NCBI GenBank assembly: GCA_963748825.1 | Contig: CAVVKN010000005.1 | Span: 27,182 to 91,181 of the forward strand | DNA: 64,000 bases | Source of the DNA: Methanotrichaceae archaeon | GTDB lineage: Archaea; Halobacteriota; Methanosarcinia; Methanotrichales; Methanotrichaceae | Reading direction: 5' to 3' | Part shown: positions 1-64,000 of the stretch, in pieces | Position numbering within the stretch: the stretch's first letter is position 1 | Layout: every line of letters begins with the position of its first letter | The notes under the pieces: model-generated | Told to the model about the DNA's origin: nothing | What the model saw: only the letters and a program-made list of their open reading frames with translations | The model's database searches: none | Made by a program: the position numbers and the translations under genes

Positions 1-1055
1 CTTTATTGTTTTGGCAGCATCAATAATAGGTTCTATTTGGCTGTGTGTTGCCCAATAATACCATTTTTTGAGGAAATCCTCCGCAAGGAGCTTATCATTA
101 AATGTCCAAAAGTCTTTCAGACTAAGCTTGAAATTGTATGCTTTGGATGTCATCAAATTCATATCTTTGAGAGAGCCCAGCTTCTCTTTTTCAGCCAATG
201 AAAGATCATTTGGATTCTTAAGCCACATATATCGAGTATTTTTTAATTCTGCATTGTGGTGCTGCTCCTCGCGACGTACTTTATCCACTGCCTCATTTAC
301 CATCTTCATAACGTGGAATTTATCAAAAGTAAGAGACGATCCAGGAAACTGTTCCGCTATTCCTGATATGAATGCAGGAGAAATATCCGAACAGAACATC
401 TCAATATTTTCCGATGCTCCATTATGATCCTCAAGGTCTTTTTTAAATGAGCTGATAACACTCGCATCTTTGCCCTCGCATACGTATAGAACTTTATTAT
501 TGTCGAAATCAACGAATAGCGACACATATTTATGAAATTATGCACATGAGGTTTCATCTACGCCTACTATTTTTACTTGAGAATGATCTTCTTTAGATCT
601 AGATTCAGGAATATAATACGACAATACCCTCCAGATCCTTGTATCATGCTCACCGATAATCTCAGCTACGGCACTAATTGACATATTCTGGGCAAAAAGA
701 AGTATCAGTGCATCCATTAGCAATGTGAAACCTGTGCTCTTCCTAGCCCATGGAACATCAATCAATCTGATTGAACCACATTTCTCGCAAATTGTGCGTG
801 GCACTCTGGCATGAATATATGCCTTAAATTGGAAAAAATTAAGGTGCCGCCATACTTTTTCCTTTGTATCATGAATGCAGTTGTTTGGATTTTTGCAATT
901 TAAACATTCAAATCTACTTCCTGGGATAAAATCGATATGAATATCCAGTTGCTTTTTAGCACTGCTGAATTCTATCGACTTGATATACCAAGGATCTTGA
1001 AGATTCAATGCAAGTTTCCCATGGAAAACCACATAAATCAAAAACAGGAGGCGAT

Positions 1056-2375
1056 CTATTCACCACCCCCGGATGGCCTATTATTGCCGGCTTTTGCCAT
1101 AGAAATGGCTCCAAGCTCACGCATAAGTGCATTCTTCCTACTGCCCTCCTTCAGATGATAAAAGGCATCCACAATTGCAGCGACCCTATCCGTTAAATGC
1201 TCTTCCTTAAATGAAGGTGCCTGGCAGGACTTATCCTGGCTCGATCTACTCTTCCTGCATTCATCTTCTTGATACAACTCCTGGTTTATAAGAAGATGAT
1301 AAATGAGACAGATGAGTTTCCTAGCAACGGCGATGATCGCTACGTTACGCTCCTTCTTTTTAATCAATCTCTTGAAGAATCTGGACAGCGCCGTCTTATT
1401 CATATTTGATATGGTCTGGGCTGCTTGGACAAGTATAACTCTGATATGCTTGGAACCCTTCTTTGTAATTCCACATTTTTTCTTCTTGCCTGCAGATTCG
1501 TTTTCTCCAGGATTGAGGCCACACCATTTTGCGATCTGGTTCGGAGTCTTAAAATCTCGGTAGTTTCCAATCTCCGACAGTATGACCGATGCAGATGTGA
1601 ATCCAATTCCTGGGATCGACATGACTATGGCCAGATCTTTGCTCTTTTGCTGAACCTTTTTCAGGACCTCAAGGCTTAGCTTCTCCATTTTGGATTCGAG
1701 ATTGTCAAGGATTTCCAGAGCATCTTTTAAGAGCATTCTGTTTGTATCATTCAGACCATTTTCGAGTGCTGATCTAATCAGGTCTTGCTTCTTCCTTATC
1801 TTTCCGGAGGGTATGCCTTTCAAGATCTCTTCGATGGGCTTCTCTTCAGCCAGACAGTCCAGGATGTATCTGCCGGACTTGCAGAAAATATCGTCCATGG
1901 TAGAACTGAGCTTAACGCCACTTGATGATAGATATTTATGAATCCGATTCCGGAACTGAGTTCGTGTCTTGACATATCCGGACCTGGCTCGCGTCATCAT
2001 CCTAAGGTCTCGGTCATCATCGGTAAATACGCGATACCTTTTGATTTGACCGTTCAAGCAAAGGGTTGCGATTCGGTTTGAGTCTTTAGAGTCGGATTTG
2101 TCATTTGGAATGGTTTTTATCTGCAACGGATTGGCTACAATTGTATCTATGGTTTTGCTCAGGGCATCATAAATCGGCATCCAATAGACGCCAGTAGCTT
2201 CAAATGCCACTTGTTCGCATTTGTTGGCAACCAGCCAGTTTCGGAATCTCTTAAGCTCGGCTTTTGTTGTACCAAAATTCTCTCGAATTGGCAGCACATC
2301 ATCGCCAGTTACTGTGGCAACGATCAAATCTTTATGGACATCTGCTCCGCAAACTCTATCTCTTCGTCTTTTCAT
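1056..2375 (-). CDS. IS110-family DEDD recombinase/transposase
   Basis: GADVHK, FEATGVYW, KSDSKD, IPGIG and GLNPGENESAG (catalytic Ser region) motifs. Confidence 0.95.
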   Translation of the reverse strand: MKRRRDRVCGADVHKDLIVATVTGDDVLPIRENFGTTKAELKRFRNWLVANKCEQVAFEATGVYWMPIYDALSKTIDTIVANPLQIKTIPNDKSDSKDSNRIATLCLNGQIKRYRVFTDDDRDLRMMTRARSGYVKTRTQFRNRIHKYLSSSGVKLSSTMDDIFCKSGRYILDCLAEEKPIEEILKGIPSGKIRKKQDLIRSALENGLNDTNRMLLKDALEILDNLESKMEKLSLEVLKKVQQKSKDLAIVMSIPGIGFTSASVILSEIGNYRDFKTPNQIAKWCGLNPGENESAGKKKKCGITKKGSKHIRVILVQAAQTISNMNKTALSRFFKRLIKKKERNVAIIAVARKLICLIYHLLINQELYQEDECRKSRSSQDKSCQAPSFKEEHLTDRVAAIVDAFYHLKEGSRKNALMRELGAISMAKAGNNRPSGGGE

Positions 2376-2390
2376 ATGCGTTTCTGCCTG

Positions 2391-2531
2391 GTATGGGCAG
2401 ATGATCTTTCCCTGATGTGGGATAATTTCCCATGCGCGTTCTAAGACGCAGTCCCGTATTCGGGGGGATCTTGGCCTGTTTCAATCACGGGATCAAGCGT
2501 CCCATAAACTTGCCGGCCTTCACTGCCCATA
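2391..2531 (-). ncRNA. putative IS110 bridge RNA
   Basis: Closing stem UAUGGGCAG/CUGCCCAUA. Internal loop carries GCAAGUUU and AUUGAAAC, matching the two flanks of the insertion site. CAUGGGAAA matches the element end. Confidence 0.75.
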
Positions 2532-2880
2532 TCCGGCTTAACGTGAACGGATAACAATATGTGGTTTTCCATCCGTCACGTGTGAGCCTCTGCCTGGGGC
2601 GCATGGTCGTTTGAATAGGTCTTCCTGCGAGAGAGTCACGGATAATAATTCAAGAAATGACATTATTAAACCTTACCCCAGGAAGTAAAAATCCTCCCGG
2701 ATGCCAAACCAGCCTATCCGGGCTGGATGCCATCCTGCTTGCTGATTTCTTGATTCCTGTCCTCGGATTTCATTTAATAGTAACTTGAGGTTAGCCACCT
2801 GAAACAGCGAAGAGCCATATCAATTTTGTAACGGCGAACATGGCAATAGCTCAAAATCGTTATCAGCAAAAATAAATTTA

Positions 2881-2965
2881 TGCGGGGAAAGGGATTCGAA
2901 CCCTTGAACTCCTGCGAGAATAGATCTTGAGTCTATCACCGTTGGCCTGGCTTGGTTATCCCCGC
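2881..2965 (-). tRNA. tRNA-Leu(CAA)
   Basis: GCGGGGA acceptor stem, anticodon arm ATAGA-CTCAAGA-TCTAT, long variable arm, GTTCGAATC T-loop. Confidence 0.95.
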
Positions 2966-3088
2966 ATTCGACCTGCCTTGGAGCAGATCGAGGATAATGC
3001 AAGCACCTCCGGGTTTATGAATCTTGCCATCCGCAGCGCCCTGCGCCCACGGGCCTCCGTCCGCCCGAAGCCCTAGCCAGCGAGTCGT

Positions 3089-3244
3089 TCACGCATCCAC
3101 GTGATTTACGCAGACCCAGTGGTAGTACCCGTGAATGCCCGTGCCCGTGACCTCGTCAAACTCTTCCAGTTCCTGGCCGCAGATCTGGCATGTCTCGCCA
3201 TCCGGCACCTCGATCTCAGCATCATTGCATAGTACAACTACCAT
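3089..3244 (-). CDS. 51-aa putative zinc-finger microprotein (absent from ORF track)
   Basis: MVVVLCNDAEIEVPDGETCQICGQELEEFDEVTGTGIHGYYHWVCVNHVDA; CxxC...HxxC; GC3-rich codons. Confidence 0.7.
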   Translation of the reverse strand: MVVVLCNDAEIEVPDGETCQICGQELEEFDEVTGTGIHGYYHWVCVNHVDA

Positions 3245-3310
3245 TCAAGTTCTCATAAGGGGCTGCAAGAGACATGAAGCTTTCGGGTAATTGAGGTATA
3301 ATTGCGCATC

Positions 3311-3544
3311 TCTCTGCCGTCTGCGGTTAGTATTCGTAGCTGACGATTTAACTGGGTCTACGGAATAAAACCACAGAGGCACAGAGGACGAACGAACGGA
3401 GACGCTATTACTGCTGATAATAAGGTAGATTTCACGTCTCTGCGACTCTGCGTCTCTGCGGTTAGTATTCGGAGCGGACAAGCTCTGGGTTTACGGAATA
3501 AAACCACAGAGTCACAGAGCGCACGGAGGACGAACGAACGGAGA
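3311..3544. repeat. two ~95-bp imperfect direct repeats built from CTCTGCGTCTCTGCGGTT / AACCACAGAG-CACAGAG palindromic arms
   Basis: Units at ~3311-3402 and ~3449-3544 share ctgcggttagtattcg...tacggaataaaaccacagag...ggacgaacgaacggaga. Confidence 0.8.
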
Positions 3545-3955
3545 TTACTTTTCTTTCGATCCGCTCTCAAACTCCTGGAACGTGCGCAGCGCCGAGGCCA
3601 GTATTTTTGTCTGGCCGATGTTAGCAGCAATGAATAACGCATCCAGGATCTCGTCCTCGCTCGCCCCCGCGCGCGCTGCTGCGCTCATGTGCACCTTTAG
3701 GCACTTGTCTGCGCCACAGCTGGCCGCTGCGGCCACGGCCAGGAGCTCCGCGACCTTGGGCTCCAGGCTTTGGGGCCGCAGGGCATAGAAGTCCTTGAGG
3801 GCGGAGAAGATCATGAACTCTGGTCGGCGGGCCATGACCTGCAGGATAAAGGGCACGATGCCCAGCATCTTTTCGGTGTCGTCGAGGATGTCCTCCTGCA
3901 GGGAGGTGCTTTGCTCCAGGAGGGCTTTGATGAGGTCTTTGTTTTCGGGTTTCAT
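3545..3955 (-). CDS. carboxymuconolactone decarboxylase/AhpD-like protein
   Basis: LEPKVAELLAVAAAA...CLKVHMSAAARAGASEDEI motif. Confidence 0.8.
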   Translation of the reverse strand: MKPENKDLIKALLEQSTSLQEDILDDTEKMLGIVPFILQVMARRPEFMIFSALKDFYALRPQSLEPKVAELLAVAAAASCGADKCLKVHMSAAARAGASEDEILDALFIAANIGQTKILASALRTFQEFESGSKEK

Positions 3956-5400
3956 TTGTGTGGGTCATCTCCTTGCCATTGGGCGAGCTTTTTCCTGGCC
4001 TGGTCGGCGTAGGGGCTTTCGATCTGCTTGAAGATTTCATAGGCAGCCTTTGTGAATTCCATGGCTTTCTCCCGCTGGTCTTGATCATCAAATATCTCTC
4101 CTAAATTGCCCAGCCAGGTTCCTTCATTCCTTCTGTCCCCTATCTCACGGGCGATGGCCAGAGCCTGCTGATAGTACTCGATTGCCTTGCGGGGCTCCCC
4201 TAGGTCAGAGTATGCAAGGCCCAGGCAGCCCAGATGTACACCTTCATTCCTTCTGTCCCCTATCTCATGGGCGATGGCCAGAGCCTGCTGATAGTACTCG
4301 ATTGCCTTGCGGGGCTCCCCTAGGTCAGAGTATGCAAGGCCCAGGTTGCCCAGATGTACACCTTCATTTCTTCTGTCCCCTATCTCACGGGCGATGGCCA
4401 GAGCCTGCTGATAGTACTCGATTGCCTTGCGGGTTTCCCTTAGGTTAGAGCATACAAGGCCCAGGTTGCCCAGATGTACTCCTTCATTCCTTCTGTCCCC
4501 TATCTCACGGGCGATGGCCAGAGCCCGCTCATAATATTCGATGGCCTCGCGTCGCTCTCCCATATAATAATAGGCATTGCCCAGATTACCCAGGCGGCTT
4601 CCTTCACTCCGCCTATCTCCGATCTCGCGGGAGATCTTCAGAGCTTGCTCATGGTACTCGATTGCCTTGCGAGGCTCGCCCTGATGAGAGTAGGCACCGC
4701 CCAGGTTGCCCAGAGCGATCCCTTCGCCTCGCCGGTCGCCGATCTCACGGAAGATCTTCAGAGCCTGCTCGTGGAACTCGATGGATTTGCGGGGCTCGCT
4801 TAGCAGGAAATGAATTACGCCAAGCTCGATCAATATATTTGCTCGCTCTTTCTGATCACGGATCTTCTCTAGCAAATACTCATTAATCCTCTGGCGCCTC
4901 AGCAATTCCTCCTTGTTCTGATAGCTGAGGCTTAATGGTTCGGACAGCGCCTCCACAGCTTGAAAGGCTGCCCCCTGATCCTCACCTTTTAGTATGTGAT
5001 ATCCTCCTCTATACCTCCAAAAGTCGGGTGCTTGCCAGATCACATCATCCAGAGCTGCTGGAGTCATAAAGATCAGGCTCGGGACCCCGGCATCGTAAAA
5101 AAGCTCGCGAAAGTTGTTAAGAGCATCTAGAACATCTTGGGCAAGCGTTTCGGGAAGAATCCAAATTAGGATCTCTTTTTCCTTCGGCTTAATGCTCCGA
5201 AGGTCGGAGATGAGGCTGTCTCCTTTCTCCACCGGCAGGATTCTGGCGGGAAATCGTGCCTTTATAACATCTATTACCTTCTCTCGATAAGCTGGAGAGG
5301 CGACAGTGCAGAGAATAAGGTTTCTTTTTCCCTGAGAGATCTCCAGCTCCGTGAGCAAAAGATCGATCTCATCCAGATCCTCTAGGGAGATAGGCTCCAT
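3952..5400 (-). CDS. TPR-repeat protein with N-terminal degenerate P-loop-like domain
   Basis: About seven 40-aa repeats (LGNLGLAYSDLGEPRKAIEYYQQALAIAREIGDRRNEG); N-terminal LNNFRELF...APDFW. Confidence 0.85.
   Translation of the reverse strand: MEPISLEDLDEIDLLLTELEISQGKRNLILCTVASPAYREKVIDVIKARFPARILPVEKGDSLISDLRSIKPKEKEILIWILPETLAQDVLDALNNFRELFYDAGVPSLIFMTPAALDDVIWQAPDFWRYRGGYHILKGEDQGAAFQAVEALSEPLSLSYQNKEELLRRQRINEYLLEKIRDQKERANILIELGVIHFLLSEPRKSIEFHEQALKIFREIGDRRGEGIALGNLGGAYSHQGEPRKAIEYHEQALKISREIGDRRSEGSRLGNLGNAYYYMGERREAIEYYERALAIAREIGDRRNEGVHLGNLGLVCSNLRETRKAIEYYQQALAIAREIGDRRNEGVHLGNLGLAYSDLGEPRKAIEYYQQALAIAHEIGDRRNEGVHLGCLGLAYSDLGEPRKAIEYYQQALAIAREIGDRRNEGTWLGNLGEIFDDQDQREKAMEFTKAAYEIFKQIESPYADQARKKLAQWQGDDPHK
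4090..4800 (-). repeat. 120-bp tandem repeats encoding TPR units
   Basis: Sequence starting at 4141, 4261 and 4381 is nearly identical. Confidence 0.9.
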
Positions 5401-6635
5401 TTCTCCACCAGTGGAAGCAGCATGGCGTTTACCTCGCACCATCTTCCAATCTCATCCTCATACTCGACCGCAGTCATGCTGAAGAGAAGCTCGCGAGTCA
5501 GAACCGAATCAGGCCCCTCTTCCCTGGCCTCCTTGCATTTGTTGATCTCCAGCAGCTTCTTTTTGTGGGCCTCGGTGAGGGTTCGATCAAATGTCATCCT
5601 CAGCTTCTCAAGAGCGGAAGCGACGTCATTTTTGGATATGCGCTTCTGCCCTTTGCGAAAGGCGTTAAGCGATGCCTCTTTCATGACCTCCACCAGCTCG
5701 GAAAGCTTGCCGGTAGACTCGATGGCATATTCCAGAACCTCCTTCTGCAGAAGATCCGGCTCTATCCTGCGGGAAATTACATCTGAGTAGAACTTCCGGC
5801 CTTCTTGGTGCTGCTCTCCATTTCTCTTAAACACCGGCATTTGCAGAAGGATCACATCGCCGTTAAATGCATGCCTGACGTTCTCGTACTGGGGATGAAA
5901 GGCCAATGGTATGGGAAATGTATAAACCACAAAGCAGCTCGGCTCGATAAGGAGCTGATAGTTTTTGTAGAAAAAGTCCTCAGATTGCTGGCCTCTGGCC
6001 AATTTATCCAGATCATCTACTATTATTACCAATTCTTTTCCAGATTTTTCCTCGATGTCTACTATCAGCCAGTTTAGCTTCTGAATGAGATCGCTGATCT
6101 TCTGATCCAGTTCCGTCCTGAGGCACTGCCTGGTCTTGGCCTCCCGGCTGAGCTTGAGGATGACGATCTGGCTCAAGGAGAGCCCGGCTGAGCTCTGGCT
6201 GGTTACCTCCTCCTCGGTTATGTTCGTTATTCGCTTGGTGAAATCCTGGAAATCCTTCTCGATGTCGGGATGAAGAGCAATTCCTTCCACCCTGGCGATA
6301 TCGTAGACTTTGAGCGCCATGGAAACAAAGAAGTCGCGAAAATCGAAGTCGCTTAAATTCAGATCATCCCGGATAGAGTAATTCACCACCAGAAAGCGAC
6401 TCTTATCCAGCGCCGCCTCCAGGCGGTGCAGCTCAGTGCTTTTTCCAGAGCCTCTGAAGCCCAGGAACAGATACTTCTCTTTCCTGCTGGCAAGCTCAAT
6501 TCGATCTTTTAAATCCGCCATGGGAGATATAAAGCCTGGACGCTCGACGTAGAAATCCTCGAACTCTTGATCCTCTTTTAGCGGCTCGACATAAAAATTG
6601 TTGTAAGCCTCTTTCAAATTCTTTGCCCTGGGCAT
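5382..6635 (-). CDS. P-loop ATPase (KAP/STAND-like AAA)
   Basis: Walker A GFRGSGKS, Walker B IIVDDLDK; overlaps the start of the TPR gene. Confidence 0.85.
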   Translation of the reverse strand: MPRAKNLKEAYNNFYVEPLKEDQEFEDFYVERPGFISPMADLKDRIELASRKEKYLFLGFRGSGKSTELHRLEAALDKSRFLVVNYSIRDDLNLSDFDFRDFFVSMALKVYDIARVEGIALHPDIEKDFQDFTKRITNITEEEVTSQSSAGLSLSQIVILKLSREAKTRQCLRTELDQKISDLIQKLNWLIVDIEEKSGKELVIIVDDLDKLARGQQSEDFFYKNYQLLIEPSCFVVYTFPIPLAFHPQYENVRHAFNGDVILLQMPVFKRNGEQHQEGRKFYSDVISRRIEPDLLQKEVLEYAIESTGKLSELVEVMKEASLNAFRKGQKRISKNDVASALEKLRMTFDRTLTEAHKKKLLEINKCKEAREEGPDSVLTRELLFSMTAVEYEDEIGRWCEVNAMLLPLVEKWSLSP

Positions 6636-6707
6636 GACATCAACCAGCACTCTGAATAGCTCTCTACTATGATAACCATTTTGATGCCATCATCCATTTT
6701 TCGCCCC

Positions 6708-7750
6708 TCAAGCCTCCAGCGTTATCGCCCGGATCTCGATCTGGATCTTCTGCTCATTCGGGTCCAGCACCAGCTCCAGCCGGTCCAGCGGCTTGCTTGG
6801 GTCTGTGTCCACCTTGGCATAGAAGTAATGTCCCTGATACTCGTAGGCGGAGCTGGCTGTGCTTGGCCAGGAATAGGCCGCTGCAACCTTGCTGTGCTTC
6901 AGCTCCGACTGGATCTCTGCTCTGTCATAAGCCCATTCGGCAATGTTCACTCCCATAGTCAGATCCGTTGTCTCGTAGCTTCCGTCCTCGTACCAGACAT
7001 TAATGTGGCCCACCTTAACGTTATCCGGCACTCCGATGCTCCATCCGGCAAACTCCAGAACATGCACTGCATCGGCTTTCTGGCCTTCCAGGTCGATGGA
7101 GGCAGTGGTCTGCTCTGCATTGGCTTTCAGTGCCACTCCTTCCACCTGAAATTCAATTCCGTTGTAAGTATGAGCGGTTCCGTTCCCAATGGCCGTCGAC
7201 TGGCCTGAGGAGGTACCTTTGCCCCTCCAGGATGCCATCCATTCCTGGGCTGTGTCCCAGTCCACTTTTCCCGGAAACTGAGTGAACATCAGAAACCCGG
7301 AGGTCTCCTTGGATATAGCACATTGCGAGCTATCCCCATTGCAGTAGACATTCCAAACTTTGGGCTTGTTATTGTCTCGCCAGGATGCCAGCCAGTTGGT
7401 TGCGGTATCCCACGTCACCTTGCCCGGAAACTGGGGAACATGAGCATGCCCGTGGGCTCCTTGGAGACTGCGCACTGCGAGCTGTCCCCATTGCAGTAGA
7501 CATTCCAGACGGCAGGCTGAGCAGGATAGCCGTTGGTTTGCATCCAGGTCTGGATCGTGCTCCATTCTACTTTGCCGGGAAAGACATTAAACATCAAATC
7601 TCCGCTGGGCTCTTTGGCCACTGTGCAGCGTGAGCCGTCTCCACTGCAATAGACATTCCAGACATTCAGATCCTCAGTGACCTGGGCCAGAGCCGGTGAG
7701 ATAATTGCCGCCATCCACAAGAAGATTATCAAAAAAGATTTGATCTTCAT
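6708..7750 (-). CDS. secreted protein with three ~40-aa Cys repeats, frameshifted at ~7435
   Basis: Signal peptide MKIKSFLIIFLWMAAIISPALA; repeats VWNVYCxGDxSxCxVxKE...FPGKVxW; one base missing in a C-run. Confidence 0.7.
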
Positions 7751-7799
7751 AGCGATCCACTCCACTCTTAATCTACGATTCTGATGCGGTTTCTTGCTT

Positions 7800-8378
7800 T
7801 CAGCACACCATTCTCTCGAAGCACTCCTTGCAGAGCACCTTTCCGCCGGCCGTCCTTCCCAGAATCTCCATGAAGCCTTCCCCGCACTCCTGGCACTTGA
7901 GGGAGGGATAAATCTTCGCCTTCTCCGGTGCGGGAATATCAACCTCTTTCACCGCGAGAAGATCCTCGTCTTTGCCGCTCAAGATATTCTCGATGACCTG
8001 GGACCTCAGCCCCTCAAACTCCTTCTTCTCCTCCGAAGAAAGCTTTCCAGCCACCGCCTTCTGCCGCATTGCGTCCATCCCCCGGAAGACATCGCCCTTG
8101 AAGTAGATACGCATCGCCCGGTTCTGATCGCGGGAGTAGAAGGTGAAGACCTGCTTCCCATTATCCACGAATAGCAGATTGCCCTTGCCGGCTGTGCAGC
8201 CCAGGAGCGACTGCACCGCATCCACGCTGCATGATGTGTTCTCGGCAATGCAGACCAGCTCCTCATCCTTGGAGCGGGGATAGTGCTCTTTTGCATACTT
8301 TGCTACTCGATAGCCCATGGCAAGGCCCGGGCAGACGTGGCCGTGAAACTTTGCCGCTTCTTTAAAATCCTCTTCCAT
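7800..8378 (-). CDS. fmdE: FmdE family protein
   Basis: FHGHVCPGLAMG, CSVDAVQ, GCTAGKGNL and a C-terminal CQECGE...CKEC finger. Confidence 0.9.
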   Translation of the reverse strand: MEEDFKEAAKFHGHVCPGLAMGYRVAKYAKEHYPRSKDEELVCIAENTSCSVDAVQSLLGCTAGKGNLLFVDNGKQVFTFYSRDQNRAMRIYFKGDVFRGMDAMRQKAVAGKLSSEEKKEFEGLRSQVIENILSGKDEDLLAVKEVDIPAPEKAKIYPSLKCQECGEGFMEILGRTAGGKVLCKECFERMVC

Positions 8379-8592
8379 AATAGTCACCTGGTTTTGAATC
8401 TTGCTAGTACTTGCGTTGGTTAGGAATAAGTAAAGAGCGGTCGGCGTCAATGAGGATGATATGGGCTTCTTGTGTTTGTGCCTTGGAGTTGAGGGGGGCA
8501 GATCAGGAGACGCGGGAAGAGTCCACGAAGAATTTATTAGATGCTATGAGGGATTCTACTTCTGAGGAATTTGCGAATAGGCATGTGATTGG

Positions 8593-8970
8593 ATGAATAG
8601 ATATCTAAAGATTTGGCTCTTCGGTTTTCTGCTTTGGCTGATACCATTTGCAGTATCGGTTTTGATCTTCCCGCTGCGTACGTCTCAGCGGCCGCTCTTT
8701 GAGTCGATCATGCCCGTAGTAATCGCTATCTGGACTGTGTTCTTCTCCATTCTCTATCTATCCGGGAAAAAGAGCGATCTTCTCAAGGAAGGCATCTTTA
8801 TTGGCATTGCCTGGCTCTTGATCAGCATAGTGTTGGATCTAATGATATTTATTGAAGGACCGATAAAAATGCCTCTTTGGGACTATGTAGCAGACATTGC
8901 GGTGACTTATCTCATGATCCCCACAATTACGTCCGGGTTTGGCTATCTCATGGAGCATCGCGCTGAATAA
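8593..8970 (+). CDS. hypothetical 4-TM membrane protein
   Basis: Four hydrophobic segments. Confidence 0.75.
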   Translation: MNRYLKIWLFGFLLWLIPFAVSVLIFPLRTSQRPLFESIMPVVIAIWTVFFSILYLSGKKSDLLKEGIFIGIAWLLISIVLDLMIFIEGPIKMPLWDYVADIAVTYLMIPTITSGFGYLMEHRAE

Positions 8971-8993
8971 ATTACAATCGAAAATTTGATTGG

Positions 8994-9692
8994 TTATTCA
9001 TGAAGATCGAATGCAGACGAATCGATCTTTCCAATGCCTCCGCCTCTTCCTTTGTTGGAAACGGAAAACCCCATCTCCTCCAGAAGCACTCTCGCCTCTC
9101 CCCGCCCATGTAGCAGCACCTCGGCCAGATCCTCCGGGCAATCGATGTCGCATCCCGCCCGGAAAGACTCGAAGACTGAGACCTCCAGCCCCGCCTGCCT
9201 GGCAAATTCCAGATGCTTGGGAAAGCTCAGCCCCTGGTAGCAGGTGCGAAACTCGGGGGCCCTGATGAGGATCATGTTGGTGCCGCCTCCCCGCCCCGGA
9301 CAGAGTACCACATCGCTCTGGCAGCTCAGAATACCTGCCACATCATTTGGCGCCAATAGAGCCAGATCGGCCATGACGATTAGAATATCACGTGGCCATC
9401 CTTGCCGAGCTTCGTCTGTGATCAATGCGTTTAAGGCATCGTTCAGATCCAGCTCCGACTCCTGGATCTCGACATCGTAGCCGACGTCCATGATATCCAG
9501 TCCCGGTCGGGAGAGAATCGTCACTTTGCCAAAACCAGAAACGGTTCCAAGAACATCCCTGAGCATGGCAAAGGCCAACAGCCTTCGCTCTGCAGGCTCC
9601 AGCGCCGGGGCCAGCCTGCTTTTGGCATCGCTCCGCTTAAAAGGCACCACGATCTGAACCGGTCTATGCACGCCCCCGGCTATCTGCGGCAA
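8994..9692 (-). CDS. cofC: 2-phospho-L-lactate guanylyltransferase
   Basis: VPFK...AKSRL, MADL, GGGTN, DIDCPEDL. Confidence 0.92.
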   Translation of the reverse strand: MPQIAGGVHRPVQIVVPFKRSDAKSRLAPALEPAERRLLAFAMLRDVLGTVSGFGKVTILSRPGLDIMDVGYDVEIQESELDLNDALNALITDEARQGWPRDILIVMADLALLAPNDVAGILSCQSDVVLCPGRGGGTNMILIRAPEFRTCYQGLSFPKHLEFARQAGLEVSVFESFRAGCDIDCPEDLAEVLLHGRGEARVLLEEMGFSVSNKGRGGGIGKIDSSAFDLHE

Positions 9693-9703
9693 TCGATAAA
9701 ATC

Positions 9704-10435
9704 CTATCTCCTTAGGTGAGGCCGGATCACGTCTTTGTCCTCAGCCATAAATACCGAGTCGCCGCCAGAGCGAGGATACTTCAGGCCGCGAAAAACAACA
9801 GCAGGAGTCCCGTCTCCCGCCTCGCCCATGAGCAGATTGGCCATTGCCGCGATCTCGTCCACTATGGCCTCTAAGGTGATCTCCAGGGCCTTGCCGTGCA
9901 GGTCTTGCTCCCCGCGCCAGTCTCGCAGAGCGGCAATGCCCGCCCAGCCGATCGCCACGCCCGCCACACCAGAGCGAAAGGGCCGGCCGCAGGTATCGGT
10001 GATGATTACGGCGCAGTCCTTTCCTAGCTCAGCGCGAAGCCGCTTGGCGCTGGTGCAGGGGTCTTCCGGCAGCAACAGTATCCGGGCGTCTCCCACATTG
10101 GACTGATCGATGCCGGCATTAACGCCCACATGACCAAAACGTGTCACTGTCAGCAGAAAGGGCCTCTCCAGCAGAACCTCCACGGATTCGTCCAGGACCG
10201 CCTGCACAAATCTTGGGTCCTTGCCGACATTCTGGGCGATCTCAATGGCTCTGTCGGTGGGATGATAGCTTTCCAGCTCCCGGAAACGGCCCTCCGACTT
10301 GGCCACGATGGTGCTGGCAAGACAGAGTACATCTCCGTATTGAAAATTAAAAAGAGATTTGACAAGTGAGGCGATATCGTCGCCTTCCTTGATGATGGGC
10401 AGGCCGCGAATGACATAGCCTTGCATTGATGGCAT
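9704..10435 (-). CDS. cofE: coenzyme F420-0:L-glutamate ligase
   Basis: GLPIIKEGDD, NAGIDQSN, IITDTCGRPFR, GEAGDGTP. Confidence 0.92.
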   Translation of the reverse strand: MPSMQGYVIRGLPIIKEGDDIASLVKSLFNFQYGDVLCLASTIVAKSEGRFRELESYHPTDRAIEIAQNVGKDPRFVQAVLDESVEVLLERPFLLTVTRFGHVGVNAGIDQSNVGDARILLLPEDPCTSAKRLRAELGKDCAVIITDTCGRPFRSGVAGVAIGWAGIAALRDWRGEQDLHGKALEITLEAIVDEIAAMANLLMGEAGDGTPAVVFRGLKYPRSGGDSVFMAEDKDVIRPHLRR

Positions 10436-10436
10436 T

Positions 10437-10670
10437 CTATTGAAATCGCGCATCAAAAGGCATCTTGCTGAGGCGATAAAGCCTGGCCTGAACCAGGAGA
10501 TCAAGCAGATAGGAGTAGTTCTCGGCGACGATCGCCGCCCTCTCCTCGCTGATCTCTGTCCAGGGAAGACCACCATAGCCTTCGGCATATTCCATCCAGA
10601 AGGCTGGCGGAGAGAACTCAAGCAGATACTTGTTCTCCTCGGTAAAAGTGAGGGTGATCTTCTCTTCCAT
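10437..10670 (-). CDS. hypothetical protein
   Basis: Fills the gap exactly between aIF2-beta and cofE on the same strand. Confidence 0.65.
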   Translation of the reverse strand: MEEKITLTFTEENKYLLEFSPPAFWMEYAEGYGGLPWTEISEERAAIVAENYSYLLDLLVQARLYRLSKMPFDARFQ

Positions 10671-11300
10671 CTAAGGCACCTTGCCCGTTCGCTCCACAAC
10701 CTCGGCGAAGGCCAAAGTTCCGCTGATCTTCTTGATCTTGGCCTTGACGATCTCGCCCTTGACGGCGCTGGGCACGAAGATGAGATATTTATCCACCTTG
10801 GCTATGCCGTCGCCCTTGTTGCCCACGGACTCAATGCGTAGCTCATAAGTCTCACCCTCTTCGATGACATCCTTCTGCACGATCGTGGCAGCCTTTCTCT
10901 TTCTCACCGGTCGGTGAGCGCCGCAGGCATCGCACTTGAGCGTCAGAACGCGATCGCTCTTGAGGAGGTGAGTATCTGGCAGCCTGCACTCTGTGCAGAC
11001 CACATACTCCTCGAAGTAGGACTCTATCTGGCGGGCGATGGCAGTCTCGCCGAACTTTCCCTGAAAGACGCCGCGCTGCCCCTCGATCTTGCCCGCTGTG
11101 CCCATCTCCTGGAGCAGATATTTCATGAGGTGCTCCGGTTCGCGATTTAGTGTGTCCGCGATGGCTCCGAAGTTCTCCAGTACGGTGGTCTTGCCCTCGT
11201 AAAAGACCTTGACGGAAGGTATGACGAACCGCTCCTTGGACTCCCGAGTGGCCGGCATCTTCTTCATGGCCCGATCCAGGCCCGCTAAATAGTCATCCAT
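10671..11300 (-). CDS. eif2b: translation initiation factor 2 beta with TRAM domain
   Basis: [25 protein letters not shown] and a C-terminal TRAM domain. Confidence 0.95.
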
Positions 11301-11313
11301 CCAGATACCTTAA

Positions 11314-11829
11314 TTATTTTATCAGCTCTTGACCCGACTCTACTATTATCTGAATCGGTGTCGGCAATTTATGCCCGGCCCTTGTCAATGCCACCTTGGC
11401 GTCGTTAAGGTATGCAAGGGGTATTCCCACGGTAAAGAGCTTCTGGCCTGCCTCGACCCTGGCCGCAGTTCCCACAGCCTTGCCGAAAGCCATCCTCATG
11501 CCGCTTGAGACACGGTCGGCGCCTGCACCCGTAGCCTGCTTATTTTCCCGGATTACATGGTGCGGATAAGTCCGAAGCTTGAGGTGGAAGTTGGTTCTGC
11601 CTGCCATTTTCATAAGGAAACGGTTGGCTGCAACTCTGGCTGCTTCAAGTGCGGTATGCCTGATTTGGCAAGGTTCCTTGACCACCAATGTGATCTGGAT
11701 GGGAAAATCTTCAGTCAAATTTCCCATGTCATAGTGTACTACTTTGCTTCCAGGAACGCCGCCCATGTATTTTCTGCGCGTGTAGGGCCGTTCCCTCCTT
11801 CTATACATGCTTGCTGGCTTGCGTGTCAA
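11314..11829 (-). CDS. rpl10e: 50S ribosomal protein L10e/uL16
   Basis: [26 protein letters not shown]. Confidence 0.97.
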
Positions 11830-11905
11830 AACGAAATTCCTCCGATAATCCTGAGATTGGTGCTACTATGCACCCTACTTATAAGGTTTGGCCTTAATTG
11901 CCGGC

Positions 11906-13153
11906 TTACACCGTGATGGGCGTAGAGAAAGACATCTCTTTAGCCAGAGGCCTCTTCATGAGCGTGCGGATATCTTCCGGACTTTTTGCATTTGCGACCG
12001 TCCACATGAGCTTGACCAGGGCTACCTCGGGCAGCATATCCTCGCCCTCAATTGCTCCGCCGTCCAGCATATAGCGTCCGGTATCGTATACCCGGTCACA
12101 TATTCTGCCCCGCAGGCATTGGGAGGTTATCACTACAGGGATATTCTCCTCTGTGGCCCTCTTAATGCCGTCTATCCAGTCGGATGCCACGTGGCCCAGG
12201 CCTGTTCCCTCTATCACAATGCCGCGATAGCCTTTATCGATGTAGTAGTTCAAGATCTCCGGCGAAGATCCGGGCGTGTACTTCACCAGGGCGCATTTAG
12301 GCTCAAGCCTGTCCATAACCTCCAGTTCTACCTCGCCACGCCGTCGGTAAGGCTGGAAGGTCTGAATCTTTCTGGTGAGGTAGTCCACCTTCCCAAGCGG
12401 CGCCTGGTTTATGCTCTGGAAGGCGTCCCGGCGGGAAGTATGCATCTTTCGGACACGCGTGCCTCGGTGAATGGAGCAGTAGTCATCGCTGGTTGTGCCG
12501 TGCATCACCACACAGACCTCGGCAATGTCGCTGATGGCAACGCTTGCCGCACAGACGGCATTCATGGAGGCATCGCTGCTGGGTCGGTCGGAGCTCCTCT
12601 GCGAGCCCACGAGGACTACCGGCACCGGCGTCTTCAACATAAAGGAGAGCGCTGCCGCGGTATACATCATGGTATCTGTGCCGTGGGTTATGATCACGCC
12701 CTCTGCGCCTGCACAGATCTCCTCCGCCACTGATTGCGCGAGCTTTATCCAGTATTCGGCGCGCATGTTCTCGCTCAAGATCTGATAGATGACGCGGGCA
12801 CGGTAGTTGGCGATCTCCTCCAGCTCCGGGATGGCGGATATTATCTCGCCTGCGGAGAACTGACTGGTGACGGCTCCCGTGCGGTAATCGACCTTGCTGG
12901 CAATGGTTCCTCCTGTGGATAGAATGGAAACCTGGGGGAGGCCTTCTCTTACTTGCAAAGGCCTGTCTTTGTGCAGTGGCAAGCTTTCCGGGCGTTTTTG
13001 CAGGAGCGTTAGCTCACACTTAGCGGCACATAGGCCGATATTGTAGCCGTTGTCCAGCTTTATGACCATGTATCCTTCGCGCCGGGAAGGCATGAGCACG
13101 CCCTCAAAGGATGTGCCGTCCCTCTCTACGGAGATTCTGTCTCCAAGTTCCAT
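11906..13153 (-). CDS. gatD: Glu-tRNA(Gln) amidotransferase subunit D
   Basis: [32 protein letters not shown]. Confidence 0.96.
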
Positions 13154-13280
13154 TTTTGTCTCACCAGATCCACATTAACCCCTGCTACTTTATGCTAGGC
13201 ATCTAAAAACGTTGCCCTTGAGTTAGATAAATACTGATCAAAAAAGGCTTTTATCTCAAGAGGAAGCTAAACTGCAGAGG

Positions 13281-14105
13281 ATGTTAGTGATGCACAGATG
13301 GGACCCCAATGTGTATGAAAAGAGTTCGTCGGCTCAGCAGAGGTGGGCGCAGGAACTTCTATCCAAGATCTCAATCCGAGGGGACGAACGGATACTCGAT
13401 ATCGGATGTGGAGACGGCAAAATCACCGCGGAGATTGCACTCCTCGTCCCCAGGGGATCTGTCAATGGCCTCGATAATTCCGGGGAGATGTTGAGCTTCG
13501 CCAGGTCCCGGTTTCTGCCTTTGAGCTGGCCTAACCTTGCCTTTCAATATGGAGATGCTTCGGAATTAAAGTACGAAGATGAGTTCGATCTTGTTCTCTC
13601 CTTTGCATGCCTGCATTGGGTGCAGGATCATGGACCGGTTCTGGAAGGGATCAAACGCAGCCTCAAGAACGGCGGCAAGGTTTTGATGCAGTTTGGAGGC
13701 CGGGGCAATGCTGCCGCGATTCTGGTGGTTGTAGATGGGCTAATTTCCGAGAAGAAATGGTCCGGATACTTCGAAGGTTTCAGGTTTCCTTATGGCTTTT
13801 TCGGCCCTGACGAGTATCGGACCTGGCTTGAATGCGCAGGCCTGAGAGCCTTGAGGGTGGAACTGGTAGCAAAGGATATGGTCCAGAAGGGACGAGAGGG
13901 TTTGATCTCCTGGTTCAAGACTACATGGCTGCCGTATATCGAAAAAGTACCTGAGGATTTGCGAATGGATTTCATTTGCGAAGTAGTTGATCGGTATATC
14001 CGGATACACCCTCTCGATGACGAGGGAAATGTCCATGTCGGAATGGTAAGACTGGAAGTGGAAGCCGAAAAGAACACGAAGAACGGTTTGCAGGAGAAGA
14101 AATGA
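13281..14105 (+). CDS. class I SAM methyltransferase (Tam-like)
   Basis: ILDIGCGDG, SFACLHWV. Confidence 0.85.
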   Translation: MLVMHRWDPNVYEKSSSAQQRWAQELLSKISIRGDERILDIGCGDGKITAEIALLVPRGSVNGLDNSGEMLSFARSRFLPLSWPNLAFQYGDASELKYEDEFDLVLSFACLHWVQDHGPVLEGIKRSLKNGGKVLMQFGGRGNAAAILVVVDGLISEKKWSGYFEGFRFPYGFFGPDEYRTWLECAGLRALRVELVAKDMVQKGREGLISWFKTTWLPYIEKVPEDLRMDFICEVVDRYIRIHPLDDEGNVHVGMVRLEVEAEKNTKNGLQEKK

Positions 14106-14635
14106 TCAATTTTGTTACCAGCAATAATGGAAAGTTTGCGGAAGCCCGGGCCATCTTCGAGGACCTCGTGCAAAGGGACATCGGCTATGCTGAGATACAG
14201 GCAGACACGCTGGAAGAGGTGGCTCTCTATGGCATGAAAGAGGTCGCAGCCAGGTTGCAGGGGCCGGTGATGCTCGAAGATGCCGGCCTTTTCGTAGAAG
14301 CTCTAAAAGGTTTTCCGGGCGTTTACTCCGCGTATGTGCAAAAGACCATAGGCAACGCCGGGATACTGCGGCTCATGGAGGGCCAGGAGACACGAAAAGC
14401 TTTCTTCAAATCAGTGGTCGCCTATGCCGAGCCGGGCATGGAAACCGTAATGTTCTCAGGAGAGGTGCACGGGCAGATCGGCTTTGAGCCGCGGGGCAAG
14501 AAGGGCTTTGGCTATGATCCCATCTTCTATGTGGGCGACGTGAGTTTAGCGGAGATGGATCTGGTGAATAAGAACCAAATCTCCCATCGCGCCGGTTCGA
14601 TGAGGGCTCTAAAAAAATGGCTGGACAGCCACTAA
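14102..14635 (+). CDS. rdgB: RdgB/HAM1 XTP/dITP diphosphatase
   Basis: TSNNGK, GFPGVYS, FGYDPIF, KNQISHR. Confidence 0.95.
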   Translation: MINFVTSNNGKFAEARAIFEDLVQRDIGYAEIQADTLEEVALYGMKEVAARLQGPVMLEDAGLFVEALKGFPGVYSAYVQKTIGNAGILRLMEGQETRKAFFKSVVAYAEPGMETVMFSGEVHGQIGFEPRGKKGFGYDPIFYVGDVSLAEMDLVNKNQISHRAGSMRALKKWLDSH

Positions 14636-14846
14636 ACCCTTTTTCGCCGATGGCGTCATATCGGCATTTATCAGGATGGAAACGGGACCTCTGCTGGGAT
14701 GCGATGCAAAGGGTTTGGTTGCTTGAGGCGAACTGAATGCCGTATTTTCATTTAGCTTAAATAATTATTTCAATATTTTATTCTTTTTTTTTTTGATAGG
14801 TGCGAAGGAAAACCGTGTCTTTGCCTGGTGGGAAAGGCGGGCAGAT

Positions 14847-15107
14847 TCACTGCCGCTTTTTCTCCAGGGCACAGCGCGGCAGCAGCCTGGCATCGATGGC
14901 TTTGATGTGGGGCGCCTGGACTGCAGAAACATAGACCTTGCGCTCGCCTACTACGATTACGTGATCGGTCGCCTTGGGCGGGCTGATCCTGATGGAGAAC
15001 ATCAGGGGGCCTTCACATGTGGTAGCCACGCGTAGGTCAGTAGAGCGGGCGCGAATGTACTCCTCCATCTCCGGAGTGATCTTGAAGGGAAACGGTTTTT
15101 CCGGCAT
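14847..15107 (-). CDS. hypothetical protein
   Basis: MPEKPFPFKITPEMEEYIRARS...; divergent from rnp4. Confidence 0.6.
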   Translation of the reverse strand: MPEKPFPFKITPEMEEYIRARSTDLRVATTCEGPLMFSIRISPPKATDHVIVVGERKVYVSAVQAPHIKAIDARLLPRCALEKKRQ

Positions 15108-15174
15108 TGATCTGAGCAAATGGCTCCAGGATATAGAAATAGGTTTTATATCCCGACTCCCCACAGGAAAAGCC

Positions 15175-15489
15175 GTGAGACGGAGAAAGGACAGCCATAA
15201 AGCCAGAGACCTGGCCCTGCAGCGCATGGAGAGGCTCTTTGCGCTGGCAGGCGCAGCGCACGCGGCCCATCCGGAGAGGAGCGACAGATACGTGCAGATC
15301 GCCAGGAAGATTTGCACCCGTACCAGAGTCAGAATGCCCCACCCGCTGAAAAGGCTCTTTTGCCGGCACTGCGGCAGCTTTCTCTCACCGGCAGGGACGA
15401 GGGTGAGGCTTCGCGAAGGCATCCTGACCACCACCTGCCTGTTATGCGGCGAGCAGATGAGGCGACCTTACGGGTCCAAAAAGAACTAG
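15175..15489 (+). CDS. rnp4: RNase P protein component 4 (Rpp21)
   Basis: RMERLF, RYVQIARKI, KRLFCRHC...TCLLCGEQMRRPY; GTG start inferred. Confidence 0.9.
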   Translation: MRRRKDSHKARDLALQRMERLFALAGAAHAAHPERSDRYVQIARKICTRTRVRMPHPLKRLFCRHCGSFLSPAGTRVRLREGILTTTCLLCGEQMRRPYGSKKN

Positions 15490-15605
15490 CCGGAAAGGAT
15501 CCGCCCGAAAAGGACAAGAGGCCAGAACTAAGAGGGTTGGTCTTGGCGGTCCAGGAAAAAGTCGATGCAACTATTCTAACTGGACGCCTTAATGATTGAG
15601 CAAAT

Positions 15606-16067
15606 CTAATCGATACTATCTGATGGAGACATCCCCAGTTGATCGTAGCCTATGTACTGCATTATGCGATCCTTTTTGTCTCCGATCAGTTCTTTCTCGC
15701 GATCGAGTATCTCTCTCACCAGGGCATTGATTGGCACATTTCCATCCCAATTTCTGGCCAAGATGTCAGACGAGCTTGATTCCTTCACCACCTCATTGGC
15801 AATAAACGCGCAAAGATAGATATCATCTACATAGCCGGCCGGACCGTACTTCTCCTCGGAGATGATGTCCTCTGGAAGGATAAAATATGCAATGGCGGCA
15901 ATTACCAGCGGCGACATCGACCTGGGAAGAGCGCTGTCATCCAGGAGTTTGGTCATCATTCTGTAGAGGGCCGGAGCCTGCGCAATTAGCTGGGAAAATT
16001 CGCCCTCATAACCGGATATGTCCTTTTCCAGTATGGCATCAAATCTCTTCAAATTAAACCACCTCAC
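15606..16067 (-). CDS. YkvA/DUF1232 family protein
   Basis: AIAYFILPEDII...GYVDDIY. Confidence 0.8.
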   Translation of the reverse strand: MRWFNLKRFDAILEKDISGYEGEFSQLIAQAPALYRMMTKLLDDSALPRSMSPLVIAAIAYFILPEDIISEEKYGPAGYVDDIYLCAFIANEVVKESSSSDILARNWDGNVPINALVREILDREKELIGDKKDRIMQYIGYDQLGMSPSDSID

Positions 16068-16154
16068 TCCTTAGTCATGGATATTCCCAGGGGAAATACC
16101 CTGCTTTAGAATATGCTATTGATGGGTAATTAATTAACTTTTGTGCCATGATTT

Positions 16155-16949
16155 TCAAAGGTGCTCTGCAAGATCGGCCAGCGACTCCAGCACCATATCG
16201 GGCTTCACGCCGGTGCTTTTCGCAATCTCTTCTTGATACTTTCCCGTTTTGACCAGTATCCCCTGCATGCCCATCTCCTGGGCTCCAAGTACATCGGTCA
16301 AAATGTCATCTCCTATCATGGCTGCATCTTCTGGCCTTATTCCCAGGTCGCTCAAAGCCAGTTGGAAGAATTGTCGCGAAGGCTTTCCCATCAGCTCCGC
16401 CTTCTTTCCTGTGGCATATTCAAGAGCTGCAACAAAAGGACCCGTTGATAGGACCAGGCCTTGCGGCTCCATCCAGTATCTATCCTTCTCCAGTGCCAGG
16501 ATCTCCGCTCCATCTAAAATCAGGCGCAGGGCCTGGTTAAGGCGGTCGAAGGTAAAGCTGTTTCCGGCGTCTCCAATTACTACATAATCCACGTCGTCTT
16601 CACAGATGCTGATATCAGCATCCTCAAAATCCCTGTGCACGTCTCCGGTGGTGAGAAGGAAGCATCTCTCTTTTCCTGATCTCTTCATTTTCTCGATGGC
16701 GGCCAGGGGTGGGGTGTAGATGTGCTTGGCGGGAACACTGTATCCCAGGCCCTTGAGACGCTCTGAAACGGAGCTGCGACAGCGGCGTGTGGAGTTGGAG
16801 ACGAAGCGGTAACCATATCCCAGCTCCGACACGCGCTGCAGGCATTCCCTGACTCCCGGAATAGGATTCTTGCCCATGTAAAGAACGCCATCCAGATCGA
16901 CGAGAAATGCCCGGACAACGTTTGGAATTTTCGGTTGGTTTGAAGACAC
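16155..16949 (-). CDS. HAD-IIA hydrolase (LHPP-like)
   Basis: DLDGVLY, GKPS, MIGDDILTDV, VKTGKY. Confidence 0.9.
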   Translation of the reverse strand: MSSNQPKIPNVVRAFLVDLDGVLYMGKNPIPGVRECLQRVSELGYGYRFVSNSTRRCRSSVSERLKGLGYSVPAKHIYTPPLAAIEKMKRSGKERCFLLTTGDVHRDFEDADISICEDDVDYVVIGDAGNSFTFDRLNQALRLILDGAEILALEKDRYWMEPQGLVLSTGPFVAALEYATGKKAELMGKPSRQFFQLALSDLGIRPEDAAMIGDDILTDVLGAQEMGMQGILVKTGKYQEEIAKSTGVKPDMVLESLADLAEHL

Positions 16950-17064
16950 GACCTCACCTCCGAGCTATTCCAAGATATATTTTGCGAAGATTACATTCAG
17001 TGCCAATGTCGTCCAAGAGTGGGCGCGCCTTTGATAAAGCTGTAGTGCATAGAAGCCTCAACCG

Positions 17065-17727
17065 ATGTACGATTATCTCCTCAAATTGAGCACATGGGCT
17101 CTGCTCGCCCTGACGGCCATCTGCATGATCTCTTCCGGCGCACAGTTTAACGGCACTACCTATCATCTAGGGGAAAGAGAGGCTCTGATCACTGTGCCCG
17201 TAAATGCCGGCCAGTTAAATATCACACTTTCCGAGAAGACGGATAATATGACGCTCTTTGACGAATCAGGCAAGAACGTCACCTTCAATAGCAGCTATCG
17301 ATTCTGGCGGGGAGACCATATCTACAGCCTGACCTTTGCGAGGCCCGTCACAGGAAGGCTGGTTTACACCATGCGTCTGCAGGGCCAGCAGTTCATTCTT
17401 CCCATTAGAGATCACGGCGGCCCGCTGCGCATAATTTTGCCGGCAGGCTTCACGACGGGAGAGCGCAGCTTGGGCGTAGCCCGGCCGGCGCCGGACGAAT
17501 TCGTGGAGGATGATTCTGGCAGCATTCTCACCTGGAATAATACTACGCAAATCTCGTACATCGAGGTCAACTATTACCGGAGAGGCGCTCCCCAGGCATT
17601 GATGATTATTCTTGCCATACTGGCTCTGACTGGCCTGGTCCTGCTGGCTCAGTACTACACGAGCATAAGAAAACTGAAGGCGGCCAGGATGGAGATGGAA
17701 AACGAGACGAATGGGAAAGATCGCTGA
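17065..17727 (+). CDS. membrane-anchored hypothetical protein (DUF5803-like)
   Basis: Signal peptide plus C-terminal TM; LPAGFTTGERSLG. Confidence 0.7.
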   Translation: MYDYLLKLSTWALLALTAICMISSGAQFNGTTYHLGEREALITVPVNAGQLNITLSEKTDNMTLFDESGKNVTFNSSYRFWRGDHIYSLTFARPVTGRLVYTMRLQGQQFILPIRDHGGPLRIILPAGFTTGERSLGVARPAPDEFVEDDSGSILTWNNTTQISYIEVNYYRRGAPQALMIILAILALTGLVLLAQYYTSIRKLKAARMEMENETNGKDR

Positions 17728-17759
17728 TGTCTTCGTGTGTTTTTTAGAATTGGGATGAA

Positions 17760-18668
17760 TTAGGACGGGTGGGCTGGCGGTATGCCCTCTGCCTCGAACT
17801 CCTTTTTAACGGCCTCTCTTATATCGCAGGCGATACTCTTAGCTACATTTCTGCCGGGAATGGTAACCTCCAGCCGGAGAGTCAGCTCCGAGTATCTGGA
17901 ATTTGCAAGCTGCACGCTCATGGGCTTGTCTTTGAACACCAGGGGGTGGCTCCTGGCATTCTTGAGGATGATCTCCCTGGCCCGATCGATGTCGGAAGCC
18001 TTTTCAAGGTCGAAGTCCACCGCCCAAGTTATCTCCGGCTCCCTGATGGACCAGTTGATAATCGGCTCCATGCTTATGATGCTATTGGGGACAATGATTC
18101 TCTTATTATCTGTGGTTTTAATTACCGTATGCCTCAGTGTCAGGTCCTCCACCTGGCCGTATTCTCCTCTGAAATCAACCAAATCTCCCACTCGAATTGG
18201 CTGGAAGACTGCTATGAAGATGCTAGATGTGAAATTAGAGAGAGAGTCCTTGGCGGCATAGCCGATGACAAGACCGGCAATGCCTGCGCCAGCGAGAATG
18301 GCTGTGACCAGGCTTTGGAGCTGCGGTATCTGAGAGATGATGAGCATCAGGCCGATTACGTAGATGGTGGCCGAAAGCAGCCTGCGCATCATGAGCTGCA
18401 TGGTCTCGTCCATCTTCATCTGAACTTTGCTCGCCACTGTGGGAATATAATTCACCAGCATGCGATCTAAGATGCGAGCGGTGTGACAAGTTAAAATCAT
18501 AATCAATACTATAAAAGATACATTTAAAAAAATAGAAGCCAAATCTATGCTGCTGATGGTATTTGCCAAAATCTGAATAAAAACAAGGTCAACATGTCTG
18601 CCTGTCATTGAATCCACAGTCTTTTGAATCCAATTCGCCAGAAGAATCGGATCGGTTATGCCTGCCAT
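17760..18668 (-). CDS. MscS mechanosensitive channel
   Basis: GYAAKDSLSNF, PIRVGD, IIVPNS; start uncertain. Confidence 0.9.
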   Translation of the reverse strand: MAGITDPILLANWIQKTVDSMTGRHVDLVFIQILANTISSIDLASIFLNVSFIVLIMILTCHTARILDRMLVNYIPTVASKVQMKMDETMQLMMRRLLSATIYVIGLMLIISQIPQLQSLVTAILAGAGIAGLVIGYAAKDSLSNFTSSIFIAVFQPIRVGDLVDFRGEYGQVEDLTLRHTVIKTTDNKRIIVPNSIISMEPIINWSIREPEITWAVDFDLEKASDIDRAREIILKNARSHPLVFKDKPMSVQLANSRYSELTLRLEVTIPGRNVAKSIACDIREAVKKEFEAEGIPPAHPS

Positions 18669-18793
18669 TACTGTAAGATTCATCAGAGCTAGGAAAGGAA
18701 AAAGGATACATAAACGTTTCCGGACTTCTCGGGACAATACAGAGTTGCAGACGAAGCCGCAGATAGCCCAGGAGAAATTTGCTGAGATCCTCC

Positions 18794-18821
18794 ATGCCCC
18801 GCGCAGCAAGCTGCGGGGTAT
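18794..18821. mobile_element. solo IS200/IS605-type end hairpin
   Basis: atgcccc-gc-gcagc-aa-gctgc-ggggtat palindrome. Confidence 0.4.
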
Positions 18822-19343
18822 TCATTTTTAAATGAACTATGCAGATGCGAAGGCATTCAAATCCGCCAGGGAAATCTTCGACTGCACTTGCGTAAAAGTC
18901 CCAGCAAAGGCGCAATTTCCACGATGAACAACGGATTAATTATCAATATTTTTTAAGTATTATTAAATCTCGGCCTAATCCAATAAAGGGAACAGAGCAT
19001 TAATAGAGAAAAAATTAGGAGGATCATGTCCAGAAAACGCCCATGCCACATCATTTGCTATTTCTAGAATGATTCGACTTATTGCTACTCAATACGAAAA
19101 CTTTATTACCTTGTAATACATACTGGTCGAATGGAGAGCTGCAGCAGGACCTCCTTTACCCTTGATAAAAAACCTGTTGTAAGTCCCTGGCAAGTCTGCC
19201 ACGCCAGGGCGCTCCTCTTCTGATTCTGAGATACACATCAGAAAAAAAGCTATTTTGATAGCGAATCTAAATTGGTCAAAACGGTAAATCCAAATGCCGA
19301 GGACTATGATCTTAGTCCTTATCCCTGTTAAAAATCAAACTGC

Positions 19344-19585
19344 GTGCGGCCACCCCACCCTAAAGGGATGGGGTATGCTTCGGGCCGCACGCACGCCCGG
19401 TTAGCTGGAGATCAGAAATCATCGAGCTTTCGTTGACCAGATCCCCTTGATCTGAATTATCGTAACTCTGTTTTCGGTTCCCAGAGAGTCCTTGTTAATC
19501 AATCTAAGAGAATGTGAAAACCGGGCGAGGGTTCACTTCATCCCCAACCTGAAGGTTGGGGTATTCGTGACCCTCTGCACTCCCG
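19344..19585 (-). mobile_element. non-autonomous IS200/IS605 derivative
   Basis: Two end hairpins, ccccaccc-taaa-gggatgggg (19353-19373) and ccccaacct-ga-aggttgggg (19542-19561), with no ORF between them. Confidence 0.7.
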
Positions 19586-19689
19586 ATGTAATAAAAGGAG
19601 CTGTAGAGGTTATTGGTATTTGAAGGGCGACCTTCGGAACGGGCACTTTCAGCGATGGATATGCGAAAGATACCAGTTTATATGACTTC

Positions 19690-19835
19690 CTCCCCACTGC
19701 CTTCGCGTTCCCAGGTATTTTTGCGATCAGCAAGTGCTTTATTCCAAAGATGCCTGCAAGTTTCCAGCGTTAAGGCCAATTGTACTTCCTGTTGTTTGTT
19801 TGGGTATAGCCTGAACTTGTAGGCAGTTTTTATAT
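19690..19835 (-). pseudogene. tnpB: TnpB N-terminal remnant
   Basis: Manual translation KTAYKFRLYPNKQQEVQLALTLETCRHLWNKALADRK, typical of HTH_OrfB_IS605. Confidence 0.8.
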
Positions 19836-19869
19836 TGATTTAGATATGGCAGGTGCATGCTATATTAAG

Positions 19870-20202
19870 TCAACATGAGCTTTGCAGGCAAATCTCAGGT
19901 TTCACAATCAGTTTATCTGCATTACCAAGCAAGCGCTCGAACTTCTTTATCTGGTCTATTCCTCTTGGAGTCGCTCTATGAACAATCTTAGATCCTTCAG
20001 TAACAACTTCAATGAACCCTTCATCGATTAGAAGCAAATACGATATCACTTTCATAGAATTCGGGCTGGATTGATGCATAATCCTCGTCTTACTCGCACC
20101 GTTTGCGCATGTCTTAAGAATCCGTGATGCAACCAGATCGTTGGCTTTTGTTTTTGATCTCGTGTTCTTTCCCTCCTGCAAGTTATAATCACGAAAATTC
20201 AA
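19870..20202 (-). CDS. winged-helix transcription regulator (possibly degenerate)
   Basis: ILKTCANGASKTRIM...YLLLIDEGFI...TPRG. Confidence 0.65.
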   Translation of the reverse strand: MNFRDYNLQEGKNTRSKTKANDLVASRILKTCANGASKTRIMHQSSPNSMKVISYLLLIDEGFIEVVTEGSKIVHRATPRGIDQIKKFERLLGNADKLIVKPEICLQSSC

Positions 20203-20917
20203 TCGTCCGAGATAGGCTTCTTCAAATCCGAAATATCTTCATTCATGGCTGAGGCCATGTTCATGAAGGCCATTAGGATGCAAGCGGCCATTATTGCGAG
20301 CAGATATTTCGTAACCCATCTCATAGATCATAGTACACTCTTTAAGAATCATATAGACGATTACGTATAGATCTGACTATAATACTGGACTGATCCTATC
20401 GAAACTATTTTACTTAACACTGATTAGTACTTTTGTAAGGTGGTCCACGAAGATTCGCCTCTGAGTTGTAATAATACTATTCAAGCGGCAGAGGATTATG
20501 CATCTACGCGGCGGGGGCTCCAAGCCCCTCTGCCTTGCTCTCCCTGGCCAGCTCCCGGGCTCTGAAGCAGACCTCCAGGGAGGCCGCCATCTAGCTCTAT
20601 GCGCGGCGCTGGACACTCACCTGCAGAAGATTACCGAGCTGGCTAACCCTGGTGTTCTGCATCTACAGCGAGCCGTTGAAAGGCCGGGCGAAGCTAGAGG
20701 CGAGGATGCCGGGAGAGCAGAGGACGCTGGAGCGTACTCGTGAGGTAGCGATAGACAAGCACTGGAGGACCTCTGAATCTGATGGGGTTTTCTTCAATCG
20801 CCAGAGAGATCTATAAACAAAAAGTTTTAAGAAGAATCGCATACAAAATCAGCTTGTCCATCCGTGGGCTAATGCAATCAAAATCTTGTACCTAAAGGGG
20901 GTAAGAAGACGAATCAT

Positions 20918-22858
20918 TTGATTCTAATGGGCATAGCAGTTGTCATATCTGTGGCCACAGCAACCGTTCTGGTTGCTCCCATAGAAGCTGCACAGCCTTT
21001 GAACGGCTCAGAAAATAACACATCCCTAAACCTTGATCCGAGCAAGATCACCACAACATGGAATCTATCATTTCTCTATAAGGACAAGTACACTGCCAAG
21101 GCAGAGTATGAACGGCTGAATATGACAGTAAATGAGATCAACCAGACCTTCCGGCCAAGGTTCAGCAATCTCACCGGAACAACCTTGCTTGATTATATCC
21201 AAAGCGATGAAAATTACTCAAAATCATTCAATGTTCTATATGCATATGCAAATGCGCAGAACAGCCTGGATGTTAATGACTTATTCTTCCAGGAATTCCT
21301 CTCAGACGTCCAGAATCTCTCTACAGAATATGTAAAGGCCAACTCCTTTGCCGATGTATTGCTGAAATCGCTTCCAAGATCAAAGTGGGACAAGCTATTT
21401 GCTGAGGAGCCGCGATTGGAAAAATACCGCTCCTATCTTGAGGCCAACTACATCCGATTTGTGGATCATCGCCCTAAGAATGAGACACATGCCGCATATC
21501 TAGCAGACCTCTCAAATCAGCTCATGAAACTTGATACCAACGCCGAGAAGCGGATCACCAATAATGTAACCCAAGCAGGGAACATAACTCTCGAAAACGG
21601 CGAGCAATACGCCGTTAACTTCTCATCTTACTATGATCTTCTCATGACCAATATAGATAGGAATGATCGGAAGAAATGCTACGATAAACGTTATTACCAT
21701 CTTTTCAATGAATCGAATGAAATGGGAGAGATCTATGTCATCAAATCAAAGCTCGATGATAAGTATGCGAGAGAGTTGAACTACTCAGATGCTTATGATG
21801 CCATGATGTTCGGCTCATATCTCAATGCATCACAGATTGATGAGATGAACCAGGTACTCAAGGAGCGAAGAGGGGATTTCGATAGATATTATGAGTTCCG
21901 CACGGCCAAGATGGGTATCCGAGAGCTCGCACCCTATGACCTCTTCCTTCAGCTTATGAAGAATCCTGACAAGAAAACCAACTATACAGATGCCGTTGAG
22001 GAGATATACACATCACTTGCGTTGATGGACCCGGCATTCGATAAGGCGTTTATAAAGACAGTCACCAGCAATTCAATTGATGTTTATCCGAATCCCGATC
22101 ATGGAAAACAGTCCATACAATATGCTCAGGATCTATGTGCTCTGAAGCGCCCAGCGCTCGTATTCCTGAACTATAAAGGGCTGATAGATGACAAATCCAC
22201 TATAGCTCATGAGATGGGCCATGCAATCGACTTCTATATCATGGGTCAGTCGCTGGATTACATCTACTGCGGTGGCACCATTTATGAGATGGAGATACCA
22301 TCCACATTCAACGAGGAGCTCTTCATGGATTATGCAATCAAGAATTACGACAGAGATACCGCCATTGCAGTCTTGGCAAGTCATATCTACAATTATGCCA
22401 GAACAATGCCTCGCCAAGCCATGATCACTGAGTTTGAACATAAGGCCCATCAGCTTGTCAGTCAGAAGGGAAACGTCAGTGGCTCAGATATGAATGCTCT
22501 TTGGGACAGCATTGCAAATGAATATAAGAGCGATAAAGTTGCCTACTACTCTAGGATTGAGCCTGAGTGGCCTTATATTAGCCATATCTACTTCACCGAT
22601 AATTATTACACATTCAACTATGCTCTCTCGGAGGCTATAACACTGTCACTCTTCAAGATATACAAGGAGAATCCGGAGGAGTTCAATAAGAACTATGTCG
22701 CATACCTATCTGCAGGCACAACTATGACTCCGCCAGAGAAGCTCAAGAAATACTTCGGATTGGAGATCAACAGAAAGCTCTTCGAGGACGCCATGGACAT
22801 AGTGAAGCTCAGGGTAAATCAGCTGGAGGAACTGAACAACGAGACAAAATCAAATTAG
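20918..22858 (+). CDS. secreted M3B oligoendopeptidase F-like peptidase
   Basis: HEMGH, EIPSTFNE, SHIY...YYTFNYA; N-terminal signal peptide. Confidence 0.9.
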   Translation: MILMGIAVVISVATATVLVAPIEAAQPLNGSENNTSLNLDPSKITTTWNLSFLYKDKYTAKAEYERLNMTVNEINQTFRPRFSNLTGTTLLDYIQSDENYSKSFNVLYAYANAQNSLDVNDLFFQEFLSDVQNLSTEYVKANSFADVLLKSLPRSKWDKLFAEEPRLEKYRSYLEANYIRFVDHRPKNETHAAYLADLSNQLMKLDTNAEKRITNNVTQAGNITLENGEQYAVNFSSYYDLLMTNIDRNDRKKCYDKRYYHLFNESNEMGEIYVIKSKLDDKYARELNYSDAYDAMMFGSYLNASQIDEMNQVLKERRGDFDRYYEFRTAKMGIRELAPYDLFLQLMKNPDKKTNYTDAVEEIYTSLALMDPAFDKAFIKTVTSNSIDVYPNPDHGKQSIQYAQDLCALKRPALVFLNYKGLIDDKSTIAHEMGHAIDFYIMGQSLDYIYCGGTIYEMEIPSTFNEELFMDYAIKNYDRDTAIAVLASHIYNYARTMPRQAMITEFEHKAHQLVSQKGNVSGSDMNALWDSIANEYKSDKVAYYSRIEPEWPYISHIYFTDNYYTFNYALSEAITLSLFKIYKENPEEFNKNYVAYLSAGTTMTPPEKLKKYFGLEINRKLFEDAMDIVKLRVNQLEELNNETKSN

Positions 22859-23063
22859 CGTATACTATTCGGATGTATTTTATCTCGGCGGGGATGAGTA
22901 TGGGGGCGTCCCAGGAAAGACAGAGATAACTTGGTTGGCAGGGCAGGCCGGCAAGCTATAGAGCAAGAAGATCTGTAGCGTGAGTCGCAGAAGTGGACGC
23001 GCAGGAAAGCGACGTTGGCCAGATTTGCGCAATGAATCGAAGAAGCTGAAAGGAGAGAATAAA

Positions 23064-23411
23064 ATGAGTGATGAAGCGGTTAAAGCAAGCATTTGCCCTG
23101 GTATGGGTGTGTGCCATTTGGAAACGGGCGTGCAGGCAATCATCCCCATGCAGATAGAGCCAGAAAAGATCGTGGAGGCACTAGATGCCATTCTAAACGC
23201 CATTAAGAACAATATCGCAGAGGGCATTGGTTGTTACCAAATAGCATGTATGATGTCGAACGACGTCGGCGCGATGTTGGTCGTAAGCACCGATACCGAG
23301 GAAGGTATGCCCGAAGCTCTTGACTCATTCCAAGCTGCGGCAAAGGCGTTTGCAGAGGGAGCGGGCAACGCAAAAGCTCAATGGGAAATGCAGAACAAGG
23401 ACGTTACTTAG
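23064..23411 (+). CDS. hypothetical protein
   Basis: ORF preceded by RBS-like AGGAGAG. Confidence 0.55.
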   Translation: MSDEAVKASICPGMGVCHLETGVQAIIPMQIEPEKIVEALDAILNAIKNNIAEGIGCYQIACMMSNDVGAMLVVSTDTEEGMPEALDSFQAAAKAFAEGAGNAKAQWEMQNKDVT

Positions 23412-23455
23412 GCCCGCAAGATAATCTAGTAAATTCTTTTTTTGTGCCTAAACAG

Positions 23456-23699
23456 GGAAGCAGAGTACAACAAGAAGAAGTTTCCCGGTCTCGTCCACAG
23501 AGTCAAAGCCCCTAAAGCTGCTTTTCTCATATTCACTTACGGCAAGGTAGTATGCACCGGGTCCAAGAACGTCGAGGATGTTCGCACGGTTATCACCAAC
23601 CTGGCCAAGACGCTCAAGTCCATCGGCTTCGAGAATATCAATATGGAGCCCGAGATCCAAATTCAGAATGTTGTGGCTTCTTACGACCTGAAGACCCGT
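23456..23699 (+). pseudogene. tbp: TATA-binding protein fragment (truncated at both ends)
   Basis: [34 protein letters not shown]...[11 protein letters not shown]. Confidence 0.9.
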
Positions 23700-24524
23700 G
23701 TCAACTACCACGCCCTGAAGGACGTGGCTTGCGACTACGTAAAAAGTCGTGTCGCGTCTGGCGGGCTGACTAAACCGCCCTGAGACTCAAGGATATACCT
23801 CAAGTCTCGTGTTCGGTGCTCAATATTCATTGCACCAACTCTATCGGCATGGGTCTCATAACCGCATTTTTCGCATCGGAAGGATATGCCCTTCCGGTTA
23901 TTTCGGCTGATGTGGTTACATCTTGGGCAGGTTTGGGAAGTAAATTCAGGATTCACGTAGATTACAGCTATCCCGGCTTCTTTGGCTTTGTATTCCACAA
24001 AGCCTTGTAGCTGTCGAAATGCCCAACTGGAATGCTCCTACCTAAACTCTTTTGATACTTTGCTTTCCGTTCTCTTCCTAATACCTGTCAAATCTTCCAT
24101 ACCGATCACCGAGACTTCATTTTGCATTGCGAACTGAACGAGTTTTTTAGATACATTATGATTTATGGCAGTCATAAACCGTGTCTCTCGATCAGATAAC
24201 TTCTGTAGAAGTCTCATGCTAGATCGAGTGCCCAAATAGCGACCGCCCGCCTTCTGAAGTCTCCGGCGTTCCTTGGATCTAATGTTTCGGTGATTTTTAA
24301 TCTCGCCGCCTGCAAAGAATTTACATTCCTTGTCAGTCGTCGAGGCAACAGCTAGACAATTAATACCGACATCAACGCCCATGAAGGTAGTTGCATCAAC
24401 TATATTCTTGTCTGGAATATCCTTCTCACAGGCCAGATGGAAAAAGTAATCTCCGTCTTTGTGTAAACAAAGCTTGGACGCCAGATACTTCCAAGATCCG
24501 TCTAGGTATTTCTGAGCGTACTGG
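23700..24524 (-). mobile_element. tnpB: IS605/IS1341-type element: right end plus truncated tnpB
   Basis: RuvC motifs GVDVG, MEDL, ADRVGAMNI; TSQTCPRC...CEKCG finger; in-frame TAG at 24038-24040; right end CAAGCCACGTCCTTCAGGGCGTGGTAGTTGAC ends at 23700. Confidence 0.9.
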
Positions 24525-25860
24525 TAACTTGACTTACTCATATTAACTTTTCTTCCAGGGATTTTGGCACTCCAGATGCTAAGAATTGGCTCAATTCAAA
24601 ACCAAACACTATGCATTTTGGACATATTAATCTGAGGGCATATTTGGTTAGCATATATTCTATCCAATATCATTATTATTAGGCCTGAGCACAACTATAT
24701 TTGAATAAATATTTTCTGTCCCAAAGAGTCTCTTACGATTTATAATGAGATATCTTGGCACTATGCCTAGATATATATCTATCATTAATAAATTTAATTA
24801 GCTCTTTTTCACGATAATGTTTTCCTGGAAGATCATATTCCCGAGGATACACTGGAAGAGATGCAATTTGTGTCCAGAGTTCACCTCTTTCCGTATCTCT
24901 AACAAATATTCGAATCCATTGTGAGGATGGAATCTGCGTCGCGATATCCTCAACAAGGACTGCAGAAGGTTCTCCATCCAATACCACGGTCTTGGTAGGA
25001 CAGCGTCCATGGCGAGATTTTCTTTCCGGAATACCGATTTTAGGCTGTTTTAGCCAGACCCACGTATCGCGATGAATATCTGCGATGTAGATTATTCCTT
25101 CTGCATCCAGATCATTTCGAAGCCAAGGCAAATCACCATAGGCTGAATCCATGCCAACCCAGCCAAACGGCACTCCGTTATCTCTGGCATGAAGAATCAT
25201 CTCTTTGGCAAGCTGAGCCTTATTTTTAAAGGTAACTTCATCAGGTACTCCTGCTTCTCTTCGGCGAAAGAGATCTTCTGCCCATTTTTTCGGCAAGTAC
25301 AGACGCTCATCGATCAGAGTTCGGTTTCTTCCATTGACATATCCTAGAAAAACTCCGACCTGACAGTTATCAACTTTTCCCAATCTCCCGCAATACTGGC
25401 GAGTCACACCTACTGAATTTTCGCCCTGCTTCGGGAAGCAGGATTCGTCGATGTGAATGGAACCATTGATTTCGTTGCCAATCAACTTCGTTACGTCTTT
25501 TTGGATTTGATTCAAAATGAGATCATCTCTCCAGTGAGATTTTGAGATCATGTGTTGGAGAGATTGTTTGCTTGAGCCAGGGACTACTTGGGCGTATTTG
25601 CTCATATTTCCTCGTCCTCTCTCTAGAAATATACCACTTATGTATTGAAATACTCTATGGTCAATAGATCTGGTAGAGGTACGACAAAATATTTTATATT
25701 CGATTTTCAATCTCTTCAAAGTGCGACGAACCATTCGCAATTTTGCTTGCGAGAATTCAGGATTCAATTTCAGAATCATACCCCATTTTTTATATTATAG
25801 GGGCGTTATAGTAAATATAATTAATTAGTAATAGTAACTGAATGTGAGGTAGTCAAGTTA
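24525..25860 (-). mobile_element. IS701-family element
   Basis: Imperfect IRs taacttgacttactcatatt (24525) and aatgtgaggtagtcaagtta (ending 25860). Confidence 0.8.
24733..25779 (-). pseudogene. IS701 transposase, apparently internally deleted
   Basis: IDESCFPKQG, SVGVTRQYCGRLGKVDNCQ, MDSAYG; no RWxIE-type third catalytic motif visible. Confidence 0.75.
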
Positions 25861-25952
25861 GTGATGTCCTCATGATCTTCGAGAAATATGGATTGAAACG
25901 GCGGCGCGCACCCACGCAGCCTGCAACTTGGAAGTTATTACCGGTAATCAAC

Positions 25953-26747
25953 TCAAAGCACGTCCCTTACCCGGTCGTAGCTGAAGACCGGCCCGTCCTG
26001 GCAGGTATGATAGGGGCCGATGGCGCAATGCTCGCATTTGCCCACGCCGCACTTCATGTGACGCTCTAGGGAGACGTAAATATCAGCCCGGTGAAATCCT
26101 CGATCCATGAGTTTCCCGGCCACGGCGTTTATCATCACCGGCGGGCCGCAGATGGCCGCAGAGCCGGGGGCCACGTCGAAGCTGTCGATGAGACTTGTGA
26201 CTAGGCCTACATTTCCCTTCCAGGACTCGTCGCCGATGTCCACCGTCACCGCCACCTCCATGTCAGCCCTCTGCCAGCTCTTGTACTCCTGCATGAAGTA
26301 GAGGTCCTGGCGGGTCCGTGCTCCGTATGCTACGGCCACTTTGCCGAACTCCTCCCGCCGGTCGGCAATGTAGTTGATCAGCGATCGAAGAGTGGCAAAT
26401 CCCGAGCCGCCACCGGCGATGACCACATCCCTCATCATCCGGTCCAATGGAAAGCCGTTCCCGTAAGGGCCGCGTATTCCGACTACATCTCCGACCAGAC
26501 AGTCCATGATCCCGCTCGTTACCTTTCCCGCCCTACGGATGCATAGCTGCAGGCTTCTTCTGGTAGGAGATGAGGCTATGGAGATGGGACATTCGCCCAG
26601 GCCGAAGACGGAGATCATCACGAACTGACCGGGCAGATATCTGAAGTCCGCTCCCTCTTCGAGGAGCTCCAGTGTGATTAGGTAGGTGTTTGGAGACTCT
26701 ATATCGATATCCACAATCTCTGCCTGCATGGGGATGTACTCGCTCAT
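25953..26747 (-). CDS. FAD/NAD(P)-binding subunit (sulfhydrogenase gamma/AsrB-like)
   Basis: PGQFVM, RGPYGNGF, AGGGSG, CGPPVM, MKCGVGKCEHC...CQDGPVF. Confidence 0.9.
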   Translation of the reverse strand: MSEYIPMQAEIVDIDIESPNTYLITLELLEEGADFRYLPGQFVMISVFGLGECPISIASSPTRRSLQLCIRRAGKVTSGIMDCLVGDVVGIRGPYGNGFPLDRMMRDVVIAGGGSGFATLRSLINYIADRREEFGKVAVAYGARTRQDLYFMQEYKSWQRADMEVAVTVDIGDESWKGNVGLVTSLIDSFDVAPGSAAICGPPVMINAVAGKLMDRGFHRADIYVSLERHMKCGVGKCEHCAIGPYHTCQDGPVFSYDRVRDVL

Positions 26748-27745
26748 CTTCTTACCTCCCGACGGCTCTCCACCGTTAGATTTACTCGATTTATGGCCGC
26801 AGGACAGGCTAGAATGCAGCGTCCACAGCCCACGCAGCCAGGAAGACCTATGATCTGCTCTATGTCCTCGAACTTGTCCTGGTACCAGTGATGCAGGCGC
26901 TGCCCTGGCGTGCGCCGGGGATTGGCTCCACCCGTCAGGCGGGAAAATCCGGATAAAAGGCAGGAATCCCGGCATCGCAGCCTCTCTCCGTCCGGAACGC
27001 CTAAGTCGAAGATGTTGAAGCAGTGGCAGACGGGGCAGACGAAGGTGCATCCCCCACAGCCCAAGCACTCTCGGCCCAGCGCCTCCCAGTCCGCTCTTTC
27101 CATGGCCGCCCTGATTTGAGCGCAAGATCGGTCCTGCGGCATGGACTCTCTTGCCTCCTGCAGGAGCCTGGCCTTCTCTTGAAGATGCGCCGATCCCGCA
27201 GGCTGCAGGAGATCTGCACCGGCATTAAGAATCAGAATGCCTGCTGGTGTCTCGGCCTCGCATAAAAATCCATCCCCGATATCGGTGAGCTGAATATCGC
27301 AGGGATCTCTTGCCTGCGGCCCTGCCCCAAACGCGGCGCAGAAGCACTCACTCCCAGGAGCGATGCAGTTTTGCACGACCAAGGCTGTGGCCCTTCGGCG
27401 GCGAAAGTAAGCCTGGTCAAGGGGCTTTTGGCCAAAGATCTTATCCAGTACAGCTATGGCGTGCAGATCGCAGGGCCGGATGCCAAACAGCAGCCGGGGA
27501 GGGATCTCCTCCTCTTCAAAGGTGTAACGCCCCGCTTCCTGGATGTAGCGAAAGAGCACCTCTTTATGGGGGAGCAGGAACTCTGTCGGCGGAGAGAGGG
27601 TTTTCGTCTTTAAATCAAGGGTTTGGCCCTGCCAGGTGGCAAAGACCGGCCCTGCTTCTGTTGCCACCGGTGCGATGACCTCAATTTGCCGGCTGAGAGC
27701 TTCCAGGAGGGGAATAAGCCTATCTCTCGGGAGGAAGGCCTTCAT
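26744..27745 (-). CDS. 4Fe-4S subunit (sulfhydrogenase beta/AsrA-like)
   Basis: GIRPCD, CLGCGGCTFVCPVCHCF, CVGCGRCILACP. Confidence 0.9.
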   Translation of the reverse strand: MKAFLPRDRLIPLLEALSRQIEVIAPVATEAGPVFATWQGQTLDLKTKTLSPPTEFLLPHKEVLFRYIQEAGRYTFEEEEIPPRLLFGIRPCDLHAIAVLDKIFGQKPLDQAYFRRRRATALVVQNCIAPGSECFCAAFGAGPQARDPCDIQLTDIGDGFLCEAETPAGILILNAGADLLQPAGSAHLQEKARLLQEARESMPQDRSCAQIRAAMERADWEALGRECLGCGGCTFVCPVCHCFNIFDLGVPDGERLRCRDSCLLSGFSRLTGGANPRRTPGQRLHHWYQDKFEDIEQIIGLPGCVGCGRCILACPAAINRVNLTVESRREVRR

Positions 27746-29775
27746 GATATCACCTTCTGCAGACGTGCTGCTGAGACCTTCAGCTCCGCAATCTTGGAAA
27801 CGGGATCAAGAGACTGGGCGGTTAGAGCATTGGCCGGTGCCTCGGAGAAGTGAATGGGCAGGAACAGATCTCCTTTGGGAAGGCCCTTCACCAGCCGCGC
27901 CTCCACGGTAACGCTGCCTCGCCGGGTCTCCACTCTGACCTTCATGCCTTCCCTAATACCCATGAGCCTTGCATCCTCGGGATTGATCTCTACAAAGGGA
28001 GCGGGAACCTCTCTATCCAGAAGAGAAGTCCTGCGAGTCATGGTCCCGGTATGAAAGTGGTAGAGGCTGCGTCCGGTGGTGAGCGTCAAGGGATAATCAG
28101 CATCAGGAGTCTCGGGAGGCTCGATGTACAGGACGGGGCGGAGACGAGCCCGGCCCTGCGAAAAGCCATCGACATGTAAAATGCTCGTTCCCGGATGATC
28201 TTTCGATGGGCACGGCCATTGCAGCCCCTCAGGCCCGAGGCGCTCATAGCTAATCCCTCCGTAACTGGGGGTAAGCGATGCAATCTCTCTCATGATGTCA
28301 CCAGGCGAAGAATAATCGGCTTTCAACCCTAGCCTTCGTGTCAGGTCAGAGATCCACTCCCACTCCGCTCTCGCATCACCCGGAGGGGCTACAGCCTGCC
28401 GGACGCGCTGCACCCGCCTCTCGGTTGAGGTGAATGTCCCGTCCTTCTCGGCAAAGCAGGCCGCAGGAAGGATCACATCAGCAAGAGCGGTGGTGTCAGT
28501 TGGGAAGATATCGCATACCAGCAGGAACTCCAACTCCTTCAGAGCTTTGAGGACGCGGGAGGAATGGGGGTAGCTTTGGACGGGATTCTCGCCAACGATT
28601 ATCAGGCCTTTGAGACTTCCTGCTTCTGCGGCCCAGAGCATCTCTAGAGCAGTGAGCCCCGGTTCCTCGGGAAGCGAGGCGCTCCAGGCTTCCTCAAATT
28701 TGGCACGGGCCTTGAGACTGGATACGGGGTTGTATCCGGAGAATACCGTTGGAAGAGCACCCATATCACATGCCCCCTGGACATTCTGGTGACCGCGCAG
28801 AGGATAGATGCCCGTCCCCTCCCGGCCTACATTTCCCGTGACCAGAGCGAGGTTGGCCAGGGCCTGGACAATATCTGTGCCTTGAGCATGCTGGGTAACC
28901 CCCATGGCATAGACGATTGCCGCACGCTCCGCTCCTCCAAAGATCGATGCCGCTTTGGAAATATCGGTCGCTGGAATTCCCGAGATCTCCTCTGCCTTGC
29001 TGGTGGTGTAGGCCCCCGCGGCCTGCAGCGTCTCTTCAGAGCCAACGGTGCGCTCTTCGATGAATTGCCAATCGATCATGTCCTGCTGCACAATGATATT
29101 CAGGAGAAAATTGATCCAGACTACATCTGTTCCCGGCCGGGGGGAGAGCCAGAGATCAGCCAGCTCCGCCAGGTGCGTTTTTCGTGGATCGGCAACAATG
29201 AGCTTTGCCCCTCTGGCCCGGGCCCGGAGGATGTAGGAGGCCACCAAGGGGTGCTGCTCGGTAGTGTTGGACCCGACAACCAGAATGGCATCGGAATTCT
29301 CCAGGCTGGAGATGGAACCTGTCATAGCGCCGCTTCCCAGAGCAAATCCCAGGCCGGCAACGGTTGGAGCGTGGCAGAGCCTGGCCACGTGGTCCACGTT
29401 GTTCGTCCCCAGCGCGCCGCGCCCCAGTTTCATGAGCAGGTAATTCTCCTCATTGGTTCCCTTGGCAGAGGTAAGAACGCCCAGAGCCTGCGGACCGTAC
29501 TCCTTTTGGATGCTTCGCAGGCTTGCCGCCGTCAGATCGAGGGCTTCATCCCAGGTGGCTTTGATCATTTGATCCCCCTGCCGGATCAGGGGATGGCTCA
29601 GCCTCTCCGGATGGCCCACGAAATCCCCAGCCAGCCAGCCCTTGATGCACAAACTGCCCCTGGACATAGGATGGGCGGGCGAAGGTGAGGCGCCCACGAT
29701 CCGGCCGCCATCCACATGCAGGAATAGCCCGCAACCGCAGCCGCAATAAACACAGGTTGTATGAACTTTCTCCAT
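27742..29775 (-). CDS. fdhA: formate dehydrogenase alpha subunit (Cys-type)
   Basis: CVYCGCGC, LCIKG, ARLCHAPT, PLRGHQNVQG, EKDGTFT. Confidence 0.92.
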   Translation of the reverse strand: MEKVHTTCVYCGCGCGLFLHVDGGRIVGASPSPAHPMSRGSLCIKGWLAGDFVGHPERLSHPLIRQGDQMIKATWDEALDLTAASLRSIQKEYGPQALGVLTSAKGTNEENYLLMKLGRGALGTNNVDHVARLCHAPTVAGLGFALGSGAMTGSISSLENSDAILVVGSNTTEQHPLVASYILRARARGAKLIVADPRKTHLAELADLWLSPRPGTDVVWINFLLNIIVQQDMIDWQFIEERTVGSEETLQAAGAYTTSKAEEISGIPATDISKAASIFGGAERAAIVYAMGVTQHAQGTDIVQALANLALVTGNVGREGTGIYPLRGHQNVQGACDMGALPTVFSGYNPVSSLKARAKFEEAWSASLPEEPGLTALEMLWAAEAGSLKGLIIVGENPVQSYPHSSRVLKALKELEFLLVCDIFPTDTTALADVILPAACFAEKDGTFTSTERRVQRVRQAVAPPGDARAEWEWISDLTRRLGLKADYSSPGDIMREIASLTPSYGGISYERLGPEGLQWPCPSKDHPGTSILHVDGFSQGRARLRPVLYIEPPETPDADYPLTLTTGRSLYHFHTGTMTRRTSLLDREVPAPFVEINPEDARLMGIREGMKVRVETRRGSVTVEARLVKGLPKGDLFLPIHFSEAPANALTAQSLDPVSKIAELKVSAARLQKVIS

Positions 29776-30040
29776 GATTTTTCAGGTTAGAACTGCATGG
29801 CAGGATATAACAACGTTTTGGCACTTTGGCTCTCCTCGGAAGAGAACCTATATCCTTCAGCCCTTCCACTAATTCGTGAACAGGACGGGGCTCATGTTCA
29901 AAGAATGAAAAAACACTATGTGGCTCAGTTTTTTCATAAGAATGTGAGATCGGTGGTGGCCTCGGTATATCCGGCCAATCTGTTTGCACGGTGAAAGCCC
30001 TCAAAAGAAGAACCAGGGACGATGACATGGAGATGCTACC

Positions 30041-30517
30041 TTAATCTGTCATTATCTCCCCGAAGGTTTGGGAGATCCACTCCCTTATCTCGTCTCTGAC
30101 CTGCCGGAAGGCCTCAAGCTGTTCCTCCTCTGACCCCGAAGCAGCTGCTGGGTCGGCAAAGCTTTTGTGAATGACCTCTTTTGCTCGGGGAGACTTGCTG
30201 GGAAGCTGCAGCTGTGTGCTACAGATGGGGCAGGCCTGTTTCGCCCGGTCGCAGACTGTGACCGCCAGGTTAAATACGGTATCCTGAAATTCGTGGGACG
30301 ATTTGGAGCGCTGAGCGGAGATGTCAATGCCGATTTCCAACATGGCCAGCACAGCACGAGGGTCGACTGAGGTGGCCATGACGCCGGCGCTGTAGGCCTC
30401 GTATCGATCACCGTGCATGGCCCTCAAGAGGCCCTCTGCCATCTGGGAGCGAGCGGAGTTGTGAGTGCAGAGAAAGAGAACCTTCTTTTTTTCCAGATCT
30501 CCTGGGGTTGATGTCAT
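30041..30517 (-). CDS. arsC: arsenate reductase (LMW-PTP type)
   Basis: FLCTHNSARSQMAEG, TVCD...ACP, FADP. Confidence 0.9.
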   Translation of the reverse strand: MTSTPGDLEKKKVLFLCTHNSARSQMAEGLLRAMHGDRYEAYSAGVMATSVDPRAVLAMLEIGIDISAQRSKSSHEFQDTVFNLAVTVCDRAKQACPICSTQLQLPSKSPRAKEVIHKSFADPAAASGSEEEQLEAFRQVRDEIREWISQTFGEIMTD

Positions 30518-30640
30518 CTTATGTCTCAATGCTCATCTAATGCTCATCATAATAGATCAGCATTTTGATTGGTCAAGGAGCCTTGAGAATTCCAATGGCA
30601 ATTTTTCTGACAACCCAGACGGCTTTCATTTCTGTCCTTG

Positions 30641-30809
30641 CCAACATGGATCATCTGGGCAGGACTGCTTTCTGCCGCCTTATCCGCGCATTCCTCCATA
30701 TCTTCGAAAGCCACGCAGTCATTCAGCTTCCCTGCGATCCGAAACTTCGCAGCTACTTGACTCCGTCCGTCCTCTGCATTCGCTACAAAGAAATCAGGGC
30801 AGGCTCCCA
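30641..30809 (-). pseudogene. partial duplicate of the ferredoxin gene
   Basis: ~170 bp similar to 32044-32213; lacks the CxxCxxC motif. Confidence 0.8.
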
Positions 30810-30961
30810 CATCTCTTGCTTACGATCTCCAATTACAGGCCGGCTGCTTGGGGCTCAACCAAACATTCGGGGACGGATGAAGGTGCTCTTTCTCTTTTGA
30901 AAATTTATTTATAATAAGAAGCTAACAATTAACTATTCTATTTAAGGAAAGGTGAAAATGT

Positions 30962-31900
30962 ATGAATGGAAAATATTGGAAGTTTTCTTATGCAGTGGTG
31001 TTTTTATTGACAATATTAGCAGTTGCATCTGATTTGCCTTCTGATCCATATGCGACTTCTAATCCCTGGAAGGTTAATGTTACACTTGAGAGTCAAATCT
31101 ATCTGCCGACCCCACGACCCATACCTGACGTTTTCTTCGAGCTCAATAATAGTACGCCTGACATGGTATATCGAGCAGAGCTTGGACAGACAAAAGATGA
31201 AATGAACCTGGAAAAAGAAGCCTATGCTACGACCAACGCAACGCCGCGCGATACATACAAAATAACGCAAAATCCACTCGGGCCTTTTCCCAAAGGGGAA
31301 GATCTTGGTTTCACGTTGGGTCAGTGGATAGCAGCGAATGGCAAGGGAACTTATGTAGAAGAGAATGGAAATGCTGCACTGAACCTGACACTGCATAACT
31401 TAGTGCCTAATGGAACCTACACCCTCTGGTGCAATCGAGTTACGATGCCTCCGAATTATCGAGAGGAGCTTACGCCGATCGGTGCTTCCGACGGCTCAGA
31501 GAATGCATTTATGGCAGATTCCGGGGGAAATAGCACATTTAATTTGAGGTTCAAAGCGTTGCCTGCCAGCACTAATTTAACATGGAAAGATTATGTAGCC
31601 ATGTACGTCACCAAGCAGGTTCCTATCAAAACTAACATAACCTGGACGCTGATCGCATTGGTATATCATAGCGACGACAAGACTCATCGCGCGACGCCTG
31701 GTGATTGGGGCAAGACCGCTCATTGTCAGCTTGTTCACCTGATGTACTCAAAGCCACTCCAGACATTCGAAGAGTGGAAAAATGCCACGAACGTAACTGC
31801 TACCGCTCAAACTGAGGAAAAGCAGCCTGGCTTTGAAGTTATATTTGCGTTAGCCGGTCTGGTTGCCTCGGCCTGTATTTTGATGAACAGAAGACGCTAA
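30962..31900 (+). CDS. secreted PGF-CTERM (archaeosortase substrate) protein
   Basis: Signal peptide; C-terminal KQPGFE + TM + RRR. Confidence 0.85.
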   Translation: MNGKYWKFSYAVVFLLTILAVASDLPSDPYATSNPWKVNVTLESQIYLPTPRPIPDVFFELNNSTPDMVYRAELGQTKDEMNLEKEAYATTNATPRDTYKITQNPLGPFPKGEDLGFTLGQWIAANGKGTYVEENGNAALNLTLHNLVPNGTYTLWCNRVTMPPNYREELTPIGASDGSENAFMADSGGNSTFNLRFKALPASTNLTWKDYVAMYVTKQVPIKTNITWTLIALVYHSDDKTHRATPGDWGKTAHCQLVHLMYSKPLQTFEEWKNATNVTATAQTEEKQPGFEVIFALAGLVASACILMNRRR

Positions 31901-32012
31901 GGGCTAACAATTGTCCATGCGTAGGGACAGTGGCCGGATACTGGGTCTGGAGGTCTGCAAAGGATCAGGATTCCGGCTGTTCCTGGACAAGCATCCGAAT
32001 ATCGAGCGAAAT

Positions 32013-32264
32013 CTAAACAGGATCAAAGCCCTGTGCAGGCGGACCAACATGGATCACCTGGGCGGGACAGTCTTCTGCCGCCTTTTTCACACATTCCTCC
32101 AGATCTTCGAAAGCCACGCCCTCATTCAGCTTACCTGCAATCCGAAACTTCGCAGCTACCTGACTCAATCCGTCCTCTGCATTCTCAACAAAGAAATCAG
32201 GGCAGGCCTCCCAGCACTGGCCGCAGCTTATGCAGCCCTCTCGATCTATTATTACGTTGATCAT
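32013..32264 (-). CDS. single-cluster ferredoxin
   Basis: CISCGQCWEACP...CPAQVI. Confidence 0.9.
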   Translation of the reverse strand: MINVIIDREGCISCGQCWEACPDFFVENAEDGLSQVAAKFRIAGKLNEGVAFEDLEECVKKAAEDCPAQVIHVGPPAQGFDPV

Positions 32265-32376
32265 AAAATCATCCTGTCATCAGTGAGTATTGAATTATTT
32301 TATCGTTTACTTTAATGCTTCTGTTGATATTGCAGGAGAAGTTACATTGATATCCCCTGCACACCTTTTGATGACG

Positions 32377-32664
32377 ATGACCCAGGACGAGCAGGAACAC
32401 AAAGAGATCCTGCATGAAATCGAGGCACTCGGCATCATGCACGAGAAGATCACGCAGTCTTCAGAATGCCGGGAGTTCAACCGTCGCATTGCCTTGTTGC
32501 TGCAGAGGCTGGAAGACTCAGGATTCTCCCGGCTGGCTGACAGAGCCATGGATCTCCTGGCCTCCTGCAATCCCAAGGACCTCTCCCAATGCGACAGTGT
32601 GCAGCGAGCCAGGGATATCCTGGAGAGGCTAAGAGTGCTGGCCAGGGATAGCTTTGGCAAATGA
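32377..32664 (+). CDS. hypothetical protein
   Basis: Helical ORF with GC3-rich codons. Confidence 0.6.
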   Translation: MTQDEQEHKEILHEIEALGIMHEKITQSSECREFNRRIALLLQRLEDSGFSRLADRAMDLLASCNPKDLSQCDSVQRARDILERLRVLARDSFGK

Positions 32665-32805
32665 TTGATTTGCCAGTCGGACGAGAGCCGGGGTTTGGCC
32701 GGACCCCGACTGGGGATGCTCGTCGGCAGGTGGCAAGGGCGCAGGCGTCCCGGTCGAACGAGTGGATCTGTGGCTTTATTTGATCGAATGGCCATAAGAT
32801 GCATA

Positions 32806-32997
32806 ATGAAGATCGGGGTGGATTATGTCGCCGAGCTTTATGAAAGCGGCGATTTAATCATACGAGAGGCAGCAGAGATTTTGCAGCTCAACTTCCGCCA
32901 GACAATGGATATTCTAGAGAAAAGGGTTGGCGGAAATGTGGAACCTGAGCAAGAGGCCAGGGCATTGAATATCGCTAAAAGGTTGGCAGAGAGATAG
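32806..32997 (+). CDS. UPF0175-like antitoxin/HTH protein (possibly partial)
   Basis: LYESGDLIIREAAEIL. Confidence 0.5.
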   Translation: MKIGVDYVAELYESGDLIIREAAEILQLNFRQTMDILEKRVGGNVEPEQEARALNIAKRLAER

Positions 32998-33047
32998 TAA
33001 TTGCGATAAGGATATATGCAGAAAAGACAGATTATTAGCGAGGATTT

Positions 33048-34109
33048 ATGATCAAAGAGACTAAACGGATAAGATTGCACATAGAGACAAAAAATAACAA
33101 TCATAAGCCTGTCTCAGCCGTTATAGTCGCAGAGAAGTTCCAAAAAATTCAAAATATAATTTGCTACATAGTTGATGATCTAGAAGGAAACGCACCGCGC
33201 AGACGTGGAGATTTTCCGAATAGCGTCAAAGAGAGATGCGAGCTGGTGCTCACGGGCATGAGCATGGGAAGCCTTGACGCAGAATTGAGCATATCTGATT
33301 CGCAAATAGTTCTTCCAGGGGAAGAAACCCATGGAGAGAAGGCAATCGCTATCGGCAATGAAATTGTACAGGCAATCTCAGAAGAAGGTGACATATTCAC
33401 CGTGGTTTCAAGATATATAAAAAATGAAGAGCGATCATATCGAATCATTAGAGAATTTGAATCAATTTGGCCGGATGGCGAATCGAGATATAATATTCAT
33501 TTGAACTTCGGCAAGAATCCGGTGATATTCCTAGACCCCGCCCGAAAGAATGCCCTCCGGGCTATACTTTCCAGGCCGCCTGAAAATACGGAGAAATCCG
33601 TGATGGGGCGATTGATGGAGGTCAGAGTCGACCAAAAGCGAAGCTTTCAGATCGATACGATGGAAGGATTAGTGACCTGCTTATATGCCCATGCACTGGA
33701 AGAAAAAATTGTTGAGAATATAGGCCGATTGGTTCTCGTTCGAGGCATCATGGCATTAGAACGGGGAAAATATACATTAAGCCTAAAAGATGAGAAATCC
33801 CTGGAAGGCATAGATTGGCTACCGTTATCTGATGTGAAGATTGGGGGAAAATCAATAAAGCTAAAAGAGCCTATTTATCTCGAGGTATCATATGAAGATG
33901 ATAATTATATTATATCAAATGATAGATTCCATTTAAGAGCTGAAGACCCCAGTTTGAAAGCTGCAATCGCTGAGATCAACGAGGAAATTGAGATCCTATG
34001 GGAAGACTATGTTGAAGCCGGCCTTGATGAATTGAGCCAAGATGCACTGGATCTTCGAAGAGAGCTGATCTCGGCGTTGGGCGGAGAATCTGCTGATGCC
34101 CAAGCGTAA
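33048..34109 (+). CDS. hypothetical protein with C-terminal HicB-like segment
   Basis: AT-rich; C-terminal LEVSYEDDNYIISNDRFHLRAEDPSLKAAIAEINEEIEILWEDY. Confidence 0.7.
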   Translation: MIKETKRIRLHIETKNNNHKPVSAVIVAEKFQKIQNIICYIVDDLEGNAPRRRGDFPNSVKERCELVLTGMSMGSLDAELSISDSQIVLPGEETHGEKAIAIGNEIVQAISEEGDIFTVVSRYIKNEERSYRIIREFESIWPDGESRYNIHLNFGKNPVIFLDPARKNALRAILSRPPENTEKSVMGRLMEVRVDQKRSFQIDTMEGLVTCLYAHALEEKIVENIGRLVLVRGIMALERGKYTLSLKDEKSLEGIDWLPLSDVKIGGKSIKLKEPIYLEVSYEDDNYIISNDRFHLRAEDPSLKAAIAEINEEIEILWEDYVEAGLDELSQDALDLRRELISALGGESADAQA

Positions 34110-34251
34110 AACACGCCGGATTGTATCATCCTTAACCAAGAAAGGATTCATCCCCAAGAAAGGTCGATCGAAGCATACAAAATATACTCTATTTGTGGAA
34201 GGAAAAAAGACCAGCGTATTCACCTGGATTCATGTGGACACATTTATATAA
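34096..34251 (+). pseudogene. HicA-like toxin, C-terminally truncated
   Basis: MPKRKTRRIVSSLTKKGFIPKKGRSKHTKYTLFVEGKKTSVFTWI; overlaps the upstream stop. Confidence 0.55.
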
Positions 34252-34279
34252 CAAGGTTATTGCGTTATAGGCACCAAGA

Positions 34280-34631
34280 TTACCACATCTTGTACCCCAG
34301 GTACCTCACCGCATAGATCAGCCCGATCACTATCACCACCACCCCGAAGATCTTGGTGACGTACTTGCCGGCAGAAATGTACTTCTCGCCTATATCTGCC
34401 CGCCCACTGCCCGGGAAAACGTCGCTATGGGAATCACAGGCACGCCGTGGCCGACGCCGAAGACGAAGAGCATCAGGCCTCCTGCCAGGGGCGTCACATT
34501 CTGGGAAAGAGAAAGACCAGAGAGACGGCACAGGGGGCCCGGCCCAGGGCAAAGAAGGCGCCCAAAGCAAAAGCGCCGATGAATGCCGAGTGCTGGAATA
34601 GGGCCATGGAGATGTTGACCAGCCGCTCCAT
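34280..34631 (-). pseudogene. CcdA/DsbD-like remnant
   Basis: Fragments in different frames: GAFFALGRAPCA, GLMLFVFGVGHGVPVI, KIFGVVVIVIG. Confidence 0.6.
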
Positions 34632-34995
34632 GATTCCTCGTCTCTCTGGGGCAGATTCTCCTGGAAGTGCCCCGAAAAGGCGAATTTCGTTATCGAAGAC
34701 ATGAACAAGAGCACTGCAGAGGTATTCAGCAGACTTCATCTCGAAAAATACATTCCCGCCCGAATTAATTTTTTGCTATCCCCTACAAAAACCATAGCGC
34801 AGCGGTTTATTCTTTCAGGATCTTATAAACTCCGGTCTTACCATCTCCAAAGCTTCCTCGATGGTCTTTCCAAAGGTGACACATCCGGAAGTGATGGGAC
34901 CCCTATCGTGTATACCCCATCTTCAGGTTCCCATCGAAGCCGCACATGATATCGTAACATCTTCATTGAAACTCTACGGTAAATCGAGCCTCATC

Positions 34996-35250
34996 TCACG
35001 TCTTCATTGCCCGGCTCTCGTCGATCACGATGTAGTCCTTGATGGCTACCACGGAGCTGAAGGGTATGAGCACAAACCTTCCGTCTTCCCTGTACTTCAT
35101 GCGGTTCAGCTCCTTGTCCGGCTTGACCTTCAGATCCACCATCTTTCCGGTCTGCACCTCAAAGATCACATCTTCCAGCTCGCCTAACACCATGCCGTCG
35201 ATGTTTACGATCTCTTTTCCTGCAATGCTTCCCGAGAACACCTTTCCCAT
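34996..35250 (-). CDS. PRC-barrel protein
   Basis: IAGKEIVNIDGMVLGELEDV...IPFSSVVAIKDYIVI. Confidence 0.85.
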   Translation of the reverse strand: MGKVFSGSIAGKEIVNIDGMVLGELEDVIFEVQTGKMVDLKVKPDKELNRMKYREDGRFVLIPFSSVVAIKDYIVIDESRAMKT

Positions 35251-35287
35251 TCCCCTCACCTAAAATCCCTTTCAATTGATAAATGCA

Positions 35288-37510
<2,223 letters not shown>

Positions 37511-37650
37511 TCATTTTAACCCAAGCAATATAAGTTTATCCGACTTCGAAGCTAATTTTATAAGTGTAATTGATAGTAATCTATTTAATATTTTTGGTGG
37601 CAAGATATGTTCCGGATAATCTAAATAAGGTCGCAAGAGAAGGAAGCTCT

Positions 37651-39368
37651 ATGGTTATGGGCCACTTGGAAGAGCTGATTGCCGCCGCGCGCGGTGAAAT
37701 CGAGGTCGATCTACTCCTGGCCGGGGCCAGCGTGGCCAACGTCCTCTCCGGTGAGGTGCACCGGGCGGATGTGGCCATTCATAAAGGCCGGATAGCAGGC
37801 TTCGATTGCTCCAGCGCCCGCCGGACCATGGAGCTGGATGGCAAAATTCTCACGCCGGGGTTTATCGACGGCCATGTGCATATCGAAAGCAGCATGGTCA
37901 CCGTCCCGAGTACGCGCGGGCTGTCGTGCCCAGGGGCACCACCACCGTGGTCGCCGATCCGCACGAGATCGCCAATGTGTGGGGCGAGGAGGGCATTGCA
38001 TACATGCTACAGTCCTCAAGAGATGTCCCCCTGAACGTTTTTGTCATGCTCCCATCCTGCGTTCCCGCCACCAATCTGGAGACCTCTGGAGCGGCTTTGG
38101 GTGCAGAGGCACTGGCCGGGCTGATGCAGGAAGAGAGGGTCCTGGGCCTGGCCGAGGTCATGAACTATCCGGGGGTCATCTTCCGTGATCCGGAAGTGAT
38201 GAAGAAGCTTGCTCTGGCAAAAGGAAAGCGCATAGATGGGCACGCCCCCGGCCTCACGGGCCGCGACCTCTCCGCCTACATCTCGGCAGGCATCCACTCC
38301 GATCACGAGTGCACCACAATTGATGAAGCCCGAGAGAAACTGCGCTCCGGCATGTACATCATGCTGCGGGAGGGCAGCGCTGCGAAAAATTTGCTCGATC
38401 TGCTGCCGCTGGTCACAGCCAAAAACGCTCGCCAATTCCTTTTCGTCTCGGACGACCGGCATCCCGCAGATATCCTCCGGGAAGGGCATATCGACTTCAT
38501 GGTAAGGGCGGCCATAAAGCAGGGCCTTGATCCCATAATCGCCCTGCAGATCTCCAGCCTCAACGCCGCCCAGTACTTCGGTCTCTCGGATCTGGGGGCC
38601 ATCGCTCCCGGCTACAGAGCGGACATCGCCGTTTTAGATGGGCTGGAGCAACCCCACGCGGTTTTGGTCATCAAAGACGGAAAAGTGGTGGCGAAGGACG
38701 GCGAGCTCATCGTCCCGCTAAAGGCTCCGGCCACTGCCGGGCATAAGGCGATGCAGATCGGCCCCCTCGGCCTGCGGTCGTTTGAGATCGTGGCCGAGAA
38801 GGGCCCGGCCCGGGTAATTGGCGTCGTCCCTCACCAGATCATCACGAAATCTCTGCAGCTTTCGCCCAAAATTCATGAAGGAAAGGTCGTCTCCGACGTA
38901 GACCGGGACATCCTGAAAATGGCCGTGGTGGAGAGGCACAAAGCCACTGGCAACGTGGGCCTGGGACTGGTGCAGGGCTTTGGCCTGCGCTGTGGCGCCA
39001 TCGCTACCTCAGTGGCCCACGACTCGCACAACATCGCCGCCGTTGGCGTTAGCGATGAGGAGATGCTGGCCGCGGTTTTGGCTGTCAAGCAAATGGGCGG
39101 CGGGCTGGTGGCAGTGGCAGAAGGAAAGGTGCTGGCGAGCCTGCCTTTGCCCGTGGCCGGGCTGCTCTCAGAGAGATACATGCGAGATGTGGCGCGGGGC
39201 ATGGAGGGCTGCATTGATGCGGCTGCCAAGCTGGGATGCAAGCTGGAGGACCCGTTCATGACGCTCTCGTTTCTCTGCCTGCCGGTGATCCCGGAGCTGA
39301 AGCTGACGGATAAGGGGCTGGTGGATGTGAGGGTGTTTCGGTTGGTGGGGATGTTTTTGGGGGAATGA
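37651..39368 (+). CDS. ade: adenine deaminase, frameshifted at ~37907
   Basis: PGFIDGHVHIESSM continues in a second frame with GTTTVVADPHEI, DHEC, HDSHN. Confidence 0.9.
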
Positions 39369-41589
39369 TGAGAATTGTTCGCCATGCGGCCTCATGGAAA
39401 TCGTTTGCTTCTGTCCATTCATCTGCTGGCTAGTTAAGGTCAAGAAAAGCTATCGTCAGGATAAGTCTTTATTAAATCTTGAATTTTGTGCAGCCAATCC
39501 ATAAGGTTCAAATAGCCGTTAAACATTTGAATGCAATATTAAAATGATATCTGAATTAATGCTAATGGTTGCGTATGATTTGGCAAAATCCGGGGCAATA
39601 ACTGGCATTAGCAAGATTCACCAAAAGGATTTTGATATTATTTATAATAATACTCTGGAAGAATTTAACGGAATCTACTATTTATCCAAAACTGATTTCA
39701 AAAAATTTATTTGCTCTTCGGAATTTGAACGTCACCTTGAACAACATATTGATGATATGGAATTGGATTTTGAATATTTGGGTAAGATATTATCAAAATA
39801 TGCCATTTTAAAAGAAGGTTCTGGGGAATTTATATTACAAAAATTTTTTGATAAGTTAGAAGTCAATTTAAGCACAGTCCCTCAATTAAAAGCGCAACTA
39901 GACCTTAGATACCATAAATCTGCTGAACTTAAATTGAAGCGCATTCGAGAATCGATGAATACATTGAAGCATGATAATAAAAGAATAATAGAACTATTAG
40001 AATGTCTAGTTAATAAAAAGGTACAGAATAGTGAGCAGAGATTTTGTTTACAGAATTATGGTATTACTGAAGATCAGGCACAAATATTGGCTGGAAATGC
40101 ATTGATAAGAGCTGAATCCAGTTATGAGAAGGGATTATCTTTATCTGTGCTGGGTAAATTAGAGGAAGCTGAGCTTCAATTCGATAGATCTATCGAGCAT
40201 AATCCTGGGAATTCTAAACACTACTTAGCAAGAGGGAATGCTAGATACCTTCAAAATAAATTTGAACGAGCATTTGAAGATTACCATTTCGCAACCCAAT
40301 TGGATCCTCAAAATGTGCGAGCTTGGGCCAACAAAGGTTCAGTCTTGGTAAACCTGGGTAAATTCAGCGAAAGTTTAGACGCATCTGAAAAGGCCATTGA
40401 ATTGGATCCAAAATATGCAATAGCCTGGAATAATAAAGCCGTAGCTTTAGGTAACCTGTGCAAATTTAAAGATGAATTGGAAGCTTCTGAAAAAGCTATC
40501 GAAATGGATCCCAAATTTGCGCCTGCTTGGAACAACAAAGCCGCTGCTCTAGAAAAGCTGGGTAGACATGATGAGGCTTTAAGTGTCATCGAAAAGGCTC
40601 TTGAATTGGATCCTCGCCTTGCGCCTTCCTGGGCCAACAAAGGGTATATCCTGGTTAACCGAGGTAAATTCAAAGAAGCCTTGGACGATTCTGAATATTC
40701 TCTGAAATTGGATCCCAAGTATGCCTTGGCGTGGCAGATTAAGGCTGCGGCCCTAAATAATCTAAGTAGATATGAAGAAGCGTTAGAAGCATCTGAAAAG
40801 GCCATTGAATTGGATCCTAAATTTGCACCTGCTTGGGACAACAAAGCTTCTATCCTGGTTAACTTAGGTAAATTCAAAGAAGCCTTAGAAGCATTTGAGA
40901 AGGCCGTCGAGGTAGATCCTAAATATGCAATGGCCTGGCATAATAAGGCCAACGTCCTAGGCAATCTGAGCAGATATGAAGAAGCTCTAGAAGCTTTCAA
41001 AAAGTCTATTGAATTAGATCCCAAATATGCAATGGCCTGGTTTGGTAAGGCCGCCTCTCTAGGCAATCTAAGCAGATACGAAGAAGCTTTAGAAGCTTTT
41101 GAAAAGACTATTGAGTTAGAGCCTAAATATGCAATGGCCTGGCATGGTAAGGCCGCTTCCCTAGGTAATCTATGCAGAAATGAAGATGCTTTAGAAGCTT
41201 CTGAAAAGGCCATTGAATTGGATCCTAAGCTTGCACTAGCTTGGACCTATATGGGTGCCATACTGCTTAAACTAGGTAAATTCGAAGATGCCTTAGAAGC
41301 AGCCGAGAAGGCCGTTGAATTGGACCCAAAATTTGTAGCAGCATGGGCCAACAAGGGTTCTGTGTTGAGTAACCTAGGCCGATTTGAAGACGCCAATAAG
41401 GCTTACGATAGGGTCATAGAGATGGATCCACAAAATGCAGATGCCTGGTACAACAAAGGCATAGCATTCTGTAATCTGGGCAAGTACGCCGATGCCTTTG
41501 ATTCTTTCGATAAGGCCACACAGATTAATCCCCTATACCCAATTGCATGGACGAATCTGGGCAATGCCATATATGGATTAAACAAATAT

Positions 41590-43317
41590 CCCACATTTCG
41601 CATTAACGGTTTGAACACTTCATAATTTCCCTTGACTTTTATGGATAATCTTTTTTAATAGCTCAACCATATGCTTCCATGAAGGGAAGTGGCATGGATA
41701 TCTCGACAAATATCATCGAGCATTTTGGGATAGTAGCAGGGATCTTTGATGAACTTGGTATAGGTAAGGTCATAGATCGCGCACTCCCAAAAACCAGACA
41801 TCATAAAGCCAGTCATTCCGCAATTATAAAGGCAATGGCCCTGAATGGCCTGGGTTTTAATGAATCTCGTCTCTATTTTTACTCCAATTTTTTCATAGGT
41901 CTTCCTACCGAGAGTTTATTGGGAGAAGGCATTTCGCCATCTAACCTGAATGATGACACATTATCGCGAACATTAGATGCAATTTTTGACTATGGTCCAA
42001 CGGAGCTGTTTAACGAGCTTGCTCTGCAAGTCATGAACAAAATGACCGAGGAAACGCATCTACTACATGTGGATACGACAAACTTCTCGATGTTTGGAAA
42101 GTATGAAGGTGATGCTCCAGATGGAACAGATTCAATTAAAATTACTTTTGGCCATGCCAAAGATAACCGAATGGACCTTAAGCGTTTCGTTCTGGGAATG
42201 GTCGTGAATCAACATGGAGTTCCTCTTTTTATGCAGTCGTTCTCCGGAAACAAATCTGATAAAAAAAGTTTGCCAGAGATGATCCAGAGACTGAGAGAGT
42301 CCATTTCCTTCGATGATTCAAATTATTGGGTCGCAGATAGCGCTATTTATTCTGAAGAAAATCTCAAGCTACTGGGAAAAGATCTACATTGGATCACTCG
42401 TATTCCTGAAACTGTAGGGGCAGCAAAGGCTTTGATCTCAGCAGAACTGGAAATGACACCTGCAACGGATCCACGCTATGCGTTCCATACTACATATCTG
42501 AATTATGGAGGCATTCCTCAGAAAGCTGCGGTTTTCTGGTCCCAGGAGATGCAGGCGCAAAAGGAGAAGACCTTTGATAAAAACCTTCAAAAAAAGATGG
42601 GTGATGCCCAGAAAGATCTCAATTCTCTGAAACGTCAACGGTACGCTTGTGAACCAGATGCCATAGCCGCGGCAAAGAAATGGGTTTCGGATCATCCTCT
42701 TTTCAAGCTTAAAGACCTGGTGGCCTCTTCTATTTTAGAGCGTGCAGAAAAAAAGAGGGGTAGGCCGAAGAAGGATGAAGCGCGAATTTATCAGTATGCG
42801 ATTGAAGCTGATCTCGAAATTGATCAAGAATCTGTAATCCGAGAACGCCAAAAATTGGGCAGGTTCGTACTCGCGAGCAATGACTTGGATCTAGATTCTG
42901 AAACCATGCTGAACTATTACAAAGGGCAGCAAGCGGTAGAGAGAGGCTTCCGCTTCTTGAAAGACAAAAGTTTCCACGCATCAGAATTTTTTCTTAAGAA
43001 AGAAGAACGTATCGAGGCCTTGGCAATGATTATGGTCCTTTGCCTATTGATTTATTCGTATGCAGAGTGGAAGCTTCGAAGAAAACTAAAGGAGGCTGGG
43101 CAGAGTGTCCCAAATCAACTCAAAAAACCGACTCAAAAACCGACCATGAGATGGATATTCCAGCTTTTTATGAGAGTAACATTAATAATAGTAACCGAGG
43201 GCCAACATGTGATTCGCCGGCTGATAAAGCTGAGCGAGACTCAGGACTTGGTCCTAAAGCTACTCGGGCAGGACTGCAAAAAATATTATGGATTGGAGTG
43301 TTAATGCGAAATGTGGG
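41590..43317 (+). mobile_element. IS1634-family element with 6-bp TSD
   Basis: Perfect 18-bp IR cccacatttcgcattaac / gttaatgcgaaatgtggg; TSD AAATAT at 41584-41589 and 43318-43323. Confidence 0.95.
41679..43304 (+). CDS. IS1634 transposase
   Basis: HVDTTN, FGHAKDNRMDLKR, VADSA, YKGQQAVERGFRFLK. Confidence 0.95.
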   Translation: MKGSGMDISTNIIEHFGIVAGIFDELGIGKVIDRALPKTRHHKASHSAIIKAMALNGLGFNESRLYFYSNFFIGLPTESLLGEGISPSNLNDDTLSRTLDAIFDYGPTELFNELALQVMNKMTEETHLLHVDTTNFSMFGKYEGDAPDGTDSIKITFGHAKDNRMDLKRFVLGMVVNQHGVPLFMQSFSGNKSDKKSLPEMIQRLRESISFDDSNYWVADSAIYSEENLKLLGKDLHWITRIPETVGAAKALISAELEMTPATDPRYAFHTTYLNYGGIPQKAAVFWSQEMQAQKEKTFDKNLQKKMGDAQKDLNSLKRQRYACEPDAIAAAKKWVSDHPLFKLKDLVASSILERAEKKRGRPKKDEARIYQYAIEADLEIDQESVIRERQKLGRFVLASNDLDLDSETMLNYYKGQQAVERGFRFLKDKSFHASEFFLKKEERIEALAMIMVLCLLIYSYAEWKLRRKLKEAGQSVPNQLKKPTQKPTMRWIFQLFMRVTLIIVTEGQHVIRRLIKLSETQDLVLKLLGQDCKKYYGLEC

Positions 43318-44063
43318 AAATATGATATGGCACTCGCAGCTTATGATAAGGCTATCAAATCAAATCCGCAATGTGCCGAGGCATGGAATAATAAAGGAAG
43401 TATTCTGTATAAACTAAATAGGCGCGATGAGGCTATCATCGCATATAATGAAGCCACCAAGCTTAATCCTTCGTATGTAGATGCTTGGTATAATTTAGGT
43501 GGTACGCTTAGTAGTATGGGTAAATATGATGAGGCAATTATTGCTTTTAACAAAGCTCTTGAAATTAGTCCACAATCACCATTATCACAAAAGATTTGGA
43601 ATGCTAAAGGCAAGGCACACAACGACCTTCATCAATCTGTTGAAGCCGTGGCAGCTTTCGCCAAGGCCAGAGAGCTGAATGATCAAATCTGACTATCATT
43701 CTTGGTATTCTCAAAGCCGGGGGGCTATTTTATAACATCTTTCCAACCTCTAAATCCCCATTTTAGCGCGATGGATTCATTAGTACCTTCTGTTTGTCCA
43801 TCCAGCTCGTTGCGATAGGGCGAACCACGCCTCGGTCTTACGCCAAACGGGCCTCCGGCCCCCCAGGCGTGCGGGCGTCCCGGTCATCTCGGCTCGGTCG
43901 GAATGCATACGATGCGACGCATCCGGCCTTCTCGTCGACGGGTCAGCATCCTATCTCGGGCCCGGATATTCGGACAAAGCTAAGATCTTGGCCCTGGGCC
44001 AGAGCTCCTTCTGATCAGCCTAACTTTGCTAAATTATTTATATTAGAGAGCGAATGTCGGTAT

Positions 44064-44435
44064 ATGAAACTGATTGCTCTACTTCTATTTCTCTCCATGA
44101 TCGCATGTACCCCAGCTGTATTAGCTCAAGCCTGCGACTGGAGTGGCACCTGGATCACTGGTTGGACCGGTCAAAGCGCTCCAAGTGATGTCAAGATGGA
44201 TCTTCACGAGGTTTCGCCGAACACTTTTACAGGAACTTACGAGCACAATGAAGGACAAATTGTTGATGCGATGGTGAACGGCAATGTATTGAGCGGCACT
44301 TGGATTCAATCGGGTGGTCTGCATACTGGTGGTTTCGAGTTTCGCATGAATGCAGATTGCAGCTCCTTTGAAGGTACCTGGACTTCAGACGAACAAGGGA
44401 TCGGAAGTGGGGAATGGAATGGCTATAGGCCCTAG
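44064..44435 (+). CDS. small secreted beta-rich protein
   Basis: Signal peptide MKLIALLLFLSMIACTPAVLA; repeated GTW motifs; two mature-chain Cys. Confidence 0.75.
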   Translation: MKLIALLLFLSMIACTPAVLAQACDWSGTWITGWTGQSAPSDVKMDLHEVSPNTFTGTYEHNEGQIVDAMVNGNVLSGTWIQSGGLHTGGFEFRMNADCSSFEGTWTSDEQGIGSGEWNGYRP

Positions 44436-44879
44436 GGTGAATGCACTTCACCCGAATGTGCTTTATTTTCACATAAGCCGAGCAGCTGGGATTCATCCGA
44501 CCATTAGAATCTTCTCCTCTTGAGAAGGCAGCCTGTAGCCCCGTGATAATAGTGATAGGCGACATTAGCAGATAGCTATCCCAAGCTAGGCCCTAGTAGT
44601 GTCCGGCCAAGGTCCGAGCGATGTCCGGAAACCTCCCTAGCGATCCCCGCTCGACCGCTACGAGAGCCACCAAGCGGGCCTCCTGGCCCCCCTGGCGTGC
44701 GGGCGTCCCCATGCAGCCGAAGGTAAGAGGCCCGAGGCAGGACATAACCGCAATCATGTCATTGGTAAGAAACCTGCGAGACTGCATGCGAACCCTTGAA
44801 GCTCGCTGCAACATTTCTGAAATTTGATCTGCATCAATATTTGTAAATAATCCAAAGTCCAACCTCCTTTTAGATCATC

Positions 44880-45740
44880 TTGATTACTATGATGCATCCT
44901 TCCAGGAAGGTCAGAATAGATGCCATGCGATATTGCATCACCGCAATTCTGCTAACCGTAGCATTAGTCATGGCGTTATCACCTGCCTTAGCCAGTGATA
45001 ACTCACAGATCACCGTAGTTGCCTCTCCGACATGCGCTTCTGAAAATGCTCTCCAGGATCTTACCATATCGTCCGCAGCTACCGTCTTTGCAGCTGGCCT
45101 TTTAGCGGGCTTCAATCCCTGTCTTCTGGCCATACTGGCCTTTCTGGCAAGCTCAATGCTATCCAGTACGGGCCGCAGACGAGATATCTTGACTATGGTG
45201 GCTTTCTTTTCCTTGGGTATATTTGTGGTCTACATTATTTTTGGAGTGGGCCTATTTAGCGTTCTACAGGAAAAGTCCACTTCCGCTATGTTTCGCTTTG
45301 TTCTGTCAGCTGTCCTATTGGTTTTAGGGATAATGCAGCTGGAGGACGCAAGGAGGCTGCAAAGTGGAGGCACGTCCCTCTTCCGAACGGATTGGACTAA
45401 GAAATACGTTAACCGTGTCATTGCCAGCCGGAGGCTCAGCCTCTATTTCCTCTTAGGAGCCCTCTTCTCATTGGTAAGGGCCCCCTGTGTGGGAGGGATC
45501 TACATCGCTATCATCGGCATAATCTCCCGCCAGGGGTTTGCCTCATCAGGGATAACTTATTTGATGATTTATAACCTGGGCATAGCACTTCCAGTGCTGC
45601 TCACGGGAGGAATCATCGCATTAGGTATGAGCCCAGAGCAAGTGGATCATTTCCGGAACAAACACAGAGTTGCCATCCGGTTGATAACGGGAATCACGCT
45701 ATTAGTTCTGGCTTCGCTCATCTACCTGCAAATGATTTAG
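44880..45740 (+). CDS. CcdA/DsbD-family membrane protein
   Basis: AGFNPCLL and RAPCVGGIY. Confidence 0.85.
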   Translation: MITMMHPSRKVRIDAMRYCITAILLTVALVMALSPALASDNSQITVVASPTCASENALQDLTISSAATVFAAGLLAGFNPCLLAILAFLASSMLSSTGRRRDILTMVAFFSLGIFVVYIIFGVGLFSVLQEKSTSAMFRFVLSAVLLVLGIMQLEDARRLQSGGTSLFRTDWTKKYVNRVIASRRLSLYFLLGALFSLVRAPCVGGIYIAIIGIISRQGFASSGITYLMIYNLGIALPVLLTGGIIALGMSPEQVDHFRNKHRVAIRLITGITLLVLASLIYLQMI

Positions 45741-45837
45741 GCGAGAAGGAATGAGGCGAGAATCTTTGAGAAAGAAATTAGAGAGACCCGGGCCGCGATC
45801 CTTCAGAGCTGCGAAAGGTTGAGCTTTTCGAGCACCC

Positions 45838-46080
45838 TTAAGTGGATTTCTTTATATCCTCTTTCATCTCCATAAACTGCTCTCTGGTCAGCTCTCCCTT
45901 TGCATATCGCTCGGCTAGAAGATCCTCAGCGCTTTTGCTAGGTGCAAGAACCGTTCCGCTTTTGATCTGCTTGTAGACGAAATAGGCTATAACTATAATA
46001 ATTATCAACCAAATAAAATTCATCCAGAATCCCATGAAGGGATACCAGTCCATCATTGGATAGTATGGCATTTTCTGCAC
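45838..46080 (-). CDS. SHOCT-domain membrane protein
   Basis: TM segment plus AEDLLAERYAKGELTREQFMEMKEDI. Confidence 0.8.
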   Translation of the reverse strand: MQKMPYYPMMDWYPFMGFWMNFIWLIIIIVIAYFVYKQIKSGTVLAPSKSAEDLLAERYAKGELTREQFMEMKEDIKKST

Positions 46081-46588
46081 TCCGTAGTTCTTAATCTAAA
46101 AAAGTATAATACGTTAACAGATATAAATGCATGGCATTAGAAAACCTTTTTCTCGTTCCAATTGCTGGTTATGGCTTTAGAACGTCTAGTACATTGGATA
46201 GTTTTCAATTCGATGCGCGCATAGAAGATCGAAAGTGATTTCTTTATGTACAGCACCTATCTAAAGGGTGAAACCATTTCGACAGTAGGTATTGATGGAG
46301 ATTTCCTTTCAGGCTTTAACATACCTGGGGCAAATGAGTATCTTTTGGCTCTTAAGATTCTAATTGCCCTATTTGTAATCCTGATTGTGGTTTGGAAGCT
46401 GCATCTCCTAAGCATATCGAGATACTGATGTCTGATGATTTTGGTCGTGACCTCGGAGGACTCCGTCGCCCTTAGGAAGAGATCCTCTTGCCATCTCAGC
46501 TCGATCGGATTCCTCAGGCCATGCGACGGGCGCTCAAGGCCCGCCCACTGGAGCCTGGTGATCTTGCCATCTTCGTCAACTTTAAATA

Positions 46589-47338
46589 TTAAGCTTGATG
46601 CATATTATCTTGAGTAGTGTTGTAAGTCCTTCCCGAAAAGGATGAGGCCGCCCTGAGGCGGATGGGACGAAGTAAGGAAGGGTTCACTACACAATCCTTG
46701 TCTTTTCCTTCGAAGAAATCTATCGATATCGATATTTTTGATTTGATTTTATCATAATAATGATCGTCACCGCTACTGTATTTGTGGCTTATTGCTCCCG
46801 CCACGAAATCTGCCACTTGAATGCACCTATCTGATCGGGAATCCACATGAATAATTTCCGGCGGTTCAACATTCAAGTCTTCCAAATGGTTTCCCATGCA
46901 CGCTTTCCAGGTGAGATAGTTATCAAAGTTGTCCTTCTCCAGGCCATATAGCGACTTATCGACGATTACCTTTGCTTTGCCTTCTATCTGGTATTTCGTT
47001 ATGATCTTCAAGAGCAGTGATCCGACCATATAATTGTATAATATTTTTTGCTTATTTTTCAGCCGCTCATATACCTGATGCTTATGCAAAACAGCATAGG
47101 CAATATCTGTATCCGTTCTGGCCATGCAGTCTAGGACGCGCTCTTTGATTGTTTGGCTGGAATTATGAAATTTTAATTCTGGAATTTGTTTATATTTCTT
47201 AGGGAGCCTTTGTTCTCTGACTCTCTTGATACACCGGCCAACCTCTGAGGGATTTCTAGCGATGACTGCGGCCAAGATAAAATGCTTGGAGGCCCGCGGC
47301 CCAAATCCTAAATCTCCAGACTCATCCAGGTATATCAT
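46589..47338 (-). CDS. DUF3800 (RNase H-like fold) protein
   Basis: IYLDESGDLG, ELKF, IQVADFVAGAI. Confidence 0.85.
   Translation of the reverse strand: MIYLDESGDLGFGPRASKHFILAAVIARNPSEVGRCIKRVREQRLPKKYKQIPELKFHNSSQTIKERVLDCMARTDTDIAYAVLHKHQVYERLKNKQKILYNYMVGSLLLKIITKYQIEGKAKVIVDKSLYGLEKDNFDNYLTWKACMGNHLEDLNVEPPEIIHVDSRSDRCIQVADFVAGAISHKYSSGDDHYYDKIKSKISISIDFFEGKDKDCVVNPSLLRPIRLRAASSFSGRTYNTTQDNMHQA
46612..46690 (+). ncRNA. candidate DUF3800-associated structured RNA
   Basis: Nested stems gtagtg/cactac, ccttcc/ggaagg and ccgcc/ggcgg; TATA-like TTTAAATA at 46581-46588. Confidence 0.55.
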
Positions 47339-48075
47339 TCGATCCGCTTGTTCTTTTATTGGGCCTCAATAAAGCTTTGGGCATCGACCAGATTCCTGCC
47401 AGCCATCCACGCCGTCGAGAGGGACCCGGTTACCATGATCCTGCCCACGCCTTCAATGAGTCATTCACCTCACACTGAGGGACGATATAAAAGCGGTCCG
47501 GAAAAATACCGACACAGTCCCCCAGGTTCTGGAGGAGATCCGGGGAATAAGAGAGGACATCCAGCCAGGATATGCGATGAATTTCCGGCAGATGCAGACA
47601 GATATCAGAGCCATAAAAAAACGGCTAGGGATGCTTTGAAAGCGATCCTGGACCAAAGGTCTCTGTTTCCTTCCTGAAAACTTCACAATCGACCTATTGG
47701 TTGGTTCTGGGTGACTACCTTTCGATCCCATCTCGTCCACAGCAGAGGGGGTGGCTTCCCTTTCCTGCTTGCTACCTGGCAAGCCGCGCCGCCCAAGCTG
47801 CATTCCTGCCGCTCCCCCGGACCTCCGGCCAGCCGGCATGCCCGGCCACAAGTGGCCACCTCACGATCCCGCCCGACCGCAAGCGCAGCCGCCAAACAGG
47901 CCTCCGGCCCCCTGGCGTGCAGGCGTCCCGGCCATCTCTGCTCGATCGGATTCCTGCTAGCCAACAAGCGCCGCCCAAGTCGCATGTCGTCGCTCTCTAA
48001 GCAGGTCATGAGTCCCGGCCCGAGATACACGGTCTTCTCGTAATCCTTATAGCTCTGCAGCGAGAAGTGCCTATC

Positions 48076-48231
48076 ATGGCTGGTGCGAAAGAGAAAGCCG
48101 TCATTCAGGAATCTGCAATTGAAGAAATAGAATTAGACGCTTCTGAGATAAAGGAGTTAGATCAATTAGCGGAAGAGACTCGCAAGTGTGGCATATCCTG
48201 GGAAGACCTTAAAGCAGAACTTGGTCTATGA
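48076..48231 (+). CDS. RelB-like acidic antitoxin (51 aa, absent from ORF track)
   Basis: MAGAKEKAV...GISWEDLKAELGL; ATGA overlap with relE. Confidence 0.75.
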   Translation: MAGAKEKAVIQESAIEEIELDASEIKELDQLAEETRKCGISWEDLKAELGL

Positions 48232-48518
48232 GCTTTCATGTTCGCTTAAACAAAGATATCAGGTCTATTCTATTATCGCTTCCTCGCGCACATCAAGAAA
48301 AAGTCGGGAAACTAATCGATCGCCTAAGCGAGAATCCATATCCTTCAAGATTCAAATTAATTGATATTTCATCGACCAATTTTGATATTAAAAAGTGCAA
48401 AGGGCATCAAACTAGATTCAGGGTAAGACTTGGCGAATACAGGCTTATTTATGAAATAGAGGAGGCAAGCCAAATGATCCTTATTCTGAAACTTGATACC
48501 CGGGGCGATATCTATTAG
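48228..48518 (+). CDS. RelE/ParE toxin
   Basis: LSENPYP, FRVRLGEYRLIYEI, RGDIY. Confidence 0.9.
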   Translation: MSFHVRLNKDIRSILLSLPRAHQEKVGKLIDRLSENPYPSRFKLIDISSTNFDIKKCKGHQTRFRVRLGEYRLIYEIEEASQMILILKLDTRGDIY

Positions 48519-49247
48519 ATCCCCAATTACGATATGCACCTCTCAATAAGTCTCTTTCATTTACTTCAAATCTAATGGGTCATAGATATCGATGGCATCC
48601 TTCCTTTTCCTCAAAGCGACAGGCAAGTGAATCGCTCGGCCGTAATGATGCCGCCTTGCTGGCCCCGACTCTCCTGGCGTGCTGACATCCCGACCATCTC
48701 TTGCTCGATCGGATTTCTGCCATCCATCTGTGCCGCCAAGCTGCACCCCTGACGTCCCTGCAGCTCACGGCCAGCAAAAATTGGGCCACGAGTGGCCACC
48801 TCACGATTCCATCCGACTGCAACGACGCCGCCAACGGGCCCCCGGCCCCCTGGCGTGCGTACGGCCCGGTCATCTCTGCTCGACCGGATTCCTGCCCCAG
48901 CTATCCGGGGACCCGGCATCTTTTCGCCGATTTCCACCCAGGGTCCTTGCTGCTATCCTTTAGGGCTGCGAAAGGTTGAACTTTTCAAGCACCCTTAAGT
49001 GGATTTCTTTATATCCTCTTTCATCTCCATAAACTCTCTCTGGTCAACTCTCATAATCAATTTCTATTTTTTGTCCATTGCATTTCTGCTCCAGAACCCG
49101 TAACTGACAATTTAAACTTAAACTAAACTATTATCAAATCCATAAAAGTCTCTCGTATTCTCCAATGAAAAAAATGATATGCTAGTTCATTTCACTAGCT
49201 AGAGTGCAGTCAATCATAGTTCAATCAATTAATGTGCAAGGAGGCCG

Positions 49248-50168
49248 ATGATGCTGAATGTGACCTTCCTGGGAACTGCCGGATCGCTTCCTACGCCGGA
49301 GAGAAATCCCTCCGCCGTCCTGATCAACCGCGAGGGAGAGATGATGCTCTTCGACTGTGGAGAAGGCACGCAAAGGCAGATGATGCGGGCGAGAACGGGC
49401 ATGATGCGCCTAAACTACATTTTTTTAACTCATCTGCACGCCGACCACATCTTAGGCATTCCCGGCCTCCTGGAGACTTTGGCCTTCCAGGGGAGAGAAG
49501 ATCCAATTACAGTCGTCGGTCCCGTGCATACTGTGCGTCTGGTAGAGAGCTTCAAGTCCGTCTGCTACTTCTCCCGCAAATTCGATGTCCAGGCGATCGA
49601 GCTACAGCCGGGAGACGTGCTGAAGATGAAAGGCTGCCAGGTAAGGGCCATCTCAACCAATCACAGTGTGCCCAGCCTCGGCTACTCTTTAGAGGAAGAC
49701 ATGCGCCTTGGTCGATTCAACCGAGATGCAGCCACCGCCCTCGGCATACCGCCCGGACCGCTCTTCGGAAAGCTGCAGCATGGGCAGGAAATAGAGGTAG
49801 ATGGAAAGAAGATAGAGCCCCATCAGGTTATGGGCCCAGCCCGTCCGGGCAGAAAAATCGTCTACACAGGAGACACAAGGCCCTGCAAATCCGTGCAGCT
49901 GGCCAGCATGGGTGCAGATCTGCTCATCCACGACTGCGCTTTAGCTAGTGATATGGCAGAGTGGGCCAAAGAGACGAAGCACAGCACTGCGACAGAGGCG
50001 GCAGAAATAGCCAAGAACGCCGACGTGGGTCAGCTCGTCTTAACGCATATAAGCTCCCGGTACTCTGAGGACACCTCCCAGCTTTTAATGGAGGCAAAAT
50101 CCATCTTTGAGAGGACTATTGTTGCCGAGGATCTGATGTCTCTGGAAATCAGGCTCAAAGATGAGTAA
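49248..50168 (+). CDS. rnz: ribonuclease Z
   Basis: FLGTAG, DCGEG, THLHADH, GIPPGP exosite, GDTRP, THISSRY. Confidence 0.96.
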   Translation: MMLNVTFLGTAGSLPTPERNPSAVLINREGEMMLFDCGEGTQRQMMRARTGMMRLNYIFLTHLHADHILGIPGLLETLAFQGREDPITVVGPVHTVRLVESFKSVCYFSRKFDVQAIELQPGDVLKMKGCQVRAISTNHSVPSLGYSLEEDMRLGRFNRDAATALGIPPGPLFGKLQHGQEIEVDGKKIEPHQVMGPARPGRKIVYTGDTRPCKSVQLASMGADLLIHDCALASDMAEWAKETKHSTATEAAEIAKNADVGQLVLTHISSRYSEDTSQLLMEAKSIFERTIVAEDLMSLEIRLKDE

Positions 50169-50193
50169 GTAGCATCGAATGCTTGTGCGCGAA

Positions 50194-50730
50194 TCACTCT
50201 TTTGCCCTTTTTTCTCGCTCCGCATGCAAGGCCTTCATAACCTGTTGGGATAGCTCATCATCCCTGCCGATGAGGGTGAGATCCAGAGATTGCATGACGC
50301 ATTCGATCATATCTCTGCTGTGAGTAAGATCAAGACCTCTGCTCTCACTGGCAATGCCCCTCCGATAGAGATCATCGATCTCATCAGGAGACAGGCCGAG
50401 AGCATTTGCAGCAGAAATGGCTCTTCCGAACATCTCCATCTCGACGTAATACTGCAGTCCGTCCCGGTAGAGTTTCCCAGAAAGAGCATCCTGGCCCGCG
50501 TTCTTGGCAATTAATGCTGCCCAGAGAAAGTCTCCCGCATCCACCAGAATGGCGATGGCCTTGTCGATCATTCCCTTGTCTCTGGCTAAAACGACGGCAT
50601 ACTCCGTCTCACCTGCTTTTGCCAGTATCTCTATGCCCTCTTCCGCCAGCTCGTCCTGCAATTCTCTCAGGTTTTCTACAAGATAAGATACCTTTTCATC
50701 AAAGGGCATTCTCTCGAATTCTTCCTTCAA
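50194..50730 (-). CDS. hypothetical helical protein
   Basis: 178-aa ORF with typical codon usage. Confidence 0.7.
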   Translation of the reverse strand: MKEEFERMPFDEKVSYLVENLRELQDELAEEGIEILAKAGETEYAVVLARDKGMIDKAIAILVDAGDFLWAALIAKNAGQDALSGKLYRDGLQYYVEMEMFGRAISAANALGLSPDEIDDLYRRGIASESRGLDLTHSRDMIECVMQSLDLTLIGRDDELSQQVMKALHAEREKRAKE

Positions 50731-51156
50731 ACTCAGGTCCCCTGGATGGCCTGAAATTCATTCGCAAATAAGCCTTTGGGCTGCATCCTTAAGCGATAAT
50801 AAATTTTATATTTAATCTAGTTCTTAACATAATTCTAATATTTTTAAAGGAATATATGTTTGTTAACAGAGAAATTACCAAAATCAGGCTAGATATCTTA
50901 ATAGATTAGTCGCATTCTTTATGATTGAAAATAGTCCTATCTACAAAAAGATATATAGTTAAACTTGCTATTCTGATTCGGTTAAGCATATGTCTAGCTT
51001 GAGAGTTTTTGCAAGGAGGAAAAGAGCAAAACAAGCATAATGATCTCGAAGGATACCAGGCTCTGGGCCTCACTGCTGCCATTACTGCTTTCCAGACGAG
51101 TCGAATCAATGTTGAAGAATATAGATTAAGTATATGGGGATTATCTCCTTAATAAA

Positions 51157-53964
51157 GTGATGAAGATGTGGAAATCTGCGGCATGGGTATTTGCTATCCT
51201 AAGTGGCATCTTAGGTCCATATATGAAATATGTTGAACAAGCAGGTCCTATCAATCACATTTCACCAACCTTTTCCGGAAAAGAATCTTCTTTGACGCAC
51301 AAAGGAGATTCCATTAGCCTGACCAATTCCTTGATGGCAGCTATTGCCATTTACGCGATTTACCTGATCGTAGCTTTTCTCTTGAGGGACAGTCCGGAAT
51401 CACTCATCTTTTACACGGATTGGGCGGCGGTGGCCGTCAATTTAGTCGCGGCTCTCTGCCTGCTTTATGCCGCTCGGTTGTCTCTGAGTGTGGGCAAAAA
51501 GGTCTTTTTCGCCTGGATGATGATGTTCCTTGGCCAGCTTTGTTTTGTAACGGGAGACGCCATTTGGGCTTATATTGAGACCGTTCAGATGAAAGACCCC
51601 TTTCCTTCCCCGGCAGACATACCCAATCTCATGACCTATCCTCTGTTCGTGATAGGCATTCTCTTTCTGCCGTCGGCTGTTATCTCCCTCCGCGAAAGAA
51701 TTACAATGGCGCTGGATACCAGCATTGTGATCATAACTTCAGTTCTCGTCTTCTGGTCTCTGATTATCGAGCCTACCATCAATCAGAATTTGCAGGCAGA
51801 TCCCCTGATTATGGCCCTATCGGTGGGTTATCCCGTTTTGGATTTGATATTGCTTTTCTTTGTAGTGGAGCTTCTCTTCAGGAAGTTGAATCTTCCCGGG
51901 CGCAACGCTCTCTTGTTCCTGGTCCTGGGTTCCGGCACCTGGATTGCCACAGATGCCATTTTTATGCGCCAATCTCTAGAAGGAACCTATCTTCCAGGCG
52001 GCATCGTAGACAGCGGCTGGATTGCGGGCTGTCTTCTTATGGGTTTGGCAGGCATAGCTCAGGCAGAGGCTGTGAAGAGCGGTGTCTTCACTTCAAATTC
52101 CGACCTTGAGGTGCGCAATGCCAGGAATACATGGCCATTATATCTGCCATACTTGTGTGCAGCAGGAGCTTTCTTTATGCTCGTCTGGAGCCGCGAGCAT
52201 AATATGGCCCTGTCATTTACCACGCTCTCCATAAGCGTGGGCGCAATTATTGGCCTGGTCATAATCCGGCAGATTCTGGCAATAGATGAGAATGTGAGGC
52301 TTTTTGGGGAAGCTCAGCAAGAGATAATTGAGCGAAAGAAAGCTGAGAACGAGATCATCCGTCTCAATGAGCAGCTGGAAGAGAGAGTGAAGGTTAGAAC
52401 CTCCCAGCTTGAAATCGCCAATGCCGACCTTCAAGTATCCAAAGAGAAGGCAGAGTCCGCGACAAGGGCTAAATCGAAATTTTTAGCCAATATGAGCCAT
52501 GAGATTCGCACTCCCATGAATGCCGTCATCGGCATGACCGGCCTGCTCTTGGAAACGGATTTAAGGCCTGAGCAGCGCGACTGCCTGGATACCATTCGCA
52601 GCAGCGGCAATGCCCTGCTGGCCATCATCAACGACATCCTGGACTACTCCAAGATAGATGGAGGCAAATTGGAGCTGGATCGTTCCAGTTTCGATCTTGG
52701 CCAGTGCATTGAAGACTCTTTGGATCAGGTTTCTGCCTGGGCCTCTGAAAAGGGCCTGGAGCTGGCCTATTTCCTGGAAGATGGTTTCCCGCAAGGGGTG
52801 GTAGGAGATGTTGCCAGGCTGCGCCAGGTTCTGGTCAATCTCCTGGGAAATGCAGTCAAGTTCACTGAGAAGGGTGTTGTTACATTAGTCGCCAGCTCAA
52901 AGCCAACTGCTGATGGAAGAATTGAGCTGCATTTTGCCGTTGCGGATACGGGTATCGGCATATCAGAAGAGAATATGGGCAAGCTCTTCTTGTACTTCAC
53001 TCAGGTTGACTCCTCCACCACCAGGAATTACGGTGGCACAGGCCTTGGCCTGGCCATAAGTCGCAAGCTGGTGGAGCTGATGGAAGGCATGATCTGGGCG
53101 GAGAGCCAGGAAGGAAAAGGCAGCACCTTCCACTTCACTATTATAGCAGAATCACCCAGCTTAAAAAAGGCCGAATCCTTCCCTGCCAAGCTGACGGCCA
53201 AGAAGGCACTTGTAATTGATGCAAGCGACGTTGTTTCCAGAATGTTGATGCAGGCTTTGCGCCCCCTGGGGCTGATCCCAAGGGTGGCATCAAGCATAGA
53301 GGAGGCACGAATAGCATTACAGCAAGAGTCCTATGATTTTGTGATCTTTGATGCAAATACAGGTGGCATGGATGGCCAGGACCTCTGCCGGCAAATCGAG
53401 CAACGTAAATATGGAGATCTTCGCTTGGTGCTCCTGCTGCCCGTAGGCAAGAGTCTTATGCCAAAGATGCCCTCGGACGGCCTTTTGACCAAGCCGGTCA
53501 GAGCTCTTCAGCTTCGCAATCTTCTCATCGATCTTCTCTCACCTAAGACGGAAATGAAGAAAAGGGAACGCGTAATGCCATCAAAAAGAGAGATGAAACA
53601 GCATTCTCTTCGCATTCTCATGGCGGAAGACAATCCCATAAATCAGAAGGTGGCGCTGTCCATGCTCAAACGCCTGGGTTACAAGGCTGACGTTGCAGTA
53701 AATGGGCAGGAGGTTTTGCGGGCCATGCAGAGCAAGCCTTATGATGCGGTCCTCATGGATGTGCAGATGCCAGAGATGGACGGGCTTGAGGCGACACGCC
53801 AAATTCGCGCCTGCGGATTGAATACTCGAATCATCGCCATGACCGCTCATGCCCTGGAGGGGGATAGAGAAGAGTGCCTTCAGGCGGGCATGAATGAGTA
53901 TCTCAGCAAGCCAATCCGAATGGAGGAGCTACAAAAGGCACTTGATATTTGCGATGAGGCCTGA
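51157..53964 (+). CDS. membrane hybrid sensor histidine kinase
   Basis: Multi-TM N-terminus, [21 protein letters not shown], receiver [10 protein letters not shown]; start uncertain. Confidence 0.92.
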
Positions 53965-54322
53965 TGTGTCGCTTTTTGAAGAGAGGATTTTGGGTTTTTT
54001 CTTGGATAGCCGGCGTTTATGATAAAAATTTTTAATAATAATAAAGATATATAATTATCTTATATCCAAATTAGTGTGAATCTATGCAATAGAACTCTTT
54101 AGCTTTTTTTTCCAGCCAATAGGTTGATCTACATAAAGATATCAGGTATAGTACAGTAAGTAAGAACCATGCCTTATTCCTCAAAGTGCAACAGCATGAA
54201 TCGAGGTGAAAAGTCTCTGCGGGCACTGTATTATGTGATGAGGCACATTGGAATATAAGTACCAAAGCTTTAATCCAGCTTTAATGGATCGAGATAGGAC
54301 CTCGAATTATTATTAGAAGATA

Positions 54323-57300
54323 GTGCTTTGGAGATGCCGCGCTCTCTTTAGAAGTGATATGATGTGGAAACCTAACCTACAAAAAAGTAATTTGTTCTCT
54401 TCTAAAAAGGATGAAGGATATTCTGGAATATTTAAGCAATTCATCTCACCCACATATGGCCAGCTGTCACTTTCTTCAAATATTGCAAAGCATTTTTCTT
54501 TCCCCAACTTGTTGCTCATAGCAGCTATAGTTCTAATTCTTTACATGGGCATATGGTTCCTTCTTCGAGATGATCCTTCAAGCCTCACAGTCTTCGGCGA
54601 TATAGGTGCGATAGTAGTAGACAGCATGGCGACCCTGTGTTTGTTTTATGCTGCCGGACTTTCTCGGAGAATTGATAGAAAAATCTACCTGAGCTGGATG
54701 ATTCTTGCTATCGCGCAGTTATCCTACACAATTGGAGACGTTATCTGGGCTTATTACGAGCTCGTACTAAATGAGGGTCCATTTCCCTCTCTCGCCGATG
54801 GACCATATGTTCTACGCTATGTATTATTTTTAATAGGTATGCTCATCCTGCCAGCAGTACCAATTTCCTCCAGAGAACGACTCAAGTTAATGCTTGATAC
54901 GGGAATTGTGATGATTGCCTCTATTCTTCTATTCTGGACTTTGATCATAGCTCCCACCATAGAGCAGAGTGTAGATGCAGAAGAATTGACTCTTATCCTC
55001 TCCGTTGCGTACCCGGTTATGGACTTAATGCTTCTATTTGCTTTAGTTGATCTGCTTTTGAGAAGGCTTGGCTTTCCAGGACAGAGAGCACTCCTTTTTT
55101 TGGCAGCGGGAACTGCTTTATTAATTGTTACTGATTCTGTTTTCAATCGTCAGTCCCTGGATGGAACCTACATTTCGGGAGGGATGCTGGATAACGGATG
55201 GATTATGACATACATAATGGTCGGACTTGCTGGATTATCTCAGGCTGAATTTCTGCAAAGATACAAAGATCAGGCGGATTGGGGGGTTGTGGGGCGATAT
55301 GGCCAGATCAAATGGCCGCTTTATCTACCCTATCTCGCAGCAGGAGGAGCTTTTGCATTGCTTGTATGGAGTCATGATCATCCTCTTGCCGTATCCTTCA
55401 CGTATCTTGCTATGGCTGTGGGAGTGATTATCGGTCTGGTGGTTACTCGTCAGATAATTGTATTGAATGAAAATGCCCACCTTTATGTCGAGGCTCAGGA
55501 AGAAATAGCCGAACGATTGCAGGCGGAGATGGAGGTCAAGAATCTCAATGAAGAGCTTGAGAGAAGAGTTGCAACGCGCACTTCCCAGCTTGAGGCGACC
55601 AACAAAAATCTGCATAGCCAAATCTTTGAGCGTCAGATGGCAGAAGATGCTCTCAAGGACTCAGAGCGCAGGCTAGGGGATATCATCAACTTCTTGCCTG
55701 ACGCGACCTTTGTCATAAATAGAGATGGCATAGTAATTGCCTGGAACCGGGCAATAGAAAAAATGACAGGCATTAAGGCGGCCAATATTCTAGGAAAGGG
55801 CAACTATGAATATGCCCTGCCCTTCTACAAAGAGAGAAGGCCGATACTGGTCGATCTTGTCCTGAAACCCGATCTTGTTTTGGAAAAGAAATACGAGAGC
55901 ATTAAATGGCAAGAAAACGGCACTTTGGTGGGGGGCTCTTTAGTCCCTGAAATGCTGGGGGAGCCGGCATATTTGTTGGGAAGCGCGGCGGTTCTCTACG
56001 ACTCGGAAGGGACGATCTATGGTGCCATCGAGTCCATAAGGGATATTACCGATCGAAAAATGGCCGAAGAAGACCTGAAGAGCGCCAAAGACAGAGCGGA
56101 ATCGGCTACAAAGGCCAAATCGAAATTCCTGGCCAATATGAGCCATGAGATTCGCACCCCGATGAATGCCGTCATCGGCATGAGCGACCTTCTCTTGCAG
56201 ACGGATCTAAAGCCCGAGCAGCGTGATTACCTGGAGACCATTAGCAGCAGCGGAAATGCCCTGCTCGCCGTCATAAACGACATTTTGGATTATTCCAAGA
56301 TAGATGGAGATAAACTCGAGCTGGAGATCCAGTCCTTTGAATTGGCTGGATGCATTGAGGTCTCTATGGATCTGGTGGCTGCCAAGGCGGCAGACAAAGG
56401 CCTGGAGCTGACTTATTTCCTGGACGATGATGTGCCTGCAATTCTCATAGGTGATGAGATTCGTCTGCGTCAGATACTGATCAATCTCCTGGGAAATGCA
56501 GTGAAGTTTACGCAAAAGGGCGAGGTCATGCTTTCGGTAAGCTCTTCTCCGGGGGAGGGAAGCAAAGTCTTGCTTCATTTTGCCGTCAAAGATACGGGTA
56601 TCGGCATATCTCAGGAAAACCAGGGCAAGCTATTCCAGTCGTTTTCTCAGGTCTACTCCTCAACCACGAGGTATTACGGCGGAACCGGCCTAGGGCTGGC
56701 TATAAGCCGCAGGCTGGTGGAGATGATGGGTGGAGAGATCTCCGTGGAAAGTACGCCTGGAAAAGGCAGCACCTTTTACTTTACCGTTTTATGCGATGTT
56801 TCCGTGCAAAATAGGGCAGCATCGCCTGAGGATCTTATTCTAGCAGGAAAAAGCGTTCTGATTGTAGAAGGAAGCGAATCTGTGAGAAATATGCTCTCGA
56901 AGGCTTTAACGTCCTGGAAAATGCTGGTAACGGCTTTCGCCGGAGGAAAGGAGGCGGCAGAGATCCTAGAGAGAGAAAGATTTGATTTTGTGATCATGGA
57001 TGCCTTCTTGCCCGATATGGATAGCCGGCTCTTACCCAGACAGATCAAGGCCACAGAAGGCAATCCCTTTATTGTGATGATAAGCCACATCGGAAGCAAA
57101 GTAGGGCGAGATCCTTCTGTCAGCGGTTGGCTTAGCAAGCCCATCAAGCCTCGCCAACTCAAGCGTCTGCTGATCAACTTGATCTTGCCGCAGAGCAAAG
57201 AGTCAAGAGCTGCTGAAGGCCAGCTTCCTGCAGGCCTGCCGCAAAGGAAGAGCGATCTTGTCATCCTCCTGGCGGAAGATAATCCGGTAAATCAGAAAGT

Positions 57301-57631
57301 GGCTCTTAGCATGCTAAAGCGTCTCGATTATAGAGCTGATGTTGCCAACAACGGACTCGCGGTTCTGTCATCACTGGAAAAAAAGGCTTATGATGTCATA
57401 CTCATGGACATACAAATGCCGGATATGGACGGACTCGATGCTACGCGCTGCATCCGTGAGCTAAAGATTGAAAAACAGCCTTGCATAATAGCCATGACGG
57501 CTTACGCTCTGGATGGGGATCGAGAGGAGTTTCTTAAGGCAGGCATGAATGACTATCTCAGCAAACCGATACGGATAGAAGAACTAAAGACCGCATTGGA
57601 AAGATGCGAAAAAGATCTTCAAGGCATGTGA
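54323..57631 (+). CDS. membrane hybrid histidine kinase with PAS (paralog of the preceding gene)
   Basis: Same TM domain (WPLYLPYL), PAS, HisKA, HATPase, REC; start uncertain. Confidence 0.92.
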
Positions 57632-57668
57632 CCCATGAGACGGATTATTATTAATTTTTAATAATTAA

Positions 57669-57708
57669 AATATAATATAATTATTACTTTTTATAATTAT
57701 ATTATATT
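57669..57708. terminator. AT-only 16-bp perfect inverted repeat between convergent genes
   Basis: aatataatataattat (57669-57684) / ataattatattatatt (57693-57708). Confidence 0.5.
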
Positions 57709-57736
57709 CCCTGTGTTATCTAAAAAAGTATTGTAT

Positions 57737-58450
57737 TTAAATCATTCGGTCCTCTTCTTTCTCTTCTATGTACAGTTCCGGCAATGCGTTCATGTACTCT
57801 TTAATCATAATAGGAAATGATCTGGATTCCATGAAGCGAAGGCCGAGCTGCTCTGCCCAGCGCTGTATCCCTAAGTCTTGAGAGACAACGGCGGCATCCA
57901 GCTCTTTTGCCAATAACAAAACGTCGATGTCCGGACCACTGTCCAGGATGCCGTAGCGCAGTGCCGCTCTGTACTTCTCCCTAAATTTGCGGATTATGCT
58001 GCCCACAATCTCCCGCTCGATCTCATCTTTCATGTCCGCGAGACTGGTGCCGCTCTCGGAAAGGGAGATGCATCTGGAGACGGATTCCCATATGGCCTCT
58101 TCGGAGATGTTCATGCCTTTGTTTATGCGGCTTCTCATGTAGTCTACATATTCATAAAAGATCTTGGAAGGCACCTTTACTTTGTACCTGTCCGGTGACT
58201 TTTTGACGAGCCAGGTATCGACCTTACCCAAGACCCGAGCATCACAATTATTATGCCTGGCGAAATCCTTGATTTCATTGTAGACGGAAGGATATGGAAT
58301 GTAGCAGCTAATTCCCAGGTGAAGCCTTCCTTCAGCCACGCGACCCAAGATGGCATTCATTCCCTCGCAGATGCTGGCGGCACCCTCACTCTCCCAGGCT
58401 AAAGAGTCCGTGAGGGCTGTAGTATCCAGCACGAACCTTTGGCGCAACAT
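57737..58450 (-). CDS. RNA-free RNase P (HARP, PIN domain)
   Basis: RQRFVLDTT, KKSPDRY, RINKGMNI, LRYGILDS..DIDVLLLAKEL, DLGI. Confidence 0.9.
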   Translation of the reverse strand: MLRQRFVLDTTALTDSLAWESEGAASICEGMNAILGRVAEGRLHLGISCYIPYPSVYNEIKDFARHNNCDARVLGKVDTWLVKKSPDRYKVKVPSKIFYEYVDYMRSRINKGMNISEEAIWESVSRCISLSESGTSLADMKDEIEREIVGSIIRKFREKYRAALRYGILDSGPDIDVLLLAKELDAAVVSQDLGIQRWAEQLGLRFMESRSFPIMIKEYMNALPELYIEEKEEDRMI

Positions 58451-58629
58451 TAATAATAGTACGGAAGAAGTGATATAAGATACCTTCTAATGATCATTTC
58501 TTTCAGGATTGTTTTTCACGGCCCAAACGTGCCGGATTGCTCGTCAGAGTCTTTGCTTCAATCAATCCTTGTGCGGAATTTGAAATCTGCAGGTGAAAAG
58601 CTAATAAATCCCTTCGCGTATTACTTATC

Positions 58630-59370
58630 GTGAAATCCTCCGAGCCCCTTGTCTTTACCTTATCCCGGATTGAGAACCTCATGCATCAGGTGAGCTTCGA
58701 TCCGGTGAAGATGAAAGGAAAAATCATTACCAACACATCTCTGGTAGAAAAGGAACGGCTAAGTGAGACTCTAGCTGTCTTTTACGATGTCATCCAAAGC
58801 GGCCTTTCCGTCTCGCCTTTGATCAAGTTGGGAGAAGAGAGTATGGGAGAAGAGAAAAGACTGATAAAGATTAAGACCGCTTGCAGCCTGACCATCAGTG
58901 GCGTTTTGCTCAAGTCTGGCATACCTGTGCGTCCCAAAGGCGGCGGGCTGATAGAAGTGGTAGAGCGCGAGCCGACCAGGTTCACAGACATGCTCATGTA
59001 CTGGGCCACAACCATCGATCCCATAGACGTTCTCACGTCTCAGGAGTTGACGGATATCACGGGAATGATGCGCACAGGAAACGGGCGCATCCTGGGCAAT
59101 CTCCAGGAGGCACCCATGCTGGCCAGGGATAAAATCGAGGAGGTGCTCGACCAACTGACTGCGGCGGAATTTACCGGAGTCCTGGAGCTGGGCGAGCCGA
59201 ATATGAATGTGCTGGGCGTCTCTGTGGAGAGGGATCACGTGGGAATTGCTCTCGTGGGCGGCACAAATCTTGTGGCAGCCGCGCAGGAATGTGGCATCAA
59301 CGTAAGGCACGAGTCGATCAGCGACCTGACCGATGTCGCGGAGATGAAGCATATTGAAGAGCTGATTTGA
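58630..59370 (+). CDS. NrpRII-like (DUF128) regulator lacking the HTH
   Basis: TACSLTISGVLLKSGIPV.PKGGG, RFTD, TIDP, GGTN. Confidence 0.8.
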   Translation: MKSSEPLVFTLSRIENLMHQVSFDPVKMKGKIITNTSLVEKERLSETLAVFYDVIQSGLSVSPLIKLGEESMGEEKRLIKIKTACSLTISGVLLKSGIPVRPKGGGLIEVVEREPTRFTDMLMYWATTIDPIDVLTSQELTDITGMMRTGNGRILGNLQEAPMLARDKIEEVLDQLTAAEFTGVLELGEPNMNVLGVSVERDHVGIALVGGTNLVAAAQECGINVRHESISDLTDVAEMKHIEELI

Positions 59371-59444
59371 GAGATTGCATGAATACTTAGAAAAAGGTAG
59401 ATTCATCTGTTCATCCGAGGCATAAAATCGCAGCAGATCATAGA

Positions 59445-59891
59445 TCAAAGCCGGTTCTTCAAGGAGAGAAGATAAAGCTGCATTTTTTCATCCCAGGCCC
59501 TCTTTGCAGCAAGGCCGCAGATCTCGAATAAAACTGCTTCCACAATCAGGTAGACCTCGGCTTTATCTCGAATGCAGCCCAAGATGGACTGCCGGCCTCG
59601 TCCCATAGCGGAATGGATGTGCAGCTTCGGTCCCTCAATAGACGGGTAAATTGTAGCCATGCCGAAGACCTCCCAGGCACTCTCGAAAGCTTCATAGTGA
59701 GGCGTTGGGGGAACTACCGGCAGCTCTGGACCGGTCACTGCTCGGCCATCGCGCAATGCCCCCATGAAAAGGGCTGTGCAAGACTCGATCTTCTTCTCCT
59801 GCAGGAACTTTTGCAGAGATTCTATCAGATCTTCGCCATGGTCCATCCTCAGGACGAAGACCCTGCCCAAACTGCCCTCAGAATATTGCAT
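59445..59891 (-). CDS. PPC/DUF296 domain protein
   Basis: VLRMDHGEDL, LHIHSAMGR. Confidence 0.85.
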   Translation of the reverse strand: MQYSEGSLGRVFVLRMDHGEDLIESLQKFLQEKKIESCTALFMGALRDGRAVTGPELPVVPPTPHYEAFESAWEVFGMATIYPSIEGPKLHIHSAMGRGRQSILGCIRDKAEVYLIVEAVLFEICGLAAKRAWDEKMQLYLLSLKNRL

Positions 59892-59932
59892 GGGAAGGAG
59901 TTTTGCTTATCCATTCTTATTATTTTCCATTC

Positions 59933-60283
59933 TTATTGTTTTTCTCGCCCGGCTTTTAGCTGCAGATTTTCCAGCACGCATCGCTTCCACTTGCTGGTTA
60001 CGGGCTTCCCGCACCTTCCCTCCAGGAGATAGACCTGCCCGGGACGGAATTTTAGAAATTCCTTAATCTCAGAAAGCGCAGCACTGGAAAACTGGATCTT
60101 TCTGTCTGGAGCAACCTGCAATTGTCCGCTCTGCGTGTCCAGATCAGAGACGCGAAGATTTATCAGAGATTCAAGATCAAGGCCGGTCTCAAAGAGAAGG
60201 AGAAGTATGATTCTATCCATGCCTGATGCTAAATCGAGCAACCTCCTTTTCTCCGGCTCGGCAAGCTCGCTTAAGCCATTCAC
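59933..60283 (-). CDS. small degenerate tyrosine-recombinase-like protein
   Basis: ILLLLFETGLDLESLINLRVSDLD resembles box I (TGxRxxE) with Arg replaced by Asp; no box II Tyr. Confidence 0.55.
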   Translation of the reverse strand: MNGLSELAEPEKRRLLDLASGMDRIILLLLFETGLDLESLINLRVSDLDTQSGQLQVAPDRKIQFSSAALSEIKEFLKFRPGQVYLLEGRCGKPVTSKWKRCVLENLQLKAGREKQ

Positions 60284-60332
60284 ACATGATAATTCTGCTT
60301 AAGGAATATCAAGAGATCGGAGTGGATCGTCA

Positions 60333-63300
60333 CTAAATCTTTATTGTCAGCCACCTGGCGAGCATTTTCGCCAGTTCTCTTTGCTGGACCGGCTTGGCAA
60401 TGAAATCGCTCATTCCAGCCTGAATGCACATCTCCCGATCACCTTGCATGGCAAGGGCGGTCATGGCTATGATGGGAATGCGCGGATTCAAAGCACTTGA
60501 TCCTTCCTGGCGGATGCAGCGGGTGGCCTCAAAACCGTCCATCTCCGGCATTTGGCAGTCCATTAGCACCAGGTCGTAGGGAATGGACTTAAGCGCATTT
60601 ACTGCCTCCTCACCATTGGCCACCACATGTGCTTGGAGGTTCATCTTTCTCAACATGGCCTGTGTCACCCTTTGGTTTAGGGGGTTGTCCTCCGCCACCA
60701 GGATTCGGATTTTACGTCTGCCTTTTTCAGAAAGAGAAGTCCAGGCGGCGGAGCACTCTGCAGCATCCTCGCTAAATCGGTCACGAAGACCTGCCACCCG
60801 AACTTTTAAGCTCTCATTTTCGCCAGGCGCCCTATTTGCAGGTTCGGGTCTTACATCTTGCTTTTCAAACACGGCCGTAAACCAGAAGGTGGATCCTTTG
60901 CCCTCCTTGCTTTCTACGCCGATCTGGCCTTCCATCAATTCCGCCAACTGCTTGGAGATGGCCAGCCCCAGACCAGTTCCACCGTATTTGCGCTTGGTTG
61001 AGCCGTCTGCCTGAGTGAAAGGTGTGAAAAGAATATCCTTCCTGTCTGCCGGTATGCCGATCCCTGTGTCACTAACGCAGAAGCGAAGGGTTGCATTTCT
61101 TTCATCTTCATTGTCCAGGCTGGCACGGATCACTATCTTACCATGTGTTGTGAACTTTACTGCGTTAGCTCCCAGATTGACAAGAATCTGGCGCAGCCTT
61201 CCTGGATCTCCGCGCAGGTGAGACGGCACATGGGGATCGACTAGGCAGGTCAACTCAAGCCCTTTCTCATGAACTCCAATGGAGAGAAGATCTGTCGTAT
61301 CCTCTAGAATAGAAGCGAGGTCGAAGTTCAGCGTTTCCAGCTCCATTTTGCGGGCTTCGATCTTGGAAAAGTCCAGTATATCGTTGATGAGAGAGAGCAG
61401 AGTTTCGCCGCAGATACGGGCGATTTTTGCATATTCATGCTGCTCATCATTCAAATTCGTATCTTCGAGTAGTCCAGTCATGCCGATTATTCCGTTCAAG
61501 GGGGTGCGGATCTCATGGCTCATATTGGCCAGGAACTGGCTTTTGGCGACATTGGCCAGCTCAGCTTGCATGGCCAACTCGTTGGCATGTGCAATGGACG
61601 TCTCAAGCTGCTGATTTGCCCTTCGCAGCTTTTCCTCGTCACTCTTTCGTTTGGTGATATTCATAGCCACATGGACTACACCCTGGACACGGCCATCAGT
61701 ATCCTTGATGATAGAGCTTCTAGACAGCCAGGTCTTGCCGTTTGGAGTCGCAACTTCCCCTTCCTGAAAATGGCCGGTCTTTGCGGCCTTCAATGCCGTG
61801 CATCCTGGACAGGGCTCCTTTAGGCCCTGGAGGATCTCATAACAGTACTTGCCCCTTATCTCCTTCATCGACAATCCGAGGGATATTTGCACTGCCTCGT
61901 TGACCCAGATGATACGCATGGACGGATCCAAGTACTCCACAGAAACATGCCTTAGGCCGTTCAAGATTGCCGCTTTCTCTTGCTCCGAGGCTCTCAAAGC
62001 ATCCTCAGCATGCCTACGATCGGTTATATCAAAGATTATACCCAGCAGACCAACGAACTCTCCATTCGACCCTACCATCCGGCTTCCACTTAAATATCCC
62101 CAGAAATCGCTTCCATCCCCCCGAAGATAATGTCGCTCTGTGGAAACTGTATCGACCTTATTTTCCAACATCGCAAGCATGAGATTTTTCCCCTCCGATC
62201 GTTCATCAGGATGAACGAAGGCGGGATACAGAGTGCCTATCATTGTCTCCAGCGGACAATCAAATAGTTCAGCCATCCGCTGGTTGGCTTGGATGATTTT
62301 CCCTTTGGTGTCAACTATGATTATTCCTGCTGCGGATGTCTCGAAAATGGTCCTTAGACTGAGTTCACTCTCCCGCAATGCTTCTTCAGCCTTCTTGCGC
62401 TCAGTGACATCATGCATGACACCGAAAACCGCTCTTTTTGCCGGGTTGTATTCTGCCAGCGAATGGATATCAAGGATTTGTCCATCTGATGGCCTGCGGA
62501 TTTTAAATTCCACATTATACGGTATTCCCTGCTCAACTAATTCTTGCAGTGCCTTGTCGAGGCGAGCGCGGTATTCGGGCAGGGGAATTCTTTGCACATC
62601 CGACAGCGGCCAATGCTCGCCCTCCAATCCATAGATGCTCTTTGCGCCCTTCGAGGCGCGCATCTTTTTCTCGTCCAGCAAGAGTTCCCAGTGGCCAAAA
62701 CGGGCTATCTCCTCAGCTCGCATGAGGCGCTTCTCACTTCCCTGCAGCGCCACTTCCGCCCTTTTTTGCTCGGAAATATCACGAACATTGGCCTGGATTA
62801 ATACCTCACCTTGCACCTGCATGCGGGTGAGCAGAACGGTTGCTCCAAACTCCTCGCCATTTAGCCGCTTATGTGTCCATTCGAAGTAGTGGGAGCCTTT
62901 TTGCATGGCGATCTCTATCATCTCCCTGGATTTATCGGCGGAGAGCTGCCCATCCGGCTGGCGTTCGGGAGACACATCCCAGGGACCGAGAGAGGTGAAT
63001 TCAGCCTTGTCTTTTGTACCAAATAGCTCCACAGCCGCCTTGTTGCCGGAGCTGAACTTCCACGAGGGCGGAGCGAGGATCATCAATGGCGTCCTGTGAA
63101 CTTTCGAAAAGGGCGCGGAACCTCTCCTCGCTTTCCTGCAGGGCCACTTCTGCCTGTTTGCGGGAAGTGATGTCGGTGAGAAAATTCAACGTGGCTGGTT
63201 TGCCTTGCCATTCAATCAAGGCTGCATTGATTTCCACCCACTTAACAATGCCTTCCCGAGTAACCACCCTGAAGGTATGCCTGGACATTGCTGCTTCGTT

Positions 63301-63984
63301 TGCGATCCGTCGCCGGTAACTTTCAACTACCATGTTCCGATCATCCGGGTGGAGGAATTCGGAAAATGGTCTATCAATGAGTTCTTTCTCCGAATAACCC
63401 CCCAACAGGCCAAACGTCATGGGATTGACAAACTTGAGCAGGCCGTCTTGCGCGACGATGATTGACTCGTTAGCGTTGTTTATCAGCAGCCGGTACTTTT
63501 TCTCCTTCTCTCGCAGCGCCTCCTCCGCCAGCTTGCGCTCAGTGATATCGCTTGTGGTGCCAAAAATGGCGACTCGACCGTCTGGCTGAGGATAGGCCGA
63601 ACCCTTGGAACGAACCCAAAAGATCGAGCCGTCGGCCTTTCTCATACGGTATTCTGCAGTTTTGTCTCTTGCAAGTGCTCTTATCCCATCGGAAAGAATC
63701 TCTTGCAGGGCCGGCAAGTCATCAGGATGAACATATGAAAAATATTTGTCGAAGCTGTTTCCGATGGTTCCTTCCGGCAAGCCCAGCATCTTGTCCGCAA
63801 CCGGCGAGATATAGCAGCCAATGTTCTGTGCCTGAGAATCAACATCGTAGAGCCACACGATATCGGATATCATCGAGACTACCTGTTCAAACTGGGCTCT
63901 GCTCTCTTCCGCAGCTTGCTTGGCTTTTCGCAAAGCTTCCTCAGTCTTTGGTTGTTCGATGATATCATTGCCCATGAACATCAC
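60333..63984 (-). CDS. multi-PAS hybrid histidine kinase, frameshifted at ~63087
   Basis: PAS repeats, [12 protein letters not shown]; removing one T gives SQDA-MMILAPP in frame. Confidence 0.88.
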
Positions 63985-64000
63985 GGATGAATTGTACTGA

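Follow-up and report, generated by a model that had tools for sequence, protein, structure and literature searches.

To our knowledge, the recombinases guided by bridge RNAs or seekRNAs have been characterised to date in bacterial elements. Two described systems are closest to the element analysed here. IS621, as far as its published account goes (Durrant et al. 2024, PMC11208160; structures 8wt6-8wt9), has a recombinase with a DEDD and a Tnp domain, a long non-coding end upstream of the gene, and an RNA folded in two successive stem-loops. The two strands of an internal loop each pair with one target half, on opposite DNA strands, and overlap at a short core (the dinucleotide CT). A second RNA region corresponds in sense to the right-end tip and core, the left-end guide, which pairs discontiguously, is not easily seen, and the target is a repeated genomic sequence (REP). 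In the account given of the IS1111-type seekRNAs (ISEc11, ISKpn4, ISPa11; Siddiquee et al. 2024, PMC11187229), the complement of the top strand comes first in the RNA, repeated sequences serve as targets, and the group's inverted repeats are subterminal, about 11-13 bp long, and extended by 7 bp on the left and 3 bp on the right.

Two other publications hint at a link between the IS110 family and CRISPR repeats. The CRISPR repeats of T. thermophilus are reported to be identical to a 32-bp end segment of IS1000A/B, of the IS110 family (PMC6352166), and Cbp1, a CRISPR-repeat-binding protein, to bind sites in the Sulfolobus ISC1229 (PMC10883916). The available parts of these papers give no reading in terms of RNA-guided targeting and, judged from the publications, their hosts and repeat sequences are unrelated to those of our element. 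In the literature searched, we found no archaeal bridge RNA analysed in detail and no targeting of CRISPR repeats by bridge RNAs or seekRNAs; the supplementary tables of natural targets in PMC11208160 and PMC11187229 might list such cases.

The element described here lies in a stretch of 64,000 nucleotides (the window) from a Methanotrichaceae archaeon. It is very probably an intact IS110-family insertion sequence (in the sense of ISfinder, i.e., including the IS110 and IS1111 groups) with an RNA-guided recombinase in a methanogen, which is the best explanation of the observations as a whole.

The element and its insertion site

The element and the gene that it interrupts comprise the following features:

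1-1017, minus strand: disrupted ISL3 transposase gene, 3' part (Pfam DDE_Tnp_ISL3, HTH_Tnp_ISL3, Zn_ribbon_ISL3)
1014-1017, minus strand: target-side AAAC copy at the right-end junction (gttt on the plus strand), direct repeat with 2609-2612
1018-2612, minus strand: complete IS110-family element, 1,595 bp, counting one copy of the AAAC repeat (2609-2612, minus strand)
1018-1055, minus strand: right end, non-coding, 38 nt, terminating ...UUUUCCAUGGG
1021-1035, no strand assigned: inverted repeat of 15 bp, right-end arm, atggaaaaccacata (plus strand), 3 bp from the tip
1056-2375, minus strand: recombinase ORF, 439 aa, DEDD/RuvC-like N-terminal domain and Transposase_20 C-terminal domain
2376-2612, minus strand: left non-coding end encoding the predicted bridge RNA, 237 nt
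2558-2572, minus strand: inverted repeat of 15 bp, internal arm in the left end, AUGGAAAACCACAUA, within a hairpin loop (hairpin 2578-2570/2552-2543)
2613-2663, minus strand: disrupted ISL3 gene, 5' part, start codon at 2663-2661

The original prediction held that removal of 1018-2612 restores the target in the ISL3 gene, and this was confirmed. Deletion in silico leaves the joint ...SQEDLFKLALNLQDPWY... and an open ISL3 frame, and the 1.6-kb insert is absent from all nine ISL3 homologues in other genomes of the family (78-94% identical), seven of which read gaa(t/g/a)agg onward from the site. The empty sites and the open frame fix both element ends, and sister copies (93% identity) have the same ends. 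We judged the empty site from homologues in other genomes, since a search of the window's own genome found no uninterrupted copy of the disrupted gene. The 3' part of this gene has an additional in-frame stop near 526-537 and forms two ORFs in one frame. As a single copy that differs by 7% from the others, the window copy of the element may now be inactive.

Both domains of the recombinase passed the curated Pfam cut-offs (PF01548, residues 9-150, E 1.9e-21; PF02371, residues 250-329, E 1.6e-25). Its matches in the PDB were the transposase of IS621 (8wt6, E 1.1e-8) and ISCro4 (9t56, E 1.6e-6), and similarity to IS621 goes no further than the 1e-8 level of 8wt6. The GxD, EATG and E-S motifs align between the two proteins; we take the serine of the last motif to be the catalytic one. 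Relatives were found in Methanotrichaceae/Methanothrix assemblies. The element thus has the domains of the IS110 family, as well as its mode of insertion: a specific site, AAA(C) at both junctions, no generated duplication and a long non-coding end. A tblastn search of plasmids, meant to place it in the IS110 or the IS1111 group, did not separate the two: every match had an identity of about 31-34% and bore no name other than 'IS110 family transposase'. The long non-coding end upstream of a gene for a DEDD and Tnp-domain recombinase is shared with IS621 (PMC11208160).

The sequence at 1021-1035 (plus strand) is identical to 2572-2558 (minus strand), and this 15-bp inverted repeat, a difference from IS621, co-varies between lineages. 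Its subterminal position and the 3 bp (GGG) beyond it on the right recall the IS1111-type elements (PMC11187229), as does a 7-bp stretch on the left (AAACGCC, before CATG). The right end has the whole 15-bp arm followed by GGG. On the left just CATG comes after AAACGCC, and the right arm finds its perfect partner some 37 nt within the left end instead of 7 bp from the tip. Unlike the IS1111 group, with its downstream non-coding region, the element has 237 non-coding nt upstream of the gene and 38 nt downstream, an upstream location that the account in PMC11187229 reports for few IS1111-type elements only. About 25 nt ahead of its tip, the right end also has a TTTAT-like stretch rich in A and T, which might serve as the TATA box of a circle-junction promoter.

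The predicted bridge RNA

The features of the RNA, all within the left non-coding end, are:

2390-2533, minus strand: bridge-RNA core, closed by stem P1 (2533-2523 with 2400-2390)
2473-2518, minus strand: target-binding arm, made up of P2 (outer stem, 2518-2515/2476-2473) and P3 (inner stem, 2505-2500/2492-2487)
2506-2513, minus strand: target loop, 5' strand, GCAAGUUU, antisense to core and right flank (AAACTTGC)
2478-2485, minus strand: target loop, 3' strand, AUUGAAAC, same sense as left flank and core
2426-2434, minus strand: donor guide, CAUGGGAAA, same sense as right-end tip and core

Two loops within one stem had been read from the sequence, and all of the features then described are present. 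The minus-strand RNA reads GGCC-g-GCAAGUUU-AUGGGA(cgcuuga)UCCCGU-g-AUUGAAAC-a-GGCC at 2518-2473, and the strands of the enclosing stem are UAUGGGCAG (2531-2523) and CUGCCCAUA (2401-2393). Folding and homologue alignment both uphold this structure. The 147-nt core has a minimum free energy of -57.5 kcal/mol (z = -4.55), a value as good as which was found in none of 200 shuffles. Among 43 distinct homologous RNAs, 88.9% of the cells were paired, versus 24-46% when the partners were slid, and 12 pairs had changed on both sides, a number equalled in none of 500 shuffles. The stems were kept through these compensatory changes: P1 was 97% paired (four pairs changed on both sides), P2 94% (a UA/CG swap in 11 sequences) and P3 86% (three compensated pairs). 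A second, more distant RNA family kept P2, P3 and P5 in the same manner. We conclude that the 5' non-coding end of the element encodes a predicted structured RNA of about 140 nt. Its two loops lie within one long closing stem, in contrast to the two successive stem-loops described for IS621 (PMC11208160).

In the donor region, two alternative hairpin pairings, at 69.9% and 64.2% paired, are not separable, and the donor guide is partly base-paired in the minimum free energy fold of this copy. A scan of 900-3100 with Rfam 15 (E up to 1) gave nothing over the RNA region. The same scan returned a tRNA at 2881-2965 and two chance plastid matches.

Guides, flanks and core

The matches between loops and insertion site that had been proposed for the window copy were all recovered. 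GCAAGUUU is identical to the plus strand at 1010-1017 (8/8), AUUGAAAC complements GTTTCAAT, to which the window site gtttgaat at 2609-2616 gives 7/8, and CAUGGGAAA is complementary to tttcccatg at 1015-1023 (9/9). As in IS621 (PMC11208160), the strands of the internal loop would pair with opposite strands of the target halves and overlap at a short core, and a second RNA region is of the same sense as right-end tip and core.

Guides and targets co-vary in other copies and homologues. Of 69 parsed insertions, 64 were unique, with 22 guide versions among them. The target loop's 3' strand matched its own left flank at 3.59 of five variable positions, versus 1.41 when flanks were swapped (0/20,000 permutations). 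For example, guide GGCUAAAAC goes with flank GGCTAAAAC in seven of seven copies, guide CAUAGAAAG with CATAGAAAG in three of three, and guide GUUAGUGAAAC matches its own flank 11/11. The right-flank guide of relatives matches 9/9 in lineages L008 and L084 and 8/8 in L063; the ten type-A copies of the second family that have a right junction share the right-flank consensus TAAGT. The donor guide follows the right end in six variants (GG, UG, CG, GC, CU and CC, with right ends CATGGG, CATGTG, CATGCG, CATGGC, CATGCT and CATGCC). Loop strands that would pair with opposite strands of the target halves and that co-vary with them are a defining trait of bridge RNAs and seekRNAs. Such covariation with flanks and ends across many lineages apparently represents natural reprogramming. 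The domains, the alignment with IS621 and ISCro4 and this covariation bear out the prediction of an RNA-guided IS110-family recombinase with target and donor loops in a methanogen.

The architecture had been likened to that of IS621. The target and donor loops are indeed there, but the order of the strands is reversed: the target loop's 5' strand is antisense to core and right flank and would pair with the top strand (compared with PMC11208160), and a single stem closes the RNA. This order, with the complement of the top strand before the match to the bottom strand, is that of the IS1111-type seekRNAs (PMC11187229).

The core was originally thought to have four nucleotides, which did not hold. 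At other sites, AAAC stands at the left junction but AAAT, AAAA or AAAG at the right one, and this variable fourth base in relatives indicates that the exchanged core would be AAA, unlike the CT of IS621 (PMC11208160). The expected target, GCAAGTTT(G/C)AAT, stood in one half: ATTGAAAC, the reverse complement of GTTTCAAT, is common to the other insertions, but GCAA is not, this part of the match being unique to the window copy. The cognate target is apparently ATTGAAAC, and the ISL3 site near-cognate only; AUUGAAAC matches left flank and core at 7/8 in the window and 8/8 at CRISPR repeats. In the left flanks of 75 parsed sites, position -7 is T in 64, position -6 is T in 68, position -5 is G in 68, and positions -4 to -2 are A in 72-74. 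The right-flank guide has zero match past the core at CRISPR sites. Among 27 non-CRISPR sites of the AUUGAAAC lineage we saw no strong signal of a right-flank preference (base +1 after AAAC is C in 10, T in 8, A in 5 and G in 4).

The left donor guide could not be found by eye when the sequence was first read, and our search had the same outcome. Across 36 lineages, we looked along the donor region's 3' strand for contiguous antisense matches to core and left-end tip. The best stretch scored 3.83 for own ends versus 3.67 for swapped ones, which is no improvement, and a 7-9-nt match was present in only four of the lineages. Other candidates inspected by eye were the closing stem, the loop of the inner target hairpin, the segment that separates P2 from P5, and discontiguous pairing of the type CAU..GGG; none showed convincing covariation. 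The donor region's 3' strand measures just 4 nt in the second family. The left-end guide of IS621 is similarly hard to see, with discontiguous pairing (PMC11208160).

Transcripts, miniature derivatives and distribution

The element is covered by contigs from RNA libraries (metatranscriptomes) of relatives. In one run (X6), short contigs over 2405-2527 had a word depth of 600-2700 versus about 11 over the ORF, in data that give no strand, ends or level and in which DNA carry-over is possible. Adapter letters occur at 2529 in RNA-library contigs. These observations hint at an abundant RNA over about 2405-2529 in relatives. In another run (X2), a single contig spans the left end into a CRISPR repeat. 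Stretches of the element that lack contigs in X2, X3 and X5 are uninformative.

The lineage includes miniature derivatives of 83-86 bp composed of both element ends. They make up 29 of the 75 parsed rows, or 27 once two mis-parsed rows are removed. The RNA class was present in 53 of 151 sampled genomes of the host's class.

CRISPR repeats as targets

ATTGAAAC is the conserved 3' end of many CRISPR repeats and presumably becomes the 8-nt 5' handle of crRNAs processed by Cas6. The window's genome has a type I-B array on another contig (C12), with 55 repeats of 37 nt at a spacing of 71-76 nt, the last one degenerate. Directly upstream, on the same strand, are cas6b, cas3, cas5, cas7, cas8b (TM1802), cas4 and cas1. 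Hence, regular repeats, unique spacers and cas neighbours identify it as a CRISPR array. Three full sister copies of the element follow its repeats 43, 45 and 54.

We assembled 70 sites (75 unique parsed sites less three of another guide type and two mis-parsed). Of these, 31 are at the ends of CRISPR repeats from at least five repeat families, i.e., about 45% of the observed insertions. All 31 read ATTGAAA, followed by C in 30. Perfect sites are mostly ends of CRISPR repeats, where the other flank is a spacer, and insertions in arrays always run in the direction of array transcription. Since the final eight letters of CRISPR repeats, which are conserved, match the guide, arrays appear to be the largest pool of perfect sites and the commonest landing site. 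IS621 and the IS1111-type elements also have repeated sequences as targets (PMC11208160, PMC11187229); the CRISPR repeat end and the archaeal host distinguish our element from IS621.

One compound arrangement on C12 consists of a full copy that abuts a copy beginning at its own ATTGAAAC. This fits an insertion within the DNA that encodes the guide, after which a direct repeat of 130 nt was lost; a collapse in the assembly is another possible origin.

We tentatively propose, as a plausible reading somewhat short of probable, that the lineage tuned its guide to the block shared by the repeats and uses arrays of various hosts and repeat types as its main, co-oriented landing pad, with read-through from the array, possibly release by Cas6, splitting of arrays and silencing of distal spacers. 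A more doubtful reading makes the arrays incidental: selection on AUUGAAAC would have concerned another repeated or safe target, or the guide would simply have drifted, and CRISPR repeats would be struck for their many copies of the 8-mer, without adaptation to CRISPR or interplay with it. The window's genome contains 138 ATTGAAAC sites, of which 55 are CRISPR repeats. This availability alone predicts the observed share, and therefore three or four of six copies in the array are no excess. The non-CRISPR sites amount to 39 of the 70, and sister lineages aim at other repeats, e.g., GGCTAAAAC in a conserved 40-nt context, and CCCCACCCTAAA|GGATGGGG. Yet the guide is the sole block common to at least five otherwise different repeat families. 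Moreover, AUUGAAAC is invariant in all copies of its type while the other strand drifts (GCAAG, ACAAG, ACAGG, AAAGG). The co-orientation with array transcription and the RNA-library contig linking a repeat to the left end also speak against incidental arrays.

It is very improbable that ATTGAAAC in the element is a captured repeat fragment or the product of misplaced ends, with a protein choosing the target and the fold acting as leader or promoter. The 32-bp end segment of the Thermus IS1000A/B reported as identical to CRISPR repeats (PMC6352166) would be a precedent for capture, and the 15-bp inverted repeat might bind a protein. However, the part shared here is just 8 nt, placed exactly on one strand of an internal loop whose opposite strand is antisense to the other flank. 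In lineages with other targets, this RNA position holds a different 8-10 nt that match those targets, and the empty sites fix the boundaries. Finally, chance matches in the window copy and insertion of low specificity are hardly credible: the matches are short (8 and 7 nt) and their GCAA part is seen in this copy alone, but the census of 75 left flanks, with A at -4 to -2 in 72-74, refutes this, and the permutation test (0/20,000) also speaks against it.

Proposed mechanism

For the insertion sequence with an RNA-guided recombinase that we favour, the analogy with IS621 and the seekRNA elements suggests that it would move as a circle through RNA-guided DEDD/serine recombination. By comparison of the copies, AUUGAAAC in the target loop reads the left flank and core in sense, and GCAAGUUU is antisense to core and right flank. 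A second single-stranded stretch, CAUGGGAAA, carries the sense of the right-end tip and core, with AAA as the putative exchanged core. The window copy would be a side-insertion into a 7/8 site within the ISL3 gene, where its variant 5'-strand guide could pair perfectly with the right flank. The same machinery would mobilise the miniature elements of 83-86 bp.

Implications

Bridge-RNA and seekRNA recombinases are new tools for genome writing. An archaeal RNA class with what appear to be dozens of naturally reprogrammed guides is a data set for the rules of targeting. Its architecture is mixed, with the guide order and end repeats of the IS1111 type together with an upstream RNA and a single closing stem, and bears on the evolutionary shift of the RNA between the element's two ends. 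The 8 nt of one guide plus the core may be enough in vivo, to judge by the sites occupied, which is relevant to off-target behaviour. Likewise, the non-autonomous mini-elements suggest that the system works in trans in nature.

A mobile element whose guide RNA is aimed at CRISPR repeats could explain the presence of insertion sequences within arrays. It could also explain the earlier links between the IS110 family and CRISPR repeats in Thermus and Sulfolobus. If the tuning of the guide to the repeats is true, an RNA-guided transposon, with its miniatures of 85 bp, would parasitise and remodel an RNA-guided immune memory.

An IS110-family element within an ISL3 transposase gene

The element is 1,595 bp long (window 1018-2612, minus strand) and consists of three parts:

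2612-2376, minus strand: left non-coding end, 237 nt
2375-1056, minus strand: recombinase ORF, 439 aa, Pfam DEDD_Tnp_IS110 and Transposase_20
Right end of the element, minus strand, 38 nt

The recombinase aligns to the PDB recombinases of IS621 (E 1.1e-8) and ISCro4 (E 1.6e-6), and our attempt to place it in the IS110 or the IS1111 group reached no assignment. Its close relatives are found in assemblies titled Methanotrichaceae, Methanothrix or Methanosarcinales, which makes the host an archaeal methanogen, as originally proposed. The element splits a gene identified by Pfam as an ISL3 transposase. Its in-silico deletion (1018-2612) leaves the ISL3 frame open, and in other genomes of the family, 9/9 homologues of the ISL3 gene are uninterrupted at the insertion site. 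Since the ISL3 gene carries an in-frame stop at 526-537 besides the IS110 insertion, it was already, or became, a pseudogene. A tRNA gene whose variable arm is long (2881-2965, minus strand, Rfam tRNA 50.7 bits) lies ~270 nt from the element, and inspection by eye revealed two alike ~100-nt tandem stretches at ~3290-3545 (…gcggttagtattcg…ggaataaaaccacagag…gaacgaacggaga) with a small ORF downstream.

Structure and distribution of the predicted bridge RNA

The left end encodes a structured RNA that has no family in Rfam. All the stems and loops of the original prediction were found in place, and its interpretation was correct in the main point. For the 147-nt core, the predicted folding energy is -57.5 kcal/mol (z = -4.55). 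We searched 105 genomes of the window's family for the homologous region, obtained DNA matches in 59 and aligned 43 distinct versions. In this alignment 88.9% of the cells of a six-helix structure are paired, vs 24-46% with the partners slid; 12 base pairs changed on both sides, and the observed covariation was reached by 0/500 shuffles. The following helices (all minus strand) are well supported:

2533-2523 with 2400-2390: P1, closing stem
2518-2515 with 2476-2473: P2, outer stem of the target arm
2505-2500 with 2492-2487: P3, inner stem
2450-2446 with 2439-2435: P5, strictly conserved hairpin

Compensatory changes in P5 occur only in a more distant second family of related RNAs. A covariance model built from these helices identified the RNA in 53 of the 151 sampled genomes of the class; by family, matches were found in 40/74 genomes of the window's, 11/67 of the second and 1/4 of a third.

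RNA-library (metatranscriptome) runs contained 10-18% of the element's sampled words, and four of them were compared with the window at ≥90% likeness. Their contigs belong to relatives in metagenome-type samples and are evidence of presence in RNA libraries, not of strand, ends or level. In run X6, short contigs covered 2405-2527 at a word depth of ~600-2700 (vs ~11 for ORF contigs), and adapter letters after position 2529 suggest that P1's 5' edge is where many short inserts end. In one contig of run X2, whose loose end falls at window 2598, a relative's left end directly adjoins a CRISPR repeat (…AAGTCGTGGCCCAATTGAAAC), as would be expected if array and element were transcribed together by read-through from the array.

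Target guides covary with the flanks

Read in the direction of the element, the internal loop between P2 and P3 has a 3' strand with the same sense as the left flank followed by AAAC, and a 5' strand in antisense to AAA(C) followed by the right flank. Guide and flank change together between lineages:

Guide and flank pairs by lineage
AUUGAAAC with ATTGAAAC
GGCUAAAAC with GGCTAAAAC (7/7 copies, one genome)
CAUAGAAAG with CATAGAAAG (3/3)
UCCCUAAAC with CCCTAAAC
GUUUAAAAC with GTTTAAAAC
AUAAAAC with ATAAAAC (second family)

At the five variable guide positions, a guide has on average 3.59 matches to its own flank vs 1.41 to those of other lineages (22 guide versions from 64 unique insertions among 69 parsed; 0/20,000 permutations). 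The 5' strand matches the right flank at 9/9 positions in loci L008 and L084 and at 8/8 in L063, and it matches the TAAGT consensus in the 10 type-A second-family copies having a right junction. L008 (L008:606-751), a second, distant relative of the window element, lies on the same contig ~19.5 kb upstream of the window start. Its loop strands are perfect to both flanks (GUUAGUGAAAC 11/11, AAACGGCGG 9/9), and the donor guide AAUGCGAA corresponds to the element's own right end, CATGCG. The seven copies of the GGCUAAAAC lineage (L048-L053, L032) always lie in the same repeated ~40-nt context (…CTTTCTTCTGGGGCTAAAAC / TAATGGTTTTACTAGC…), and the target of another lineage is the palindromic CCCCACCCTAAA / GGATGGGG; both are repeated host sequences used as targets.

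CRISPR repeats as the cognate target

The window's own genome contains five more copies or fragments of this element. Of these, three are full-length and share 93% identity with the window copy; each is inserted exactly behind a 37-nt CRISPR repeat that ends in ATTGAAAC, with the same orientation as the repeat. The array has 55 repeats, the last degenerate, with a type I-B cas operon directly upstream, and repeats 43, 45 and 54 are those followed by an insertion. A fourth copy is truncated: it starts just after its own ATTGAAAC guide DNA (position 131) and abuts a full copy. This pair (contig C12 108735-111793; L002, L005) looks like an insertion into the guide of a sister copy followed by a 130-nt direct-repeat loss, or else like an assembly collapse. 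Two insertions occupy 7/8 sites: the window copy (ATTCAAAC) and, on contig C23, a fragment (ATTAAAAC). The ISL3 gene, regarded in the original prediction as the target, does hold the window copy, yet only as a 7/8 site, the cognate sequence being ATTGAAAC at CRISPR repeat ends. The 5' loop strand of the window copy is GCAAGUUU, vs ACAAGUUU in sister copies, and it pairs 8/8 with the right half of the ISL3 site; in this single event, such pairing may plausibly have offset the left-half mismatch.

A family-wide census of full elements, left-end fragments and mini-elements gave 75 unique sites, or 70 once three of another guide type and two mis-parsed ones were dropped. CRISPR repeat ends account for 31 of the 70, a site being called CRISPR when its 28-nt flank recurred nearby or matched a repeat family recurring at another locus (the repeat-like L131 was left out of the 31). 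The targeted repeats belong to at least five families with little in common beyond ATTGAAAC. Where the site is a CRISPR repeat, a spacer forms the right flank and the 5' strand match is limited to the core, so that eight nucleotides then direct insertion in practice. Among the 138 ATTGAAAC sites of the window's genome, 55 are CRISPR repeats, and the share of insertions in its arrays is what sequence availability alone predicts. Because availability already predicts this share, we regard the chances that the guide was selected for CRISPR repeats as about evenly balanced.

Mini-elements of 83-86 bp made up 29 of the 75 parsed rows (27 once the mis-parsed L110 and L042 are removed). They combine approximately the first 49 nt of the left end with ~20 nt of the right end, have the flanks of the full element (ATTGAAAC and AAAC), and in 13 cases lie in CRISPR repeats. 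These loci (L040, L042, L044, L046, L100-L139) are in other genomes of the family; a DNA search of the window's genome found none.

Donor guide, element ends and crossover core

The donor guide CAUGGGAAA (2434-2426) has the same sense as the right-end tip and core together, and it tracks the right end over six variants after CATG (GG, UG, CG, GC, CU and CC). An antisense search for a guide to the left-end tip scored no better for own than for swapped pairs. In the second family the strand expected to hold this guide has 4 nt only, and the corresponding pairing of IS621 is described as discontiguous (PMC11208160).

The window copy has AAAC at both junctions, from which a 4-nt core had been proposed. 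Junction variants elsewhere do not bear this out. At least seven non-CRISPR AUUGAAAC-type sites (L021, L023, L044, L137, L109, L123, L112) keep AAAC at the left junction and have AAAT, AAAA or AAAG at the right; AAAT is also the right junction of 2 of the 25 CRISPR sites having one. In the second family, 10/10 type-A copies with a right junction have AAAAC at the left and not at the right. As the fourth base differs between junctions, these sequences place the crossover within AAA, and the C of the loop strand corresponds to the element's own first base. A 15-bp inverted repeat, with arms in the right-end subterminus (1021-1035) and in a hairpin loop inside the left end (2558-2572), co-varies between lineages and may be a protein site or an additional RNA guide directed to the right-end top strand.

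Relation to known systems

The order of the target-loop strands is opposite to that of IS621 and is the one reported for IS1111-type seekRNAs (Siddiquee et al., PMC11187229). The ends are also IS1111-like in part, with a 15-bp repeat arm followed by 3 bp (GGG) at the right and 7 bp (AAACGCC) before CATG at the left. Unlike in IS1111-type ends, the right arm has its perfect partner in the hairpin loop at 2572-2558, ~37 nt into the left end. Like IS110-group RNAs, this one lies upstream of its gene, an arrangement that PMC11187229 notes in only a few IS1111-type elements.

Archaeal IS110 recombinases are numerous (662 in one survey, 10.1101/2024.06.21.599552), and most IS110 entries of ISfinder have a predicted bridge RNA (PMC11208160). 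The kind of RNA is already known, and it is the natural target, CRISPR repeats, that is unexpected. Our literature search, which covered the article text of PMC11208160 and PMC11187229, turned up no account of CRISPR repeats as targets of a bridge RNA or seekRNA. Two links between insertion sequences and CRISPR are left unexplained in their reports: in Thermus IS1000A/B, one 32-bp end is identical in sequence to CRISPR repeats (PMC6352166), and sites within Sulfolobus ISC1229 are bound by Cbp1 (PMC10883916). RNA-guided targeting of CRISPR repeats might explain both.
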